Shown: positions 1 through 64,000 of the stretch, piece by piece
How positions within the stretch are numbered: position 1 is the first letter of the stretch
How the letters are laid out: every line of letters starts with the position of its first letter
Assembly (NCBI GenBank): GCA_943704425.1
Contig: CALSCP010001986.1
Coordinates: 1 to 64,000, forward strand
Direction: 5' to 3'
Length of the DNA: 64,000 bases
Origin: Ministeria vibrans ATCC 50519
Taxonomy: Eukaryota; Protista; Filasterea
The notes under the pieces: model-generated
Seen by the model: the letters and a program-made list of their open reading frames with translations, nothing else
Databases searched by the model: none
What the model was told of the DNA's origin: nothing
Translations under genes and position numbers: made by a program

Positions 1-395
1 CTCCCTGGTTACACCGGCGCACTGTGCGACACCGACATTGATGAATGTGCGTCGTCACCGTGCGCCTTTGGCAACTGCACCGACAATGTCAACGGCCACA
101 CTTGTTCATGTCTCCCTGGTTACACCGGCGCACTGTGCGACGACGACATTGATGAATGTGCGTCGTCACCGTGCGCCTTTGGCAACTGCACCGACAATGT
201 CAACGGCCACACTTGCTCATGCCTCCCTGGTTACACCGGCGCACTGTGCGACACCGACATGGACGAATGTGCGTCGTCACCGTGCGCCTTTGGCAACTGC
301 ACCGACAATGTCAACGGCCACACTTGCTCATGCCTCCCTGGTTACACCGGCGCTCTGTGCGACACCGACATGGACGAATGTGCGTCGTCACCGTG
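1..395 (+). repeat. Near-identical 111-bp tandem repeat encoding 37-aa EGF units
   Basis: Units begin GA(T/C)GAATGTGCGTCGTCACCG at 40, 151, 262 and 373, with only a few substitutions between copies. Confidence 0.95.
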
Positions 396-2342
396 TGTTT
401 TTGGGACATGCACCAACGGGAATGCTTTTTTTTCCTGTCTGTGTTCTCCTGGCTACCAGGGATCCAACTGCGACGACGACATTGATGAATGTGCGTCGTC
501 GCCTTGTGTTTATGGTAACTGCACAAATCTTGTCAACGACTATGCCTGTGTATGTCGCCCAGGCTACTTCGGCATTCTGTGTCACCTTGACGAAGACGAG
601 TGCGCGTCGTCGCCATGCGAAAACGGTGGTGAATGTTTCAATGGCGAGGCACAGTTTACGTGTGGTTGTACCCCCGGTTGGACAGGCTCTACATGTACCA
701 GTGACGTCAATGAGTGTTCGTCTAGTCCCTGCTCCAATGGCGGTGTGTGCGTCAACGGCGCTGATGCATTTGCCTGTAGCTGTGCGGCGGGGTTTACTGG
801 TCTGCTCTGCTCAACTAACATTGACGAGTGTCTGTCGTCGCCCTGTCACAATGGAGGCGAATGTGTTGACTTGGCCAACGCACACTCTTGCACTTGCACC
901 GCCGGGTTTTCCGGCACTCTGTGCGAGCTCGACGTGTGCTCGGCAATGCCCTGTCACAACGGTGGCACTTGCTCACGACAGGGATCCCTGGACTTTGTCT
1001 GTGCCTGTCATGGAAACTCGACTGGTGCTCTTTGCGAGACAGTTGAGTGTCCATCCGGTATGAGCCTCGACGCGAGTGCCACCTGCACGAACTGTTCCGC
1101 GAATTTCTTCAAGAATTACGTCTCGTTCAACGCCTGCTCACCGTGTGCCTCCCATGCGTCCACTTTGGGTCTTGAGGGTGCAACTGAGTGCTCCTGTGAC
1201 GCAGGTTACACACCTTCAACGGCAAACACCACTGTGTGTACCGCATGCCCGGATGGAAAGTTCAAATCTGAGACGGGCGCGGGACTCTGCCTGACTTGTC
1301 CTGCGTGTTCAGCCTCAGGCGAAATCCGTGTCCACGGTTGCTTCGGTGCTGCAACCACGTCTGACGATGTAATGTGTGCGCCCGGTGTGCTCTCGAATGT
1401 GTCGCCAACCATTAGCGCCGGCGGAGCGCTTGTCTCGTCGGGTGTGTGCACCCACATATTTTTCCGGGCTGGCGCGAATCTAACCGGTGTTGCGCTGCCG
1501 CGCATTGGCGTGAGTCTTGCCATGCCACCCAACGTGTCCGTGTTTTTGAACTACGACGATGCTGAGATTGTGGGCGATGTCTGCATCTCTCTCTGTCTTC
1601 CTGCCGAACTTGCCGATGCCGCGTCTCTGCTGCTTCGCCACAAACCCACACTTGTGAGCGATGAATGGACGGACGTTCCCAATGCGGTGATAGACGAGCG
1701 CACACCTACCTCTGTACGTTACTGTTTCACTCTTGGCGGGAGTACGCAACGACGACGACGTCGTCGTCAGGTCTCCACCATCCCCTTTGGCGTGTTTAGT
1801 GTCACAAGTGGCGCTTCTTCGCCATCCGATTCGTCCAATTCGACGTACATTCTCATCGGTGCGGGTGTGGCGGGCGCCTTGGTTGCCCTCTTTAGCATCA
1901 TTTTCTGTTGCTGGTGTTGTTGTCGGCGACAGAACCGACAGAGAAGTCCCGGCAAGAAGAATAGCACCACGCGCATGCTGTCGGATCGACGTGAGTCTAC
2001 TTTTAGCACTGCTTTTGACGCTCCTCTACCCGCTGGCTCGCGCAACTTTTCACTTATTGACTGGGCCAACATGAATGCACTTGCAGCCGCCACGAGTACC
2101 AAGGAGACCAGTGTTCCCGAGGAAGACCCTCAGCGTCACGGTAAGTAATACGACGTTGGTATTCCTACTCTTATTCTTATTTTTTTTCATTGTTGTGGTG
2201 TAGAAACCATCACTGTCGACTATTGTGATGAAGAAACATTCTATTACGGTCAACATGCTTCGTCGCAAGAAGATTTGTCGCACTTGAAGGGGCCACCAAT
2301 GAACATGTCTGGGGGTATGGAGACAACACAATCCTTCCTAAT

Positions 2343-2374
<32 letters not shown>

Positions 2375-2632
2375 TATAATAATAATAATTATTATTATTA
2401 TTATTTTTATTGTAGATGAATCTGGGAACAAGCTACGTGAAATGCGTGTAGCTTTGCAGAAGCGTCCAAGGTTGTCTGTTGGTATGAATAAGAATAATAA
2501 TTATTATTATTATTATTATTATTGTTTTCCTAATAATAAATTTAATTATTAATCATAATAAATAATTTTTCTCCTTCAGAAAACCTTGCTCTGCCACTCA
2601 TTGTGCGAATTAACGGTAAAAATAACAACATC

Positions 2633-2705
<73 letters not shown>

Positions 2706-4155
2706 TAAATTAATAATGACGTTATAAAATAATTATAATAATAAGAAGAATAATAATAATAATAATATTTTTGTACTTTTAATATTATTATGTTTAATTA
2801 TTTTTTAGAATCAAAGTATGTGAAGATTGGCTCGCCAACTCATGTTGCCCCAGGTAACAGATCAGCATTATTATTATTGTTTTTCATACGTCTTCTTTTA
2901 GTTGGCATTTACAATGTGGCATCAAATCCCAATGATGTTGTACCACCCATCCAATCACGCGACGAGGCACTGACCACACGTCATCGACGACTAGATTCAG
3001 TTGACTCGATGAGTACGCTCCAACAAAACCATAATAATAATGATTATTATTATTATTCTTCATTTTTGTATTTCTTTGTATTATTAGTGACCACCTATGA
3101 GGGTGACGTGACTGAAGCCCCCATAGTCCCTGTTGCAGTGCCTCCTCTTACAGCACCCTATGCAGTGCCGTCTCGCGTGGCACGTGGAGGCGACTCCCGA
3201 CGACAAGCACAGCTGATCGCCTGTGCCCTGTCAAACAGAGCGACCACGAGCGATGCTCTTCCATCGGTTGTGGCCGCTTCGCATGTGCAAGGCGCAGCAT
3301 CCCATCCTCTCTCTCATGCTCAAAATGTCCTCGAAGCACCACCCACGCCCGACAGCGACGCACCACGTCCGCGCGGTGGACCCAGGCCCAGTCTGACCGC
3401 GGCGCTTGATCGACCCCTGATGGTATCGACACCTCAACAAAATGCCGTGCTTCGTCCCAAGATGGCGCCCCCTATCAAGGCGCCACAGCAGAAAAAGTCG
3501 AGGCGAGAACCGTATGGTGGGAATCCCGAAGTGACAGAAGGTAACACCTATAATATATATAAACTAATAATAATTATTGTATTATTATTAATAATTCTTT
3601 CTTTGCATTTTTTTGGTAGCGGATGCGAGGAAGAACGCAAACTTTGGGACACTCGAGCGGGCGATGCAGGATCTTGATGACGAGAAGAAACCGGCGGATC
3701 GGGTGAGCGGCTCACCTACAATGCTGGGACCAAGTCGATTGACGGACGACTGGGGCGACTCTGCCGCCTACGTTCAGTCACAGTGGTTGCAAGACCGCGC
3801 TCAGGCGGCAATCGTGCAGCGCCGCACTTCACGAGACGCTGGTCAACCGCCTTCTTCTCCTGCCGCTGCTGCTTCTGCTGCTCAGAGCAATGCGAGTGAT
3901 GAAGCACGGCGTCGATCTGTGGCACAACAGATCATGGGAGTTGTGCTGAACTTGGACAAGTTGATAGCAAAAGGTTCATGCTCAGCAACAGAGCGCGCTA
4001 AACTGACTGAGCAACGACGTGCTGCTCTGGTTCGTGTCGAGCGTCTTGATGTGTTCTCTGTGGCCGAACTTGAAGCGCTCAAGAGTCAGCCGGCAACCCG
4101 AGCGGCGGCCATTCGGCGGGGATCTTACCTGGAGTCGATGAGAGCTCCCAGATAA
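1..4155 (+). CDS. Single-pass EGF-repeat receptor-like protein (Notch-like ectodomain, non-Notch tail); 5' end lies outside the window
   Basis: Frame +1 is open from base 1. It encodes 9 complete plus 1 partial EGF repeats (DECASSPC...), Cys-rich GCC2/GCC3-type repeats (CPSG..C..C, CPDGKFK), an RRRRRR site and a TM helix (ILIGAGVAGALVALFSIIF) followed by CCWCCCRR. Exons: 1-2140, 2204-2314, 2416-2481, 2580-2615, 2809-2853, 2902-3012, 3088-3540, 3620-4155. All introns are GT-AG and splicing stays in frame to TAA. Confidence 0.85.
2344..2766. repeat. (TAA)n/(TTA)n microsatellite tracts in the EGF receptor introns
   Basis: Visible trinucleotide runs at ~2344-2402, ~2490-2525 and ~2632-2766. Confidence 0.9.
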
Positions 4156-6470
4156 AATACAAAAAAACGTAATAGCAATACTGAATGCCAATGTACAATA
4201 AAAACGAGCAAATAGTATGATTATAATTATTTTATTCTTTATTATTAGTAGTATTATTATCACGTTCTATAGCTTCACCCGTCACGCCAGCATTTTAAAA
4301 ATGTCAATAATAACGATGCTTTGCATCGAAACATCTTCATGTTGCTGACAACAAGTTTTGGACATGAAAAGCGAAGAAGATTCATTTATCAACATGAAAG
4401 TGTTTCGATGCAAAGCATCGTTATTATTGATTTTTTGTTGCATAGGGCCTGCCTTATGTTCATTACGTCAATCATGAAGAGCAGCGGCAGGTCAGCAGCA
4501 TGCAGCCTGGAGCTAGGGCATGTGTTGTCGCTATTCAATAGTACGTCTGGTACTAAGGCCATGGCCATGAAGATGAATAAACGAGTCCAAACGAAGTCCA
4601 AACACCCACTTAGTTAGTCAGACTAGCTAGTCACTAAGACTAAGACAAACTAAGATCCACAGCCTTAAATTTGTTATAATTGAAAGCCACTAACCCAGTC
4701 GTTGTTCATCCTTATAATTATCGCTGAATCGATCTTTTGATATGTTTTTTTTTCAGGATCGATCGACATTATTGGAGTTCAGTCATGCATGAGTCAGTGT
4801 CAATTCTGTTTTGTAAAAATATTTAAAATTTTCACTTTTTAACTTCACTTCGATCGCACTTTTAACTCTCAATAGGATGTAAGACACGTTGCAAAAGGAT
4901 CCGTCTGGCTCACTATTGCTAGAATCGTGCCCCGACTCCCCTGGGTTGGTTTAAGGACAAAAGGGAGAGCCTTTGTTTTGAAATTCGCTTGTGCTCCTGC
5001 TCGCTGCGCGCGCGTGTGTCGCTTTGTGAATTCCAATTGTAGCGTGTTCCTTTCACCGATTCACACGTGACGCATACGTCAGCTGGCAGCGGCTTTCCCA
5101 AGATTTTACCGTTGTCTCTTCCCTTTTTGGGAACAAAGTCATGCATGTTCGCTTATTAAGAGAAAAATCCTCATTTGGGTTGTTATTAGGTCGCGCGGCG
5201 CTCGTGTCAGAATGCCCAGTTTTCAGACTTCAGTCTGTTCAATGGCTTGTAACATTGTAACATTGTCTTTCACGTTTGTGATGGCAGAGTGAGCTCACAG
5301 GCACTCTTGAGTCCGGGGTTTCATCCTTGTTTCTCACGAAAAACGAAAACAAACAAACACCGCGTTTTTTCCTTAAAAGTTCGTCTGTGCCCCAGAAGAC
5401 TTATGGCGTTGTATATAAGTAACACTCATTAGTCATTAATATCCTACGCGATTAAATCTTCCGCACAAGAACTGAGGCAGCCCGTTAAGTTTCGCAAAGA
5501 TAAAGACTCAAAAAGAAACACGTCACCACCAAAATTGTGTAACTCGCAAAATTAACGAACTCGGCACAAACAGCTCCAGTTTTTGTTTATCAAGCACAAA
5601 TGAACTACAACCAACAAGTAGTCAAGTACCGATAAACTATAAGAATCTTCTTAGAATATGCGCAGCCTGATTTTTTTGCTTTGTGTCGGAGTGGCCTTTG
5701 CCGTCCCGATGAATATTCTTCGGTAAGAGCGTCAATGCTATTACGACTTCATGACGATATTTGCACTGATACAGTAATGGAGCATGTTATATTTCTTGTG
5801 TTTGCTGAGTATATTGAGTTTTTGACTAGACTCAATACGATCACTCGACGACTTAAACTTGTTTTGTTTGTTCGTAATACAGTCTCGAAGTGGTTTGCAC
5901 TGCCGGCACTTTGGATGTGTCGGTCCCTAACGGCATTCTCAATTTGAACACACAAGTTTTTAAGAGCGGGTGCGACTTGATCGGTTCTGTTGCAAGCTGT
6001 TGTCATATGACCATGTTCAACTTTGGAGGTGCAAAAAACAAAACAAACCCCCCGTAAACGCTCTTAATTCATTCTTCCTTCTCCTCTGCGCAGCTACTGT
6101 GGCTACCAATACCTTGGTTACCGCTGATTTGTCCCTCTTTCTCACCATCGCGCTGGATCCCGCTGGTTCAAGCGGATTCTCGATCAAGGATGCCACCTCA
6201 GCGGATCTTCAAGTTGGCGACACAATCTCTCTAAACGCAGCAGTTTGCTTTGTTACCCGCATCTCGACCACCAGTATCCTCTAATTCGGAGTCTTAATTC
6301 TAAAAAGAATAATAATAAATTAACGAAACACAGCCTCACAAACTCAACCCAAAATCCTGGCTATAGTAGCTACATTAGAAATTAGAGGTAACAACTCACA
6401 TGGGAGAACAGTGGCAGTCCACTAAAGTGCTGTGCTGTCGTATACATAATTATATATAACCCCCCCCCCC

Positions 6471-7184
6471 NNNNNNNNNNNNNNNNNNNNNNNNNNNNNN
6501 NNNNNNNNNNNNNNNNNNNNNNNNNNNNNNNNNNNNNNNNNNNNNNNNNNNNNNNNNNNNNNNNNNNNNNNNNNNNNNNNNNNNNNNNNNNNNNNNNNNN
6601 NNNNNNNNNNNNNNNNNNNNNNNNNNNNNNNNNNNNNNNNNNNNNNNNNNNNNNNNNNNNNNNNNNNNNNNNNNNNNNNNNNNNNNNNNNNNNNNNNNNN
6701 NNNNNNNNNNNNNNNNNNNNNNNNNNNNNNNNNNNNNNNNNNNNNNNNNNNNNNNNNNNNNNNNNNNNNNNNNNNNNNNNNNNNNNNNNNNNNNNNNNNN
6801 NNNNNNNNNNNNNNNNNNNNNNNNNNNNNNNNNNNNNNNNNNNNNNNNNNNNNNNNNNNNNNNNNNNNNNNNNNNNNNNNNNNNNNNNNNNNNNNNNNNN
6901 NNNNNNNNNNNNNNNNNNNNNNNNNNNNNNNNNNNNNNNNNNNNNNNNNNNNNNNNNNNNNNNNNNNNNNNNNNNNNNNNNNNNNNNNNNNNNNNNNNNN
7001 NNNNNNNNNNNNNNNNNNNNNNNNNNNNNNNNNNNNNNNNNNNNNNNNNNNNNNNNNNNNNNNNNNNNNNNNNNNNNNNNNNNNNNNNNNNNNNNNNNNN
7101 NNNNNNNNNNNNNNNNNNNNNNNNNNNNNNNNNNNNNNNNNNNNNNNNNNNNNNNNNNNNNNNNNNNNNNNNNNNNNNNNNNNN

Positions 7185-7185
<1 letters not shown>
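6471..7185. other. Assembly gap (N run)
   Basis: 715 N bases, flanked by a poly-C run and a (GT)n run. Confidence 1.
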
Positions 7186-7283
<98 letters not shown>

Positions 7284-7363
7284 CTTTGTGGTGTGTGTGT
7301 GTGTGTGTGCGCGCGTCTTTGTGTTGTGGTGTGTGTGCGTCTTTGTGGTGTGTGTGTGTGTGT
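7186..7363. repeat. (GT)n microsatellite with interspersed CGTCTTTGTG motifs
   Basis: Direct inspection. Confidence 0.95.
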
Positions 7364-7419
7364 GAAGGTCTCACTGTTGTTGAAGGGTTTTGTTACTCAC
7401 ATTCAACTCTCTTGCGCAG

Positions 7420-8296
7420 GCGATTGTTGAGAACATTGAAGTGAAGCGAAATGTGTGGAAAAGCATTGATGATGCTGCTGATGCGCGTACCATCTTTGCT
7501 TCCAACACATCCTCGTTGCCCATCCGCGAGATGGCCGAAGTGACGGGTCGTGCCGATAAGTTTGGCGGATTGCACTATTTTTCGCCTGTCCCAATGGTAT
7601 GAAAATGAGAGAGTGTGCGCATGAGAGAGAAAGAGCATTTATGACTGAATGTGTGTGTGTTCGTGTGTCTACTTTTTTGTAATGCAGATGAAACTGTGCG
7701 AAGTGGTTCGTTCGGATCACACGTCTGACGAGACGATTGCGGTAAGAAAAGTAGAATGAAAAACCGATGAAACAAACTAATAATATTTTTTTCAGCGACT
7801 GACTGCGTTTGCAGAGGAGCAAGGGAAGACGACTGTGGCGTGCAAGGACACGCCAGGCTTCATTGTGAACCGACTGCTGGTGCCGTATATGGCTGAGGCA
7901 GTGCGAATGCACGAACGGTACAAATGGAGTGGGAGAGAGAACGTGTGTGTACGTATGTATGCATGTGTGTGTCTTTGTGGTGTGTGTACATATATTATTT
8001 GTGTGTGTTTTTGTGGTGTGTGTCACGTGAGGCTGATTTGTATTGGTGTTGGTGTTGGCAGTGGAGACGCGTCGACAAAGGACATCGATACGGCGATGCG
8101 GCTGGGATGTGGCTATCCCATGGGTCCCTTTGAGCTGATGGACATGACCGGCGTTGATGTGTGCGCCTTTATCTTGCGCGGATGGGCTGAGAAGTATCCC
8201 GATGAGCCGCTCTTTAAGCCCACCGAGACCCTTGAGAAGATGGTCAGCGAGGGCCGTCTGGGTCGCAAGACCGGTCATGGTTTCTACAAGTACTGA
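7420..8296 (+). CDS. HADH: 3-hydroxyacyl-CoA dehydrogenase (short-chain HADH type); 5' part lost in the gap
   Basis: Exons at ~7420-7597, 7689-7741, 7796-7917 and 8062-8296 give AIVEN..K, IFASNTSSLPI, GLHYFSPVPMMKLCEV, KDTPGFIVNRLL, DIDTAMRLGCGYPMGPFEL and GRLGRKTGHGFYKY, all canonical HADH motifs. Confidence 0.93.
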
Positions 8297-8415
8297 GTCA
8301 TCACACGAGTACTTTGCATTAAAAATCAAAATAATGGTTTACTTGCGGAGCACACACTCTCTCACTCCTCTCTCTTTGGTTTTGGTTTGGTTTATCTTTC
8401 TCTCTATCTCTGTTG

Positions 8416-9801
8416 TTATTGGCCACAACGAGAGCAGGGAACGAGCTTCTCACTGCCGCGGGGCACATAGTCACAATGACGACAACGCGCAAGGGACTTC
8501 TTGAAGCGGATTCCGCATGCGTTGCAGAGGGGCGTTGCGCCTGCGTCGCGCCAGACGGGCGTCTTGCGGGTCCCGCACGACGCACACTCTTTGTTTCCAC
8601 CACTACCACTGTTGTTGTTACCGCTGCTGCTGAAGGAAACACTGCGTCCCCCGCGACTGCCATTGCTCGCGTTGGATGTGGTGCGCTTGCGGCGTTTGTG
8701 ACGCGCTGCCTGGCGTGCCTGCTCAAACGCACTCAACAACGTACCACGGTAGTTGACGTCGTCATCGGAGTCGTCCTGAGCATCATGATCATTGTCGTCG
8801 TCGTCGTCGTCGCTTTCTCCCATCAAGTACTCGTCGTCGTCCGAGTTGCCTCCTGAACGTCTGTGTCGTTGACGTCTATCGAGCGGGTCCGTGTCATCGT
8901 CTCCTTCTTCTTCCTCTCCCTCGTCGCCCAGTGTACCGGCTTCTGCCGTTGACCCGAAACTTGTTTCGTCGCTTTCTCGGTCAAGGTCGTCAAAATCAGC
9001 GGCGACCTCAAGATCAATACCGCGCAATGCTGACGATTCGCTGACGGTGCGTCGACGTGCGCGTTTTCTTTGACGCACTTGTTGTTGTTGTTGTTGTTGC
9101 TGATGTTGCGTGTTACCAGGCCGTGGCACGGATGTTGTCGAAGTGCTCTTTTGCGCAGCGCGACGGTCGTAGTAGACGTAGACGTTGTCCTGCGCCGCTG
9201 TTGCTGCTGCGGTGGGCGTTGCTGTGCGACGACTGGCGCGCGATTCCTTTTGAAGCTTGGCTGTGGTGGATCGCGGCGCGACAATGGGCAACGAGGGTGG
9301 CATGTTAAAGTAGGGTCGGGCGGCGACAACGGGGCGCGGGAGGCGCTCAGTTTTGGACTCGACGGCACGTTTTCTTTTTTTAGTTGACGTTGATGATGCA
9401 CTTTTCGAAATTGCTGTTGAGCGCGAGGGTGCAAGAGACAGCGGGGCGCAGGGGATGCTGTCGTAGCGCACGGCCATCATGTAGTGACTTGGCGCGGCGG
9501 ACGAGGGTCGGGGGAGGGCGGGGGGCGGCAGGGCGGCCGACGAGGTGTTTACGAAGCGGCGGTCTGCGCTGGGGACGATAAAGACGACTGCTCCGTGCGC
9601 CGCCTTGGGCGAGGCGCGTGGCACCAGCAGCGTGCGCCGTTTCTCCGGGCGCGCACGGGCAAGCGAGGCCTGTGTCTCGTCAGGGTTGATGTGTTGCCGC
9701 TTTGAATTTCTGACGCAAAAGTTCACGTCCAAATCAGCCAATGAGCTGTGTTCGCTGGAAGGCGTCTGGTCGCACCACGGCACCATTGCAGAAAGTGCCA
9801 T
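8416..9801 (-). CDS. GATA-like zinc-finger transcription factor with a second Cys4 knuckle (ZGLP1-like)
   Basis: The C-terminus reads CASCGTRKTPVWRDAGATPLCNACGIRFKKSLARCRHCDYVPRGSEKLVPCSRCGQ*. Upstream are low-complexity poly-Q, acidic and basic NLS-like segments. Likely ATG at 9801. Confidence 0.85.
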   Translation of the reverse strand: MALSAMVPWCDQTPSSEHSSLADLDVNFCVRNSKRQHINPDETQASLARARPEKRRTLLVPRASPKAAHGAVVFIVPSADRRFVNTSSAALPPPALPRPSSAAPSHYMMAVRYDSIPCAPLSLAPSRSTAISKSASSTSTKKRKRAVESKTERLPRPVVAARPYFNMPPSLPIVAPRSTTAKLQKESRASRRTATPTAAATAAQDNVYVYYDRRAAQKSTSTTSVPRPGNTQHQQQQQQQQVRQRKRARRRTVSESSALRGIDLEVAADFDDLDRESDETSFGSTAEAGTLGDEGEEEEGDDDTDPLDRRQRHRRSGGNSDDDEYLMGESDDDDDDNDHDAQDDSDDDVNYRGTLLSAFEQARQAARHKRRKRTTSNASNGSRGGRSVSFSSSGNNNSGSGGNKECASCGTRKTPVWRDAGATPLCNACGIRFKKSLARCRHCDYVPRGSEKLVPCSRCGQ

Positions 9802-10169
9802 GATGCGAGTAAAATCGCAGGGAAATACGGTCGTTCTTGTTTTGATCGATATGAGAAGTTCAAATTTTTTTTGTTGACACTGAAATCGAAAAAGAGAAGA
9901 AAAAAAAAAAAAGAGGGTCAGAAGAATGGGAAGTAAAGGCTTGCTAATCTGCATATGAATGCATAAGCAACGACACACGCACACCAAAGCGATATCTATC
10001 CGTTTTAAGTTTACCAGAGAGGCGCAAACAAAATCAGTAAATTTTTTATCTATTCATCATTATCATTGATCATTCAGAATTCAGACTCACTATTTCAGGA
10101 GTTTCACTTTTCTGACTACTTCTCTAGTCTGCATTGTACCTTGTATCTGTCGGCGTATTGTCGTACGTG

Positions 10170-13100
10170 ATGCTCGCTGCACGAGAGTCGCCTCCACGAG
10201 ACTCCTCAGCGGAAGGGTCATTGATCACTTCTAAGCCAAACGATTCATTTGTCACCGTACGACTCACAAACACACCCGCAGACGCACACATACACCCACC
10301 CACATAACACACCCACCCAGCTCTGTGTGGATCGCGCGATAAGAACCCCTATTTGTGTCTTGACATTTGCGCGCCCAAAATGAAAACGCAATGCTCTGTC
10401 TCTCTCGCAGATTGACGCTCGCAAGGCGCTGCTGCTGGAGAAGCGGCTCACTGGCGAACCGCTGAAAGGGGTTCCTTCGGCGAGCAATGCCGCGCCGCCT
10501 GCGCCCTTTGTAAAGGCCGTAGAGCAGAGCTCGGCTGTTTCGACAACCGCGCCAAGAAGCATGTTCGCCATGGCGGCCGCTGCTGCGCCCACGCTGCCGG
10601 CTCCCGCGCCCGTGGCGTTGTCTGCCACTGTTCCCTGCACTGCTCCCTTCGCGCACCCTGCAGCCTGTCAGAACAGCAACTTGTCGATGGCGTCGTCGTG
10701 CTCCTCATCAGCGCCTGACACATCGTCGCGCGACGCTCCTGCCACCCCGGCCCATTTCCACGACACCTCCGCTTTGCGACCACCCCAACAACACCAGTCG
10801 GATGGCCCGGCCCTCTTGGGCGCTCGCGTGCCCAGCGACCTGAAACGCACTGCATCTGCCGCCAATTTGACCGCGTCAAACAGCAATGCTGGTGGTGAGA
10901 ACACCTCGAAGAAACCTCGACGATTGTACTCGACGCGCGAAGACGAACTCATCGAGCAAGGTGTTCTTATGGGTCTGTCGTGGGATCGCATTGTCGAGTG
11001 GGCACATCTTGATCGTTCGCCGGCACAAGTGCAAAATCGCCATCGTCGACTGCTCAAACTCCGACGACAAGCAGCCCGCGCGTCATCAGCAACCACCACC
11101 ACCACTACCACTACAACAACGACAGCGACTGCCGACCAACAACAACAACAACAACAACAACAGCAGCAGCAGCAGAGTCTGGATGGACAGGAATCACGCA
11201 CAAGCAACGCTGCCGCTGCCTCCGCTGCTGCAGACGAAGATGGTGATGTTGTCTTTTTAGGCAGCCCAGACAACTCACTCGATGGACACTTGTCGACCAA
11301 CAACAAGAAGCATTCTCCCATTCGCTCCATCACCGCCTACTTCTTGCCCAATCCGTCCTCCAACCCAGACACCCACCACACCAAGACCAACGACACCCTT
11401 GACAACAGCATCCAACCCACTCCTGCTCCTTCCCAACCCACTTCCGCACCCTCACTCCCCCCTAACCCTAACCCCAGCACTACCACCACCGCTACTACTA
11501 CTACTACTCCCACCATCACTTTCACAGCGACCACAGAAGAGACACTCCGTCTACGCGCCCGTCTCGACGAACTTGAGCAGCGCGTTCGGGAGCACACTCG
11601 CGTCACAACTCAGCTGCGCGAAGAGAACACGGCGTTGCGAGAAGACCTCCAACGCTCGCGAAACGACTACGATACGCTGGCACAGGAGGCGGCAACATAC
11701 CGCGATCGCAGTAGCGACGTAGTCCGCGACATGCTGGTGCACCAGTCGAAGCTGGAGCGGGAGAGCGCGCGCGTGCGCGTCGCGCAGAACGAAAATCGAC
11801 TGTCGCGTCTGGAAGGACGACGACAGGGCGTCGAGTTTGTCGAATGTTGGGTCGACGGCACGGCCTTTACCGAGCTGGAGGAGCACCTGGCAGCAGTGGC
11901 GGCCGAGCTCAAGGCCTTGGACACACGCAAGGCTCTCTTGCGCAAAATGCGTCCGGCAGTTATGGCTGCTGCCGCTGCCGCTACTGCTGCTGCCGCTGCC
12001 GCCGCCGCTACTACTACTGCTACTACCACTACCAGTACTACTACTCCCACTGTACCCACCACTTCAACCGTGGTCGATGCCGACGGTTTTCTCAAACCTG
12101 TTCAACATCCACTTCCTCTTGGCGCCTCCGCCACCGCAACCACCGGCATGCCCGCAGTCCCCGCTGCCAACTCAGAGCCTGTCATGACCGTCGACGAGTA
12201 CAACGAGAACGATGAAGTGCTAAAGTTGCGACAGACGGCGCTGCGTCAGGAGGAGATTCGATTGGGGGAGGAACGAGAGCGTCTCGAGCGCCAGCGCAAC
12301 CTTCACATTCGTGAAGTGAAGCGCATTCGCGACGAGAACAGCTCGCGCTTCAAAGACCATCCATTGCTGCACCAGCGCTACCAATTGCTTCACCTGCTTG
12401 GCAAGGGCGGCTTCAGCGAGGTGTTCAAGGCATACGACTTGGAGGCACACCGACCGGTCGCCTGCAAGATCCACCAGCTCAACGAGGCGTGGACGGAACA
12501 GAAAAAAACGAGCTACATCAAGCATGCGTGTCGTGAGTATGAAATCCACAAGCAGCTCGAACACCCGCGCATCGTCAAGCTGTACGATGTCTTTGAGATT
12601 GACGCCAACTGCTTTTGTACCGTGCTTGAATTCTGTGAGGGCAACGACCTCGATTTTGTGCTGAAGCAACAGAAGCACCTGAGCGAGAAGGAGGCGCGCA
12701 GCATTATTGTGCAGCTTTTCAGTGCGCTGCGCTATCTTAACACGGAGATTGACCCGCCCGTTATCCACTACGACCTCAAGCCAGGCAACATTCTCGTGCA
12801 TCACGGCGAGATCAAGATCACCGATTTCGGCCTGTCCAAGATCATGGAGCAACGTGATGCCTTTGAAGGGGGCGCCGACCTCACCGAGGGCATGGAGCTG
12901 ACCAGCCAGGGTGCAGGCACCTACTGGTACCTGCCGCCCGAGTGCTTTGAAGTGGGCCGTCGTCCGCCAAAGATCAGTAGCAAGGTAACGCCAGAACATG
13001 AAGCATTGAAGAGATGCGATTTGTCGTTCCAGTATTATACTAATTCAACCTAATGCACGATACCATTGATTAGGTCGACGTCTGGTCTGCGGGCGTCATC

Positions 13101-13464
13101 TTCTTCCAGATGCTCTATGGACGCAAACCCTTTGGCGATGCCATGTCGCAGCGGGCTATTCTCAACGACCGTGTCATTCTCAATGCGCGTGCCGTTGTCT
13201 TCCCCACTACCAAAGATCTGAAAGTCTCCGATGGCGCAAAGGTATCATCACATCACAGTCAATGATTAGAGAAACGAATAGTTGCTAATCATTAATACAT
13301 TTTTATTTGGAAATGTCTTCATCTTCTTGGAAATCTTCTTCTTCTAATATTTATTTTTTCAGAAATTTATCGAACGCTGTCTGATGTACCGTAAAGAGGA
13401 CCGCCCCGATGTGGTTGCAGCCGCACAGGAGCCCTACTTGCGACAGACCAAAATTGGAAAATGA
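10170..13464 (+). CDS. TLK: Tousled-like Ser/Thr kinase with an extra Myb/SANT-like domain
   Basis: Exons: 10170-10256, 10411-12984, 13074-13241, 13363-13464. N-terminal [15 protein letters not shown] resembles the TLK motif LDPRRQELLEARF. Also present: coiled coils, [49 protein letters not shown] and [20 protein letters not shown]. Confidence 0.95.
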
Positions 13465-13779
13465 AATGCTCAATTCATTCACTGTACACAAATTTATTAT
13501 TATAATTTTCAATAGCTGTTGCTTTTCGTTTGTGATTGATAATAATAAATTGGAAATAATATCTTCTTCTTCTTATAATTTTCAATATTAATAATAAAAT
13601 TGATAACAATAATAAAATTTTCATCTTGTTCTCAAGGCATTGAACAAGATCTTATAGTCCTACTCTGTTGTCTTGTCTCTCATTTTTTTTCACTTTATTT
13701 TATTCCTATCTCGCACTATTTTTTTGTTTCTCTTCTCTCTCTCTCTCTTTCTTTCTCACTCATACGGTCAAAATCCCGA

Positions 13780-16700
13780 TTAAAAGTCATCGAGACGATC
13801 GACGAGGCGCGAACGCGAGAGGAGTCCACTCTTCTCGGTGATATGGTCATCGGCTTCGTCCATACCAGGTGCATCCACACCTGCAATGGCCTCGGCCACA
13901 GCCTGACGCACCACCTGCTGCGTCACGACCAAGTGTGATTGGTGCGAGCGACGGACTGCAACAAGAACGCACAGTAGGAGAGTGGCACACAACACAATAG
14001 CAACAATGTTGTTGGTCGACAGGAATCCGGTCGAGCCCGACAGTGGCGATAGTGCACTCACAGGCTCGTGGTTCTCGCTCCAGACCACACGCACAGGCGA
14101 CGACTGGTCGGCGTGTGCCAGCCACTCTGTCTCTGCCAAAAGTGTGCGCTCTGGCGTCACCTCGGTGCTGTTGTTGTCTGCCCAGAGCGTCTCATAAAGA
14201 CGCGCGACAAGGGATGCCGCCGACACTCGGTCGTTGCCATGGATTGCAATGGTCAGGTCTGGGTAGCCACTATTGTCCGAGTCGACCTCGACCTGGAAGT
14301 GACGGTGGTCCACTTGAAGCAGACGCACCAGTTCGCTCTCGACGGCAAGCGCACATCGCTCACGCGCCGCCGTTGCGTCATTGGCATCGAGTAGCGCCAA
14401 ACGACGACGCAGTTTGATGTGCTGCACACTGGCACGTACTGTCGCCAGGGTCACTCCCACCATGTCAAACTCCCAGTGCATGCTAGTGGGCATGGCGTTG
14501 CCCGCGACATCCTTGATGTCATACACCGTCATGCGCACCGCCGCACCCTCAACCTTCGCCCAGGGCACAGCCGCCCCAAACTCTACCAGCACACTGCGGC
14601 CCTGGCACACCACCAGCAGTTCGTTGGCGCCGGTCGATTTCCATTTGTATGTGGCACCCGCAATGGTCGACGCGGCCGTCACCGTAAACAAATAGGGAGT
14701 GCGGCAGTCGATAGGCTCGTCAAAAGTGATGCTCACACTCTTGCCAGGACTGTACTTGCCGTCGGCCGGCTCGGCAAAGTGACCAAAGACGCGTGGAGCC
14801 TGGCGGTCAATGGTGCCGCGCACGACGTGCGACGACTGCTCGTTGATGCCTGGCGGCGGCTGAGCCATGTTGGCCGGCTTGCACAGGGTGCGCAGACGCA
14901 GGTCGTAGGTACCGTCGGGAATGCTCGCCACGTCCCAGTACACCGTGGCATAGCCAAACATGGTCTGGAGCGACGCAAGTCCTCCCTCAACCGGCAGCTC
15001 CGCCGTCTCGTCAGCCATGATCATCGTCGCGGGACTCCACAGGGCACCGCCCACCACGCGGTACTCGAGGACCACACTCGTAATGCGTGTGCCATCTGCC
15101 GTCCACGACTGCTCCACCACGTTCTTGTTGAGCGCCACCACGCGCAACTGGTTCTTGTGCTTGTTCTGCCAGTCTCCCTTCTCCGCCGTGTGCGTGTTCA
15201 CCGTGAACGTGNNNNNNNCGTCCACGACTGCTCCACCACGTTCTTGTTGAGCGCCACCACGCGCAACTGGTTCTTGTGCTTGTTCTGCCAGTCTCCCTTC
15301 TCCGCCGTGTGCGTGTTCACCGTGAACGTGTTCATAGCATCCGCCGCGAGATCCTCGGCAAAATCCACGGGCGGACACGGCTCGAGAAACTCAACGGGAA
15401 TGTCAATGGTGGCGCCAATGACATCACGTCCGCTCGGCATGCCGGCGGGGTACTCGCAGTCGGAGACAAAGCGCAGCTTAAGCGGATCATACTTGTAGTG
15501 GCCCGGCGCACGGTGGACACTGATGGCCATGCGTACGCTGCCAGGCTCAAAGTCTTTCATGATGCGCGCTCCGCTGAACGTGTCGCCGTCAATCATGATG
15601 GCCAGATTGTCGCGGTTGTCGGCGCTCGGCACGCTCAGGCGGTAGTCAGAGCCATCATTGGTTGGCGAGTCGTTCACAAGGATCACCTCGTATATCGCCG
15701 GCTGGTCTGGCATGACGGGCCCCGGTGGCCACGACGCCAAGATAAGACGCACCTGCTCGCGTGGAACCGTGTTGGGCTCGTGCACACACATGGAGCGACC
15801 GCTGAGCGTGTAAAAGACTGGCGTGCCAAAGAGCGGATCGTAGAAGATGAGCACGTCAAACTGATCGTCAATGTCGGGATCGCCCAACGAGAAGGACACG
15901 GCATTGCTGTGCACCACGCCGCCCGTCGAGGACGAGCCATGCTCCACCATGAGACCAGTGGGAATCTCCAAGCCAATGGCAAGGCCAACACCGAGGGAGA
16001 ACTCAAAGCCCAGCTTGAGCGCCGGGAGAGAAATTTCGTGGGTGTACGCGGAGCTCTTGGTGTGTTGCTCTGAATTTTCACCGCTCGCCGTGTACGTGAT
16101 GGAGGAGCCACCGCCCGAAAAGGACACACCATTGTACTCGTTCAGAGGCGTCGCCTTGAACTCGGGCAAAGCATTGCGCTTCTCGCGTGCGTCGCGACGT
16201 CGCCATTTGATTGGCGTGTCCTCGGTCCATTCTTGTGGTTCGTCGCCCGCATGAGCATTCCACTCGTCGGGAGTGAGTCCGTTGCGCTCCGACGACAAGT
16301 CTGTCTCCGAGTCGCCATCAAACTCCTTAACGCCCGACTGAAGCTTGAGTGAGTTGATGGGTGGCAGACCTGTGTTGGACGAGCCGTACAGCTTCGAGTT
16401 TCGCTGCTTGAACACCTTGAACACCTCAATGTACTGACGCGTCACATAGTTGAAGTTCTTCAGGGCTGGCACACCAGTTGGAAGGACACCTCGACTCGAT
16501 GTTGCCGAGAAGACGGCATCGAGCGCAATGGCGTCGGGCTCGGTCGATTCGCTCAGCGAGTCGGGCGCCACCTTGAAACGCTCCACAAAATCGGGCCAGT
16601 CAGAACCCTTGACGCCCGCAATGTGATGCACGGCGGCATTGTACGCGAGCAGATTGGACCAGCCATTGACAGAATTGGCAAGTTTGACCATGGTGGCCAG

Positions 16701-19700
16701 CTTGCCTCCTTCGCGCACCTCGTAGGCGAGCTGCCTAAGCACATCGGGCAGCATGCGGTAACGAATGTCCTCGTCACTCTTCCACGCAAGCACCTTGTCA
16801 CCCTCTTGCGACAGTGCGACCTTGGGCGTCGCGACAACCGAACACGAGGCAGCGTCATACTTGATGATGAGCGAACGCGACAGTTTCACCGAAAGTGACG
16901 GGACAAGGAACATGTCGGAGGGACGGCCAGCGGAAGCCGGGTCGTCGCTGGTCGAGACGGAATACTCAAACGAGAACATGCGTTCCTTCTCCCAGTTGGC
17001 CGAAGGAATGCCCTGCGCCGTACTAAAGGTGTAGCCCAGGCTACCGTCACCCGTCTCCTCCGCGTCATCATCGTCCGCCGGCTTTGTTCCTTTGCCAGCG
17101 TTTACAGCGGCCGCGGCAGCGCCTCCAAGCGATAGCTCGCGTCGTTGTCGCTCCTCGTACTCCTCGTCCGTCTCCGCTTCGCGACGCCCCAGCCCTAGTT
17201 TCATCTTGATCGACGCGCCATTCTTGCACACCATGGCACCGAGACCAGCACAAAAGTCCACCTTGTTTTTGGAGGTGGTCGCCAAGCTCGCACCCACGCC
17301 AATGGAGCCGCCGAGACTGAGCGACGCACTTGTGGCCCACGCATGCGATTTGCCGCTTGCCACTTCGGTGACGCTGTTGCCGCCGGGAGGGTCGCGCACC
17401 ACCATGAGTGGGAGGTACTCGGGCAACTGGAGCGAGAAGAATGCGCTGAGCAGCACCTCGCCGAGAATAACCACGTCCACCTCGACATGGTTGATGCCAG
17501 GCAGCGTGTCCCAGCCGGGAGTGTTCAGGGTCGCATAGAAGGGACGTGTGTAGGGCTTCTCCGATGACATGACAGCCTCGTTGCGCTCGGGCGGGAGGGT
17601 ATCACCAGTCACCAGAACCACCGGTGGCTTCTCGCTGACAGGCAGAGGGTCCTGCACAGATACCGAGAGAACCGCATCGCAGCCGGGCGCATCACCGCAC
17701 GTGTCAATTGACACAGCAACAGGCGTGGCATCCGCCACTTGTTCGGCATTGACAGGAGTGACTTCACCGGTAGCCATATTGGCACTGGCAGCCGTGATCG
17801 CCGTGGTCGTTGCAAGCTTGTTCACAATCTTGAGCGTGCCCGGCACAAAGTGGCACACGTTGGTCGGGTCCGACTCGTCGCCAAAGACCTCGCGCGCCGA
17901 CACAGCCACTTTGGTCTGCTCGGGCGCCTCGCTGTTGTCAACGTTGCCAAGAATGGTAGGGAAGGTGCGCTCGACGGCAGCGCACGCGTCCTTGTTCGAC
18001 TGTGACGCACGCGCCGTGTCCAGTACCACGACAGACACATGCGGACGGGGGTGGTACTCAAAGCGAATGGCGCGCTCGCGTGACTCAATCTCGGCCGTGC
18101 TCAGTGCGTTGGTTGCCTCGTTGCTGTCGCTTTGCGGCACCGTTTCGATGGCGGCCGTAGGGAACTCGTCATTGTCGCAGTACAGCTGCACGCGAGTTTT
18201 CTCCTGAGGCACGTGGCCTTGCGCCAGTCCCGAACCCACCTGCGTCTCCTCCTGACGCTCGTCAAACTGACGCAAGTCAACATCGGCACGGATGCGCTGC
18301 TGAATGCGAGCAAAGTAGGGGGCGACCTCGGGTCGCTCGTACACCTTGTTCAACTTGATGTCAAAGAGCGCCGCGGGCACCGTGTGCACCTTGGTCACTT
18401 CGGTTTGCACCAACGCAAACGACGCGTCGGGTACGTCACAAGTAACCTTGGGCACGAAGATAATCTCGGCCGTGCCCAAGTCAATGTTGCACTGGCGCAC
18501 TCCGCCGGCCACAGTAATCTCAATCGTCTCCGACGTCTTGTCATCAAAGTCGACGCTGGTCAGGCCCGTCTCGGGCACGATCATGTAGGGTTGCTTTTGC
18601 GACGGCGTGTTCGTACACGCAGGGTAGTTGGCCATGGTGACCGACGTCGACGGCGACACCGCGGCTGCGTCGAGCTCGAGCACGTGCATGCCAAACGTGG
18701 CGACAAACTCAACGGTGAGCCCAATGGGCACGTGCAAGGTGTACGCTCCCGTGGACGAGGTCGTCTCGCACACCACCTTGTTGCCCGTGTACCAATCGTA
18801 GGCACACACCTCAGCCTTGGGCACGGCGCACTTGGGCACGCGTGTCGTGACTGGCGTGGGTGGTTCGCGCCAACACTGACGTTGCGTCTTGTCCTTGCCC
18901 ATCATGTACGTGCGACTGCACGCCGATGTGTAGCCAGTGTCGTAGCTAATGCCAAAGACGTCGCCCGTAGCGATACTGCGCCACATTGTACACGTGCGCG
19001 TCGTTGTCCACGTCCACCATTCGCAATCGGAGCGCGCGTCGCACTTTTCGGCGCATGTCTGAAGCGTGACTGAAGTGAGTGACTCGAGCGTGCCCCCTGA
19101 ATTGCCGTAGGTGTACACGGCATTTTCATGAATGTAAGACTTCTCGCACTGCTCACCGGTGCGTCCCGGTGGACACTGGGGCACCAAGGGAGGTGTCATA
19201 CTTGCGAGCGTCACGCGAATACCCGTTGTGGCCAAACCACCAACGCCATCGTCGTACAACAACTTGGTGGGGGCCTTGTTGAACATGTGGCACAAAGACG
19301 AGCGATGAGTCCAGGCGGCACAATCCTTCTGCACGTCACAAAGAAGCGCACACGCATGCGGACTGAGCGCAAGACGCTCTTGAAAGAGCGAGCCAGCTGC
19401 AATGGTGGCGCGCGTCGTCACACGTTCCATCAGCTCGGGCGTCGCTTCCTCGCACCAGCGCTCGCGCACACGATAATCGTCCGTCTTGAGAGCCAATTCT
19501 TGTGACAGCAGCCAGCGACGACTGCAGCCCGACGCGGCGTTGGCATGAGGAATCAGTTGAATGGCCGTGTTGCCCTCGGTCTTCCATAGATCCGTCTGTT
19601 TCACACTGTAATGGCGACACACCGAGGCGACACCACTGCCCACCTCACTCAGAAAGCTCCAGCCCATACAGTCGGTGGCTCGCTCACACGAACTCGAGCA

Positions 19701-22700
19701 AAATTCGGCGGTAACAACCTTGTGACTCAAAATGGTTGCGCCACTCGAGCGCCAGACAAGACCCTCGCGAAGCAAAGACAGCTGACACGCTCGACCGCCA
19801 GCACCGTGCTCGCATGGCGCCTGCTTGCATTTGACGGCCGTGTTGCGCTGACTGCAGGCACTCACAAAGTCTGCAGCAACACAGTCACCACGCTCAACGA
19901 GCTCTCGACCACTTGGGTCGTAGCATCCCTTGCCTTCCGTTACGCTTACAACGCCATTGAGGTAGCCAAGAATACTGGTGACCTTGGGCGGCGATTGGGG
20001 CACGGACACCGTCGGATCCGTGCTCACAATCTCGCCAGAGTGGCTCAGTGCAAAAAACGAGTCACTGAGAGCCACAATAGAGCGTGCTGCAACGCCGAGC
20101 GTGTGCTCAATGTGCGGATTGAGACCCCACACGTACGTTTTACCATCGGAAGCGACAGCACCAAACGCATTCGGGGTCACCAGCACCTTGTCAATACCCT
20201 TGTTGAGGAGCTTTTGCAGGGTCGCTGAGACCTCACCACCCGAACTGCCGACGCCCCAGGCCACAACAGAGCCGTGCTCACTGAGCGCGGCAAACGCATG
20301 GTCTGTGGCATAGATAGAGGCAATGCCAGCATAGACCTTGGGCTGGATTTCGGCGGGAAGATCACCACCGCTCACAGCCGCACCCCACACGAAGACACGG
20401 CCGTCGTCACGCAGAGCAGCACAGGCACCGCGCGTCGCCACAATGTCCTTGATGTTACTCGATACAAAGCCGAGAACGGAGGAGGGAATGACCCCTCCGG
20501 AGGCGGACGGACCCGCCGCAACGACCTGGCCCGACATGTGTAGCGCACAAAACGCGTCTTTCGTGGCAACCACCTTCTTGTAGCCACTCGAGGGGGAGCC
20601 TGGCGGTAGCGTGGCAAAAGTGACACGTGCAGGACGCGCCAACAAACTCATGTCCTGAAGAGGCGACCAGGGCAACGCCGACATGTAGTCAATTTCGGCG
20701 ACCTCACGACGTCCAAATAATGAGGGAACGTAGGGCCAAAAACTGATACGACCGTCGCCAGTGAGCACCGCCAATGAGTTGTCTGCGGTGGCAACATGGA
20801 CCGGATCCAAGTTGTTCATAGGTAAGCTGGCCTGCATGCGGCCGGTCGTGGGCGACTTGACGTAGACGGTCAACGAGTTTTTGCTGTTAGCTTCGTCCTC
20901 GATGACGGCAATGTAATTCTCCCCCGTGTACACACCCAGCACCTTGAGGCCGTGTTTGGAGCCCATGCGAAGGTTTCCCCACGACTGGAAGCCACCGTCG
21001 TCGAGCACGGCCACGGAGTAGCCATAGCGAGGCGCGTCGTAAAGCGCGACGACGGGACGTCGGAAATGCTTTCGCTCGACAACACCGGAAGGTTTCACCA
21101 CGAATACCGAGCCATCGCCGTTGAGCACGGCACAGTGTTGCGCCAGACTAGAAATGGATACGGGCGCAGCAGTCTTGGAGCCCGGCACGTAGCTGGCAAG
21201 ATGTTGACTGATGGTGGCGGGCTTCTGAAAGAGCGGCTCGCCTGAGAGCTGCAAGGCGCATCGCTTGTGCTTCACATTGAAGTTCCATGCCTGGCACTTT
21301 TCGGTGTGGTCACAAACCTCGGCGCAAAGCGCCTCGCTCGTCACCTTGGTTTGCTCGACGGAAGCCTCGACCGCAACGGCACCTATATGACGCAGCTTGT
21401 CGCGGGCCTCGTGCGAGCACACCTTCTCGCCAAAGCGCTGCAAGCCGTAAGGGCTGCAGCCTGATGTAACACCCTCGCGGTACCAGAAAGGCTCCGCGGA
21501 GGACTTGGCGGAGGCTGTACTAATAAGGTAGCAACCGGTGGAACGGAACGACCACATGACCGCCCCTTTGGTGCTGAGGAGTGCGCACTCCATCCAGTCC
21601 TTCACCTGGATAGGACTTCCACCGTCCTTTGGCACGTAAAATGCCGGCTCGGCATCACGATGGAATACCTTGACGTTGCACTGGACGCCCGCATACCCAG
21701 GAGGACATTGTTCGCAGTCGCGTTGATCGCTCACCCAAGCTGTGGCGGAGCAGCTCGAGACAGCGTCAGCCACGTGCGATTGGCGCTTTGCCCAAGTGGT
21801 CACCTTTGTGAAGAGCGCACACGGGTACATTTTGGCGTAGCATGAGGGACAGTAAGACCAGGCGGTACATTCGGCACCGGCCTTTGTACAAAGCGACGCA
21901 CAGGCGTCGGCTGAAGCAGCGGGTGCGCGCAAGTCGGCGAGTGTTGGTGAAGTGGGAACGAGTGCTGTGGAGAGCATACGACGGGTCGAGGTACACGAAG
22001 GCAAGCCCATCAGGCCGGGGGGGCAGGCAGCCTGTTCGCGGCACACGGACGCGTGCTCGGGCTTTTGCGCAAACGTGAAAGAGCACCCACTGAAGGCGCC
22101 CTTGGCGTAGCGAATGCCGCCAGGATTGGTCCAGACCGAGTCAATTTGAAGGTCGCAGGTGCTTGGCGGCGAAAAGCTCCAGGCGGTACAGTCTGATTTG
22201 TCCTTGCACAAGATTCTACACGCCTTCGCGGAGGTAGCGGTCGTTTTTGTGCTCGGGCTGCCCGAGTAGACGGTGTTCTCATGCATGATGACTGTTGTGC
22301 AGTCGATACCGGTCCAACCGGGCACACATCCCTTTTGCTTGCACACACCCAACTTGTTGGTGGCCGAACACGCCGACGAAGAACCAAGCTCAAACACGGG
22401 AGTGAGCTTATCGCTCACCTGAAGACGACAGCGGTAGGGCGAGAGCGTTGCCTTGGCAAGGAAGGTCCAGCCAAAACAGGCCGCAATGGTACCGCACTCC
22501 TTCGCGCATGCGTCGAGAGTGGTAGCGTCGCTTGAGACAAACTCGGCGCCCACATAGGCAGTGTCCGCGTGAAAAAGAGGAACGGGTGCGGCGCGTCGTT
22601 GCGTGCTGAGAGCACGGCGATGGTCCAGAGCGGAACGCATCAAGTCTGACATGACGGGCGTCGTTGACGAAGAAGAGGCGGAGTAGATTTCGTCGATGCT

Positions 22701-23377
22701 GTGCTGCAACGACGAAGCCGGATCGGGCAGGGCGAAAATGGAGTGAGACGAGGTTTCGCCGTGCGACGAAGATGCCACGGGCACCGGCTCGTCGTCAACA
22801 CTACGACGGCCCGTCGTCGGTCCCACGCCGTAAACTGCCATGGGAATCTTGACGCTGCCCTGCACAGGAGCGGTGGTTGCATCAAGAAATTCCAAGCGAT
22901 GCTCAAAGTTGAGATGCTCCGCTTCAATCTTCAAAGTGCATTACAATATTTTTTTAGACTTTTTTGTTTTCCTTGTTTTGTTTTTCTTCTTACCAGTCTA
23001 GAGTTACACACGGAGCCGTCCTTGCACTTAAAAATGTGATCAATTCCTTGGGTGTTCTTCAACGCGGTGACAGTAACAATGTAATTTTCGTTGGTGAGAC
23101 AGGGCAGATTGATGTGAAAAAAGGTTTGGCCGAGTTTGTCCGTTGCCAAAGCGGCCGTGCCCGAAGGGATGCCCGAGGTGCCACAAGTGACGTCCTCAAT
23201 CTTCCATGCAATGCTAACACCTTCGACAGGATGTTCACCCTTGAGGGTGATGACATCAATAAAAATCTTCGAATCGAAGTGAATAGTCCACGGCGAGCAG
23301 CTGAGAAGGAGGAAAAACAAACAAAAAATGAGTGAGTGAGCGAGTGAGTGAGGTGTATGGTGTGTGTGCGTCTTTGT

Positions 23378-23437
<60 letters not shown>

Positions 23438-24732
23438 CACTCGTAAAATCATTCACACATGTGTCCTTACACTTCTTTTGACTGATAGTTAGACGACGTT
23501 CCCGTCACACAATAATGGTACTCACGGCCGAGAACAAGCTCACTAGCAACGAGGTTGTCGTGGACATCACTCGGGGTCATGACGTCGCTGCATACTGACT
23601 GAGGCACTTCGATAGGCTTGGCAAAGCGTTGACTCTGGCCGGCGAGGGTGGCACGACGCACAAACTCGTAGGAGACGGCACACTTGGAGTTGACGAGCCA
23701 TTTGAAGTAGATGAAGCCACCCTTTTGACGAGGCTGGAACGAGTGAGCGCCATCGTCAATCTCGTCGGGAGTGAGTGAGATACGGTAGCGCGGATTGCGA
23801 CGGTTGCACAGACGATCTTCGGTGGAACATCCGCAAGGTATAGTCACAAACAGCTAAAAAATTATTATTATTAAATTAATAAAATTAATCATTGCTGAGA
23901 TGCATACGTTGACGGCATTTTGGTAGTTGACATGGAACTGTTCACCAGGATAGAGAACGCCACCAATGATGTCAAGGTTGGCAGAGGTAGTGCCGCCAAG
24001 AATCAGCGTGTTGGTCTGTGTGGTGGAAGTGCCCTCCTAACAACACAACACGGTTTTTACAGGGGGATTCAGTCCAAGAAGTAGGTATTACCTGGTGGCG
24101 ACCAATCTTTTCGGGAGTCACTTTCCATGTGCCGGGATTGGTGGTGATGACACTTGCGATGATGGAGCCACCGGACGGGTCGCACTTAAAAACGACATCA
24201 GCCACGTAGCACCCAACGGACGAGACCTGCGAAGAAAGACGAGGTCAGGGGAAAAAGAACGTTTGACTGCATCAATAATAATTAATAGAGTGTACAGTGC
24301 CATCTCTGCAGACACAAGCAGTTCTGGCGTTGTTGGCCCGCCGAGCGAGCGTCGGGTGACATCCAAGACAGTCCTAAGAGAAGGGAACACAGTTTGATTG
24401 CGTGAGGCATGCGACGGGCAAGAAAAAAGCGAGCTTACAGTGCCTCCTCTGCTAGGCTGGTACTTGAACGCAGGACATATGGGGCAGCTATGCATAGCGT
24501 AGTTGCTGGCATACTTGCCCTTGGCACACCTTTTACATTTGGTCTGCTGGAGCATGTCCTGATAATAGCCGGGTGTGCATCGTTGTTGGGCCTGCACGGG
24601 TATAATCAATCACGGATGAGACACACACTCACCACAAAGAACTCCATCACAATGACACCCACCACCACCACACACCAGAAAGTCACACACACACCCACCG
24701 CCACCACACACACAAACACACACACACACACG

Positions 24733-24780
<48 letters not shown>

Positions 24781-27048
24781 ACACACACACACACACACAA
24801 TACACACGCACACACACGATTTCACATGATACAAAACATACCACGGCACCGGCGCAGTAGTGCCCAAGAGAACAGCGTGTAGCGTCGTTGTCGCATTGAT
24901 TGCTACTGTAGCCTGTTGCGTAGCCGGGCGAGCAGTCGCTGCATGTCGTACTGCCGCGCGCCGACTGATACTTGCCAGGAGTACAGTTAATACATGTTGA
25001 CTATCATAGAGAGAAAGGGGAGAGAAAGAAAAAAACGGACAATGAGAGAATTAGAAGAAGAGTTGAGAAGCTAGTGCAATATTGTACTTGGCGGCGCTCG
25101 TTTTGGTATTTCCCTGGCACACACAGCTCTGAGGCCTATATGCAACAGACGGAGAGTGAAAAAGAAAGAGAACGACGCAACAGAGATGAGATGAATTACA
25201 CAACAAAAAAAATAAACAAAAACACAAACGACGTACCACTGCACCGGGACACATTGAGCCGGCGGGACACTCGTTTTGGCGCTGGTCACAGCGGGTGGCG
25301 CGCTGATCTGAGAAGAAGCCGGACGGGCAGTTGTGGCAGCTACCGGATTCTGCGCTCCCCTGATACTTTCCGGCCGGACAGTCGATACAGGCGGATCGAC
25401 CCGCAGGCGCATACTTGCCAGCGACACAGTTAGTGCACACCGTCGCCGCAGTCGACGAAAAACGACCAGTTTCACATGATCTGCAGTGAAATTGCATCTC
25501 AGTTGCCGCATATCTTCCTCCAGGGCAATCTAACAGAAAACAGGGTGTTTAGAAGCGTGCTGACAAAAGAGACAGGAGAGAAATTAATCAAAGTGATAGA
25601 GAGAAAGAGAGGAGGGGGAAAGAAGCAAAGTGATAGAAAGAAAGTGATAGGGACAAAGCGAGAGAAGTGACATTGAATGAAGTGATAGAGAGACGAGGGT
25701 AACAAATTGATAAACGAGCAATCACATTAGGCGGATCATTGACATTTCCTTCGCATACCGAAGCAATAGTGACGGGTCTTGTAGGGCTGGTGCTTTCCCG
25801 GCTCACATATGTGCCTTCCCTTGTTAACGCAAAAGTGTCCTGCATTACACGGATCACAATATGTGTTTTTCCTACGAGAGCCAGAGTGAAAAAGGGGAAT
25901 GGTCCGTTTTGCAGCAATATTCTTCTTACGACCAACAAACCGAGTTAGCGCATTTTTTGACTTCAAAATAACCATTGCCACAGCGGCGGTGACGAACGAG
26001 AGTCGCTTCACGTCTTTCGCTTCCCTGATCGTTCAACGACGTCTCGCAGAGCTCTCCAAGAAAGCCGGGTGTGCAGAGACATTGGACGGAGTGGGCTGTT
26101 CTGTAGTGCTGTTTGGTTGATGTGACGCAGGTGCCGCCGTTCTTGCACAAATTAGGCGCACACTTGTGTGTCTCAGGAGCGGATCGACAGTCGAGACGAA
26201 CTTTTACATCTCCAATGCTCCACGCTAAAGACAATAAAAATAATCATGAAGAAGTGGAATGAAATTTGAAGTGGCGTACTTGGAAGTTCGCTGATACTCA
26301 GTGTTTCCCAACGCAAACGAAGCAGCAGCGGTGTGTCACTCGAAGGAATCGGATACCACTCGAGGTGATCAGTAAAGCCATCGCTGGGCGCGACCGAAGT
26401 CCAGTAGGAGGCGACGGGAGTCTTGCTCTCACGGCTGGAAAGGTACTCAGCCAGTAGAATGCCACCTGAGCCCTTTGTGGAGAAGGTGAGGCGGGCGGAG
26501 CGGTGTCCGTCGCTCGAGACCGTCTCAAACGGAGCCATAATGACAACGGCTGCGTGGTCTGGGTCGGGGCGCAGAACGGGTTCGCTGAAAAGCTCGTCGG
26601 ACAGAAGCTAAAGAAAAAGATAACAAAGGTTCCGAATTTGCGGCAGAAAAGAAAGAGTGAGAGGGAGAGGGCGAGAAAGGGGTGAAGTGAACAAAAGGTG
26701 GCTTCGGTACGGACACTTGAGAGGGGTGTTTTCGCCGTTGGGGTTTAGAATTTCATGAGATAAAAAAATTATTGAGAAAATAAAAACGGATGAGACAAAA
26801 AAAAACGTAAAAACAGAGGTTGTAAGAGAAGCAGGGGGTTCCCGCTGGGAGGTGAGGAGTTGTACCTGAACAGTGTTGTTGTGGAGGCGAGCGCCATTGA
26901 GAAAGGTGGTCGCCCAGCGCGACGGAGGACCGTTGGCACTGAAGTGTTCGTGGACCATGTCAACACTGGCACAGGGAACGCTGTGCGCCGTCGCGAACGA
27001 GACGAACACTACCAGCGCAACAACCGCGTGGAGCGAGTGTGCAGCCAT
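13780..27048 (-). CDS. Giant (>3,500 aa) type I membrane mosaic protein: signal peptide, beta-rich N-domain, EGF, GCC2/GCC3-type Cys repeats, beta-sandwich domains, 8 PAN/apple-like modules, RCC1-like repeats, DPPG-motif module, Ig-like domains, TM
   Basis: ATG at 27048 starts a signal peptide (MAAHSLHAVVALVVFVSFATAHS). The first exons 27048-26866, 26607-26280 and 26224-25930 splice in frame, and further GT-AG exons follow down to ~22990. The final ~9-kb exon is split only by the N gap at 15212-15218. TM helix IVAIVLCATLLLCVLVAV lies near 13950-14007. Confidence 0.85.
15100..15330. other. Scaffold join artefact: 112-bp exact duplication flanking a 7-N gap
   Basis: 15100-15211 is identical to 15219-15330. 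Removing 119 nt fuses ORF 15198-22934 and ORF 13780-15378 in frame. Confidence 0.95.
23361..23436. repeat. Intronic (GT)n microsatellite
   Basis: Direct inspection. Confidence 0.95.
24680..24818. repeat. Intronic (CA)n microsatellite
   Basis: Direct inspection. Confidence 0.95.
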
Positions 27049-27534
27049 CGACAAAAGAAAATGAGTTCGATTGTGCGGTGTTTGAGTCGATTCGTTCTTT
27101 TTTTGTCAGTAAAAAAAAAAAAAAAAAAAAAAAGAAGAGAAAAAAAAAGAAAAAAGAAGAAGGTAAATTGTTGATGGACAATCGTTCAGTTTGCTCTCTC
27201 TCGCCCGACGATTCGTCGCTTTCTTCTTAGATCCAGTTACCTGAACCTTTTATAGTCCAATCTGCGCCGAACACCAGGGCAACCGCGCACCGGGTCAGTG
27301 CGAATTCAGCTGTGCTTGCAAAACACAAAGTGCAAACACACGGTCAAAAATCAATCTTTTTTTGGGACGTCATACCAAAAAAGCCCACGCTCATCCCACG
27401 CCCCAAATAAGCCATTAATCACGATTCAAATCATTTTGGTGAAGACTCCTACGTCCATCTAGCACTTGTGTGGTCATCCATTCGTCGCTGGTGTTGATAC
27501 CTGGCCGATACGACTTGTTGTCCACCCACTATTA

Positions 27535-27864
27535 ATGGTACTATATTTTTCTTGGCGTGTTGTGCCCACTCTGCACCCTCTATGACTGTATCGCTCCGTC
27601 TTTTGTCGTGCTGTTGACCTATCACTGCTTTTCTCTGTTCTCCTTCCAACCGCATCGTCGAGAATGTTCTCTTTCTACCTTTTTTTTGGTGTTGTTGATA
27701 TTCTTGGGACTGAGAAAAAAAAAAAAAAGAAAGAACCCAACTCTCCTCTGCTTTACGGCCTACTCTCTGTGCGCCTCTGTGCACCCCAACACGCAATGTC
27801 TGTTTGTGACGATGTCTATGGCCCGCTCTCCTCTGGTGTTTGTGTGACTCGAACGTAAACGACC

Positions 27865-27896
<32 letters not shown>

Positions 27897-30800
27897 TTCT
27901 TCCGTGTGTTTCTTGTTTTTCCTTCTCGTTTGAAGAACTGGGCGTTTGTCATTGTTGTCGCTGTTGCGCTTGTATCGGTGCGCACCGATGCCGCAGGCAA
28001 CGCGGTGGGCTACGTTGGGTGCTATAGGGACGGGTCGCCTCGCGACTTGGAGCACCGCATTCCGGGCGGAAACCAGACGCCCGACCGCTGCCAGGCGTCG
28101 TGTGTGTCTGCAGGCTTTCCCTTCTCGTCCGTCCAGTACGGCGGCGCGGACTGCTGGTGTAGCCACACCTTTGGACGCCACGGCAAGCTTGCCGACTCTG
28201 CCTGCGACATGGTGTGCTCGGCGCAGACCCAGTACTTCTGCGGCGGTCTCTGGAAAAACTCCGTGTACAAGACGTCGTGGAACCGCGTCGACCAAAAGGG
28301 CTGCTACGTTGACACGGCGGACCACGACCTTCCGCATCAGATACCGGGCACGACGCACGACGCATCTACGTGCAAGGCTGCGTGCCTCACGGCGAAGTAT
28401 GCGTACGCCGGCCTGCAAAATGGCGGCGAGTGCTGGTGCGGAAGCACCTTTGGCAAGCACGGCGTCGCCCCCGTCGAAGAGTGTAACAAGCCGTGTCAGT
28501 CGATGAGAGAGATGTGCGGCGGACAGGCACGCAACAACATTCTCATTACTGGCGCCGCTCCCGTCGCCAGCAACTACATTGGCTGCTACATGGACGACCC
28601 CGTGCGCGACTTTGTCCACCAGGTTGTCGGCCATGGCAAAACACCCGAAAACTGCAAGGCCGCGTGTGGCGCTCTAAACTACCTCTACTCGGCGGTACAG
28701 TACACGGGCAACGACTGCTGGTGCGGCAACTCGTATGGCCGACATGGCAAGGTGCCTGAGTCAGACTGCAACACAGCGTGTGCTACTGCAACGCAGTACG
28801 TGTGCGGCGGTCACTGGCGCAATTCGGTGTACCGCACGAGTGTGAGCCACAGCGCCGACTACGTGGGGTGCTACGTGGATACGTCGGTGCACGACTTAGC
28901 ACACAGCGTCCCAGGCACCTCGTTCACTTGGAGCACATGCAAGTCGGCGTGTGCAGCTGCCCAGTTCAAGTATGCGGCCCTCCAAAACTTTGGGTACTGC
29001 TATTGCGGTAACACATTTGGCAGCTATGGCGAAGCATCTGTTCCCCACGAGTGTAACGAGCCTTGTAAGCGTCCAGCCGACGAGATGTGTGGCGGTAGTC
29101 TCCGCAATTCCGTTTTGAAAAGTGGCTATGCGCCCCCAACCAACGCTGGGAACTACATTGGATGCTACAAAGATGAAAGCACACGCGACTTGAGCCACAT
29201 GATACCAGGCGGCGGACACACGCCCGACGGATGCAAGGCGTCGTGCGCCGCCAAAAACTACCTTTACTCGGCCGTGCAAGACGGCGGTTCCATCTGCTTT
29301 TGCGGCAACTCATACAACCACTATGGCACGGCGCCCGAAACCGAATGCGGCTCCGCCTGCACCGCCTCACCGACGTACAACTGCGGCGGCGTCTGGCGCA
29401 ACTCGGTGTATCGCACTAGCGTTGCGTTGCCGACGGGCATCAAGGGGTGCTACGTGGACGACGGTGCCAATCGTGATCTCCCCGTGACTGTACCTGGTAG
29501 CACCTTCAATTGGGAGACCTGCAAGGAACAGTGTCGCGATCGCAAGCACAAGTACGCGGCGGTGCAGTTCGGCGGCGAGTGCTTCTGCGGCGATTCGTAT
29601 GGAAAGCATGGAGCGACAACGGCACTCAAGTCGTGCGGCATGCCCTGCAAGCGACCTGCCGAGGAGATGTGTGGTGCGAATCTTGAAAGCCTCGTGCTGG
29701 AGACCAACTATCGACCGGTTGCGCCCGGCTATGTGGGCTGCTTCAAGGACGCGCATACGCGCGACATGCCCCACCAGATTCATGGTATGGGCCATGCGTA
29801 CACGATTGAGGCGTGTCGCAAGGGCTGCGGCGACCTCAACTACATGTTTGCGGGTCTACAGTATAAGGGCGATTGCTGGTGCAGCAATGCGTTTAATCAC
29901 TACGGTCGGATGCCCGAGACGGACTGCGGCACGGTATGCACGGCCGACCCGGGATTCTACTGTGGCGGCGGCTGGCGCAATTCGGTCTATCGCACGGCGC
30001 ACTCGCCGCCCGACTACATGGGCTGCTTTGACGACAACATGGTGGAGAAGGCGGTGATTGCGGTGAAGACGCGCAAGGCGTGTCAGGATGGGTGCGCCAA
30101 GGCGAAATTCATGTTTGCAGCCATGGTCAACGGCGGCGAGGCATGCTACTGCGGCAACGCGTATGGATCTGCTGGTGCAAAGAGCAGCGTGATGTCATGC
30201 GACGTACCCTGCGGCGACGACACGACAATGATCTGTGGCGGTACGCAGTACAACAGTGTGACGCTCACGTCGCACAAGCCACCTGGTTTTCTGGGGTGCT
30301 TTCTCGACAAGGCGACGCACGATTTGCCCACACGCATTTCGGGTGCGACTGGTACCATTGTGCAGTGCAAGACTGCGTGTATGGGCAGGGCCATGCAATA
30401 TGCGGCGATGCAGAATGGCAACGAGTGCTACTGCGGCAACGCGTATGGAAAATATGGCGCGCTGTCCATGTCGCGTTGCAACAAGCGATGCGCCGGAGAC
30501 AGCAGTGTTACATGTGGCGGAGAGAATGCCAACCAGGTGTTTGAAGTGTCGTCGCGCGACAAAGGTTAGTTTGAAAACAATGTTGTGAGCTTGTTGGTGA
30601 AAGGGAGAATGCGTAAGTAAGAGCTTACGTTTGGTGTTGTAGCGTACGTTGGGTGCTTTGTGGACGTTGGCGAGCGTCGGGACCTGTGGATCGAAAAGCA
30701 TGGCAACAAGAAGCACACGCCTGCAACGTGCATTGAGGCATGCAAGCAGGCAGGCCATCGTTTTGCGGCTGTGCAGAATGGCGGGGCGGACTGCTGGTGT

Positions 30801-31307
30801 GGCATGGAGTACGGTCTGTACGGCAGTGCGGGAGCCGTCTGCGACAAAGCGTGTACTGCCGACCCGACACAAATGTGTGGCGGTTACCTTGCCAACGATG
30901 TTTACATGACTGGCTTGAACATGGCCACGCCCAAGGGTCGGGTGGGCTGCTACAAGTCGGGGACGAACCCTCTGACGGAGTTGAGTACGCAGCAGTCGTC
31001 TCAGGTGCTGTACACTCCTGTGACATGCTCCATTTCGTGTGGTCGCGCTGGTTTTAAGTATGCGGCTCTTCGCGAGAGCACCAAGTGCTTTTGTGGCAAC
31101 ACGTATGGCGCGGCGGGCACTGCGGGTGCGCTGTGCAACTTGCCGTGCACGGCCGACCCCTCCTATGTGTGTGGTGGGGCCACAAGTTGGGACGTGTACC
31201 AGGCAACGAGTGACACGCCTTCTGTGCCTGTTGGTGCCCTTACCATGCCGATGCCGCTGGAGCACACCTGGCACGTGGACACGAATGGCGATTTCCATCT
31301 CGTTTGA
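27535..31307 (+). CDS. Secreted protein with 11 tandem WSC (putative glycan-binding) domains
   Basis: There are 11 repeats of Y(V/I)GC(Y/F)xD...C...C....YAxxQxGxxCxCG...C...C....CGG...xxY. Nine lie in 27936-30564 and two follow intron 30565-30642. A probable ATG-only first exon at 27535-27537 spliced to 27936 gives the signal peptide MNWAFVIVVAVALVSVRTDA (start uncertain). No TM helix. Confidence 0.9.
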
Positions 31308-31418
31308 TCAGAGTGAAGGAATAAGGGAAGAAAATTATAATAATAATTCGAAGAATAAAAATTTTTCAGGTTTTTTCAAACTATTTTCAATTTTCATCAA
31401 CCCCATTTGAGAAGCCAA

Positions 31419-32884
31419 ATGTCTGGATACGAAACTGTTGAGTCGGGCTCGCCCAACACCCTTGACTACAAGGTTTACTTCAGTACGAACGGCTTCATTT
31501 TGCTTCTCGTCTTGTTATCTATTTGTGGGCTGAGTTACATGCGAATCACGTGCAGTGCCAAGCCGCTCGGCTCTCCGCTCTTCTCGTCTGCTTTTCATGT
31601 CTCCACAGCCAATGGCGTGTGCGCTGTTGAGCGATTTGGGCGTTGTGGGGATTAGGGATGTGTTTTCTGGGGAAATGGGATGAGGACTCATCGCCGCTTT
31701 GTTCGTTGAATAGAGGACGCGTCTGGCGCTCTTGTGAGTCCTTTTCATGATATTCCCCTCTTCGCCGACGAGGCAAACGGTATTGTCAACATGATTGTTG
31801 AGGTGCCGCGCTGGACCAATGCCAAAATGGAGGTAGAGAAGCACAAGAAAAGTGCACCTTTTTTTTCTTCTTTTTTTTTTTTTTTTCTTACTCTCTCTCT
31901 CTCCACTTTTTTCTCGCAAGATCGATGTCAAGGCTGTGGCGAACCCTATTGTGCAGGACACGAAGAAGGGCAAGCTTCGATTCGTGAAGAACTGCTTCCC
32001 GCACCACGGCTACATCTGGAACTACGGCGCACTCCCGCAGGTAGGAAGGAGCAGGTCACACACACACACGCGCGCACACGACGGACCAACGCGTGGTTTT
32101 TGTAGACGTGGGAGGATCCATCACACACGGACGAGCACACACAGGCGAAGGGCGACAACGATCCTCTTGACGTGTGCGAGATTGGATCGGTGGTGTGCAA
32201 GTCGGGCGATGTCAAGCAGGTCAAGCTGCTGGGCGTCTTTGCGATGCTTGACGAGGGCGAGACGGACTGGAAGCTGATTGCGATTGATGTCAACGACCCG
32301 CTTGCGTCGTCGCTTAACGACATTGACGACGTAGAGAAGCACATGCCGGGCTTCCTGGCTGCGACCAACGAGTGGTTCCGCATCTATAAGATTCCCGACG
32401 GAAAGCCTGAGAACCAGTTTGCCTTTAACGGGGAACCCAAGAGCAAAGTAAGTTGTGTGTTTCTTTGTTTGTTAGTCTTATTTTTTTTGTAGGACTTTGC
32501 ACTTGCCGTGGTTCGACAGACGCACGAGTTCTGGAAGAATTTGATGCAGTGCAAGGACACCAATGGAATGGCCACGTACGAACAAGAGAGTTCAAGAGAG
32601 AGAGAGAGAGAGGAGAGAGATGTGTGTGTGTGTCGTAACACTGTGTTTGTGCAGCGCCAACACGACAGTTGCATCCAGCGCACACCACATGAGTGCAGCC
32701 GACGCCACCAAATTTGTCTCGGAGGTAAACAAATCATACATGCGTATGCTTCTCTGTCTTGTGTGTGTGTGTCCTTTTTTTTTTGTTCTGACTCGCTCTT
32801 GGTTTGCGTGTGCAGATTCCCCCTGTGGGTCCCGCAGTTCCCCTGGACGCGTCTGTGGACAAGTGGCACTATGTGCGTCTGTGA
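31419..32884 (+). CDS. PPA1: Soluble inorganic pyrophosphatase (family I)
   Basis: Multi-exon gene encoding [98 protein letters not shown] and a final VDKWHYVRL*. Confidence 0.96.
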
Positions 32885-32971
32885 CTTTCATCCTGTCAAT
32901 ACAGTACTAGTATCCGTTCGTCTCTCTACGTTGCACAGTTGTACTGTCTCTCTCACTTCACTCTCTTCCTC

Positions 32972-33008
<37 letters not shown>

Positions 33009-33009
<1 letters not shown>

Positions 33010-34633
33010 TACTGCGGCGCCTTCCACTCTCCCTGTGCGTCGCGTGCGGCATTGTCTGCTGCCTCGCGCATCTTCTTGAGGTACGCAATGGGTCGGGCTC
33101 TGCGTGGGTCTCTGTCGCGGTTGACGAGAGCTTTGCGGCCCACCAGCTCTGAGTCCGTCACAAACACACCTGGGCCATGCGATGACGTCAGGCACACCGA
33201 CTTGATGACGGTCGATGCGCTATTTGCTGTTTTAAAAAAGGAAGCATTAGTTTTGTGTGTGTGACTGACAGTGCCTCTGTATGTCCTGTCCTTACTTTGC
33301 TTTTTCTTTCCCGAGTCCTTTTCCTTCATTGCTTCGCGAATGGTTGTTATGGTTTTCTCCAGATTCTCTCGAATCAGCTCATCACTGCACGTCAACTAAA
33401 AAAGAAAATCCCGTCACAATCACGTTGTAGCCTCTATTGTTTCTCTCTCTCTCTATTCCTTTGTTTCTTTTCTCCTCTCTCTATCGCATTGTTTCTTCCT
33501 GCCTCCATTCTCTCTCTATCACCATCTCTCTGTGTTCTTCGTACATCTCCCAGTTTGACTCCAACCATTCCGGCCGCATCAACCGACCATTGTTTTCCCT
33601 GTTTGAATTTTTGAATGGCCGTTGGCAGATCGTCCGTGACTGTTCCTCGTCGTGCAGTCGGTGTCTTTTGTCGCAAATGTTGAGCAAGGCGCTTAAACAG
33701 AGGAAAGTATCTGAGAGAGAGAGAGAGAAGCAAAGGGAGTGAGAGACAGAAACAAAGTGATAAAGAGAGAGAGAGAGAGAGAGAGAACCAAAGTGATAAC
33801 GAGAAAGAGAAAGTGACGGAGGGAGAATGAAGAAACAAAGTGACAGAGAGAGGAAAAAAGAAACAAATTGATAAAGGGAAAGGAGGCAGAATAAAGCAAC
33901 GTGAGAGAGAGAGGACAAAATGATACTCCATCTGATACTTACTCGGGTGTTGTGATGATCACGTCAAACAATCGAGCACGTGACTCAAAAGTATCGTCAA
34001 GAGTGTCACGATCAGCGACAAAGTCTGCACCTGCCTCGAGTGCTGCAGCGTGTCGTTCCGGCTACAAATCCAACATTGACATTGTTAGCATTTGCATACG
34101 TACACACACACACGCTCTTTCTCTCTCTCTCCTCTACTCAATCTTCACTTACGCTTGCAATCACAGCCACCTTCTTGTCAATCTCCCCGGCGTTGTTAAG
34201 GGCCAGCGTGCCGCGTAAGGTGTCCTTGAGCCGTCCGAGTTTCTTGTCGAACAGGTCTGTCTTGATGGAGGCGGTGACCGACTGTGTAGGCGTGATGCAG
34301 CCGAACGCGCGCAGAATCTGCATCGCTACTTTGAAAGGAACGCGATCTTTGGGAGGCTACAGGCAAACACGGCAGCGCAGAGGAAGGAGAGAGAGAGTGA
34401 GAGAGTTAGACAAAAAAAAAAGGGTCAGCTCAAAAGAGCGATTTTTCTGGTTGTCTCGTTCAAACCTTCTCGATGGGCTTGACGAGCACGCGCACGTGAG
34501 CTTTCTTGACAGCGGCATCGATGGCATCCTGCTGGGCGGCCGTCGTTGAGTTTCGAGTGCGTGCTTGCACAGCCAGACGAGGCACGCTCGCCCGTCCGCC
34601 TGCGAGTCTTCTTAACGCACCCCACGACCACAT
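33009..34633 (-). CDS. MRPL1: Mitochondrial ribosomal protein L1 (uL1m)
   Basis: Arg-rich presequence. Spliced motifs: LRGTLAL, KKVAVIA, AALEAGADFV, FDVIITTP, PTARRGTVTDD, G.VGVKLG, LIRENL and IKSVCLTSSHGPG (cf. uL1 SSTMGPG). Confidence 0.82.
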
Positions 34634-34992
34634 GGTGCTATACAGTCCCAGCAGCGATAATTCCGATGGATTATTCAATAAAGCTGTCTGCTACTTTCGT
34701 CTTTCGATTTGTCGATTTTCGAAAGGGTGATCAGTCTTGAGAAATATCACAGAAATATCAAGAACGTAAGATAAGCAGCTCACTTTCAGTCTTTAGAGTA
34801 TGTCACTAATGTCAATTGTCAGATGTTAGAGATGTAGCGGTCACGTAACTAACGTTGCGACAGAGTGTGTTGGGCCACTCTATCCGAATTGGCCCAAATC
34901 GATTTTTCATTGATTATCATTCATTGCGCACAAAAAGATCACTTAAATTGTATCTCTCTACCAGAATCTAGAAGGCGCATCGAAAGGTGCCA

Positions 34993-36012
34993 ATGCTGCA
35001 CTTGAGAAGAACGGCTCACATGGCACGCACAGCGCGTGCGGCGCTGTTGATACGCCGCCAGTTGACAGTGTGTTCGACAGTCTCTGAACTTCGTCAGTGG
35101 CGCCAACAGCAGCAGCCCCACTCGGTCGGATTTGTGCCTACCATGGGCGCACTGCACCAAGGACACGTGGCGTTGGCCAAAGCGAGCCGGGCACAGTGCG
35201 ATCGAACCATTGCGAGCATCTTTGTGAATCCCGCCCAGTTTGCGGCTCACGAAGACCTAGAGCACTACCCGCGCACACTCGAGTCTGACTTGGACATGCT
35301 GCGCGACCACCAGGTGGACTGTGTGTTTTTGCCAACGCGGGAGATGATGTACGGCGATGGATCGACGGATCCCCTGGCAGCGGGCGAGGTTGGCACGTTT
35401 GTGCAGGTGCGTGGAATGGACCGGGCCATGGAGGGTGCGGTGCGGCCCCACTTCTTTACGGGCGTCGCTACGGTTGTGTGCAAGCTATTCAACATGGTTC
35501 AGCCCACCGATGCGTTTTTTGGACAAAAGGATGGCCAACAGTGTGCAATTGTGACTCGTATGGTACATGATTTGCACTTGCCCCTGCGCATCCATCGCGT
35601 GCCAACTGTGCGTGACACTGACGGTCTTGCACTCAGCAGTCGCAATCGTTACTTGACACCAGCGGAACGCACACAAGCACCGCGTCTCTACCGTGCACTT
35701 CTCACAGGCGCAAGCGTAGCACGTGTGGGCACTGCCGCTGAAGTGTGTACCGCTGTGCGCAACGCTCTCACCGACAAGCCGGCACTCGCCATTGATTATA
35801 TATCTCTTGCGGACTTTAGTTCTCTACGGCCCGTCGAGGGTGCACTGGAGCTCGAGCGACGCCAAGTTATACTTTTAGCAGCGAGTAAACACTCCATCAC
35901 TATGTACTCCTGACTCACATTTTGTTTGTGTGTTTTGGTTTTAGTCACCACTCCCGAAACCGGCACACGACTCCTGGACAATGTGTTGATCAATGATACT
36001 TTACTTGTGTAA
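34993..36012 (+). CDS. panC: Pantoate--beta-alanine ligase (pantothenate synthetase)
   Basis: Motifs GFVPTMGALHQGH, SIFVNPAQF, YPRTLESD, RPHFFTGVATVV.KLF, FFGQKDGQQ and DGLALSSRN. A short last exon after an intron at ~35885-35944 adds TRLLDN. Confidence 0.96.
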
Positions 36013-36101
36013 CAAATAGTATAAAATAAATATATATATAAAAATAATCAATAGAGAATCAATTGACAATTATTTTTATTATTATTATTATTATTGTTAT
36101 T

Positions 36102-36132
<31 letters not shown>

Positions 36133-36142
36133 ATTTATTGCC

Positions 36143-37184
36143 ATGTCGAAAATATTTGTAACGCGCAGTGGCGTGCGCATAGCGTACGAAGTGCTGAATG
36201 GACGGTCGGCAGCACTACCACTTGTGGCTATCCACGGTCTGTCAAGTGTGCGTCAGGATTGGGGCGTGTTTTGCACAGAGCTGGCGAAAGAGCGTCCTGT
36301 GGTTGTGTTTGACAATCGGGGAATGGGCGAATCGAGTGTGAGCGAACCCGGAACCTTTTCGCTCTCGGACATGGCGCAGGACACGACGGAGTTGGTGTCG
36401 TCGTTGGGGTGGACGCGCATTGCACTGCTGGGGCTGTCAATGGGCGGGATGATCGCGCAACAGCTGTTAGTCGACGACCGCCATCCGTCCTTCCTCGTCG
36501 ACCGTCTGGTGCTGATGGGCACGCACAGCGGAGGGCCCACCGCCGTCCTGGGCAGTGCATTCCGCCAAGCGATGCTTGATCAGTTTTCCATGGCGCCTCC
36601 GCCCAGCACTCCGGAGACAGCGGCGCAGCGAGCACAGCGGCACAAGTCACTGGTACATCATATTGACTTGACTGTGTTCTTTCTTCACATTTCACAATTT
36701 TCTGTTGTGTTATTTTCTTCCACTTCTCTCTAGATGCGACCTATTGTGGCACTCAACTACACACCTGCGTTTGTGCGTGATCACCCCAGCAAATTTGAGT
36801 CGCTTCTCAGCGAAATGATCCTCCACCGTCGGTCCGTCAGAGGAATCCGTACAGCAACAACAACACATACCAACAACAACAACACATGTATATCTAACAA
36901 CTCTGTGTGTACATGCGTGCGTAGTGGGCCAAGTGCAGGCAATTGCTCAATATGATGTGAGCAAGCAGATCGCGACGGGGATCCGACAGACAACGCTGAT
37001 CGTGCACGGCGACGCAGACGAAGTTGTCGACCATGCGAACGCAGTGGCGCTGCAGCGGACTCTGGGGGCGCGCGCACAGCTGCTAACGGTCCCGCGTGGG
37101 GGTCATTTAGTGTACAATATGGATGGTGGGGTGAGCGCGAGGGTGGTGGGTGACTTTTTGAGGAGAGGAGAATCCAAATTGTGA
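36143..37184 (+). CDS. Alpha/beta-fold hydrolase with a C-terminal PTS1 (SKL)
   Basis: Motifs AIHGL, FDNRGMGES, nucleophile GLSMGG, acid HGDADEVV and His GGHLV. Three exons; the protein ends GESKL*. Confidence 0.9.
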
Positions 37185-37230
37185 GGGTGTATTATTTTTT
37201 TTACAGTGAGTGATCGATCCCTTTTTTTGT

Positions 37231-38964
37231 TCAGTAGGGGTAGTCTGTTGGAGGAGGGACATCGGGCATGAGATGGTGCGGGCTATCGTAAGGGGGTGGG
37301 GGCGGGTAGGGGTACGAGTTGGGTACATGGGGGGAGTAGGAGGAGTAAGAGTAAGGGTGGTGGGGATGGGGTGGTGGAGGCGGGCGGGAGGGCGACGGTG
37401 GGTAGTGGTAGTCGATGGGAGGAGAAGATGCCTGGTGCGGCGGGTAGGCTGAGTAGTAATAACCGCCGTGAGTGGGAGCGGCATCGTGGGGCGCGTGGAG
37501 GGGACGGTGTTGCTGGTGGTAGGGGGGAGGGGAGTGCGGAGGGGGTGGGTACTCGCCGGTGTAATATGCGGACTGTGGGGGTGGTGCCTCCGGGTAGTAC
37601 TCATGTGGTTGCTGATAGACTTCGTAGCCAGGTGGCACCCTTTGTGGTGGTGGTGGTGGTGGTGGTAGACCTTGGCTGATGGGTTCGGAGTACTTGTTGC
37701 CACGACGACCGTGCTCCTCTTCATCTTGCACTGCCCTGTCGAGGCTGTGAAAACCATCGTTCCAGACGGTGCCTGCGGCATGCGCAGCCGCCCGCTTCGA
37801 ACGAGGACGTTTTTTGGGACGGTGCCGATAGGCCGAGTCAGCCGGCGTCTCGTCGTCGGTGCCGTCATTTGCATCGTCGGGGTCGCTGGTGTGACGTGAT
37901 GACCTGTCAAGCGCGTGTTTGGCGGGTCGTGTGATCGCTTCGAAGGGCACTTCGGCAGTGCCACGGCCCTCGACAATGCCTTCGCCTTCGTAGTAGCACA
38001 CGAGTCTCAGGTTGCTGTCGGCGCCCGTGTCGGAAATGATCTTCTTGTTGAGACCATTGGCCTTGCGAACGCGCTGCTTCGAAGGTGTCACCTCCATCTC
38101 CTTGTAGATGAGCCAGCCGGCTTTGGTCGAATACGATTTGCTCCACGATCGGTTGTCTGTCCATCGCGCCACAAGGGTCGCATCAAAGATAAAACACTGC
38201 AGAAAAAAGAAGCGCATGAATTTTAGGCGGTTTTGTTTTGCCACAACGAATTGGAATTTTTAAAACGAGAAAAGAACCATTGTCGAGCAGAAAGCAGCGG
38301 AGCGACGAAGCGACAGGCGGGTGCACGGAACCAGGCAACATATTTGACAGGCGACGCAGACGGCAGAGACGCGGAAGAGCAAACAAAAAGGCATTTTTGC
38401 TCCAAGTTGTTCACACTTGTCAAAAATTGTCAAGACGAACGTTTGTTTAGGGACACAAAGAACAAAGCGCACAGCGGAATTGAAGCGTGGAATCACGAAA
38501 AAAACAAAAGGGGCGACAGCTACGAAGAGGTGGTGGCGAAGCAGCGGCGGCGAGAAGAGGCTTGCGCTACAGCGAAGGGAGACCAAAAACGACACTGAGA
38601 AAAAAAAAACGAAAGAAAAGAAAGAAGAAAGGAAAAAGAGAGAAAGAGGAGAGGGGAGAGGGGAGCAAGAGAGTGTGGAAGGAGAGGATGGGAGAAGTTG
38701 GAGATGGCGTACGTCACCCGGACGGATTTGCGACTTCTCCTCTGTCGTCAGATGATGCCCCAAGATACTCCATTCGCCCAGACGCGCCTTGTGGAAGAGC
38801 TGCTGCGCGCCTGGGGCGGTGAGGGTGCCGTCGGGCGACGTGGGAATCCGGAAGTTGTCCATGGCTGTGCCGCCTGACGAGTGGCTGCGCTTGGCACGGG
38901 CCGTCGTGTCCGCGCTCCGTCCGTCCACACCCACTACGATTTCGTCGCTTTCCGACGACGACAT
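37231..38964 (-). CDS. WOPR (Gti1/Pac2, Wor1-family) DNA-binding protein with a Pro/His/Tyr-rich C-terminus
   Basis: Exon 38964-38713 joins exon 38196-37231 in phase 0. The product reads AQQLFHKARLG...EEKSQIRPGD|CFIF...VARWTDNRSWSKS...WLIYKE...KANGLNKKIIS...LRLVCYY, matching the WOPR pattern LFEA..G...ER..I.SG.VF...RWTDG..WSPSR...FL.Y.E...GL.KKT.S...HLVSYY. Confidence 0.82.
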
Positions 38965-39279
38965 CGTCAAACGTGACTCAAATGTCAAAGATGAAAGTAG
39001 TGAAACGAAACGTATTTAACGTGAATAACGTCGGAAGGAATGAGTATTTATGATTGAATATGGAAAAAGACATAGTACACACACACAGACACACACCCAC
39101 CCACCACATACACTTAAAACTTAAAAGTTTCACATGTACGTACACACATACACTTATATATGCCTCAAGGCATTTTTGAAAGTCGAAAGCCGTCATCCAA
39201 TAAAGATCAAAATTTTAATATCTTATTATTCACTTTCTTTTTCTACCTCCCGCCCATATACAATTAACCTTTTGTCAGT

Positions 39280-40054
39280 ATGCTCCGATTTGCTACATCA
39301 AGAATCTGCTCTCCAATCGTCTCTGTAAGCCGACGAGCACTCACACACTTACACTCATCACTCAACTCATACGCACTTCACTCACTCACTCACACACCCA
39401 CTCACCCACTCACGCACACTCGACTCTCTGCTCCGATCTATACACGGGGATTGTACATGTGCGTATAGATGCTACGTGATCCTTTGCATTCATCTCTGTT
39501 ACACTGAATGGTCGACCTTTTTCTTTTTTTGTCCCATTCAGCGATCCTTTTCGACGACGATCACAGCACGCCAGGAGACGTAAGTGCGCAGCGATTGATG
39601 CGAACATGTTGTTTACTCTGTTGTGTTGTGGGTGTGCAGGGTGAAGATTCATTTTGTGGACACGGAAGGACACACTGTCACGGCGAATGCAAAGGTGACG
39701 GCGAAAACATGAGTCATCTTCATGCACGCTCTCACGCCTCTGTGCTGCGCGCCCCCTCCCGTCTAGATTGGCGAGAACCTCTTGGAGGTCGCACAGAACC
39801 ACAAGGTTGACTTGGAGGGTGCATGCGACGGCACACTCGCCTGCTCCACCTGTCACCTTGTGCTGCCCGAGTCGCTCTTCAACGCACTCGACGAGCCTAG
39901 CGAAGAGGAGCTCGACATGCTGGACCTGGCGACCGATCTCACCGACACCTCTCGACTCGGCTGTCAGGTGATTGTCTCGGATCTCATGGAGGATGTGACT
40001 ATCAAGGTACCGCTCTCGATGGACGTGCGACCGGGCAAGGCGACGCCAAATTGA
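39280..40054 (+). CDS. Mitochondrial [2Fe-2S] ferredoxin (adrenodoxin family)
   Basis: Four exons give the presequence MLRFATSRICSPIVSRSFSTT, then EGACDGTLACSTCH, EEELDMLDLA and TSRLGCQ. Confidence 0.95.
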
Positions 40055-40173
40055 ATCGATGCGTTGACGAGCCGTCGCTTGTGTAGTATTCTTTTTTTAT
40101 TTTATTATTACTATTATAAAAAAAACCCTCCAAAATAATGATTGTACAGAACACAACATGTATGTGTCTTAAT

Positions 40174-41697
40174 TTAGTCTTGCTTCGTGTCTTTGGTAGT
40201 AAGTGGACGTGGTGTCGCTGAAGTGCGACGGTGCACAGTGACGCGGAGGGCAGAGGGACGTAGGAGAGAATCGTGACTGACTGCGACAGCATTGGGCTCG
40301 TCGTAGGCGTCGGCGGAGGCAGACTCGTCCGACGGCAAAGGGGCGACGAGGGTGAAGCGGAAGGAGTATATGACGGCGGAGAGGAGGACGCGTGCGTAAA
40401 GGCGGAAAAGGGACTCGCCCGGGCAGTGGCGCGGGGTGGCACGGGCAAACGGATGTGTGTCGGTGTGGCGGAGCAGACAGACAAGAGAGACGCCCGGCGG
40501 GACGTGCACCGTGGGACTCAGTGCAAACCCATCGAGTGACTCTACCGTGCGCGTGACTGTGAACACAGCTGGGTGTGCTTGCAGAGTCTGCTCCAGTAAG
40601 GCGTCGACGGCAGCAAGGCGACTCGTCGCTCGTGGTGTCCACAGCCCCTCATTTACTTCTTTTTTTTCTTCTTCTTCTTCCAGCTCGCTATATCTTGCGC
40701 GCACTGTCTCCTCCACCACATCTGCCGGTGGCTCGTCGAGCAGTGCCCACGCAAGCGAAGCCGCACTGCTATCAATACCGCCGGCAAACAACGTCACTAT
40801 TTGATCGCGTACTTGGCTGCGTGTGAGTGTCTGTCCGTCGTCGCTGCGCGACGCCAGTAGCAACGAAATAAAGTCATGCTTGTCGTCATTTTGCTCTGCA
40901 ATATGCCGATCAATGACACCTCTCAAGTAGCCATCGACGCACTCGATGTCTGTGTTGCATTGCCATCGCAGAATAGTCGGGCCAAAGTAAGGCAGTGAGT
41001 TGGCAAGGGAGCCGCGCCGTTGGACAAGACGCACTATTGCGTCGCAAAACTCTCGACACTCGAGCAACTCGCGGGCGTCTGCTGCGGTGGCACTCTGTAG
41101 CGCAAGCACGTCCACACTCTCGTTTCCCAGACCAAAGTCCACCAGAAGACTCAGCGTTGCGAGCTGCAGTACTTCGACAAGGTCGAGTTGATCCTCAATG
41201 CGATCGTCGAGAAAGTCGAGCACGCGACGCACCTGACGCGTTACTCGCGCATACATTGCGGCCTGTCCATACGCATGGTAGGCCTTGTGAGTGAGTGCTC
41301 GCTGCAGACGCCACGAGTCCCCTCCGGGCTGCACAAGCAGACCATGGACTCCCCAGATGGACGAGAGCGTCGTGAACGAGCGGGGTTTGCGCAGCGCGGC
41401 GTCGCTGAGCACACGCTGGACGAGAGCTGCGTCCGAGATGAGAATCGAAGGACGATACAGTGACATGAAGGCAACAAGCGAGCCAGACTCCTCTCGCATC
41501 GTCTCGTACAGCTGGTGGGGCAGCATGGAGACGTTGACATGGCCGAAGAAGGGCCGAGCACGCCGTGGCGGTGTCGGGAGACCAAGCGAGCGCAGCGTCA
41601 CATACGCACGACACTGGGCAATCCACCACACTGCAACCACTGCAAAGGTCAGTGCCCACGTGCCAATGCAGATGGCGGTGAAGGCAGTGGCAAGCAT
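40174..41697 (-). CDS. Atypical cytochrome P450 (intronless, N-terminal membrane anchor)
   Basis: N-terminal TM plus Pro cluster (GLPTPP..PFFGH), C-helix WRLQR, DFISLLL, I-helix LFAGGIDSS and heme motif PFARATPRHCPGE. ExxR and PERF are absent. Confidence 0.8.
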   Translation of the reverse strand: MLATAFTAICIGTWALTFAVVAVWWIAQCRAYVTLRSLGLPTPPRRARPFFGHVNVSMLPHQLYETMREESGSLVAFMSLYRPSILISDAALVQRVLSDAALRKPRSFTTLSSIWGVHGLLVQPGGDSWRLQRALTHKAYHAYGQAAMYARVTRQVRRVLDFLDDRIEDQLDLVEVLQLATLSLLVDFGLGNESVDVLALQSATAADARELLECREFCDAIVRLVQRRGSLANSLPYFGPTILRWQCNTDIECVDGYLRGVIDRHIAEQNDDKHDFISLLLASRSDDGQTLTRSQVRDQIVTLFAGGIDSSAASLAWALLDEPPADVVEETVRARYSELEEEEEKKEVNEGLWTPRATSRLAAVDALLEQTLQAHPAVFTVTRTVESLDGFALSPTVHVPPGVSLVCLLRHTDTHPFARATPRHCPGESLFRLYARVLLSAVIYSFRFTLVAPLPSDESASADAYDEPNAVAVSHDSLLRPSALRVTVHRRTSATPRPLTTKDTKQD

Positions 41698-41820
41698 ACA
41701 ACAATAATATTGAAAATAATATAAAAAAATATTGAAAATAATCCTTGATAATTGATTTGTATCGTTTGTATTTTGGGTTTATTACATTTTTGAGCACACA
41801 TGAGGGGCGTATCTTTCTCG

Positions 41821-42873
41821 TCACTTGTTCTTGTCCGCACTTGTCTCGACCTTCAACTCGGTCGTCACCAGATCGTGCATATGGGGAAACGTCAAGTTCT
41901 ACAGCAGCAATAGAGACGGGAGCTAGTGTCAATACGACAAGGTCGGCTGTCAGTGTATACACACCTTTTCGTCGAGCGCCGACTGAGCCCATGCCAACAA
42001 ACTGAGCAATCTAGGCAGTTTGGGCGACTGTTCTTGGCACTGTGCCTCCAGAATGGCCGAGTTGAGTTCACTGGCCGTCTTCTGCCGCTGTGATGCATCC
42101 AGCAAATACCCCACAGGTGACTCTACACACGAATTGTTATAAATATATACAGAAAACAAAATAGAGAGACAGACAGACAGACAGACATATAACATTCATA
42201 CAGACACAGACACACACAACGTCGTATACTACGCACAACATACTCACTACACTAAACTATCCCAATGCTTTGTCCTCTTTCATCTTTGCGTACTTTCTAC
42301 GGAATCTCTGTCAAACGCCAGTAGCGCCATGGTACGTTCAAGGTCTGCAAGGAAAGTGGGATTCTCTTCGCCACGACGCGCCAAATGTTCCTGTGCAAAC
42401 TCAAGCGCTTCGTCGACTTTGTCGTCGCGAATCAACTCAATGAGACGCTGCTGCTGCAAATGGAAGTAGAGGGCGGGGTTGGTGTCGAGGATCTCGGGGT
42501 TGAGATCATTGACGAGGTCGACGGCGGCGTCAATGTCGCCGCGCTGGACGGCTGCGCGGATGCGCATGCGACTGTCGATTTCGCTTGCGTCGCACCCCGT
42601 CGCCATTCCGCTCTCTTCCGCAAACTTCTCCGCCGCATCCTTGTATCCTTCGATCACCAGAAAGTTCATCACCAACTTGTTCATGTCGGCCTTGTCCAGC
42701 GACACGGCGTCCATCTGCAAGGCGGAAAAGACGCAAAGCGACAAAACGACAAGAGGCGAAATGTTAATGTTCATTGCAACAAACACTCCTGTTGACCACA
42801 ACGTGGGGCAGCTCAATAGAAAGTTTGACGGTACCCTATTGTTCCATTCGGTGAGCTTCGCGGCAGCCGCCAT
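41821..42873 (-). CDS. GID8: GID8/TWA1 (LisH-CTLH-CRA subunit of the CTLH E3 ligase)
   Basis: Motifs DMNKLVMNFLVIEGYKDAAEKF, LYFHLQQQRLIELIR, LERTMALLAFD, QRQKTASELNSAIL and LLAWAQ. Last exon reads NLTFPHMHDL...*. Confidence 0.93.
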
Positions 42874-43124
42874 AGTGAAATGTGTATTGTGTGAAGAGTA
42901 AGAAAAAAAGTACAATCAATTTGAACTTCGACAAAAATTTCGTGAGAACGGAATAAAATTTAGTACAAAGTACACTAGTCAGTAGCAGTCAGTACTCAGT
43001 AGCTCAACATGGTGTATGGTGTGTATATACAATTGTTTTGTTTCTATTCTCTTTCTCTCTATCACGTCGTGTCTTTCTCCTCTCCCTCTCTCTCTCTCTC
43101 TCTCTCTTCATCGTATCACTCCAC

Positions 43125-44265
43125 TCAAGTGCACGCAAAGCCCGCCGTCAACTGCTTTTTGATGACGTTTTTTCCGCCGTGTCCGGTATAGCCCGAACCG
43201 TCAGACGCAAGCACAATAATGTCCTTGCTCGACCCACACGGCCGTTCGCACGTTTGACACCGGAGACTGGGAGTCACAAATTTCTATTCAAAGGTATTTG
43301 TGTCAGGTCACACACCATCATCATCTTCAACCTGTCTCACTTTCATGCATGTGTCACAAAACACATGTCCGCACGGTCGCAACACGGACATGCGAGGCCC
43401 GTTGATGAGAGTCTTGCGACAGGCGGGGCACATGAAGCGGTCGTTGCCGGCGCGTCGGCTTGAGTCGCCGTCGCTCGAGACGGGCGTGAAGTGCACGCTT
43501 ACCAGCTGCTTCAGCTTCAGCGTGTGTCGCTCCGTGCCTCCGTAGCAGTAGCAATGTGAGTCTGGCGCCTACACAAAAAAAACCACAACCAGCTCAATGC
43601 ACATTACATATGAACCGTGTACTAATCGGTTCTACCTCGATAAGGGTTGGCTCGGCGGCAGGCGTGAGAGACGGAAGCCAAAAGGACGGGAGTACAGCAC
43701 GATCGGTGAAGCCTGCCGAGCGAGCGGCAGACGCGCCTGCGGTGGTGGGAATGGCAGAGGCTGCGGCCGCCGCCGAAGAGGTGGTACCCGCGGCGACAAG
43801 GGCGCTCTCCGTCACATTCAACTTGGCGCCCGTTGTCGCGTTCGTTTCGCGCGACTGGTGAGCATAGAGCTGCGACGAGGCCGGCGACACCAGGTCGGAC
43901 GCCTTGGCAGAGCCTACACCTGTCTGACGACGCAGAAACTCCTCGGTGGCCGCCGTCTGCGTTGTGTTTGCGGACGTCGTCTTGTCCGCCTCCATCATTT
44001 TCGCTTGCGCCTTGTACGCCTCCAGGTTCCTCTGCGCCGCCTCCTTCTGACCCACAAGACTCTTGATCACGCATTCCTTGCACGCAAGGTGTCCCTTGGG
44101 ACAGCACACGGCGTGCAGCGCGTGTTTCAGGCAAATATGGCACGCATCAAAGTCGCGACAATGGTCGCGCGTCACTCGCGTCGTCTGTGTCCCATACCCA
44201 AGTTTCTGTCGTTCTGCATACGAAAATACGGGGTTCGCCGTATTGTTCTTCGAGTGCTTTGACAT
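43125..44265 (-). CDS. NOSIP: Nitric oxide synthase-interacting protein (RING/U-box-like)
   Basis: N-terminus MSKHSKNNTA..FSYAER...GYGTQ..R...D....FDAC, then LPSFWLPSLTP, FMCPAC...LRPCGHVFC, and a last exon with DIIVL...GSGY. Confidence 0.92.
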
Positions 44266-44381
44266 GGCTGTTGAAAAAGTTTCTATTTAGAATTTTAGAT
44301 GAGAACAATAGTTTATGGATTTTGATTTTTGGTTTCATTGGTCAAATATTTTGATTTTTTAGGCTTTAGCCATTTTAATTC
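44266..44381. promoter_or_regulatory. Very short AT-rich bidirectional promoter region (NOSIP / PI3K)
   Basis: Only 116 bp separate the two divergent ATGs. Confidence 0.6.
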
Positions 44382-47300
44382 ATGAGCGCCCCTCCCCCGC
44401 CGCCACCACGGCGCAATAGACCCCCGCCTGCGCAGCTTATTGTAGAACGGGTGGTCGAGGCCGAAGAGGCGCCGCCACCGCTCCCGCCACGCAGCGATCG
44501 GCGAGCCACAGCGACGAAACCAACCGTCAAGTTCGACACAACGCCCTCCGCAACAAATGCCCCTCCTTCCCTCTCTCCTGATCCTCGCCAACCCCCGCCA
44601 CCCCCGCCGTCGCGTGTGACTATTGTCGAGCGTGCTGCCAAGGGCCTGGACACTGCCCCGTCGTCCCTGGCGGCAACGCTGACGCCTCCGTCGCGTCAAC
44701 AGTTGACGCAGTCCATCATCGAAACGCAGCTCGCTGTTGACTTCCTCCTGCCCACGGGCATCATGCTCACCTTGACGTGTCGCTACGACATGACCATGGC
44801 CGCCATCAAGCAGCTCGTGTGGCAGGAGGCCGCTAAAAAGCCGTTGTTTGCCCTGCTCGGCGCGCCCACGCAGTATTCGTTTGTGTGCATCAACGCGCGC
44901 GGCGAAGTTGAGCAGCTCATCGACACCAACCGTCGTCTGGGCGACGTCCATTTCTTTCGACCCGTCCTGCGCGTCGTCGAGGAGGGCGGCAACAGTGCTG
45001 CGCGACGAGTCGACGAGCACATCAACCTGGCGCTCCCTTCCACGCTCGGCATGCTCAGCCGCTCGCACGATCCCGAGGCCGATGCCTTTCGCGCCAGCAT
45101 CCTCACAGTCTGTCGCAAGGCTATCGAACAGCGTGTTCAATCCTATCAGGTACGACTATGTCTTCTCCTTCTTGTGTGTATGTGTTTGTGTTTGGAAAAC
45201 AACGACCCTTTTTTCTGTCTCCCCTCTTGCAGAACATCGAAGACTTGTACGCGTATCCTCCGGCCGTGGTGGGCGGCCGTCTTCCAAGACGTATCCGCGA
45301 GTTGCTCGAGACGTCGCCCAGCTTATTACTGACCATCTTTTTCAACGAGGGGGGTCAGTCAGTTGAGTTTAAGCTGCAAGTCGAGGCACAGACATCGCCG
45401 CCAACCGTCATCTCGCGCATCTTTGAGAAGCTCGCCGTGCAATACACGCGACCCGAGCTTCCCGAACATCTCAGTGCGCTCAAAGTGCGCGGTCGTCGCG
45501 ATTACTTGCTGGGCGGCCACCCGCTTATTGACTATCGCTATGTGCGCGAGCGAGTGTTGCGCAAGGAACCCATTGAGATCATGCTGGCAGCGAACCCGGC
45601 CCTCATCCACGACACGTCACTTGCCTTGGGTGCCGATGCGTCCAAAATTCTGCTGCAACAGTCCCTGGCGCGCTGGGAACGGGCTCTTCCGTCGCTGTAC
45701 ACTCCCTCGGCACAACCACTAACCCACTTGCGCTCCACCGCGTCGATCATCAATGACGCGCGCAGCACCACTCTGCAACGTTCGCGCTACTCCGTGCACA
45801 TTAAAGGCGCTACAAACGTCATTACGGGCACCGTCGACGGTATTTTCATCCGCGCAGGACTTTATCATGGCGACACGCCACTCTGTGCGTCCGTGCGCAC
45901 CGTCGCCGTTGCGCCCACCATGAGTCCCACCTGGAACGAGACGCTCGTCTTTGCCATGTCTCTGCGCGACTTGCCTCGCTCGGCGCGTCTTTGCATCACC
46001 ATTGAGACCATGCGCGAGCAGGGCACCGTCGTTGTCAAGGCCGACAAGCGACTACGCAACGTGTCGCTCAACGACCTACTTAGCAGTGGTACTGCTTCCT
46101 CCTCCTCCTCATCGTCGTCGGCTCGACATTCAGCGCGGCCTATGAGCCACCGACAAAAAATGCGCAACGAAGACCTCGTACCCATTGCGTGGGTGAACAC
46201 GAGCGTTTTCGACTATTGTGGCCGTTTGCGTTTGGGCACGACCGAACTGCACACTTGGCCTTGTTCAATGCGCTTCTCGGCCGACTTGCAGCGCCTTAAC
46301 CCGACCGGCACGGCCGTTGCCAATCCCGACCGTGCCTGCGCCTGTGCTTTGAGCATTCAACTTCCCGAAGAGCAGTACGCGTGGCAGCCAGTGGAGCCCA
46401 AGAAGCTGCGTGCCACTTTCGCTGTAGGTCGACGTCTCGTGGACGAGCCGCAGGCGCCCTACCAGCCGTACACGGCCGACGAGGTAGTTGCTTTGCGCGC
46501 CATCTTCCGTCTCGACCCCCTCACGACACTGCGCCCCTCCGAAATTGAGCTGTTGCGACGTCACTGGCAACACTGCCTCGGCGAAGAGGGCGCTCTTCCG
46601 AAGATTCTACGCTCGGTCCGATGGGGCGTGCGCGAGGAAATGGAACAAGCGTACACAATGCTGCAGCAATGTCGACCACTGGACCCAGCCGACGCCATTG
46701 CACTGCTGGGGCCCGCCTATCCAGACGCCCTTGTGCGCTCCTTTGCCGTAGGTTGTCTTGCTCAGCTCGAGCCTGACCAGCTCGTCAACTACCTTCCTCA
46801 GCTGGTGCAGGCACTCCGTCATGAGATCTACCTTGAGTGCGACCTTGCGAGCTTCCTGCTGACAGAGGCGCTGCAAAACCAAACGGTGGGCCATTACTTC
46901 TTCTGGTACCTGCGCGCCGAAATGGACATTGCGCCCGAGTCGCGTGTGCGCTTTGGGCTGCTTCTCGAGGCGTATCTGCGTTCATGCGAGTCTCACTTGG
47001 ACTCAGTGGTGCTGCAGTGCCGAGCCATGCGCGAATTTGAAGTGGCCGCCGTGTACCTGAAGAGTCTTGATGCGAGCAAAATGAAGCGCCCGGCCATGCT
47101 TGCTGCGTTGCGTGACCACCTGCGCGAGCGCACTGTACCGCAAATTGAGCCGTTCCAGCTCCCACACAATCCTGCGGTGGTGGCCGGGCGACTTCGGCCC
47201 GACTCATGTCGCTTCTTCTCGAGCAAGAAGCTCCCGCTTTTGCTGGTGTTTGCCAACGACGACCCGTCCGGCTCGGATGTTGTTGCTATGTTCAAGCACG

Positions 47301-48450
47301 GCGATGATCTGCGGCAGGACATGCTGTCGCTCCAAATGATCTCTATTATGGACGACCTGTGGCAGCGCCACGGTCTCGACCTCAAGATGTTGCCGTACAA
47401 GGTGCTGTCGACGGGCGACCAGGTGGGACTCATCGAGGTGGTGACCAACTCGACAACCCTGTGTGACATTCAGCTGAGCAAGGGCGGCAAGACGGGTGCG
47501 GTGCGCGAGGACCCACTGCGTCGTTGGCTTGAGGAAGTGTGCACGGACGCAGCGGCGCTTGAGCACGCTGTGGATAACTTCACGCGCAGCTGTGCGGGCT
47601 ACAGCGTCGCCACGTATGTCATGGGCATCGGCGACCGCCACAACGACAACATTATGATGACGGGCGACGGTCGTATTTTCCACATTGATTTTGGGCATTT
47701 CCTGGGGCATTTCAAGAGCAAATTTGGAGTGCGACGCGAACGAGCGCCCTTTGTCCATGTACCGGCGTTTGTTTATGTTATTGGTGGAAAGGTACCAAAT
47801 GAGTGATAGGTTTGAGTGTGAGTGAGTAAATGGGTGAGTGTTCTTATTTGGATGATTCACCCTGCTCTTGTTGTTTTTGTTCGTTAGGAGGGCGAGCGCA
47901 GTCCCAAGTACCAGGAGTTTAAGGAGCTGTGTGTCGCAGCGTTTCTTGTGATTCGCCGCAATGCTAATTTGCTACTCAATCTGTTCACTATGATGGTCTA
48001 TTCGGGCATTCCTGAGCTTGAGTCCACCCACGACATTGAGTATATGCGTGATATGCTTTTTCTGGATATGGATGAGGTGCAGGCGGGAAAACAGTTTGAT
48101 CAAGTAAGCACCGAGAAAGAAATAAAGTGTGAGAGGAGGGAGAAAGACACAAAGTGTAAAAAAAAGAAACAAACAAAAGAGAGGAGGGAGAAAGTAACAA
48201 AGTGTGTGGAGAGAGAAACAAAATGTGGAAAGAGAGAAAGGGACAAAGTGATAGAGATAGAGTGGAGGGAGAAATACAAACATCGCGAGAGAGACTCGGT
48301 TCTAAATGGTCGTGTTTTGTGTAGACCATTGATGCTGCTCTGTCGAAGGCGCCGTGGACATGTGCCAACTGGACGGCGCATTTGCTGAAGCACGCCAAGA
48401 CGAAACAGCCAAAGAAGGGCAAGAGCGAAGACAACACTGGCGACGATTGA
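44382..48450 (+). CDS. Class I phosphoinositide 3-kinase catalytic subunit (p110-like: ABD-RBD-C2-helical-kinase)
   Basis: ABD: VDFLLPTG...IKQLVWQEA.K.PLF..L...Y.F.CIN. C2: AGLYHG, LPRSARLC. Helical: YLPQLVQALRHE, GHYFFW.LRAEM. Kinase: FKHGDDLRQDML, IGDRHNDN, with the class I activation loop DFGHFLGHFKSKFGVRRERAPF. Four exons ending at TGA 48450. Confidence 0.95.
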
Positions 48451-48611
48451 CACACTCCATTACAAGTCCATACTCCTGTACATACAGCCCTTTTTTTCTT
48501 CTTCTATTTGTTATCTTTTTTTCCGCGTCGGAAAGGTTATAAAGATAGAGTGTTGATGCTTCTACTCCTTGACCCATTGCAATTTATTTTTACACACACA
48601 CACTTTGTGGA

Positions 48612-48973
48612 TCAGGCGGCGGTAAAGCCTCCGTCGATGGGCAATGCAACGCCCGTGATCATCGAACTCTTGTCGCTCAGCAGGTAAAGCACCGCGTCCA
48701 CAACCTCGTGCACCTCGCCGAATCGTCCGATGGGAAGCCGATCAAGCATTCCTTTGGCCTTGTCGGGATCGCCCCAGGCAACACGACCCATGTCCGTCAT
48801 GATGACGGTGGGATTGACAGCGTTCACTCGAATGTTGTATGGTCCAAGTTCAAGGGCGAGCGAGCGAGTCATCTGGTCCAGAGCACCTTTGCTCGCACAA
48901 TAGACCAAGTGATCTTTGAGTGCTCGCATGGACGCCTGACTGCTCACATTCACAATGGATCCTGACTTTCCCC
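48612..48973 (-). CDS. DCXR: 3' half of an L-xylulose reductase / dicarbonyl reductase-like SDR (N-terminal Rossmann half missing)
   Basis: [11 protein letters not shown]...[35 protein letters not shown]...W.DP.KA..ML.R.P.GRF.EV..VVD..L.LLSD.S.MITG..LP.DGGF. No TGxxxGIG exon is found upstream. Confidence 0.85.
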
Positions 48974-48992
48974 CTGTGACAAACAAACAGAC

Positions 48993-48996
<4 letters not shown>

Positions 48997-49086
<90 letters not shown>
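48997..49086. repeat. (GA)n microsatellite
   Basis: Direct inspection. Confidence 0.97.
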
Positions 49087-49088
<2 letters not shown>

Positions 49089-49127
49089 GTCAGGCTTGAC
49101 AGAGAGTGACGGTTTGTACCTTTATAC

Positions 49128-49389
49128 CTTTCCGGGCCAAAAAACAATAGGGGTGGCTCGTTTCAACAAGTCCTTCACTCATGGTAACGAGTATAGGATC
49201 ATACGACGCAAGGGAGTCGACCGGCACGTCCCAGCGAAGTGAGTGCTTTACACTTCCGTGTTGAATCTGACAGGGAATCGAGCCCGAAGCGTAAGCGACA
49301 GCAAACGAGCTCGCACCGCGACCAGGAGCCTTGTGTGTATTGGCTGTGCTTGATGCCTGAAGGCGGGCCGAAGGTTTTGAAGATGACAT
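49128..49389 (-). CDS. PACRGL: First exon of a PACRG-like protein (remainder missing)
   Basis: FAVAYASGSIPCQIQHGSVKHSLRW...YDPILVTMSEGLVETSHPYCFLARKG matches the PACRGL pattern IPC...HGSVKH.L.W...FDP.L....EGL.ET.HPY.F. GT donor at 49127. Confidence 0.85.
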
Positions 49390-49556
49390 AACTTTGTTGT
49401 TCCGCACTTGTTCGTATTAATAATAATAATTATTATTATTACGAGGATGAAGAATACATTATTGATGATAATAATAACAAGATTGATATCCGATCTTTGA
49501 CACTGAATTGACCGAGTGCTCACATTTATTTTTTCATCTGCTGCTGTCTCGCTACA

Positions 49557-49651
49557 ATGGAACCCACAGTCGTGTACTACGATCCGGCGGAATACATCGA
49601 AACGGTTCGTTGAGACGTGATGAGAAGAAACGCGTTTCCGTCACCGTTGCC

Positions 49652-49745
<94 letters not shown>

Positions 49746-50358
49746 TTGTGGTCGTCGACAGGGCACCGGTAACGTCGTGAGCCGCTCAGCCTTTCTCGGG
49801 GGGCTGCGCAACATTGCTCTTGCGCGCAAGGCAAGACCCGCCGAGGCTGCTGCTGCTGCTGCTGCTGCCTGCCTGACCCCCTCCCTCCCCTCCGCCCCCG
49901 TAGACGATTGTCCAGAGTGGCTGTGTGCTCCGCGGCGATCTGGCAGCCGTCAAGGTCGGTCTCAACTGCATCGTTTGTCGCGACGTTGTGCTCCGTCCGC
50001 CCTTCAAACGCTTCAAAGGGTACACTACTTCCTGCACCTGTGCCCGCGCCCATCCGTTGTGCTGATATTCTCTTGTGTGTGTCTTCAGCGGCATTGCCTT
50101 TTTGCCTCTGCAAATCGGCGACTTTGTCATGATCGAGGAAGGGGCGGTCGTCAGCGCAGCCCAAGTCGGCTCCTACGTGCACATTGGAAAGAACGCCGTC
50201 ATTGTACGCAACACACTAAAACGAAACAAATCAGTCAAATAATACACTTTTGTAGGGCGCTCGCTGTCTCCTCAAAGACTGCTGTAGCATTGCCGAAGGC
50301 GCTGTATTACCACCCGACACAGTTGTGCCCTCGTTTACGCATTTCTCCGGCAATCCAG
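49557..50358 (+). CDS. DCTN5: Dynactin subunit 5 (p25); 3' end lost at the repeat/gap
   Basis: Spliced product: [10 protein letters not shown]|GTGNVVSR...NI.L.RK|TIV...CVLRGDL..V.VG..C.....V.RPPFK.F.G|[31 protein letters not shown]|GR..LKDC..I.....[15 protein letters not shown]. Confidence 0.93.
49653..49742. repeat. (TC)n microsatellite in DCTN5 intron 1
   Basis: Direct inspection. Confidence 0.97.
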
Positions 50359-50459
50359 GTCAGAGAAAGAAAGAAAACAGAGAAGAGAAGGGAGAAAATA
50401 GAAAGAGAGAGAGAAAGAAGGAAGTGTATTTGTATGTTAAGAAAGAGAGAGAGAAAGAA

Positions 50460-50613
<154 letters not shown>

Positions 50614-50779
50614 CCCCCCCCCGTCCTATATTCGATTGCTCTCGTGTCCTTGTTCGACCGAATCACTTAACACCTTCGTTTCGCCGTTTCAAAAACAAAA
50701 AAGAGAGAGAAGAGAAATTCAAAAAGGGCGCTCGTTGGAGTATCGGAGCTCTCAAGGACTCACCACTGCTGTGCTTTAG

Positions 50780-53700
50780 GCAAAACCGACAAGAAAATAC
50801 CAGCACTGCAGTCCTTTCATTCGGAGATTGCCGTTCTCAATGTGTCCGACGGAGGTAGTCCATGGCGGTCGAGCGTAAACACACACATGTCCTTGGCTGA
50901 CTGACGCTTTTCGATTTTGCAGGCTCGCACGTCGTTGCTCTGCTCCACAGCGGCGCTGTGGTACTCTGGTGCCGCGCCACTGACCGGCTCTCTGTTCTTC
51001 CCCCCGCACCCGATTTGCGAGGCTCCGCTGCCACTGTGGTTGACTCGACGGCGCGCGTCTATGCCAGCTGTGACGGAGAGTCGGTGCTGGTGTCGACGCG
51101 TGCTGGTAGGTTCCTTTGGGATGCTACCATGGCCGATCGCCGTGTCGACAGCGAGTCCACGTCCATTTGGTATACAGTGCCGACCAGTGTAGAGTCCGAC
51201 AGTGATGGTGGTGGTGGTGGTGGTGGTGGCGCGCGCTCGGCGACGCCTGTCGCGCCTGAGCCCACCATTGTTGGAGGAGCAATGGAGACGTGTGTGTTTC
51301 GCACGAATGAGACTGACATTGACGGTGGTCGCTCGTGTTGTGTGGTGACTGCGGTGCACACGGGTGTACGCGTACACATTGCCTCCGTCACCGTTCGTTT
51401 CCGAGTTGTACGCTCGTCGGGCAGGGTGGATACCAAGTGGCGCATTGTGCGTGCCTCGTGCGACCGCGAGCATCGTCTGCCCTCAACCGTGGTCAGCTGT
51501 CGATTGTGTTGCGCTTCAGATGGCATTGGGGTGGCACTTGCAGCAAACCTTCAGTCCATGGCTCCGTCGCATCTCTTCCTCTTCTCATCGCGTGTGCAAA
51601 AGGCTCTCACAACCGTGTCGGCCGTGCAGCGGGCCGAACGCCCCTCTCGCAGTCACTGGATCCGCGACATTGTCTTTTTATGCGATGGTCTTCTCTTGGC
51701 GACACTCACCGGAGGCGGCTTGCTGTCGCTGTACACACGCGCTGGCGAGCCACTCATCATTGCCCCAAATGAGCCGCGATTTCTCCCCTCCATTGCGTGT
51801 CCTCTCTTTGGTGCAGCAATTGACGTTGACTTTGTCAGCATGGCCGTGCATCCCGATGGTCGGGAGCTTCTCTGCTGCGATGGTCATAGTACTGTGGCAC
51901 TACGAGTGCGTGACGCACTCGACTCAACCGCCATTGTACGCACGCTCGCCTTGAACACGGCGCAGACGGCGTCGCTGCAGCCCAGCAATGTCTCGTCGCC
52001 GCCATTGGATGTTACCACGGCGCAGTTGGTGCACGCCTGGCGACTCGGCTGTGGCGAGCCGGGTGGTCCCAGCTCCTGTCGTCGCTTGCTCGATTCTCTG
52101 GCACTTGTGGGACAGCTCATCTGCTCCCACGCTTCCAACCCTCCGTCGTCGTCGTCGTCGTCGTCGTCGTTACGCCATCCCGTCAATCACATATTATTGT
52201 TGTTGCGACAACTTCTTTCCGCCAGCATGCTCGCCTCGGCCGACGGTGGCACATTGCCCCTTGTGCTTGACACTATCACGGGTCTCTTCAACGTCTTGAT
52301 TGACTTTCGCGACCCTCTTGCCTGCATGCACTTTTTACGCCATGCGGAACTTGGCCTTCAGTTGCACGTGAGTCACCTGTCATTGCACTCGGCCTCTCGT
52401 CTTCCATCCGCAGCACTCGACTCACCTTCGCGCCCCTCAACGGCCACCTCGTCATCCTTTTTCTCAGCACCAAGCGCCACAGCGGCCCCTCCCGACACCA
52501 ATCTCGTGTCGTTCCCACTCAACGATTCGGTCGATTTTGAGTTTGAGGGTGGGCCGCCGTCGCTGGCATCCATGTCGGGCGATTGGCGTCCCGGCGGCAT
52601 CACAATGCTCGATGAGACCGAAGACGTCGCGCTGCACCGTGCCGACGACAGCAGCGACAACGTTGAGTTTGGTCTGGGCAACTCAGGGCTTGTACCTCTG
52701 GTGCCCGTGTTTCAGCAGCACCACGCAAGTGCAAACGACACAGTTGTGTTGTGTGATGCCGATCAGAACTTGAGTGCCGCCTACAACTACGATCTGTACG
52801 GCGACGTACGCTGTGCACCCATCATACTCGATGCACTTTGGACGCGTGTTCTGCTCCTGTGCGATGAGCCGTCGCTCAAGAATGATTCCGCGGCTCTTGC
52901 CGTCTCACATCAGATTGCCCATCGACTTCGTCGCAATCACGCTTCGCTGGCAGTCTCGGCGCGCTCAAGCGGTGTGGTAAACGACGTTCTCTTGGGACAC
53001 GAGGCGATGATGCAGGAGGACGCGCTGGCGGCGGCGGCTTGCTATGCGCGTGCGGGGCCGCAGCATCGCTGGCAGCATATGGCGGCGCTGTTGCTTGCCT
53101 ACGACCTACACGGCGCACTTGAGCTGGCCCTTGACTGTGTGAGCGTTGTGGGACTGCGTGCAGGGCGCGAATCCCTACAATGGTGGCAGCCCGAGCTGGT
53201 GGCTCACGCCAGCGACATTCACGCCTATCCTTTTCTGACGGTCAGCGAGACACACTCGGACGCAGCTGCACTGTGTCTGGCTATGCTTGGCGAGACCATG
53301 GCGTGCTACTTTGAGGATGCTTCGTCACTATGTGTGCCCACTCCTGTCTCCTCACTCATGCCGCAGCTCATGTGTGAAGATGCACGTCGCGCTGTGGCAC
53401 TCTCAGCGTCATTTTCTATGCTCGACCGTCGTCGTGTGACCGCCGCCTGCGTCGCCAATACGACCTTGGAATGTGTATGGACACCTCAGCGCGCTTGTGA
53501 ATTATTACTCATTGCCGGAGCTGCGGCACGCGCCGCTCAGTTTGCTGATCGAGTTGGTGCATGGAAGACAGCGCTCGTGGCTGCTCGTGCCTGTCAGCAA
53601 GACCGCCTGGCTCAAGAACTTTTGCAGCGACTGGGCACACGCGCACTCGACACGGGTGACCATGCCCTTCTGGTGGATGTGTGTGAAGCGTGTGCTCGCA

Positions 53701-56700
53701 CTGATCTTCTCGCAGTTTGGGCTCGTCTCGTGTCCACCTGTGCCGATCGTCTCGAGTCGGCAGTGCGGTCGTTGCCGCCCAGTGTGCCTGTGGACTTTTA
53801 CTTGCCACAACCTCCCATCTATTGCCTCGATGCGGACTCTACGCCCATCGAAACGCTCGTCATTGAGGATGCGCACCAAGTGCCCGTCGACGGTGTGCTC
53901 AATGCGAGCGTTGTCGCGGCAGCCGATCGCGTTGCGCAAATGCAATTGAATGCACGTTCCCAGTCGGCGGCGGCGGCGGCAGCGGCGGCGGCAGCAGCGG
54001 CCGCAGCCGTCGGGACTGTCTCACCCCTATCGGAAGAGGATGAACACGACGCGTTGCACGATGTTGCAGCAGAGACGAACGTTCGCCGTGTCGTCGCCGG
54101 ATGGCTACAGCGCACCGTTTTGCTTCTCAATGCGGCAGGACACCTTCCAGGGTTGTGCTATACCCACGCAAGTCAATTGCGCGACGCAAACGGTGGCATT
54201 GACAACCTTGTGGCGGACTTTCCTCGGGAGCTGGCAACGCTTGCGCAACAAGAAAGCGACCGTGTGGACAGGACCGATCGACTTGACGACACGGAGGGCA
54301 ACGATGACATGGGCGGTGCAACCCTGGCTCAGGCGATGGCCAGCAACGCCTTCTCTCTTGTGACACGTGTCGCCTTTTTCATGCACGCTCGTGACACGGC
54401 CAATGTGCGTGTCCGACAGTTTGCAGCGCTTTCAACCTTTGAGCGAGCGACCGCAGCCGCCGAGATTGCTTCGGACTTTTCTCGTCTTCTCTCGTTTCCC
54501 CATCTCGTGGTTACCAACGAAGTGCATCAAGTGGTGTTGGGTTGGCTCGCGCAATCGTCGGCGCTCGACGGCGAAGCGTCCTCTGGTGTTCTGCCTACCA
54601 CCCTGCTTTTGCAGCTCTACGGCGACCCCAACTCCGTTTCCGTCGAGTCACATCCATTGCCCATTCGTGCTGCTCTCCGTCGCGCTCAGCGCCACCTGGA
54701 TGCGACGGGGGCGGCTTCGTGCCTTGCCGCACCGCCCCGACCCTTGCCGCTCCCGCGCATGCTCACGTACCTGTGCTTTTGCGAGACGATGTTTCTTGTG
54801 CTTGCGGGGGGTGCTCCCTCAGTGCCTGCTGCCGCTGTTGGACTTCGCCCGGCGCACCGTGTCGCACAGGCCGATGTCACGACCCATGCGCGTCCACAAC
54901 ACCCACTGCGCTCGTCCATGTCACAGGGACACCGACGCGCGCTTTTGGCTGCCGCTACTGTTGGCAAGTGGAGCGATCGTCCCACCACACCCATGCGAGT
55001 GTCGTTGGCGCGTCTTGATCGAACCCTCCAAGGCCTCACGGTTGACGGTAACGTTGCCAACGACGAAACTTCTCTCAATGTCTCGACACGTCGCACTGCA
55101 TTTTTGCATGTGCCATTGTCGCTCGAGATGGCGCTCAACGCGGCACATTCAACTCGTTCAGTCGTGTCGCACGTATCGCCGCAAAAGGTACTGACGATTG
55201 CTCCGCTCACGTTTGACGCGGATGAGACCGAATCGCTGCTGGATGCAACGGGTTGCTCTAGGGGCTCCCTGATCTCCTTGAGCAACTCGGACGATGGATT
55301 TTTGTCGATGCAGGCCATTGTGCAGGTGAAGGGGGAGGTTGAGGCGCCAGGACAGGCGGAGGCCGAGCATGAGACAGCCGCAGACGTGTCCAAGAACAGC
55401 TTTAGTCGCAGTCTTGAGATGACGCTCGACGAACTGTCAGAAGGACCGGCATGCTCGTCGGCTGTCGTTGTGTTGCCATCGCCTTTTCCGCTGCCAGCAT
55501 CGACCGCGCGAGCCGCGTACAACGAGAGCTTTCAGGCTTCAGTTGAGGAGACACTCAATGTCGCAGAAGAAGACGGCAGTGAAACGACGATGGACCAGAG
55601 AGAGCCCTTGTACTACCCGTCGTTGCATACGTACGATGATGCACCTGAACGTGACCTCGTGGCACCCTCGTCGTGCACGAGTTCCGTTGAGGCGTCTGCT
55701 GCGACATCGTTCTCCTCGTCGACGGCACTTTCGTCGCACGCCGATGCTGATCCGCTTGACAACTCCTATCGCCCGACATTGGCATCGACACTAGGGGACT
55801 CCTCTGTTTGCTTTGATGCCGACGAGGCTGAGACGGAGGGCGAGGCGACGGCGCGACGCGCCGCCTACATTGCAGATGTGCCCATGCCTGTGACTGTGTC
55901 GGAGCGACCACCATCGGCACCTCGACGCGCTCAGGGGTCGACAACGCAGGTGGTTGTGACCGGCGAAACGGAGGGTGGCAACAGTCCTGTCGTTGACCAT
56001 GACGACGATCATGATGGCGACGATGAGAGTCTTGCGTTGGAACTGACAGTGGACGAAGTGAGCTGCCTGGACATGTCCGCGGGGCGGCGGCCTATCTTGG
56101 TTGGAGAAGGAGAAGTAGGAGGAATGGTGACTCCGATGGGCCTGAGTGAGCTTGAGGGTAATACGCACGACGACTACTGTCGTGGCGACTACCACACCGA
56201 TGCCGAGGACGATTTGCTCGAGACAACGCTTGCGACACCCGAGGGATCGTACCGGTTCAGTGAGGGCGCAGCGACTCCCGAGCCCTTCTCGCTGAGTCTC
56301 TTCTCAGATCGTCCCGACTCTGTCGCTGCGTCTGCATCGGCGTCTGGCGCGTCATGGCAGCCTGCAACACTTCGCACACGCCCTTCCACGCGACCTGCAT
56401 CCTCGGCTCGCAGGAGTGTGTTGCGCACAGGCAGTGCCCCGTCCATGACGGCCACTGCGCCACTTGGACCGACAATGCTGACGGGCGACGACTGGGAGCG
56501 TGAACTACAGCAAGCCAATGCAACCACCTTGCGTGATATTGTGCGTCAGCAACACTCCGCATTGATGGGTCTTCTCACACTCAATGGGGCGGTTGTATCC
56601 GCGCCAGCTTCTCAGCTACGATCCCAGACACGACCGTTCACTCCTACCACAGCACCAGCACCGCTACCATCGACAACGGCTGCTCACGATCATCTTCATC

Positions 56701-58313
56701 TTCTTCGCTCCCCTGTCACATCACACATGGGTGCCCACGACGACAGCATGCCGCCTCCTTTGCTTGTACGTCGACCACCTGCCGCCTCTGTGTCCATCTC
56801 AGACCCGCGTTCCGGCTCCTCCTCTGGTCAAGACGAGTGTCCTGCTAATGGACCACCGCTGCTCCATCGACCGACTTTGTCTGCCGCTCGGCCACCTCTC
56901 CTTCGACCAGCACACGAACCCCGTATGCATTCGTCTGCCATTGTCGACAACGACATGCCTCTCTTGCGTTTGCCATCACGACGGCGCCACGAAGTAGGAC
57001 AGGCTCCACAGTCGTTTCAGTCCAGTCGTGACGACCTCTCTTTGCGACCCCGTGCCGAGTTTGCCTTTGTTCCGCCTCCCGTAGTCTCGAGGCACGTTCC
57101 CCTTGTCGTTGGTCAGGGGGGCCGGGCGCGTCGGGCGCGTCGGGCCCATCGCCGTCTTTTCTACCCGACACACACGGCTGTCGTGTACACTGCAACCAAA
57201 AGCGCGCCCATGCCCACGCCAGAGGGGTCACCACCGCCAGTTGCAACGAGGCGTGTTGTCACAGTGGACTCTGCCACATCACCGATTCGTTATGAGGCGA
57301 AACGTGCTGTTATGGCAACACAAACTGCCCCAGAACAAGTGTCCGTGGCACAGAACACTTGCATTGATACGTGTCACTCGGCGACACAGACGCACATCGC
57401 GCGCACCATCGTCGAAAGTGTACAGACGGAAGAAGAGCCAGTGCGTGTCAGTGCGAGTGTAACACAGACATCGACAAGGGAGACAGGTCCTGTGGCGACA
57501 CTGGCTGGACTCCACGTTGTACCGGGAGTGCTCCCACCTGCACTTGTTTTTGACGATGCAACCACCTCAACCGCTGAGGGTCTTGTGGGCGTTGCCGATC
57601 TCGACGGAGGTGAGCTTGTATGCCAGGCGATTGCGCAGGTACCCTTTGGCGGTCGGGAGGAGAAACAGGTGCAGGGACAGGCAATTGGAGGAGATCCTGT
57701 GACAGACGCACTCTTGGAACTGACTTTGGTTGGTCGCGAAGGAGATGATGAAGAGGAGGAGGAAGAGGAGGAGGAGGAGGATGAGCAGCTGGCGCAGCAG
57801 GAATCTGTATCGCTGTCGCGCCTGGAGGACCGACTGGCACACTTGAATGCGCTGTGTCGTGCACTAGAGCAACCTGATGAAGATGATGTGGAGGTGCATG
57901 AGCCAGACGGGCCGCCTCTTTTGGAGGAGATGGACTCGTTTCAGTTGGCTAACGACGAGAATGACGGAGTGTCCGTTGTAAGTGCGCAGTCTGCGGCTTT
58001 GTCGGTCGGTGGCAGCAGCAGCAGCAGCATCAGTGGCGGTGGACAACCCGCTGTCACGCGTGCGCCGTTTCAGGTCGTTGATGTGGACGTGGTGTACACG
58101 CACAACCACCCAACTGGCAGTGGTGAAAAGGGACGCAACGCAAAGTGGCTTCCGACGACTGCGCGAGGGACTCCGACCTCTGGATCGCCGCATGCCGAGC
58201 GCCGTCGTCAAATGCACGAGCAGCACACACGTGCACGTCTCAGTCAGGCCCAGCACCTGATGGACGGCATCCTGCACGCCCATCACATCGACATGACCGT
58301 ACTTCCTCTCTAA
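50780..58313 (+). CDS. CPLANE1: CPLANE1/JBTS17 (C5orf42)-like ciliogenesis protein; 5' end probably in the gap
   Basis: Exon 50780-50854 (KTDKKIPALQSF) joins exon 50923-58313. Blocks recalled from CPLANE1: L.SG.V.LW, WIRDI.F..DGLLLA....G.L.L.TR.GE.L, F.S...HP....L...DG, VWT..RA.ELL..AG....A...A..VG.WKT and PVDFYLP.PP.YC. Long low-complexity C-terminus. Confidence 0.78.
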
Positions 58314-58449
58314 CTATTATTATATTACATTATTATTTATTTCTATTTATATTATAGCTATTCAAGTACAATAAAAATGGCTGTCATTATTTATTTGAAT
58401 CGTTGGTTGTGATGATGGAGTGATGATAGTACAACATCTTGCAATAATC

Positions 58450-60408
58450 TTACTGCGGCACTCGAATGGTCAGGCGAAAGGAGAGCTGCGTGACAATCTT
58501 CTGATCGTTTTGAGAGGTACCCTCAAGATTCACGGTAAACTCTGGTGCACTAATTGATATAACTTTGTAAGGAAGAGGCGGACAGTTCAATGCTGATAGT
58601 TGCGTACCCACTGGCGTCAATGGCGGTAAAGCGCACGACATCTTCGTGTGAGCCTAACGGCACATTTAGCTTCTCGGTGAGCTGGTGAACAAGATCGCGA
58701 GCAGACTGGACACCCTGCAGTGCCTGGCCAACCGATGTTGACGCTGTGCTGTCGCGCATGCGCTGCTGGTGAATGCTTTCGGTGACAGTGCCGGCCGCAC
58801 TGACCATCGACAGGAACTGCTCTTTGCTCTTCCTCCACTGGTCCGGGTGGATCGCACTGAGCTGCACCGCAAACGGCAGTGGCCGGTCACTGGGCCACTT
58901 CCCTGTAAAAACAACGACATTTTGGACTCCGAGCACATCGACAAGCTGGCTTGCGCCATGCGCGAGAGGCGCACGAAACTCAAAGGTGTGCTCAAGGGCA
59001 GAGCCCACTCCAAACACAGTGCGAAAGGATGCCTCAAAGTCGTCGAGGACGTACGCCTTTGCATCAAAGTGATCACTGAAGAGTGTCGAGTTGATGTGCA
59101 TTGCTTGCAGCACTACCGTGATGTGGATAGTGTGCGTGTCAATGGATTGGAGCAGCGCGTGCTGCCGTCGCAGTCCCTCGAGCGTGCTCTGGCTCTGTGC
59201 CACCAATGTTAACGCTGGTCCCCCATCCGCCTCCTCACATACAGTACTAGCTGTACTAGCATCGTTGCATAGTGCGCTGAGGAACGCTCGTTCGGCTTCG
59301 CGCATACGCGTGTCAAGACGCTCGCATGCGGCGCGCTCCCTTGCTCGTTGTTGGAGTGCCCTCAAATTTGCGCAAAAGGACTCGTCCGCATGTGACGGCG
59401 CATCAGCCGCAATGCCGTCACATGGCCCTGTTCCGCGCTCGACTGCAATGACAATGCGGATTCCAGCTGTTCCCTCGACATGCAGCAATGGCGGAGCTTT
59501 TATCGACGTTGACGCCGCGCATGTCGTTGACTTGCGGGTTGGTCTGTCCCACCTTTGAATTGTGTACACCCTCTCGTAATTGGTGTTGATTGACCCAAAG
59601 TATTCCATCTCGATGTCATCGTGCATGCAGTCAATCCCCAACTGAACTGCATTTGCCGCCCCCTGTAACGCCGCCTTGCCTGCCACACCGTATTGGGGAA
59701 CAACGCCAGCGACACTCGAAAGACGCTCAAGCATGCGACGGACTTTCGCAGCCTGCACGGAGCGGTCCACCTCCGACACGACCAGAGAAAGTCCGACATG
59801 TCCAGCACTCTCCCCAAAGAACAGTTGCTTGTCACGAAATTTTTGAGGGCTTTTCAATTCGACTGGAACTGTCGGGCGTGTGGCACTATTCCCTGCGATA
59901 TATATATAAATGAAAAGCTCAAAAAACATCATATGATTGATAACAATAATATTGTCAGGCAATTACCTCCACAAGCTGCGGAAAGAATCCACGAGGCGCA
60001 GCCGGCACGGAGATGGTCAGGCACGTTGGCTTGGTAAAGAAAGTTTTTCTCGGCAGTCGACACTTTTGCTTTGAAGACGCCTTCGAATCTCTGATCGAGA
60101 TCTCGAGAATAGAGCGCTCTTAAATCGAATTCGCGCAACACTACGCGTACATAGCCACCTTTGAGCGAATCTCCACGCGGAGACTCGTTGCAAGTGACTC
60201 GCACTGTGGTCGAAAGGTCGTCAATCAAACCGCCGCGAAAAAGCGCACTTGATGTGTGTATTGCGCGATCAGCCGACTCCACATCATGATCATGCATATG
60301 TAGAGTACTAGTAGGTGGACTTGTCACCGTACAAACAGGCTCCTCGACCTCAGCCGGCGCAACTCGATTGTGGTGGCGACGTTGCACTGGCGAGTTGGGC
60401 GTTGCCAT
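58450..60408 (-). CDS. Uncharacterised protein with an internal tandem duplication (two beta-rich domains, each with an amphipathic helical insertion)
   Basis: Exons 60408-59967, 59892-~58608 and 58549-58450 splice in frame through GT-AG introns. An internal repeat is visible in the protein. Confidence 0.7.
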
Positions 60409-60585
60409 GACAATCGATTTTCTTTACAGTCGTTCACAAGTTGGACCGCGAATCGATTAACGTCGAGCTTCAGCTAATGTCGAGCTCTTCAATCTGAGTG
60501 TCTTATATGCTACTAATTATATACGTACTAGTAACAAAACAAAATAATTATTTAATTATATATTTTTACATAATATTTCACTCTG

Positions 60586-60883
60586 TTAGATACATTGATT
60601 GACGCGAAGAAGTACTCGGGCGACATGATCAATGCCATCTCCAGTAGAAGTCACTAGGGTCACTGCTGTCATATATTCGACATAGTTTCCCAGCCAAAGG
60701 TGACGTGAGCATGATGGGATACGCTCAAAGGCGCTCTGGATTGTCGAAAGAAAGGTTTGAGCTGATTTGTCGTGCTCGAACTGACGACTCAAGCGAGCAA
60801 ACCGCTCTGGATCGTCGCACACATCAACATGACCAGGCCACTGAGGTTTGGTAGGCACCATCAGCAGCCCATCCTACAAGACA

Positions 60884-60943
<60 letters not shown>

Positions 60944-62495
60944 AAGAAACAAAGTGAGTGAGAGAGAGAGAAAGAAACAAAGTGAGTGAGTGAGAGAGAG
61001 AGTCTGTATAGAATATGTCTTATGCTGGCTCACCTTCACAATGGCAGAGTATCGCTCAGTGGCGATTTGATAGACAAAGTCACGAGTCATTCCCAGACGT
61101 AGCGAAAGACTACGAAGCAGCACAATTGCCAACTCGGCACGCTCCACGGGCAGCGGGGAGTCGGTCAGCAGTGCAGGCGGAGGGGTGCCCATGACGTCCT
61201 GCGCCATAGTTTCTGCCTCAGGGGGTTCCGTCCACGCCTGAGTCATATAATTTATATAATATATATAATTATAATATATATATATAAATTAGACAGACAT
61301 ATGATCTTTTTGATTGTTTTATAATGTACGTTGACACTGATTGCGGGCCCTTCAGTAATAACCTGGTGAAACCAAAGTGGCGGAATGTAAAGCACATCGC
61401 CCTAAGAAGCAAAATGAGTGGGGATGTACAGTGATTTCCTAGATGTACTCGCTCGAGAACAGCCTCGACACAGGCGACGCGCTGGGATTGCGGATTGGTC
61501 AGATTGAGTTGGCACTGAGCGTGGTTGGGGTGAAGAAATGGGTAGACGCGCAAGTGGGCGCTGGCGGACGGGGGGAAGAGAAGGAAGCGTTTGCGACCGG
61601 TCAGCTGGACGTAGAAGTTGGCATAGCCATCGTAGTGGCACGGTGTGACCGCCCCCGAGGGCCCCATCCACACGTTGATAGACGAGACGGACGGACGGAG
61701 GCTCTACACACATAATATAAGCGAGTATCACTATGTAGTACAAAATCCGCTGTCCGTACAATCATTTCGCGGACGTCAATGTCTTGCTCCAACGTCGGAC
61801 TCAGCTTGTCAATTTCGCCCGAAAAGTACGCATAAGGAGGGTGGTGCGGATCGGAAAACATGCGCGTGAAGAACACGTCGGTCTTCATCGAGATATCCTC
61901 GCCATACGGGTTGACACGCGTTGCGTGGCTCGCGAGCGGACGCCTCGGGTCAAAGTAGGGCCCGAAAAAGCGATTGGACTTGTTGACATAGCATTTGAGA
62001 CTAAGCGAGAGGAAATGGGGCGATGTTCAGGAGAGATGCGGGTGCGCATGCAAGAAGGGAGCTGGCAGAACACCTTCTGATGTGCTGCCGCAGGAAGGAG
62101 GGCGTCCACTGTGCCATGGCCCTCCATTTCGTTGCAACCGTGTTGGTCAAAATGACAGGATCGCCTCGCTCAAAGCAGCGACGAGCAAAGGGTTTGTCTG
62201 GCTCCCACAAGAGTCGCTCGACCTGTCTTTCGACGCGCACGTAGCCGATGATGGGGTCGTTGTGCTCGAACGGAAGCTGGGTGGAGAAACTGTGAGTGTG
62301 AAACGTTCTAAATGCAATGGCAAGACATGCAAGAAATCCTACCTGTACCTCAACAGATGCACGGCTAGGCACCCGACCCTTAGCGTATAATACACACATG
62401 ACAGCAAGACACGCACCCAGAAGAGCCCCCAGTCGTGGCAGCGAGCGGGTCTGCTTCTCCTTGTCTTTGAACTTGTCCTTTTTGATCTTGACCAT
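60586..62495 (-). CDS. JmjC/cupin-8 2-oxoglutarate-Fe(II) oxygenase with an N-terminal signal anchor
   Basis: PVILTN....W.A...WT..FL, then WMGPSGAVTPCHYD (HxD), NFYVQLTGRKRFLLFPP and GDVLYIPPLWFHQV (distal His). N-terminal basic stretch plus hydrophobic LGALLGACLAVMCVLY. Multi-exon. Confidence 0.85.
60888..61000. repeat. Intronic (GA)n microsatellite with GAAACAAAGTGA units
   Basis: Direct inspection. Confidence 0.9.
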
Positions 62496-62629
62496 CTTCA
62501 AAAGTGGGCCAGAACTATACGTTGCAATAATGTACACGCTATCAACGACACAATAGACTGAATAAAAAAAACTACCTTTCTAAATAATCTTATCACAAAA
62601 CTTGTAAAATCGTGTTCTCGACTGATTTT

Positions 62630-62665
<36 letters not shown>

Positions 62666-62679
62666 CCCCTCTCTGCACT

Positions 62680-64000
62680 CTATTCCGGGATAAAATCCCC
62701 CTTGGGTTTACCCGGTGCAGCGGCGGCGGCATAGGCGGCGCGGTTCTCTTCGGGGAGATCCTCGACCGAGCGAACAATGACCTCGGGAACACCAAACTGA
62801 ATGGCAATGTACTCCTTCGCCTCCTCGTACAGTTGACGTTCGTCAAACGGCAACTTGAGCTCAAAAGCAAGCTCGCCCAGGTCGGCTGCCTCCGTCTTGA
62901 CCATCTGCACAAAAGGCATAACTTCCTTCATGTTGGCACCGGCAAGGGCGTCGTTCTTCTTCAGGCGCGCCAGCAGCACGGCATTCTCAGGAATAGCCCC
63001 CTCCTTGAAGTACTCGTGAAGCGTCGACAGCACTCCCTTCTGCCACGCCGGCCACTCCTCCGTCAGCGTCAGCACCACCTTGGCCAGGCGCACCGGTGCC
63101 TTGCCCTTGCCCTTGTTAAGCTTCTTCATCACCGTGTCCAGCACCTTTTTCTGCTGTCCACACATCTTGAGCAGCTAAGAGCACAAAAAAAAAAAAAGTG
63201 AAATGAGAACAAGCGCTGCTGATAAATCACATTATCAATTTGCCATTCTTACCTGCTGTTCTTCGCGGATGGCCATGACATGGTTGGTATCCGACGCAGA
63301 CGGGTAGGGTGCGACGGTGACTGAGCTCTCGTGGCCTCGCATGCTCCACAACTTCTCAGCCATGTGTGGGCAGATAGGGCACATGAGCACGGCCTAGAAT
63401 GTGTGTGTGTGAGAGAGAGAGTGTGTGTGTGTGTCAAAAAAGCAAGGTTGAAAGACGACAAGGTATTTTGTACCTGCACGTCAAGGAAGCGCTTGACAAG
63501 AGCCTGGTTGAGCGGGGTCGAGCCCAAAAGCATGAGGTAGAGGTCGCGAGCGATGAGCAGCTCAAAGTAGCCGTGCTTGAGAGCGGAGCGGAAAAGCATG
63601 CGTTCGTACGCGTCACGCGTGAGTGTGATGGCGCGGTCAATGGCGGCGGAAAAGACTCGGTCGGCAAGGGAAACGTCGCTGGGGGCATCGCGCAGCTCTC
63701 CCGCCTCGAGGGCGGCAATGGTCGTCTTGGCCCACTCCCACTGGGTGTACAGACGAAGCACGGCCGCATTGGCCGAGTCCGCACTGAAGTTGGCGTCGTC
63801 CACCGTGTCTCCGGCGTCGGCAAGCGCAAGACGCATTGCGTCCGCTCCGTACTTGTCCAAACCCTGCGCCAGTGACAAGAAGTTGCCTAACGAAGAAACC
63901 CAGACGTACAAGTCAAAAACTCAGAACATAACAAATGAATAGTGTCCATACCGGTTCGCTTGGACATTTTCTCTCCGTTGATCATCAAGTGACCATTGGC
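62680..64000 (-). CDS. LARS1: Cytosolic leucyl-tRNA synthetase, 3' part (gene continues beyond the window)
   Basis: ANGHLMINGEKMSKRT|GNFLSL...YGADAMRLALADAGDTVDDANF, then L.PICPH.AE..W, WPAWQ, MPFVQ, LPFDE and PGKP. Confidence 0.95.

Follow-up and report, generated by a model that had tools for sequence, protein, structure and literature searches.

The giant gene and its assembly

The window, a 64,000-nucleotide stretch of contig CALSCP010001986.1 from the filasterean Ministeria vibrans ATCC 50519, carries a giant gene on its minus strand; at 14480-17600 this gene contains a single copy of a large extracellular module that lacks annotation, here named the RDPPG module. An ordered set of motifs had been reported for this gene from the letters alone, and each was located in the minus-strand translation (of 15222-22934 and 13780-15378) in the same order and at the same coordinates (Table 1). 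By sequence comparison the motif set is far beyond chance; it is collinear with homologues at E-values down to 1e-65 outside the species. The gene is a single reading frame once a gap artefact is discounted: on either side of seven N at 15212-15218 stand the two exact copies of a 112-nt direct repeat (15100-15211 and 15219-15330), and the apparent frameshift is an assembly artefact made by the gap and the duplicate, which together account for the 119 nt originally noted as duplicated.

The N-terminal part of the protein contains PAN/apple repeats and an RCC1-like domain (Pfam PAN_4 3.4e-22, PAN_1 2.4e-16, RCC1-like 1.6e-15); downstream come the RDPPG module, then Ig-like domains, and finally a hydrophobic anchor segment with a short tail. 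The hydrophobic segment reads as a putative transmembrane anchor; after it come RR and 58 residues of tail, and the stop codon lies at 13780-13782. Relatives P0020 and P0052 have the same C-terminal ending. The order supports the earlier view of an anchor placed behind putative binding domains, the PAN and RCC1-like domains being N-terminal to the segment.

Table 1. Features of the giant gene and the RDPPG module (window coordinates; residues are those of the module).
Feature	Position	Strand	Basis
Giant gene, large terminal exon(s)	13780-22934	-	ORFs 15198-22934 and 13780-15378, Pfam
Block 1, residues 1-140: beta strands, RDPPG..S motif, hairpin 1	17181-17600	-	phmmer, AlphaFold2
PLMVVRDPPGGNS, near-invariant RDPPG..S motif	17373-17411	-	translation
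First Ser/Thr/Gly stretch	17271-17339	-	translation
Cys-flanked glycine/hydrophobic loop C117..C125 (CAGLGAMVC), in hairpin 1	17226-17252	-	alignment
Acidic low-complexity insert, residues 141-200	17001-17180	-	AlphaFold2, phmmer
Block 2, residues 201-330	16611-17000	-	phmmer, alignment, AlphaFold2
YSVSTSDDP	16938-16964	-	translation
SDMFL	16905-16919	-	translation
Lineage-specific insert, mostly helical, residues 331-485	16146-16610	-	alignment, AlphaFold2
WRRRDAREKR, in the helical insert	16176-16205	-	translation
Block 3, residues 486-612, most conserved part of the module	15765-16145	-	phmmer, alignment
VSFSGGG	16107-16127	-	translation
Second amphipathic stretch	15924-16040	-	translation
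FSLGDPDIDDQFDV	15852-15893	-	translation
FGTPVF..CVHEP	15774-15830	-	translation
Ig-like domain adjoining the core, residues 615-741	15378-15758	-	
Assembly-gap artefact: 7 N between two exact 112-nt copies	15100-15330	.	sequence comparison
Putative Big_5-type bacterial Ig-like domain, carries IDRQAPRVFG .. SITFDEPIDC	14467-14808	-	Pfam PF13205
IDRQAPRVFG	14782-14811	-	translation
SITFDEPIDC	14704-14733	-	translation
C-terminal hydrophobic membrane-anchor segment	13954-14007	-	sequence

Organization and predicted fold of the RDPPG module

The core of the window protein is about 610 residues long, against about 370 in bacteria, because it contains two lineage-specific inserts; the near-invariant positions of the family (DPPG..S, T217, D229, C253, W314, F494, D574, D579, G601, S603, C605 and E608) are all present. 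Block 1 matches a phmmer block (q3-150) common to relatives and features hairpin 1 (strands 77-95 and 111-138); D70, P71, P72, G73 and S76 are kept in at least 90% of the family. The Cys-flanked loop in this hairpin is a signature of the eukaryote-type clade, while bacterial-type members carry G(L/F)G without the Cys pair; we infer a disulphide between C117 and C125. The acidic insert is predicted to be disordered (pLDDT 30-37) and separates block 1 from block 2, in a part not covered by the phmmer blocks common to relatives. In block 2, long strands (201-216 and 230-249) surround a TS..G..SD.FL motif, C253 is conserved, and a confident helical hairpin (276-296/301-329; pLDDT 85-91) holds the conserved P285 and W314.

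The helical insert, with pLDDT mostly 45-85, takes the place of a linker of 21 aa in most bacterial-type members and 35-231 in eukaryote-type members. It contains a furin-like REKR (16176-16187) present in one of 63 aligned relatives; release by a proprotein convertase, as had been suggested, is not supported as a property of the module. Block 3 features FSGGG, hairpin 2 (strands 500-524 and 549-573 with an amphipathic Gly-rich tip, 525-548), an acidic DPDIDD..F motif, FGTPVF, and the conserved G601, S603, C605, E608 and T611. C253 and C605 are kept in 61 of 63 and 57 of 59 sequences, respectively, and D574 and D579 in at least 90% of the family. The Big_5 match (PF13205) in the window has an E-value of 4.8e-4 and, at 21.3 bits, is below the 23.6-bit cut-off; it spans profile positions 1-103 of 105, and a match at the same place is found in 10 of 55 relatives (best 2.9e-9).

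Two AlphaFold2 runs agree in topology (pTM 0.65 and 0.62) and bear out the helical region that the original prediction had placed between two amphipathic stretches. The long amphipathic hairpins it described are also recovered: both stretches fall at the low-confidence tips (pLDDT <50) of long predicted β-hairpins with confident bases. The core is not an ordinary chain of Ig or lectin domains, an alternative that had been named at the outset; only residues 615-741 and the downstream Big_5-like part are Ig-like. Structure searches with the RDPPG core matched no solved fold, no model of the module exists in Pfam, NCBIfam or PHROGs, and searches of PDB sequences gave no significant relative.

A family shared by bacteria and protists

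The RDPPG module defines a genuine new domain family. Searches recovered 1167 cluster representatives at E<=1e-3, of which 563 reach E<=1e-10; for 150 listed representatives the E-values range from 3e-65 to 1e-20, and pairwise alignments of the window module with Bacteroidota proteins give 7e-21 and 1e-15. The three conserved blocks and the downstream Ig block have the same order in nearly all relatives, and downstream of the core there is always an Ig-like domain together with Big_5-like domains. The hosts are type IX-secreted (T9SS) giants from Bacteroidota and their allies in the FCB superphylum, and proteins of choanoflagellates, Paulinella and a green alga; all are giant surface or secreted proteins of many domains, among which the binding domains vary (PAN, EGF, RCC1-like, LamG, C-type lectin, BACON), and they end in a membrane-anchor segment in protists versus a type IX secretion tail in bacteria.

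A resemblance to LamG-associated Bacteroidota proteins, put forward in the original prediction, proved correct: Bacteroidota and allied FCB phyla encode giant LamG/T9SS "hypothetical" proteins that are true homologues. Examples include a LamG-like jellyroll protein of Tenacibaculum maritimum (P0007), a Sphingobacteriales protein (P0002), and loci of Emticicia and Lacihabitans (L057 and L049). They share the motif order RDPPG, TS..G..GD, FS.G, amphipathic hairpin, D.D.GD.F, YGTPVF, S.C..E, then an Ig-like domain, and bacterial members carry LamG, CarboxypepD_reg, BACON and Por_Secre_tail domains; the cores of 60 bacterial loci are uniform (358-397 residues, 44% mean column identity). They differ in having a compact core (~368 aa) without the acidic insert, helical insert or Cys-flanked loop, a type IX secretion tail in place of a membrane-anchor segment, and a position on the opposite side of the tree.

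Eukaryote-type members are found in Salpingoeca rosetta (PTSG_07019, P0016; mentioned in no paper in the literature search), Barroeca monosierra, Salpingoeca infusionum, Paulinella micropora and Edaphochlamys debaryana. These share a clade or tree side with the window copy, the nearest relatives having 33-36% identity over the three blocks, but differ from it in their N-terminal binding domains; as a rule, members of the eukaryote-type clade have the Cys loop, and the complete C-termini checked (P0020 and P0052) end in a hydrophobic anchor segment. The M. vibrans genome has at least eight paralogous RDPPG loci, the window gene among them; in the window protein and its paralogs there are PAN, EGF and RCC1-like domains and a C-terminal anchor segment. 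In trees the window copy is placed in a eukaryote clade with choanoflagellates and Paulinella, which a branch separates from all named bacteria; it is therefore not a recent bacterial import, and together with the number of paralogs this placement speaks against reading the module, first proposed to be horizontally acquired, as a recent acquisition.

Possible functions of the module

From its sequence and predicted structure, the RDPPG module is tentatively considered to be a non-lytic structural hub, which is slightly likelier than a pore-forming or membrane-attack role; self-processing at the Asp-Pro bond is a third option. In such a hub a sheet of 16-25-residue strands would pack on the conserved helical hairpin, stabilized by a probable C253-C605 disulphide and by an acidic cluster (D574, D579), a probable Ca2+ site; the binding domains would be held in a fixed geometry, and two flexible Gly/Ser/Thr-rich hairpin arms may contact neighbouring copies or a partner surface. 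However, conservation of the module is much above that of ordinary spacer domains, and it occurs once per protein and never in tandem, whereas stalk domains are usually repeated. The polar near-invariant residues D70, S76, T217, D229, D574, D579, S603, E608 and T611 suggest a chemical or metal-binding role more than a purely structural one; the tips of the hairpins are amphipathic, rich in Gly and predicted with low confidence, and the hydrophobic Cys-flanked loop of eukaryote-type members suits membrane contact better than a passive role.

A pore-forming or membrane-attack module is a somewhat unlikely candidate, in which the two amphipathic Gly/Ser/Thr-rich hairpins (with the Cys-flanked hydrophobic loop in eukaryotes) would leave the core at a target membrane and several copies, aimed by the variable binding domains, would form a β-barrel pore or a membrane-disrupting patch, by analogy with lectin-fused aerolysin-type toxins and membrane-anchored perforin-2. 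Hairpin 2 displays hydrophobic/polar alternation, a Gly-rich turn and the Ser/Thr-rich flanks typical of aerolysin/ETX-MTX2 hairpins in the window and across bacteria and eukaryotes, with a beta-moment modestly raised over shuffles (median z 1.8; z>2 in 43% of sequences), although that of hairpin 1 is weakly conserved (z 1.5); the poorly predicted tips of both hairpins, on confident bases, also favour this reading. A mixed A1 profile gave four matches among PDB sequences (E<=10), the best three being pore-forming domains of aerolysin-type toxins, all sub-threshold (LSLa E 0.028; Cry78Aa E 0.06 and 0.14); among named language-model clusters the nearest are Aerolysin, ETX_MTX2 and monalysin (scores 0.82-0.84, below significance), weak Foldseek rows, also below significance, include the lysenin pore, proaerolysin and leukocidin, and one relative matches CEL_III_C in Pfam at E 0.004. 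Lectin-bearing toxins such as LSLa (1w3a), Cry78Aa (7y78) and the choanoflagellate SaroL-1, a precedent described in PMC9468336, likewise join binding domains to a β-rich module with a Ser/Thr-flanked amphipathic hairpin. These toxin-like signals are all below significance and may all stem from one Ser/Thr-alternation composition: a bacterial-only profile found no toxin in the PDB, hhalign against an ETX_MTX2 family match (32.3 bits, versus a Pfam cut-off of 22 bits) gave probabilities of 0.4% and 0.3%, and the Pfam toxin models PF01117 and PF03318 reached at best E 1.3, in one of five cores, with no match at E<=0.1 in the window module and 54 relatives. Structure comparison of the module did not recognize an aerolysin-type fold; there are weak profile, language-model and Foldseek resemblances, with no significant sequence, profile-profile or structural match. 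The RDPPG module further differs in its two hairpins plus helical hairpin and in being embedded mid-chain in an anchored giant rather than a small soluble toxin; within proteins of ~1,300-7,800 residues anchored to the producer, ring assembly would be awkward. MACPF/CDC proteins fare no better, with no PF01823 Pfam match in the window module and relatives and Astrotactin-2 only at Foldseek E 0.19 (prob 0.06). That the family is a new membrane-inserting β-hairpin device, pore-forming or fusion-loop-like, for contact-dependent attack on prey or competitors and aimed by swappable binding domains, is rather doubtful; if true, insertion devices built into giant anchored surface proteins would be common to type IX-secreting bacteria and phagotrophic or algal protists.

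Membrane merging or docking in the manner of HAP2/EFF-1, by an elongated β domain with a Cys-flanked hydrophobic tip loop, an Ig-like domain and an anchor, is very improbable. With the core as query, Foldseek ranks EFF-1 (E 0.018, prob 0.21) and viral class II glycoproteins first, none significant, and the eukaryote-type loop C-x-G-x-G-x-h-x-C resembles a fusion loop; the HAP2 match, however, shares its rank with many unrelated Ig domains, a helical hairpin is absent from fusexins, between the Ig domain and the anchor lie ~660 residues with additional Ig-like domains, and bacterial members are secreted cargo without anchor or Cys loop. The three-domain class II fold of HAP2, EFF-1, viral E and fusexins was not found in the module. 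Autocatalytic cutting of the RDPPG Asp-Pro bond is also unlikely, if less so; modeled on the GDPH site of von Willebrand D (VWD) domains and FrpC's clip-and-link module, which depends on Ca2+, it might leave the giant protein in two associated pieces or yield a reactive aspartyl anhydride for covalent attachment. D-P-P-G is kept in at least 90% of the family (D70-P71), and in the 60 bacterial cores P48 and G50 are invariant with D47 and P49 at 90% or above; the loop directly follows a strand in the AlphaFold2 model, the conserved acidic cluster could bind Ca2+, and autoproteolytic modules are common among giant surface proteins. Asp-Pro self-cleavage is established for VWD domains. It is likewise an established mechanism for the FrpC self-processing module (SPM; PMC7078468). 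In both systems, as in the RDPPG module, an extracellular protein has a conserved Asp-Pro bond close to conserved acidic residues. Yet no search of PDB sequences or structures detected a sequence or fold relation of either to the RDPPG module, and Asp-Pro in a tight turn may serve structure alone.

The structural hub is favoured by the size and collinearity of the family and its uniform bacterial core, by the two agreeing AlphaFold2 runs with the conserved C253/C605 and D574/D579 pairs, and by the lack of a Pfam, NCBIfam or PHROGs model or a significant PDB sequence relative. The domain architecture of the bacterial members, the window protein and its paralogs also points to a hub; such a make-up is usual in giant adhesin-type surface proteins.

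The RDPPG module as a domain family

The RDPPG module is a new, widespread extracellular domain family: more than 1,000 sequence clusters share a highly conserved extracellular core of about 370 residues, which has no entry in a domain database and is explained by no solved structure. At E<=1e-3 an exhaustive HMMER search returns 1167 cluster representatives, of which 563 reach E<=1e-10. Pfam gives no match across the module residues, and NCBIfam, PHROGs and the PDB sequence set, the latter also when searched with a single module sequence, give no match to the module; when trimmed bacterial cores are compared with Pfam, NCBIfam and PHROGs the core is again without a match. No paper on the family was found in the literature. 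A word-based search retrieves one close relative, then giant Bacteroidota proteins with LamG domains and type IX secretion tails, as well as a green-algal protein; the likeness to LamG-associated Bacteroidota proteins stated in the original prediction is borne out by homologues.

Domain mapping of the relatives yields a near-universal layout of blocks 1, 2 and 3, then a further Ig-like block downstream. The bacterial core is uniform (358-397 residues, 44% mean column identity across 60 bacterial loci), and the linker measures 178 residues in the window protein versus 21 in most bacterial-type members. Residues D70, P71, P72, G73, S76, G119, T217, D229, C253, P285, W314, F494, L572, D574, D579, F581, G601, S603, C605, E608 and T611 are near-invariant throughout the family. 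Four short database entries (P0036, P0032, P0081 and P0174), considered as small standalone versions of the module, are gene fragments.

With the module defined, an element that stays constant in many of the largest cargo proteins of type IX secretion, and in a multigene family of surface proteins in protists, would gain an annotation.

Features of the giant gene and of the RDPPG module (residues numbered from window position 17600 downward)
Feature	Module residues	Window positions	Content or basis
Reading frame		22934..15198 and 15378..13780, minus	single, very long
Run of 7 N		15212-15218	sole break in the frame
112-nt direct repeat		15100-15211 and 15219-15330	exact, on both sides of the 7 N
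Upstream exons		22931-27054, minus	signal-peptide-like start at ~27054, read from translation
C-terminal hydrophobic stretch		13954-14007	then RR, then a tail of 58 residues
REKR		16176-16187	within a variable insert of the window protein
Module	1-793	15222-17600, minus
Block 1	3-150		RDPPG, hairpin 1; domain mapping of relatives
Block 2	196-330		TS..G..SD.FL motif, helical hairpin; domain mapping of relatives
Block 3	480-793		FSGGG, hairpin 2, D.D.GD.F motif, YGTPVF, S.C..E, Ig-like domain; domain mapping of relatives
Lineage-specific inserts of the window protein	141-200 and 331-485
Cys-flanked loop of hairpin 1	C117-C125	17226-17252	Gly/hydrophobic
Predicted strands, 16-25 residues	77-95, 201-216, 230-249, 500-524, 549-573		AlphaFold2
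Predicted helical hairpin	276-296/301-329		AlphaFold2, confident
Predicted Ig-like domain	615-741		AlphaFold2, confident

The giant gene and its assembly

The minus strand holds one gene, in which the gap and repeat at 15100-15330 are a scaffolding artefact; the duplicated 119 nt of the original prediction are the 7-N gap plus the exact 112-nt copy. The artefact makes the gene look like two ORFs, which gene callers will model wrongly; the two pieces on either side of the gap were searched separately. All of the motifs named earlier were recovered from the minus-strand translation in the same order and at the same coordinates. By composition, introns and domain content the contig is eukaryotic and not human; by Pfam the N-terminal half of the protein carries PAN/apple repeats and an RCC1-like domain, and a Big_5 Ig-like domain lies near the Pfam threshold over the last of the named motifs. 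The hydrophobic stretch close to the C-terminus is read from the sequence as a putative membrane anchor. Beyond that start, the upstream part looks like one EGF-like exon, Cys-rich repeats and a small beta-sandwich-like exon (22931-23452), as judged from translations alone; the introns between them hold long (CA)n/(TG)n microsatellites.

Predicted structure of the core

AlphaFold2 was run twice, once for all 793 residues (55 sequences) and, as full-model structure searches were swamped by the Ig-like domain, once for the core (residues 1-612; 63 sequences); the two runs are concordant (pTM 0.65 and 0.62). The two amphipathic stretches singled out in the original prediction lie at or beside the tips of hairpins 1 and 2, where pLDDT is below 50. 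With the core alone Foldseek returns nothing at E<=1e-3, and there is no credible match in the PDB (Foldseek), in VIA (a wide search and a second look) or in BFVD, the rows of the last being noise. These negative searches indicate that the core, as modelled with moderate confidence, is neither an Ig nor a lectin chain and has no recognisable solved relative.

Distribution and origin

The family spans at least 10 named bacterial lineages of the FCB group and several eukaryotic supergroups. A bacterial-type motif scan of reference genomes gives 69 loci, none outside the FCB group; the taxa named in their records are Bacteroidota, Fibrobacterota, Chlorobiota/Ignavibacteria, Calditrichota, KSB1, Latescibacterota, Marinimicrobia, Eisenbacteria, Balneolales and Rhodothermales; a few of the locus records are titled merely "bacterium". 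Three bacterial genomes that were checked hold 1-2 copies each. Named eukaryotic members are Salpingoeca rosetta (PTSG_07019), Barroeca monosierra, Salpingoeca infusionum, Paulinella micropora and Edaphochlamys debaryana.

The window's own genome (an assembly of 29.7 Mb in 2860 contigs) contains at least 8 paralogous loci, and the paralogs inspected combine PAN and/or EGF domains with an RCC1-like domain, as in the window gene. Several of them (contigs C1827, C833, C2288 and C905 of this genome, G000; loci L002, L004 and L006) show an in-frame TAG inside a gap of ~80 nt at module residue ~587; the gap is most likely a short intron that is absent from the window gene, and the metagenome gene calls P0001 and P0015 are split exactly there. 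The paralog L002 shares 99.4-99.9% identity with the metagenome proteins P0001, P0015 and P0165 (98.7-99.9% when P0164 is included; ENA and JGI), and therefore the window's species occurs in public metagenomes. EukProt contains no closely matching species.

Two unrooted trees were built on block 3 and the Ig domain. In the FastTree tree (226 rows) a starred branch divides all the named eukaryotes from all the named bacterial loci; the quick IQ-TREE tree (57 rows) has the identical split with an SH-aLRT of 91, and places the window copy in a starred clade with choanoflagellates and Paulinella. The module is therefore shared with bacteria, yet the window gene is no recent import, and the horizontal acquisition from bacteria originally proposed is contradicted as a recent event by both trees. 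The deep split provides a clean case in which to study old inter-domain exchange of surface modules; because the trees are unrooted, its direction and date are not readable from them.

Among bacterial members, a Cyclobacteriaceae locus (L025:5794-11016:+) joins the module to five thrombospondin type 3 repeats and a T9SS tail, and a Lacihabitans locus (L049:4441-10386:+) to a PPC domain and a '3-coathanger stack' C-terminal domain; the genes neighbouring these two loci have none in common.

Readings of function

What the module is stands firm, but what it does is less certain. A disulphide- and probably Ca2+-stabilised structural hub within adhesin-type giants is the leading, though tentative, reading. 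That the module is a membrane-inserting device is rather doubtful; the Cys-flanked loop of hairpin 1, whose pattern C-x-G-(L/F)-G-x-hydrophobic-x-C marks the eukaryote-type clade, favours contact with a membrane or a partner. The strict pattern is present in 32 of 45 eukaryote-type members, several further members have a longer Cys-flanked loop, and in bacterial-type members the Cys pair is missing around G(L/F)G. Bacteria and eukaryotes alike keep the alternation in hairpin 2, which exceeds that of shuffles only modestly (median z 1.8; z 1.5 for hairpin 1).

A mixed alignment profile (A1) has only four matches to PDB sequences at E<=10; the best three, all marginal, fall on pore-forming parts of the toxins LSLa (E 0.028) and Cry78Aa (7Y78/7Y79, PMC9363482; E 0.06 and 0.14). 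Among named language-model clusters, Aerolysin, ETX_MTX2 and monalysin lie nearest, with scores of 0.82-0.84 that are lead-level only by the tool's own grading; weak Foldseek rows for the core include lysenin pore, proaerolysin and leukocidin, and one relative has a CEL_III_C match (E 0.004). These signals all fall short of significance and could all stem from Ser/Thr alternation. With the bacterial-only profile no toxin is recovered among PDB sequences, the best Pfam toxin model reaches E 1.3, and hhalign of either family alignment against the ETX_MTX2 match from a Bacteroidota genome gives probabilities of 0.4% and 0.3%. The proposal of a pore-forming, membrane-attacking module survives since the core is no Ig/lectin chain and bacterial homologues are present; positive support is absent and the stricter tests fail. 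If the hairpin arms do insert into membranes, the module would represent a new class of pore-former or fusogen with an unusual tethered design. A class II fusogen-like device is highly improbable. Self-processing at the Asp-Pro bond, by analogy to FrpC (PMC7078468) and the GDPH sites of VWD, is unlikely; if the bond self-cleaves, the module would add a new kind of self-processing unit that might be of use in protein ligation. The remaining probability falls to something else, such as an enzyme or a glycan binder.

Release by a furin-like proprotein convertase is not a property of the module: REKR occurs in 1 of 63 aligned relatives, within the variable insert, and is absent from P0001, which represents a paralog in the alignment.

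One of 301 sampled Bacteroidota genomes encodes an ETX/MTX2-type toxin (G254:C8, L084:1402-2253:-; E 1.7e-7); classical aerolysin-type toxins are therefore rare in this module-carrying phylum.

What the first reader, a model, noticed from the sequence alone, without database searches (positions are those of the whole stretch)
37231..38964. Fungal-type WOPR (Wor1/Ryp1/Gti1/Pac2) master-switch factor embedded among animal-type genes
Seen: the spliced product has both WOPR halves (RWTD..WS.S...LIY.E and GL.KK..S....LV.YY) joined by a short linker, with a host-style GTACG intron. Known: WOPR proteins are regarded as fungal-specific regulators of heritable morphological switches (Candida white-opaque, Histoplasma dimorphism). 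The neighbours (class IA-like PI3K, TLK, CPLANE1, ZGLP1-like) are not typical of fungi. Inference: WOPR either predates the animal-fungal split or was transferred, and may drive cell-state switching in this protist. The canonical WSPSR reads WSKSY here, which predicts altered DNA specificity; the RWTD Thr is retained.
Basis: partly seen in the sequence, partly recalled or inferred. Interest (0 to 1): 0.8.

Follow-up and report, generated by a model that had tools for sequence, protein, structure and literature searches.

The report
WOPR regulator gene in Ministeria
This is a real two-exon gene for a WOPR (Gti1/Pac2) DNA-binding regulator in a marine single-celled relative of animals. The family was inherited from the common ancestor of animals and fungi, and its presence in such protists was already reported in 2023, so the gene is a new member of a known family.

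Summary
A minus-strand gene runs from the ATG at 38964 through exon 1 (38713-38964), a 516-nt GTACGC...CAG intron and exon 2 (37231-38196). Together the two exons encode both WOPR halves.

- **Family:** exon 2 alone passes Pfam Gti1_Pac2 (25.1 bits, cut-off 23.6). Exon 1 aligns to the N-terminal WOPR part of filasterean homologues, ending exactly at the splice site.
- **Host:** almost certainly Ministeria vibrans (Filasterea). Its published assembly has 2860 scaffolds, the same count as this genome.
- **Paralogues:** the genome holds at least four WOPR genes. The scan had already noted WOPR genes on two other pieces of this genome.
- **Relatives:** the nearest are Capsaspora, Pigoraptor, Corallochytrium, Syssomonas, ichthyosporeans and choanoflagellates. 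In a tree they are split from fungal WOPRs by one branch (100/98 support). This fits vertical descent, not transfer from fungi.
- **Fold:** a close paralogue's domain folds confidently (pLDDT 93) and matches only Wor1 and YHR177W in the PDB.

Cell-state switching and altered DNA specificity remain untested. WSKSY is a signature of the filasterean subfamily.

The parts
38713..38964 (-). Exon 1 (84 codons, first ATG of the open frame at 38964). Its last ~47 residues (38713-38853) are the N-terminal part of WOPR conserved region a.
   Evidence: Translation. BLASTP to P0004 (E 7e-7) and Capsaspora CAOG_00207 (E 3e-5) ends at the exon boundary. It also aligns to paralogue L001 at the same position.
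38197..38712 (-). Intron, 516 nt, GTACGC...TTTTTTCTGCAG. It has an in-frame stop at codon 151 if retained.
   Evidence: Sequence; script. The junction is gap-free against homologues. No transcript was found to confirm it.
37231..38196 (-). Exon 2 (321 codons plus stop).
   Evidence: Pfam PF09729 25.1 bits, above the 23.6 cut-off.
38095..38196 (-). C-terminal part of WOPR region a (CFIFD...RWTDNRSWSKSYSTKAGWLIYKEM). RWTD is at 38155-38166 and WSKSY at 38131-38145.
38059..38094 (-). Short 12-residue linker (EVTPSKQRVRKA) between the two conserved regions.
   Evidence: Alignment. PMC4567300 gives 25 to ~100 residues for fungal linkers.
37990..38058 (-). WOPR region b core (NGLNKKIISDTGADSNLRLVCYY).
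37792..37821 (-). Basic cluster RPKKRPRSKR, a candidate nuclear localisation signal (inferred from sequence only).
37234..37626 (-). Pro/Tyr/His-rich low-complexity tail (P 33%, Y 17%, H 11%). PPxY motifs lie at 37624-37635, 37519-37530 and 37288-37299.

Best explanation
The locus is an intact two-exon gene of Ministeria vibrans (Filasterea, Holozoa) for a protein of about 405 residues in the WOPR / Gti1_Pac2 family. It belongs to a filasterean subfamily with Capsaspora CAOG_00207, a Pigoraptor vietnamica protein and a second Ministeria paralogue. That subfamily is marked by RWTDN..WSK(A/S)YSTK.GWLIY and a short linker. The family was present in the opisthokont ancestor, was kept in all unicellular holozoan lineages and in fungi, and was lost on the animal stem. 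By analogy with Wor1 and YHR177W, the two conserved regions should interlock into one beta-sheet domain that binds DNA sequence-specifically. The basic cluster would take the protein to the nucleus, and the Pro/Tyr/His-rich tail with PPxY motifs would recruit partners. Shown here: the gene model, family membership, the paralogues, the holozoan distribution, the split from fungal sequences in the tree, and the WOPR fold of a close paralogue. Inferred only: DNA binding, nuclear location, tail function and any role in cell-state switching.
For: Exon 2 passes Pfam PF09729 on its own. Exon 1 is homologous to WOPR N-termini up to the splice site. The two top PDB sequence hits of exon 2 are the only two solved WOPR proteins, at non-significant E 0.2 and 0.36, while paralogue L001 hits them at E 1.4e-6 and 1.4e-5. 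A six-frame PF09729 search of the genome gives four loci. The profile search gives 289 hits at E<=1e-3. The best are from Pigoraptor, Capsaspora, Syssomonas, Choanoeca, Chromosphaera, Salpingoeca infusionum, Sphaerothecum, Corallochytrium and Hartaetosiga. Six relatives were scanned against PF09729: four homologues (two of them unnamed or Ministeria-like) and one Ministeria paralogue locus, plus P0001. All six pass at 39.7-78.7 bits. In the careful tree, one branch (100/98) separates the holozoan clade from the clade whose named members are fungi. This gene sits in a 99/95 filasterean subclade. The AlphaFold model of paralogue C2426's domain has pLDDT 93.3 and pTM 0.86. Its only significant Foldseek PDB matches are 4m8b, 4qtj and 4qtk (TM 0.66-0.73, E 1e-7 to 1e-5), and the next match is at E 0.06. 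Host: 2860 scaffolds and 29,797,085 bp in the M. vibrans paper, against 2860 contigs and 29,722,531 bp here. Literature.
Against: No transcript of this particular gene was found, whereas paralogue C2426 has two assembled transcripts. Exon 2's own Pfam score is only just above the cut-off. The canonical WSPSR is replaced, and the -3 Lys of the fungal KRWT PKA-type site is Ala here, so fungal-type DNA specificity and regulation cannot be assumed. Of the holozoan-side rows, 18 of 34 in the first tree and 15 of 30 in the careful tree are unnamed (Logan or ENA assemblies), so their taxa are unknown. The tree is unrooted.
Confidence: 0.88

Rival explanations
1. The gene came into a filasterean ancestor by horizontal transfer from a fungus.
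For: The family is far larger in fungi, and most literature calls it fungal-specific.
Against: Homologues occur in Filasterea, Pluriformea, Ichthyosporea and Choanoflagellata. All rows of known holozoan origin lie on one side of a 100/98 branch from the clade with named fungi, in 100% of bootstrap trees. The holozoan members share signatures that the three named fungal rows aligned here lack, namely WS(D/K)S plus one extra residue and a short linker. Merényi et al. place the family's birth at the Opisthokonta node.
Confidence: 0.03
2. The contig is fungal contamination in an assembly made from a non-axenic culture.
For: The assembly came from metagenomic culture data, and 27 small scaffolds were flagged as possible contaminants.
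Against: The gene lies at least 37 kb inside a contig of 64 kb or more with even GC. The contig carries a class I PI3K with a Ras-binding domain, an EGF array and PAN and WSC proteins. The nearest relatives of the gene are filasterean, not fungal. Paralogues lie on three further contigs.
Confidence: 0.01
3. It is a WOPR-fold protein that no longer acts as a sequence-specific transcription factor, or it is a silent or decaying paralogue.
For: The loop motif has changed (WSKSY) and the Pfam score is marginal. No transcript or identical protein was found in the collections, while its paralogue has transcripts. No WOPR motif is enriched in the window.
Against: The 405-codon frame is intact. The invariant residues of the family alignment (R, W, D, W, Y, K, Y) are kept. 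A 66%-identical sister sequence (P0001) exists elsewhere, which suggests constraint. The own genome's records are withheld from the look-ups, so absence of a transcript means little.
Confidence: 0.08

Closest known systems
Capsaspora owczarzaki CAOG_00207 (XP_004365078.1, 'hypothetical protein'); also the Ministeria paralogue on contig C2426 (P0002) and a Pigoraptor vietnamica protein (P0003)
   Same: They share a 99/95-supported filasterean subclade. They also share RWTDN..WSK(A/S)YSTK.GWLIY, a short linker followed by G(L/I).KKI(L/I), and an N-terminal domain position. PF09729 scores are 45.9 bits for P0005 and 43.1 bits for P0002.
   Different: The C-terminal tails are unrelated; here the tail is Pro/Tyr/His-rich with PPxY motifs. 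This gene has WSKSY and ARWT, where the others have WSKAY and ERWT. Identity to the nearest sequence (P0001, unknown organism) is only 66% over the core.
Candida albicans Wor1 (PDB 4QTJ/4QTK) and S. cerevisiae YHR177W (4M8B), the solved fungal WOPR domains
   Same: Same Pfam family. Two conserved regions occur in the same order, with RWTD, W, the (L/I)(V/I)Y.E strand and the LRLV.YY strand. The paralogue's model superposes on them at TM 0.66-0.73, and nothing else in the PDB matches significantly.
   Different: WSPSR is replaced by WSKSY plus one extra residue. The linker is 12 residues against 25 to ~100 in fungi. The host is a holozoan protist. Sequence identity in the structural alignment is about 17-19%. 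No functional data exist for any holozoan member.
The Gti1/Pac2 homologous group mcl_169 of Merényi et al. 2023 (Nat Ecol Evol, PMC10406608)
   Same: It documents the family in Filasterea (2 copies), Corallochytrea (1) and Choanoflagellata, with none in Metazoa and birth at the Opisthokonta node.
   Different: That study did not include Ministeria and found none in Ichthyosporea (Creolimax, Sphaeroforma). Here, members turn up in Chromosphaera and Sphaerothecum, in three more choanoflagellates, in both Pigoraptor species and in Syssomonas.

Membership tests
WOPR / Gti1_Pac2 (Pfam PF09729) | Score at or above the Pfam gathering cut-off | tested here: met
   Exon 2 alone scores 25.1 bits against the 23.6 cut-off, E 2.2e-5, profile positions 46-87. 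The six-frame search gives 32 bits with neighbouring pieces in the frame. The joined protein was not scored (step left out).
WOPR / Gti1_Pac2 (Pfam PF09729) | Two conserved regions (about 80 and 50 residues) in order, separated by a variable linker | tested here: met
   Region a is split over exon 1 and the start of exon 2. Region b is at 37990-38058 and the linker is 12 residues.
WOPR / Gti1_Pac2 (Pfam PF09729) | Family-wide conserved residues (RWTD, the following Trp, Y.E, GL.KK, LRLV.YY) | tested here: met
   All are present. The invariant columns R, W, D, W, Y, K, Y of the 42-row alignment are kept.
WOPR / Gti1_Pac2 (Pfam PF09729) | Fungal consensus loop WSPSR and the KRWT PKA-type site | tested here: not met
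   WSKSY plus one extra residue, and ARWT. None of the 18 holozoan-clade rows displayed in the alignment has WSPSR, so this marks the fungal branch, not the whole family.
WOPR / Gti1_Pac2 (Pfam PF09729) | WOPR fold: one beta-sheet with interdigitated strands from both regions | tested here: inconclusive
   Met for paralogue C2426, which is 70% identical over the core of region a: pLDDT 93.3, and its only significant PDB matches are 4m8b, 4qtj and 4qtk. Not tested on this gene itself, because that needs the joined product.
WOPR / Gti1_Pac2 (Pfam PF09729) | Sequence-specific DNA binding (fungal motif TTAAAGTTT) and transcriptional regulation | not testable with these tools
   The motif scan gives 6 near-matches against 8.25 expected. 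Three lie in the AT-rich 250 bp upstream of the ATG, which is not significant.
Filasterean WSK(A/S)Y subfamily of holozoan WOPRs (defined here) | Clade membership and the shared RWTDN..WSK(A/S)YSTK.GWLIY signature | tested here: met
   A 99/95 clade with Pigoraptor vietnamica, Capsaspora, Ministeria C2426, P0004 and P0001. Signature shown.

The most novel reading that the evidence does not exclude
Holozoan WOPRs are an old clade of their own with a remodelled DNA-contact loop. The clade is expanded to four or five genes in Ministeria and was lost at the origin of animals. As in fungi, they may act as self-sustaining switches between life-cycle states (filopodial, aggregative, cystic) in the unicellular relatives of animals. 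That would make WOPR-based cell-state memory an ancestral opisthokont mechanism that animals discarded.
Probability: 0.15. Interest if true: 0.7.

Novelty: new member of a known kind. Interest (0 to 1): 0.3.

Why it matters
Papers as late as 2026 still call WOPR a fungal-specific DNA-binding domain. Its presence in every unicellular holozoan lineage means it dates to the opisthokont ancestor and was lost in animals. That fact is already published as one sentence and one table row (Merényi et al. 2023), so this gene adds a further species rather than a new idea.

What remains open and testable is function. No holozoan WOPR has been studied, and Capsaspora (CAOG_00207 is in the same subfamily) is experimentally tractable (my own knowledge, not checked here). 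The subfamily's changed loop makes DNA-binding specificity a concrete question for a protein-binding microarray or DAP-seq.

Tried and rejected
- **Word searches:** word-based protein searches with exon 2 and with paralogue L001 found nothing. That is why the single big profile search was used.
- **Exact-product look-ups:** two neighbouring single-exon genes, tried to name the host, were blank because own-genome records are withheld.
- **Metagenome scan:** the scan for a spliced transcript of this gene was blank.
- **Alignment A2:** MAFFT placed exon 1 over the wrong columns, so A2 was discarded and A3 used instead.
- **Corallochytrium as host:** rejected. Its WOPR protein (Clim_evm40s239) is only 38% identical to the best locus in this genome.
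- **PF09729 match downstream of L001:** the stretch past the stop is a GAGAGAGTTCAA-type satellite, not coding sequence.
- **Structure papers:** the two WOPR structure papers (PMC4115540, PMC4152732) are not held. I therefore could not list the DNA-contacting residues or test the 'altered specificity' claim.
- **Fifth WOPR-like locus:** C1613 (L007) does not reach Pfam significance.
- scoring, folding or looking up the joined two-exon protein, and any junction-spanning pattern search.

Full report
**Observation**

- The first ATG of the open frame is at 38964, and exon 1 runs to 38713 (84 codons).
- The intron starts GTACGC at 38712, is 516 nt long and ends TTTTTTCTGCAG at 38197.
- Exon 2 runs from 38196 to the stop at 37231 (321 codons).
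- Exon 2 begins CFIFDATLVARWTDNRSWSKSYSTKAGWLIYKEM, continues with a 12-residue linker, then reads NGLNKKIISDTGADSNLRLVCYY.

I left out every step that needs the joined protein: Pfam on the whole product, folding it, exact-product look-ups and junction-spanning patterns.

**Family membership**

Exon 2 alone passes the Pfam gathering cut-off for PF09729 Gti1_Pac2 (25.1 against 23.6 bits, E 2.2e-5). Exon 1 alone has no Pfam hit. Three comparisons place its last ~50 residues in the N-terminal part of the WOPR domain:
- homologue P0004, E 7e-7;
- Capsaspora CAOG_00207, E 3e-5;
- the Ministeria paralogue L001, at the same position.

Each alignment ends at ...I.PG/I.TG, directly before the VFVFD/VYIYD block that exon 2 opens with as CFIFD. 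The multiple alignment has no gap at the junction, so homology supports the splice model.

Against all PDB sequences, the two best hits of exon 2 are the only two solved WOPR proteins. They are not significant on their own (E 0.2 and 0.36). The language-model atlas also returned only Gti1/Pac2 clusters (a lead only).

**The gene is one of a small family in this genome**

A six-frame PF09729 search of the whole assembly gives four loci:
- C1768 (42.7 bits; 50.4 bits as a protein piece);
- C2330 (29.1 bits);
- this one;
- C2426, a close paralogue with WSKAY and the same short linker.

A fifth WOPR-like stretch on C1613 stays below Pfam significance. The scan had already noted WOPR genes on two other pieces of this genome. 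The C1768 domain hits YHR177W (4m8b, E 1.4e-6) and Wor1 (4qtj, E 1.4e-5) by sequence.

**Host**

The assembly has 29,722,531 bases in 2860 contigs. The supplementary methods of Ocaña-Pallarès et al. 2022 (PMC9492541) describe the Ministeria vibrans ATCC 50519 assembly as 2860 scaffolds and 29,797,085 bp. The WOPR genes here group with those of the filastereans Capsaspora and Pigoraptor. Corallochytrium is excluded, because its WOPR is only 38% identical to the best locus here.

The window also carries genes that do not look fungal:
- a class I-type PI3K with Ras-binding, C2, PIK and kinase domains;
- an EGF array;
- PAN and WSC proteins.

Class I PI3K is absent from fungi; that statement rests on my own knowledge, not on a test here. 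I take the host to be Ministeria vibrans, a marine filasterean, with about 0.9 confidence.

**Relatives**

Both word-based searches were blank, and the question turns on who the relatives are. I therefore ran the one profile search, using alignment A3 of the Ministeria pieces. It returned 289 proteins at E<=1e-3. The best-scoring ones that carry a source name are all unicellular holozoans:
- Filasterea: Pigoraptor vietnamica, P. chileana, Capsaspora owczarzaki CAOG_00207;
- Pluriformea: Syssomonas multiformis, Corallochytrium (Clim_evm40s239);
- Choanoflagellata: Choanoeca perplexa, Salpingoeca infusionum, Hartaetosiga balthica;
- Ichthyosporea: Chromosphaera perkinsii (two proteins), Sphaerothecum destruens.

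P0002 is a spliced transcript-derived protein of the C2426 paralogue, from a JGI and a Logan assembly, and carries PF09729 in the collection. Six relatives were scanned against PF09729: the homologues P0001, P0002, P0005, P0009 and P0018, and the Ministeria paralogue locus L001. All six pass at 39.7-78.7 bits.

**Tree**

The first tree used 150 domain rows and 144 columns, with the quick method. It split 34 rows from 116 rows at SH-aLRT 99. The smaller side held all 16 rows of known holozoan origin.

Ten further proteins were looked up. Three of the eight from the large clade carry names, and all three are fungal:
- Mycena;
- Martensiomyces;
- an Exophiala/Lithohypha 'global transcription regulator Sge1'.

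A careful tree of 64 rows without the longest branches gave these results:
- The same split has support 100/98 and appears in 100% of bootstrap trees.
- This gene is sister to P0001 (100/90), a 120-residue fragment from an 877-nt contig of an unnamed NCBI record.
- Both sit in a 99/95 clade with Pigoraptor vietnamica, P0004, Ministeria C2426 and Capsaspora CAOG_00207.

The tree is unrooted, and 15 of the 30 holozoan-side rows in it are unnamed. Within those limits the pattern is what vertical descent from the opisthokont ancestor predicts. It is not what transfer from a fungus predicts.

**Fold**

I could not fold this gene's product without joining its exons. Instead I folded the contiguous domain of the C2426 paralogue from its transcript (L012:424-810), using a 42-row alignment. 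The model has pLDDT 93.3 and pTM 0.86. Foldseek against the PDB gives only four significant matches, all WOPR: 4m8b, 4qtj and two chains of 4qtk (E 1.4e-7 to 1.1e-5, TM 0.66-0.73). The next match is at E 0.06. The subfamily therefore has the WOPR fold. For this gene itself that remains an inference from 70% core identity.

**What is already known**

Merényi et al. [quoted passage not shown] Their Supplementary Data 4b row mcl_169 covers IPR018608 with 564 proteins. It gives:
- birth at node 128, the Opisthokonta node;
- mean copy numbers of 2 in Filasterea, 1 in Corallochytrea, 0 in Ichthyosporea, 1 in Choanoflagellata, 0 in Metazoa and 0 in Nuclearia.

No other paper in the library links Gti1/WOPR with holozoans. 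The Ministeria genome paper's held supplements do not mention the family. Fungal papers up to 2026 still call the domain fungal-specific.

**Mechanism**

Most likely this is a nuclear, sequence-specific DNA-binding regulator. The parts would work as follows:
- The WOPR domain spans roughly residues 38-153 of the spliced product.
- A basic cluster RPKKRPRSKR (37792-37821) is a candidate nuclear localisation signal.
- A Pro/Tyr/His-rich tail carries three PPxY-type motifs and could recruit WW-domain partners or act as an activation region.

All of this is inferred.

WSKSY in place of WSPSR is a conserved signature of the filasterean subfamily. Every holozoan member shown lacks WSPSR and has one extra residue there. 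Whether this changes DNA specificity could not be tested, because the structure papers that list the DNA contacts are not held. The fungal KRWT PKA-type site reads ARWT here and ERWT in the closest relatives. The Thr is kept but the upstream Lys is not.

Near-matches to the fungal WOPR motif are not enriched in the window (6 against 8.25 expected). Three of them cluster in the AT-rich 250 bp upstream of the ATG, which I do not regard as evidence.

**Verdict**

The gene is real and correctly modelled, and it belongs to the WOPR family in a non-fungal host. It is best filed as a new member of a known kind.
- the Ministeria paralogues;
- holozoan members in Ichthyosporea, Pigoraptor, Syssomonas and further choanoflagellates;
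- a well-supported holozoan/fungal split;
- a confident WOPR fold for the filasterean subfamily.

Function remains open.

Noticed in passing
L001 (G000:C1768:1034-4606), minus strand 1720-3519: In the C1768 paralogue the WOPR domain lies at the C-terminal end of a 600-codon open frame, after a long poly-Gln and acidic region. Fungal WOPRs usually have it at the N-terminus. The frame ends at a GTAAGA that may be a donor. A GAGAGAGTTCAA-type satellite follows directly and produced a spurious extension of the Pfam match.
   Followed up: partly
L007 (G000:C1613:21252-24521), minus strand 1441-1779: A fifth, divergent WOPR-like stretch (RRWRDGRRW ... GLTKLVV ... LKLVSY) matches P0001 at 29.6 bits but gets no Pfam hit. 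It may be a degenerate family member.
   Followed up: partly
L004 (G000:C2426:17625-20966) against P0002 / L012 / L013: The transcript-derived protein of the C2426 paralogue differs from the genome at one residue or more (Q against L in FQLSA.ADSQ). The genomic copy has an assembly gap (run of N) over its 5' part, so the genome's gene model there is incomplete.
   Followed up: no
tree: P0008 (Pigoraptor chileana) and P0010 (Chromosphaera perkinsii): A filasterean and an ichthyosporean WOPR are unusually close (end branches 0.25 and 0.23, support 99/96). This may be slow evolution, or cross-contamination between transcriptome and genome data sets.
   Followed up: no
window 39117-39218: Three of the window's six one-mismatch matches to the fungal WOPR motif TTAAAGTTT fall within 150-250 bp upstream of this gene's ATG, in an AT-rich stretch. 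There is no exact match and no overall enrichment.
   Followed up: partly
window 50958-58313 (+) and 58550-59962 (-): A 2451-codon and a 470-codon open frame have no Pfam family at E<=1e-5.
   Followed up: no
window 36924-37184 (+): The upstream neighbour ends only 47 bp from this gene's stop codon (convergent genes), so the 3' untranslated regions must be very short or overlap.
   Followed up: no
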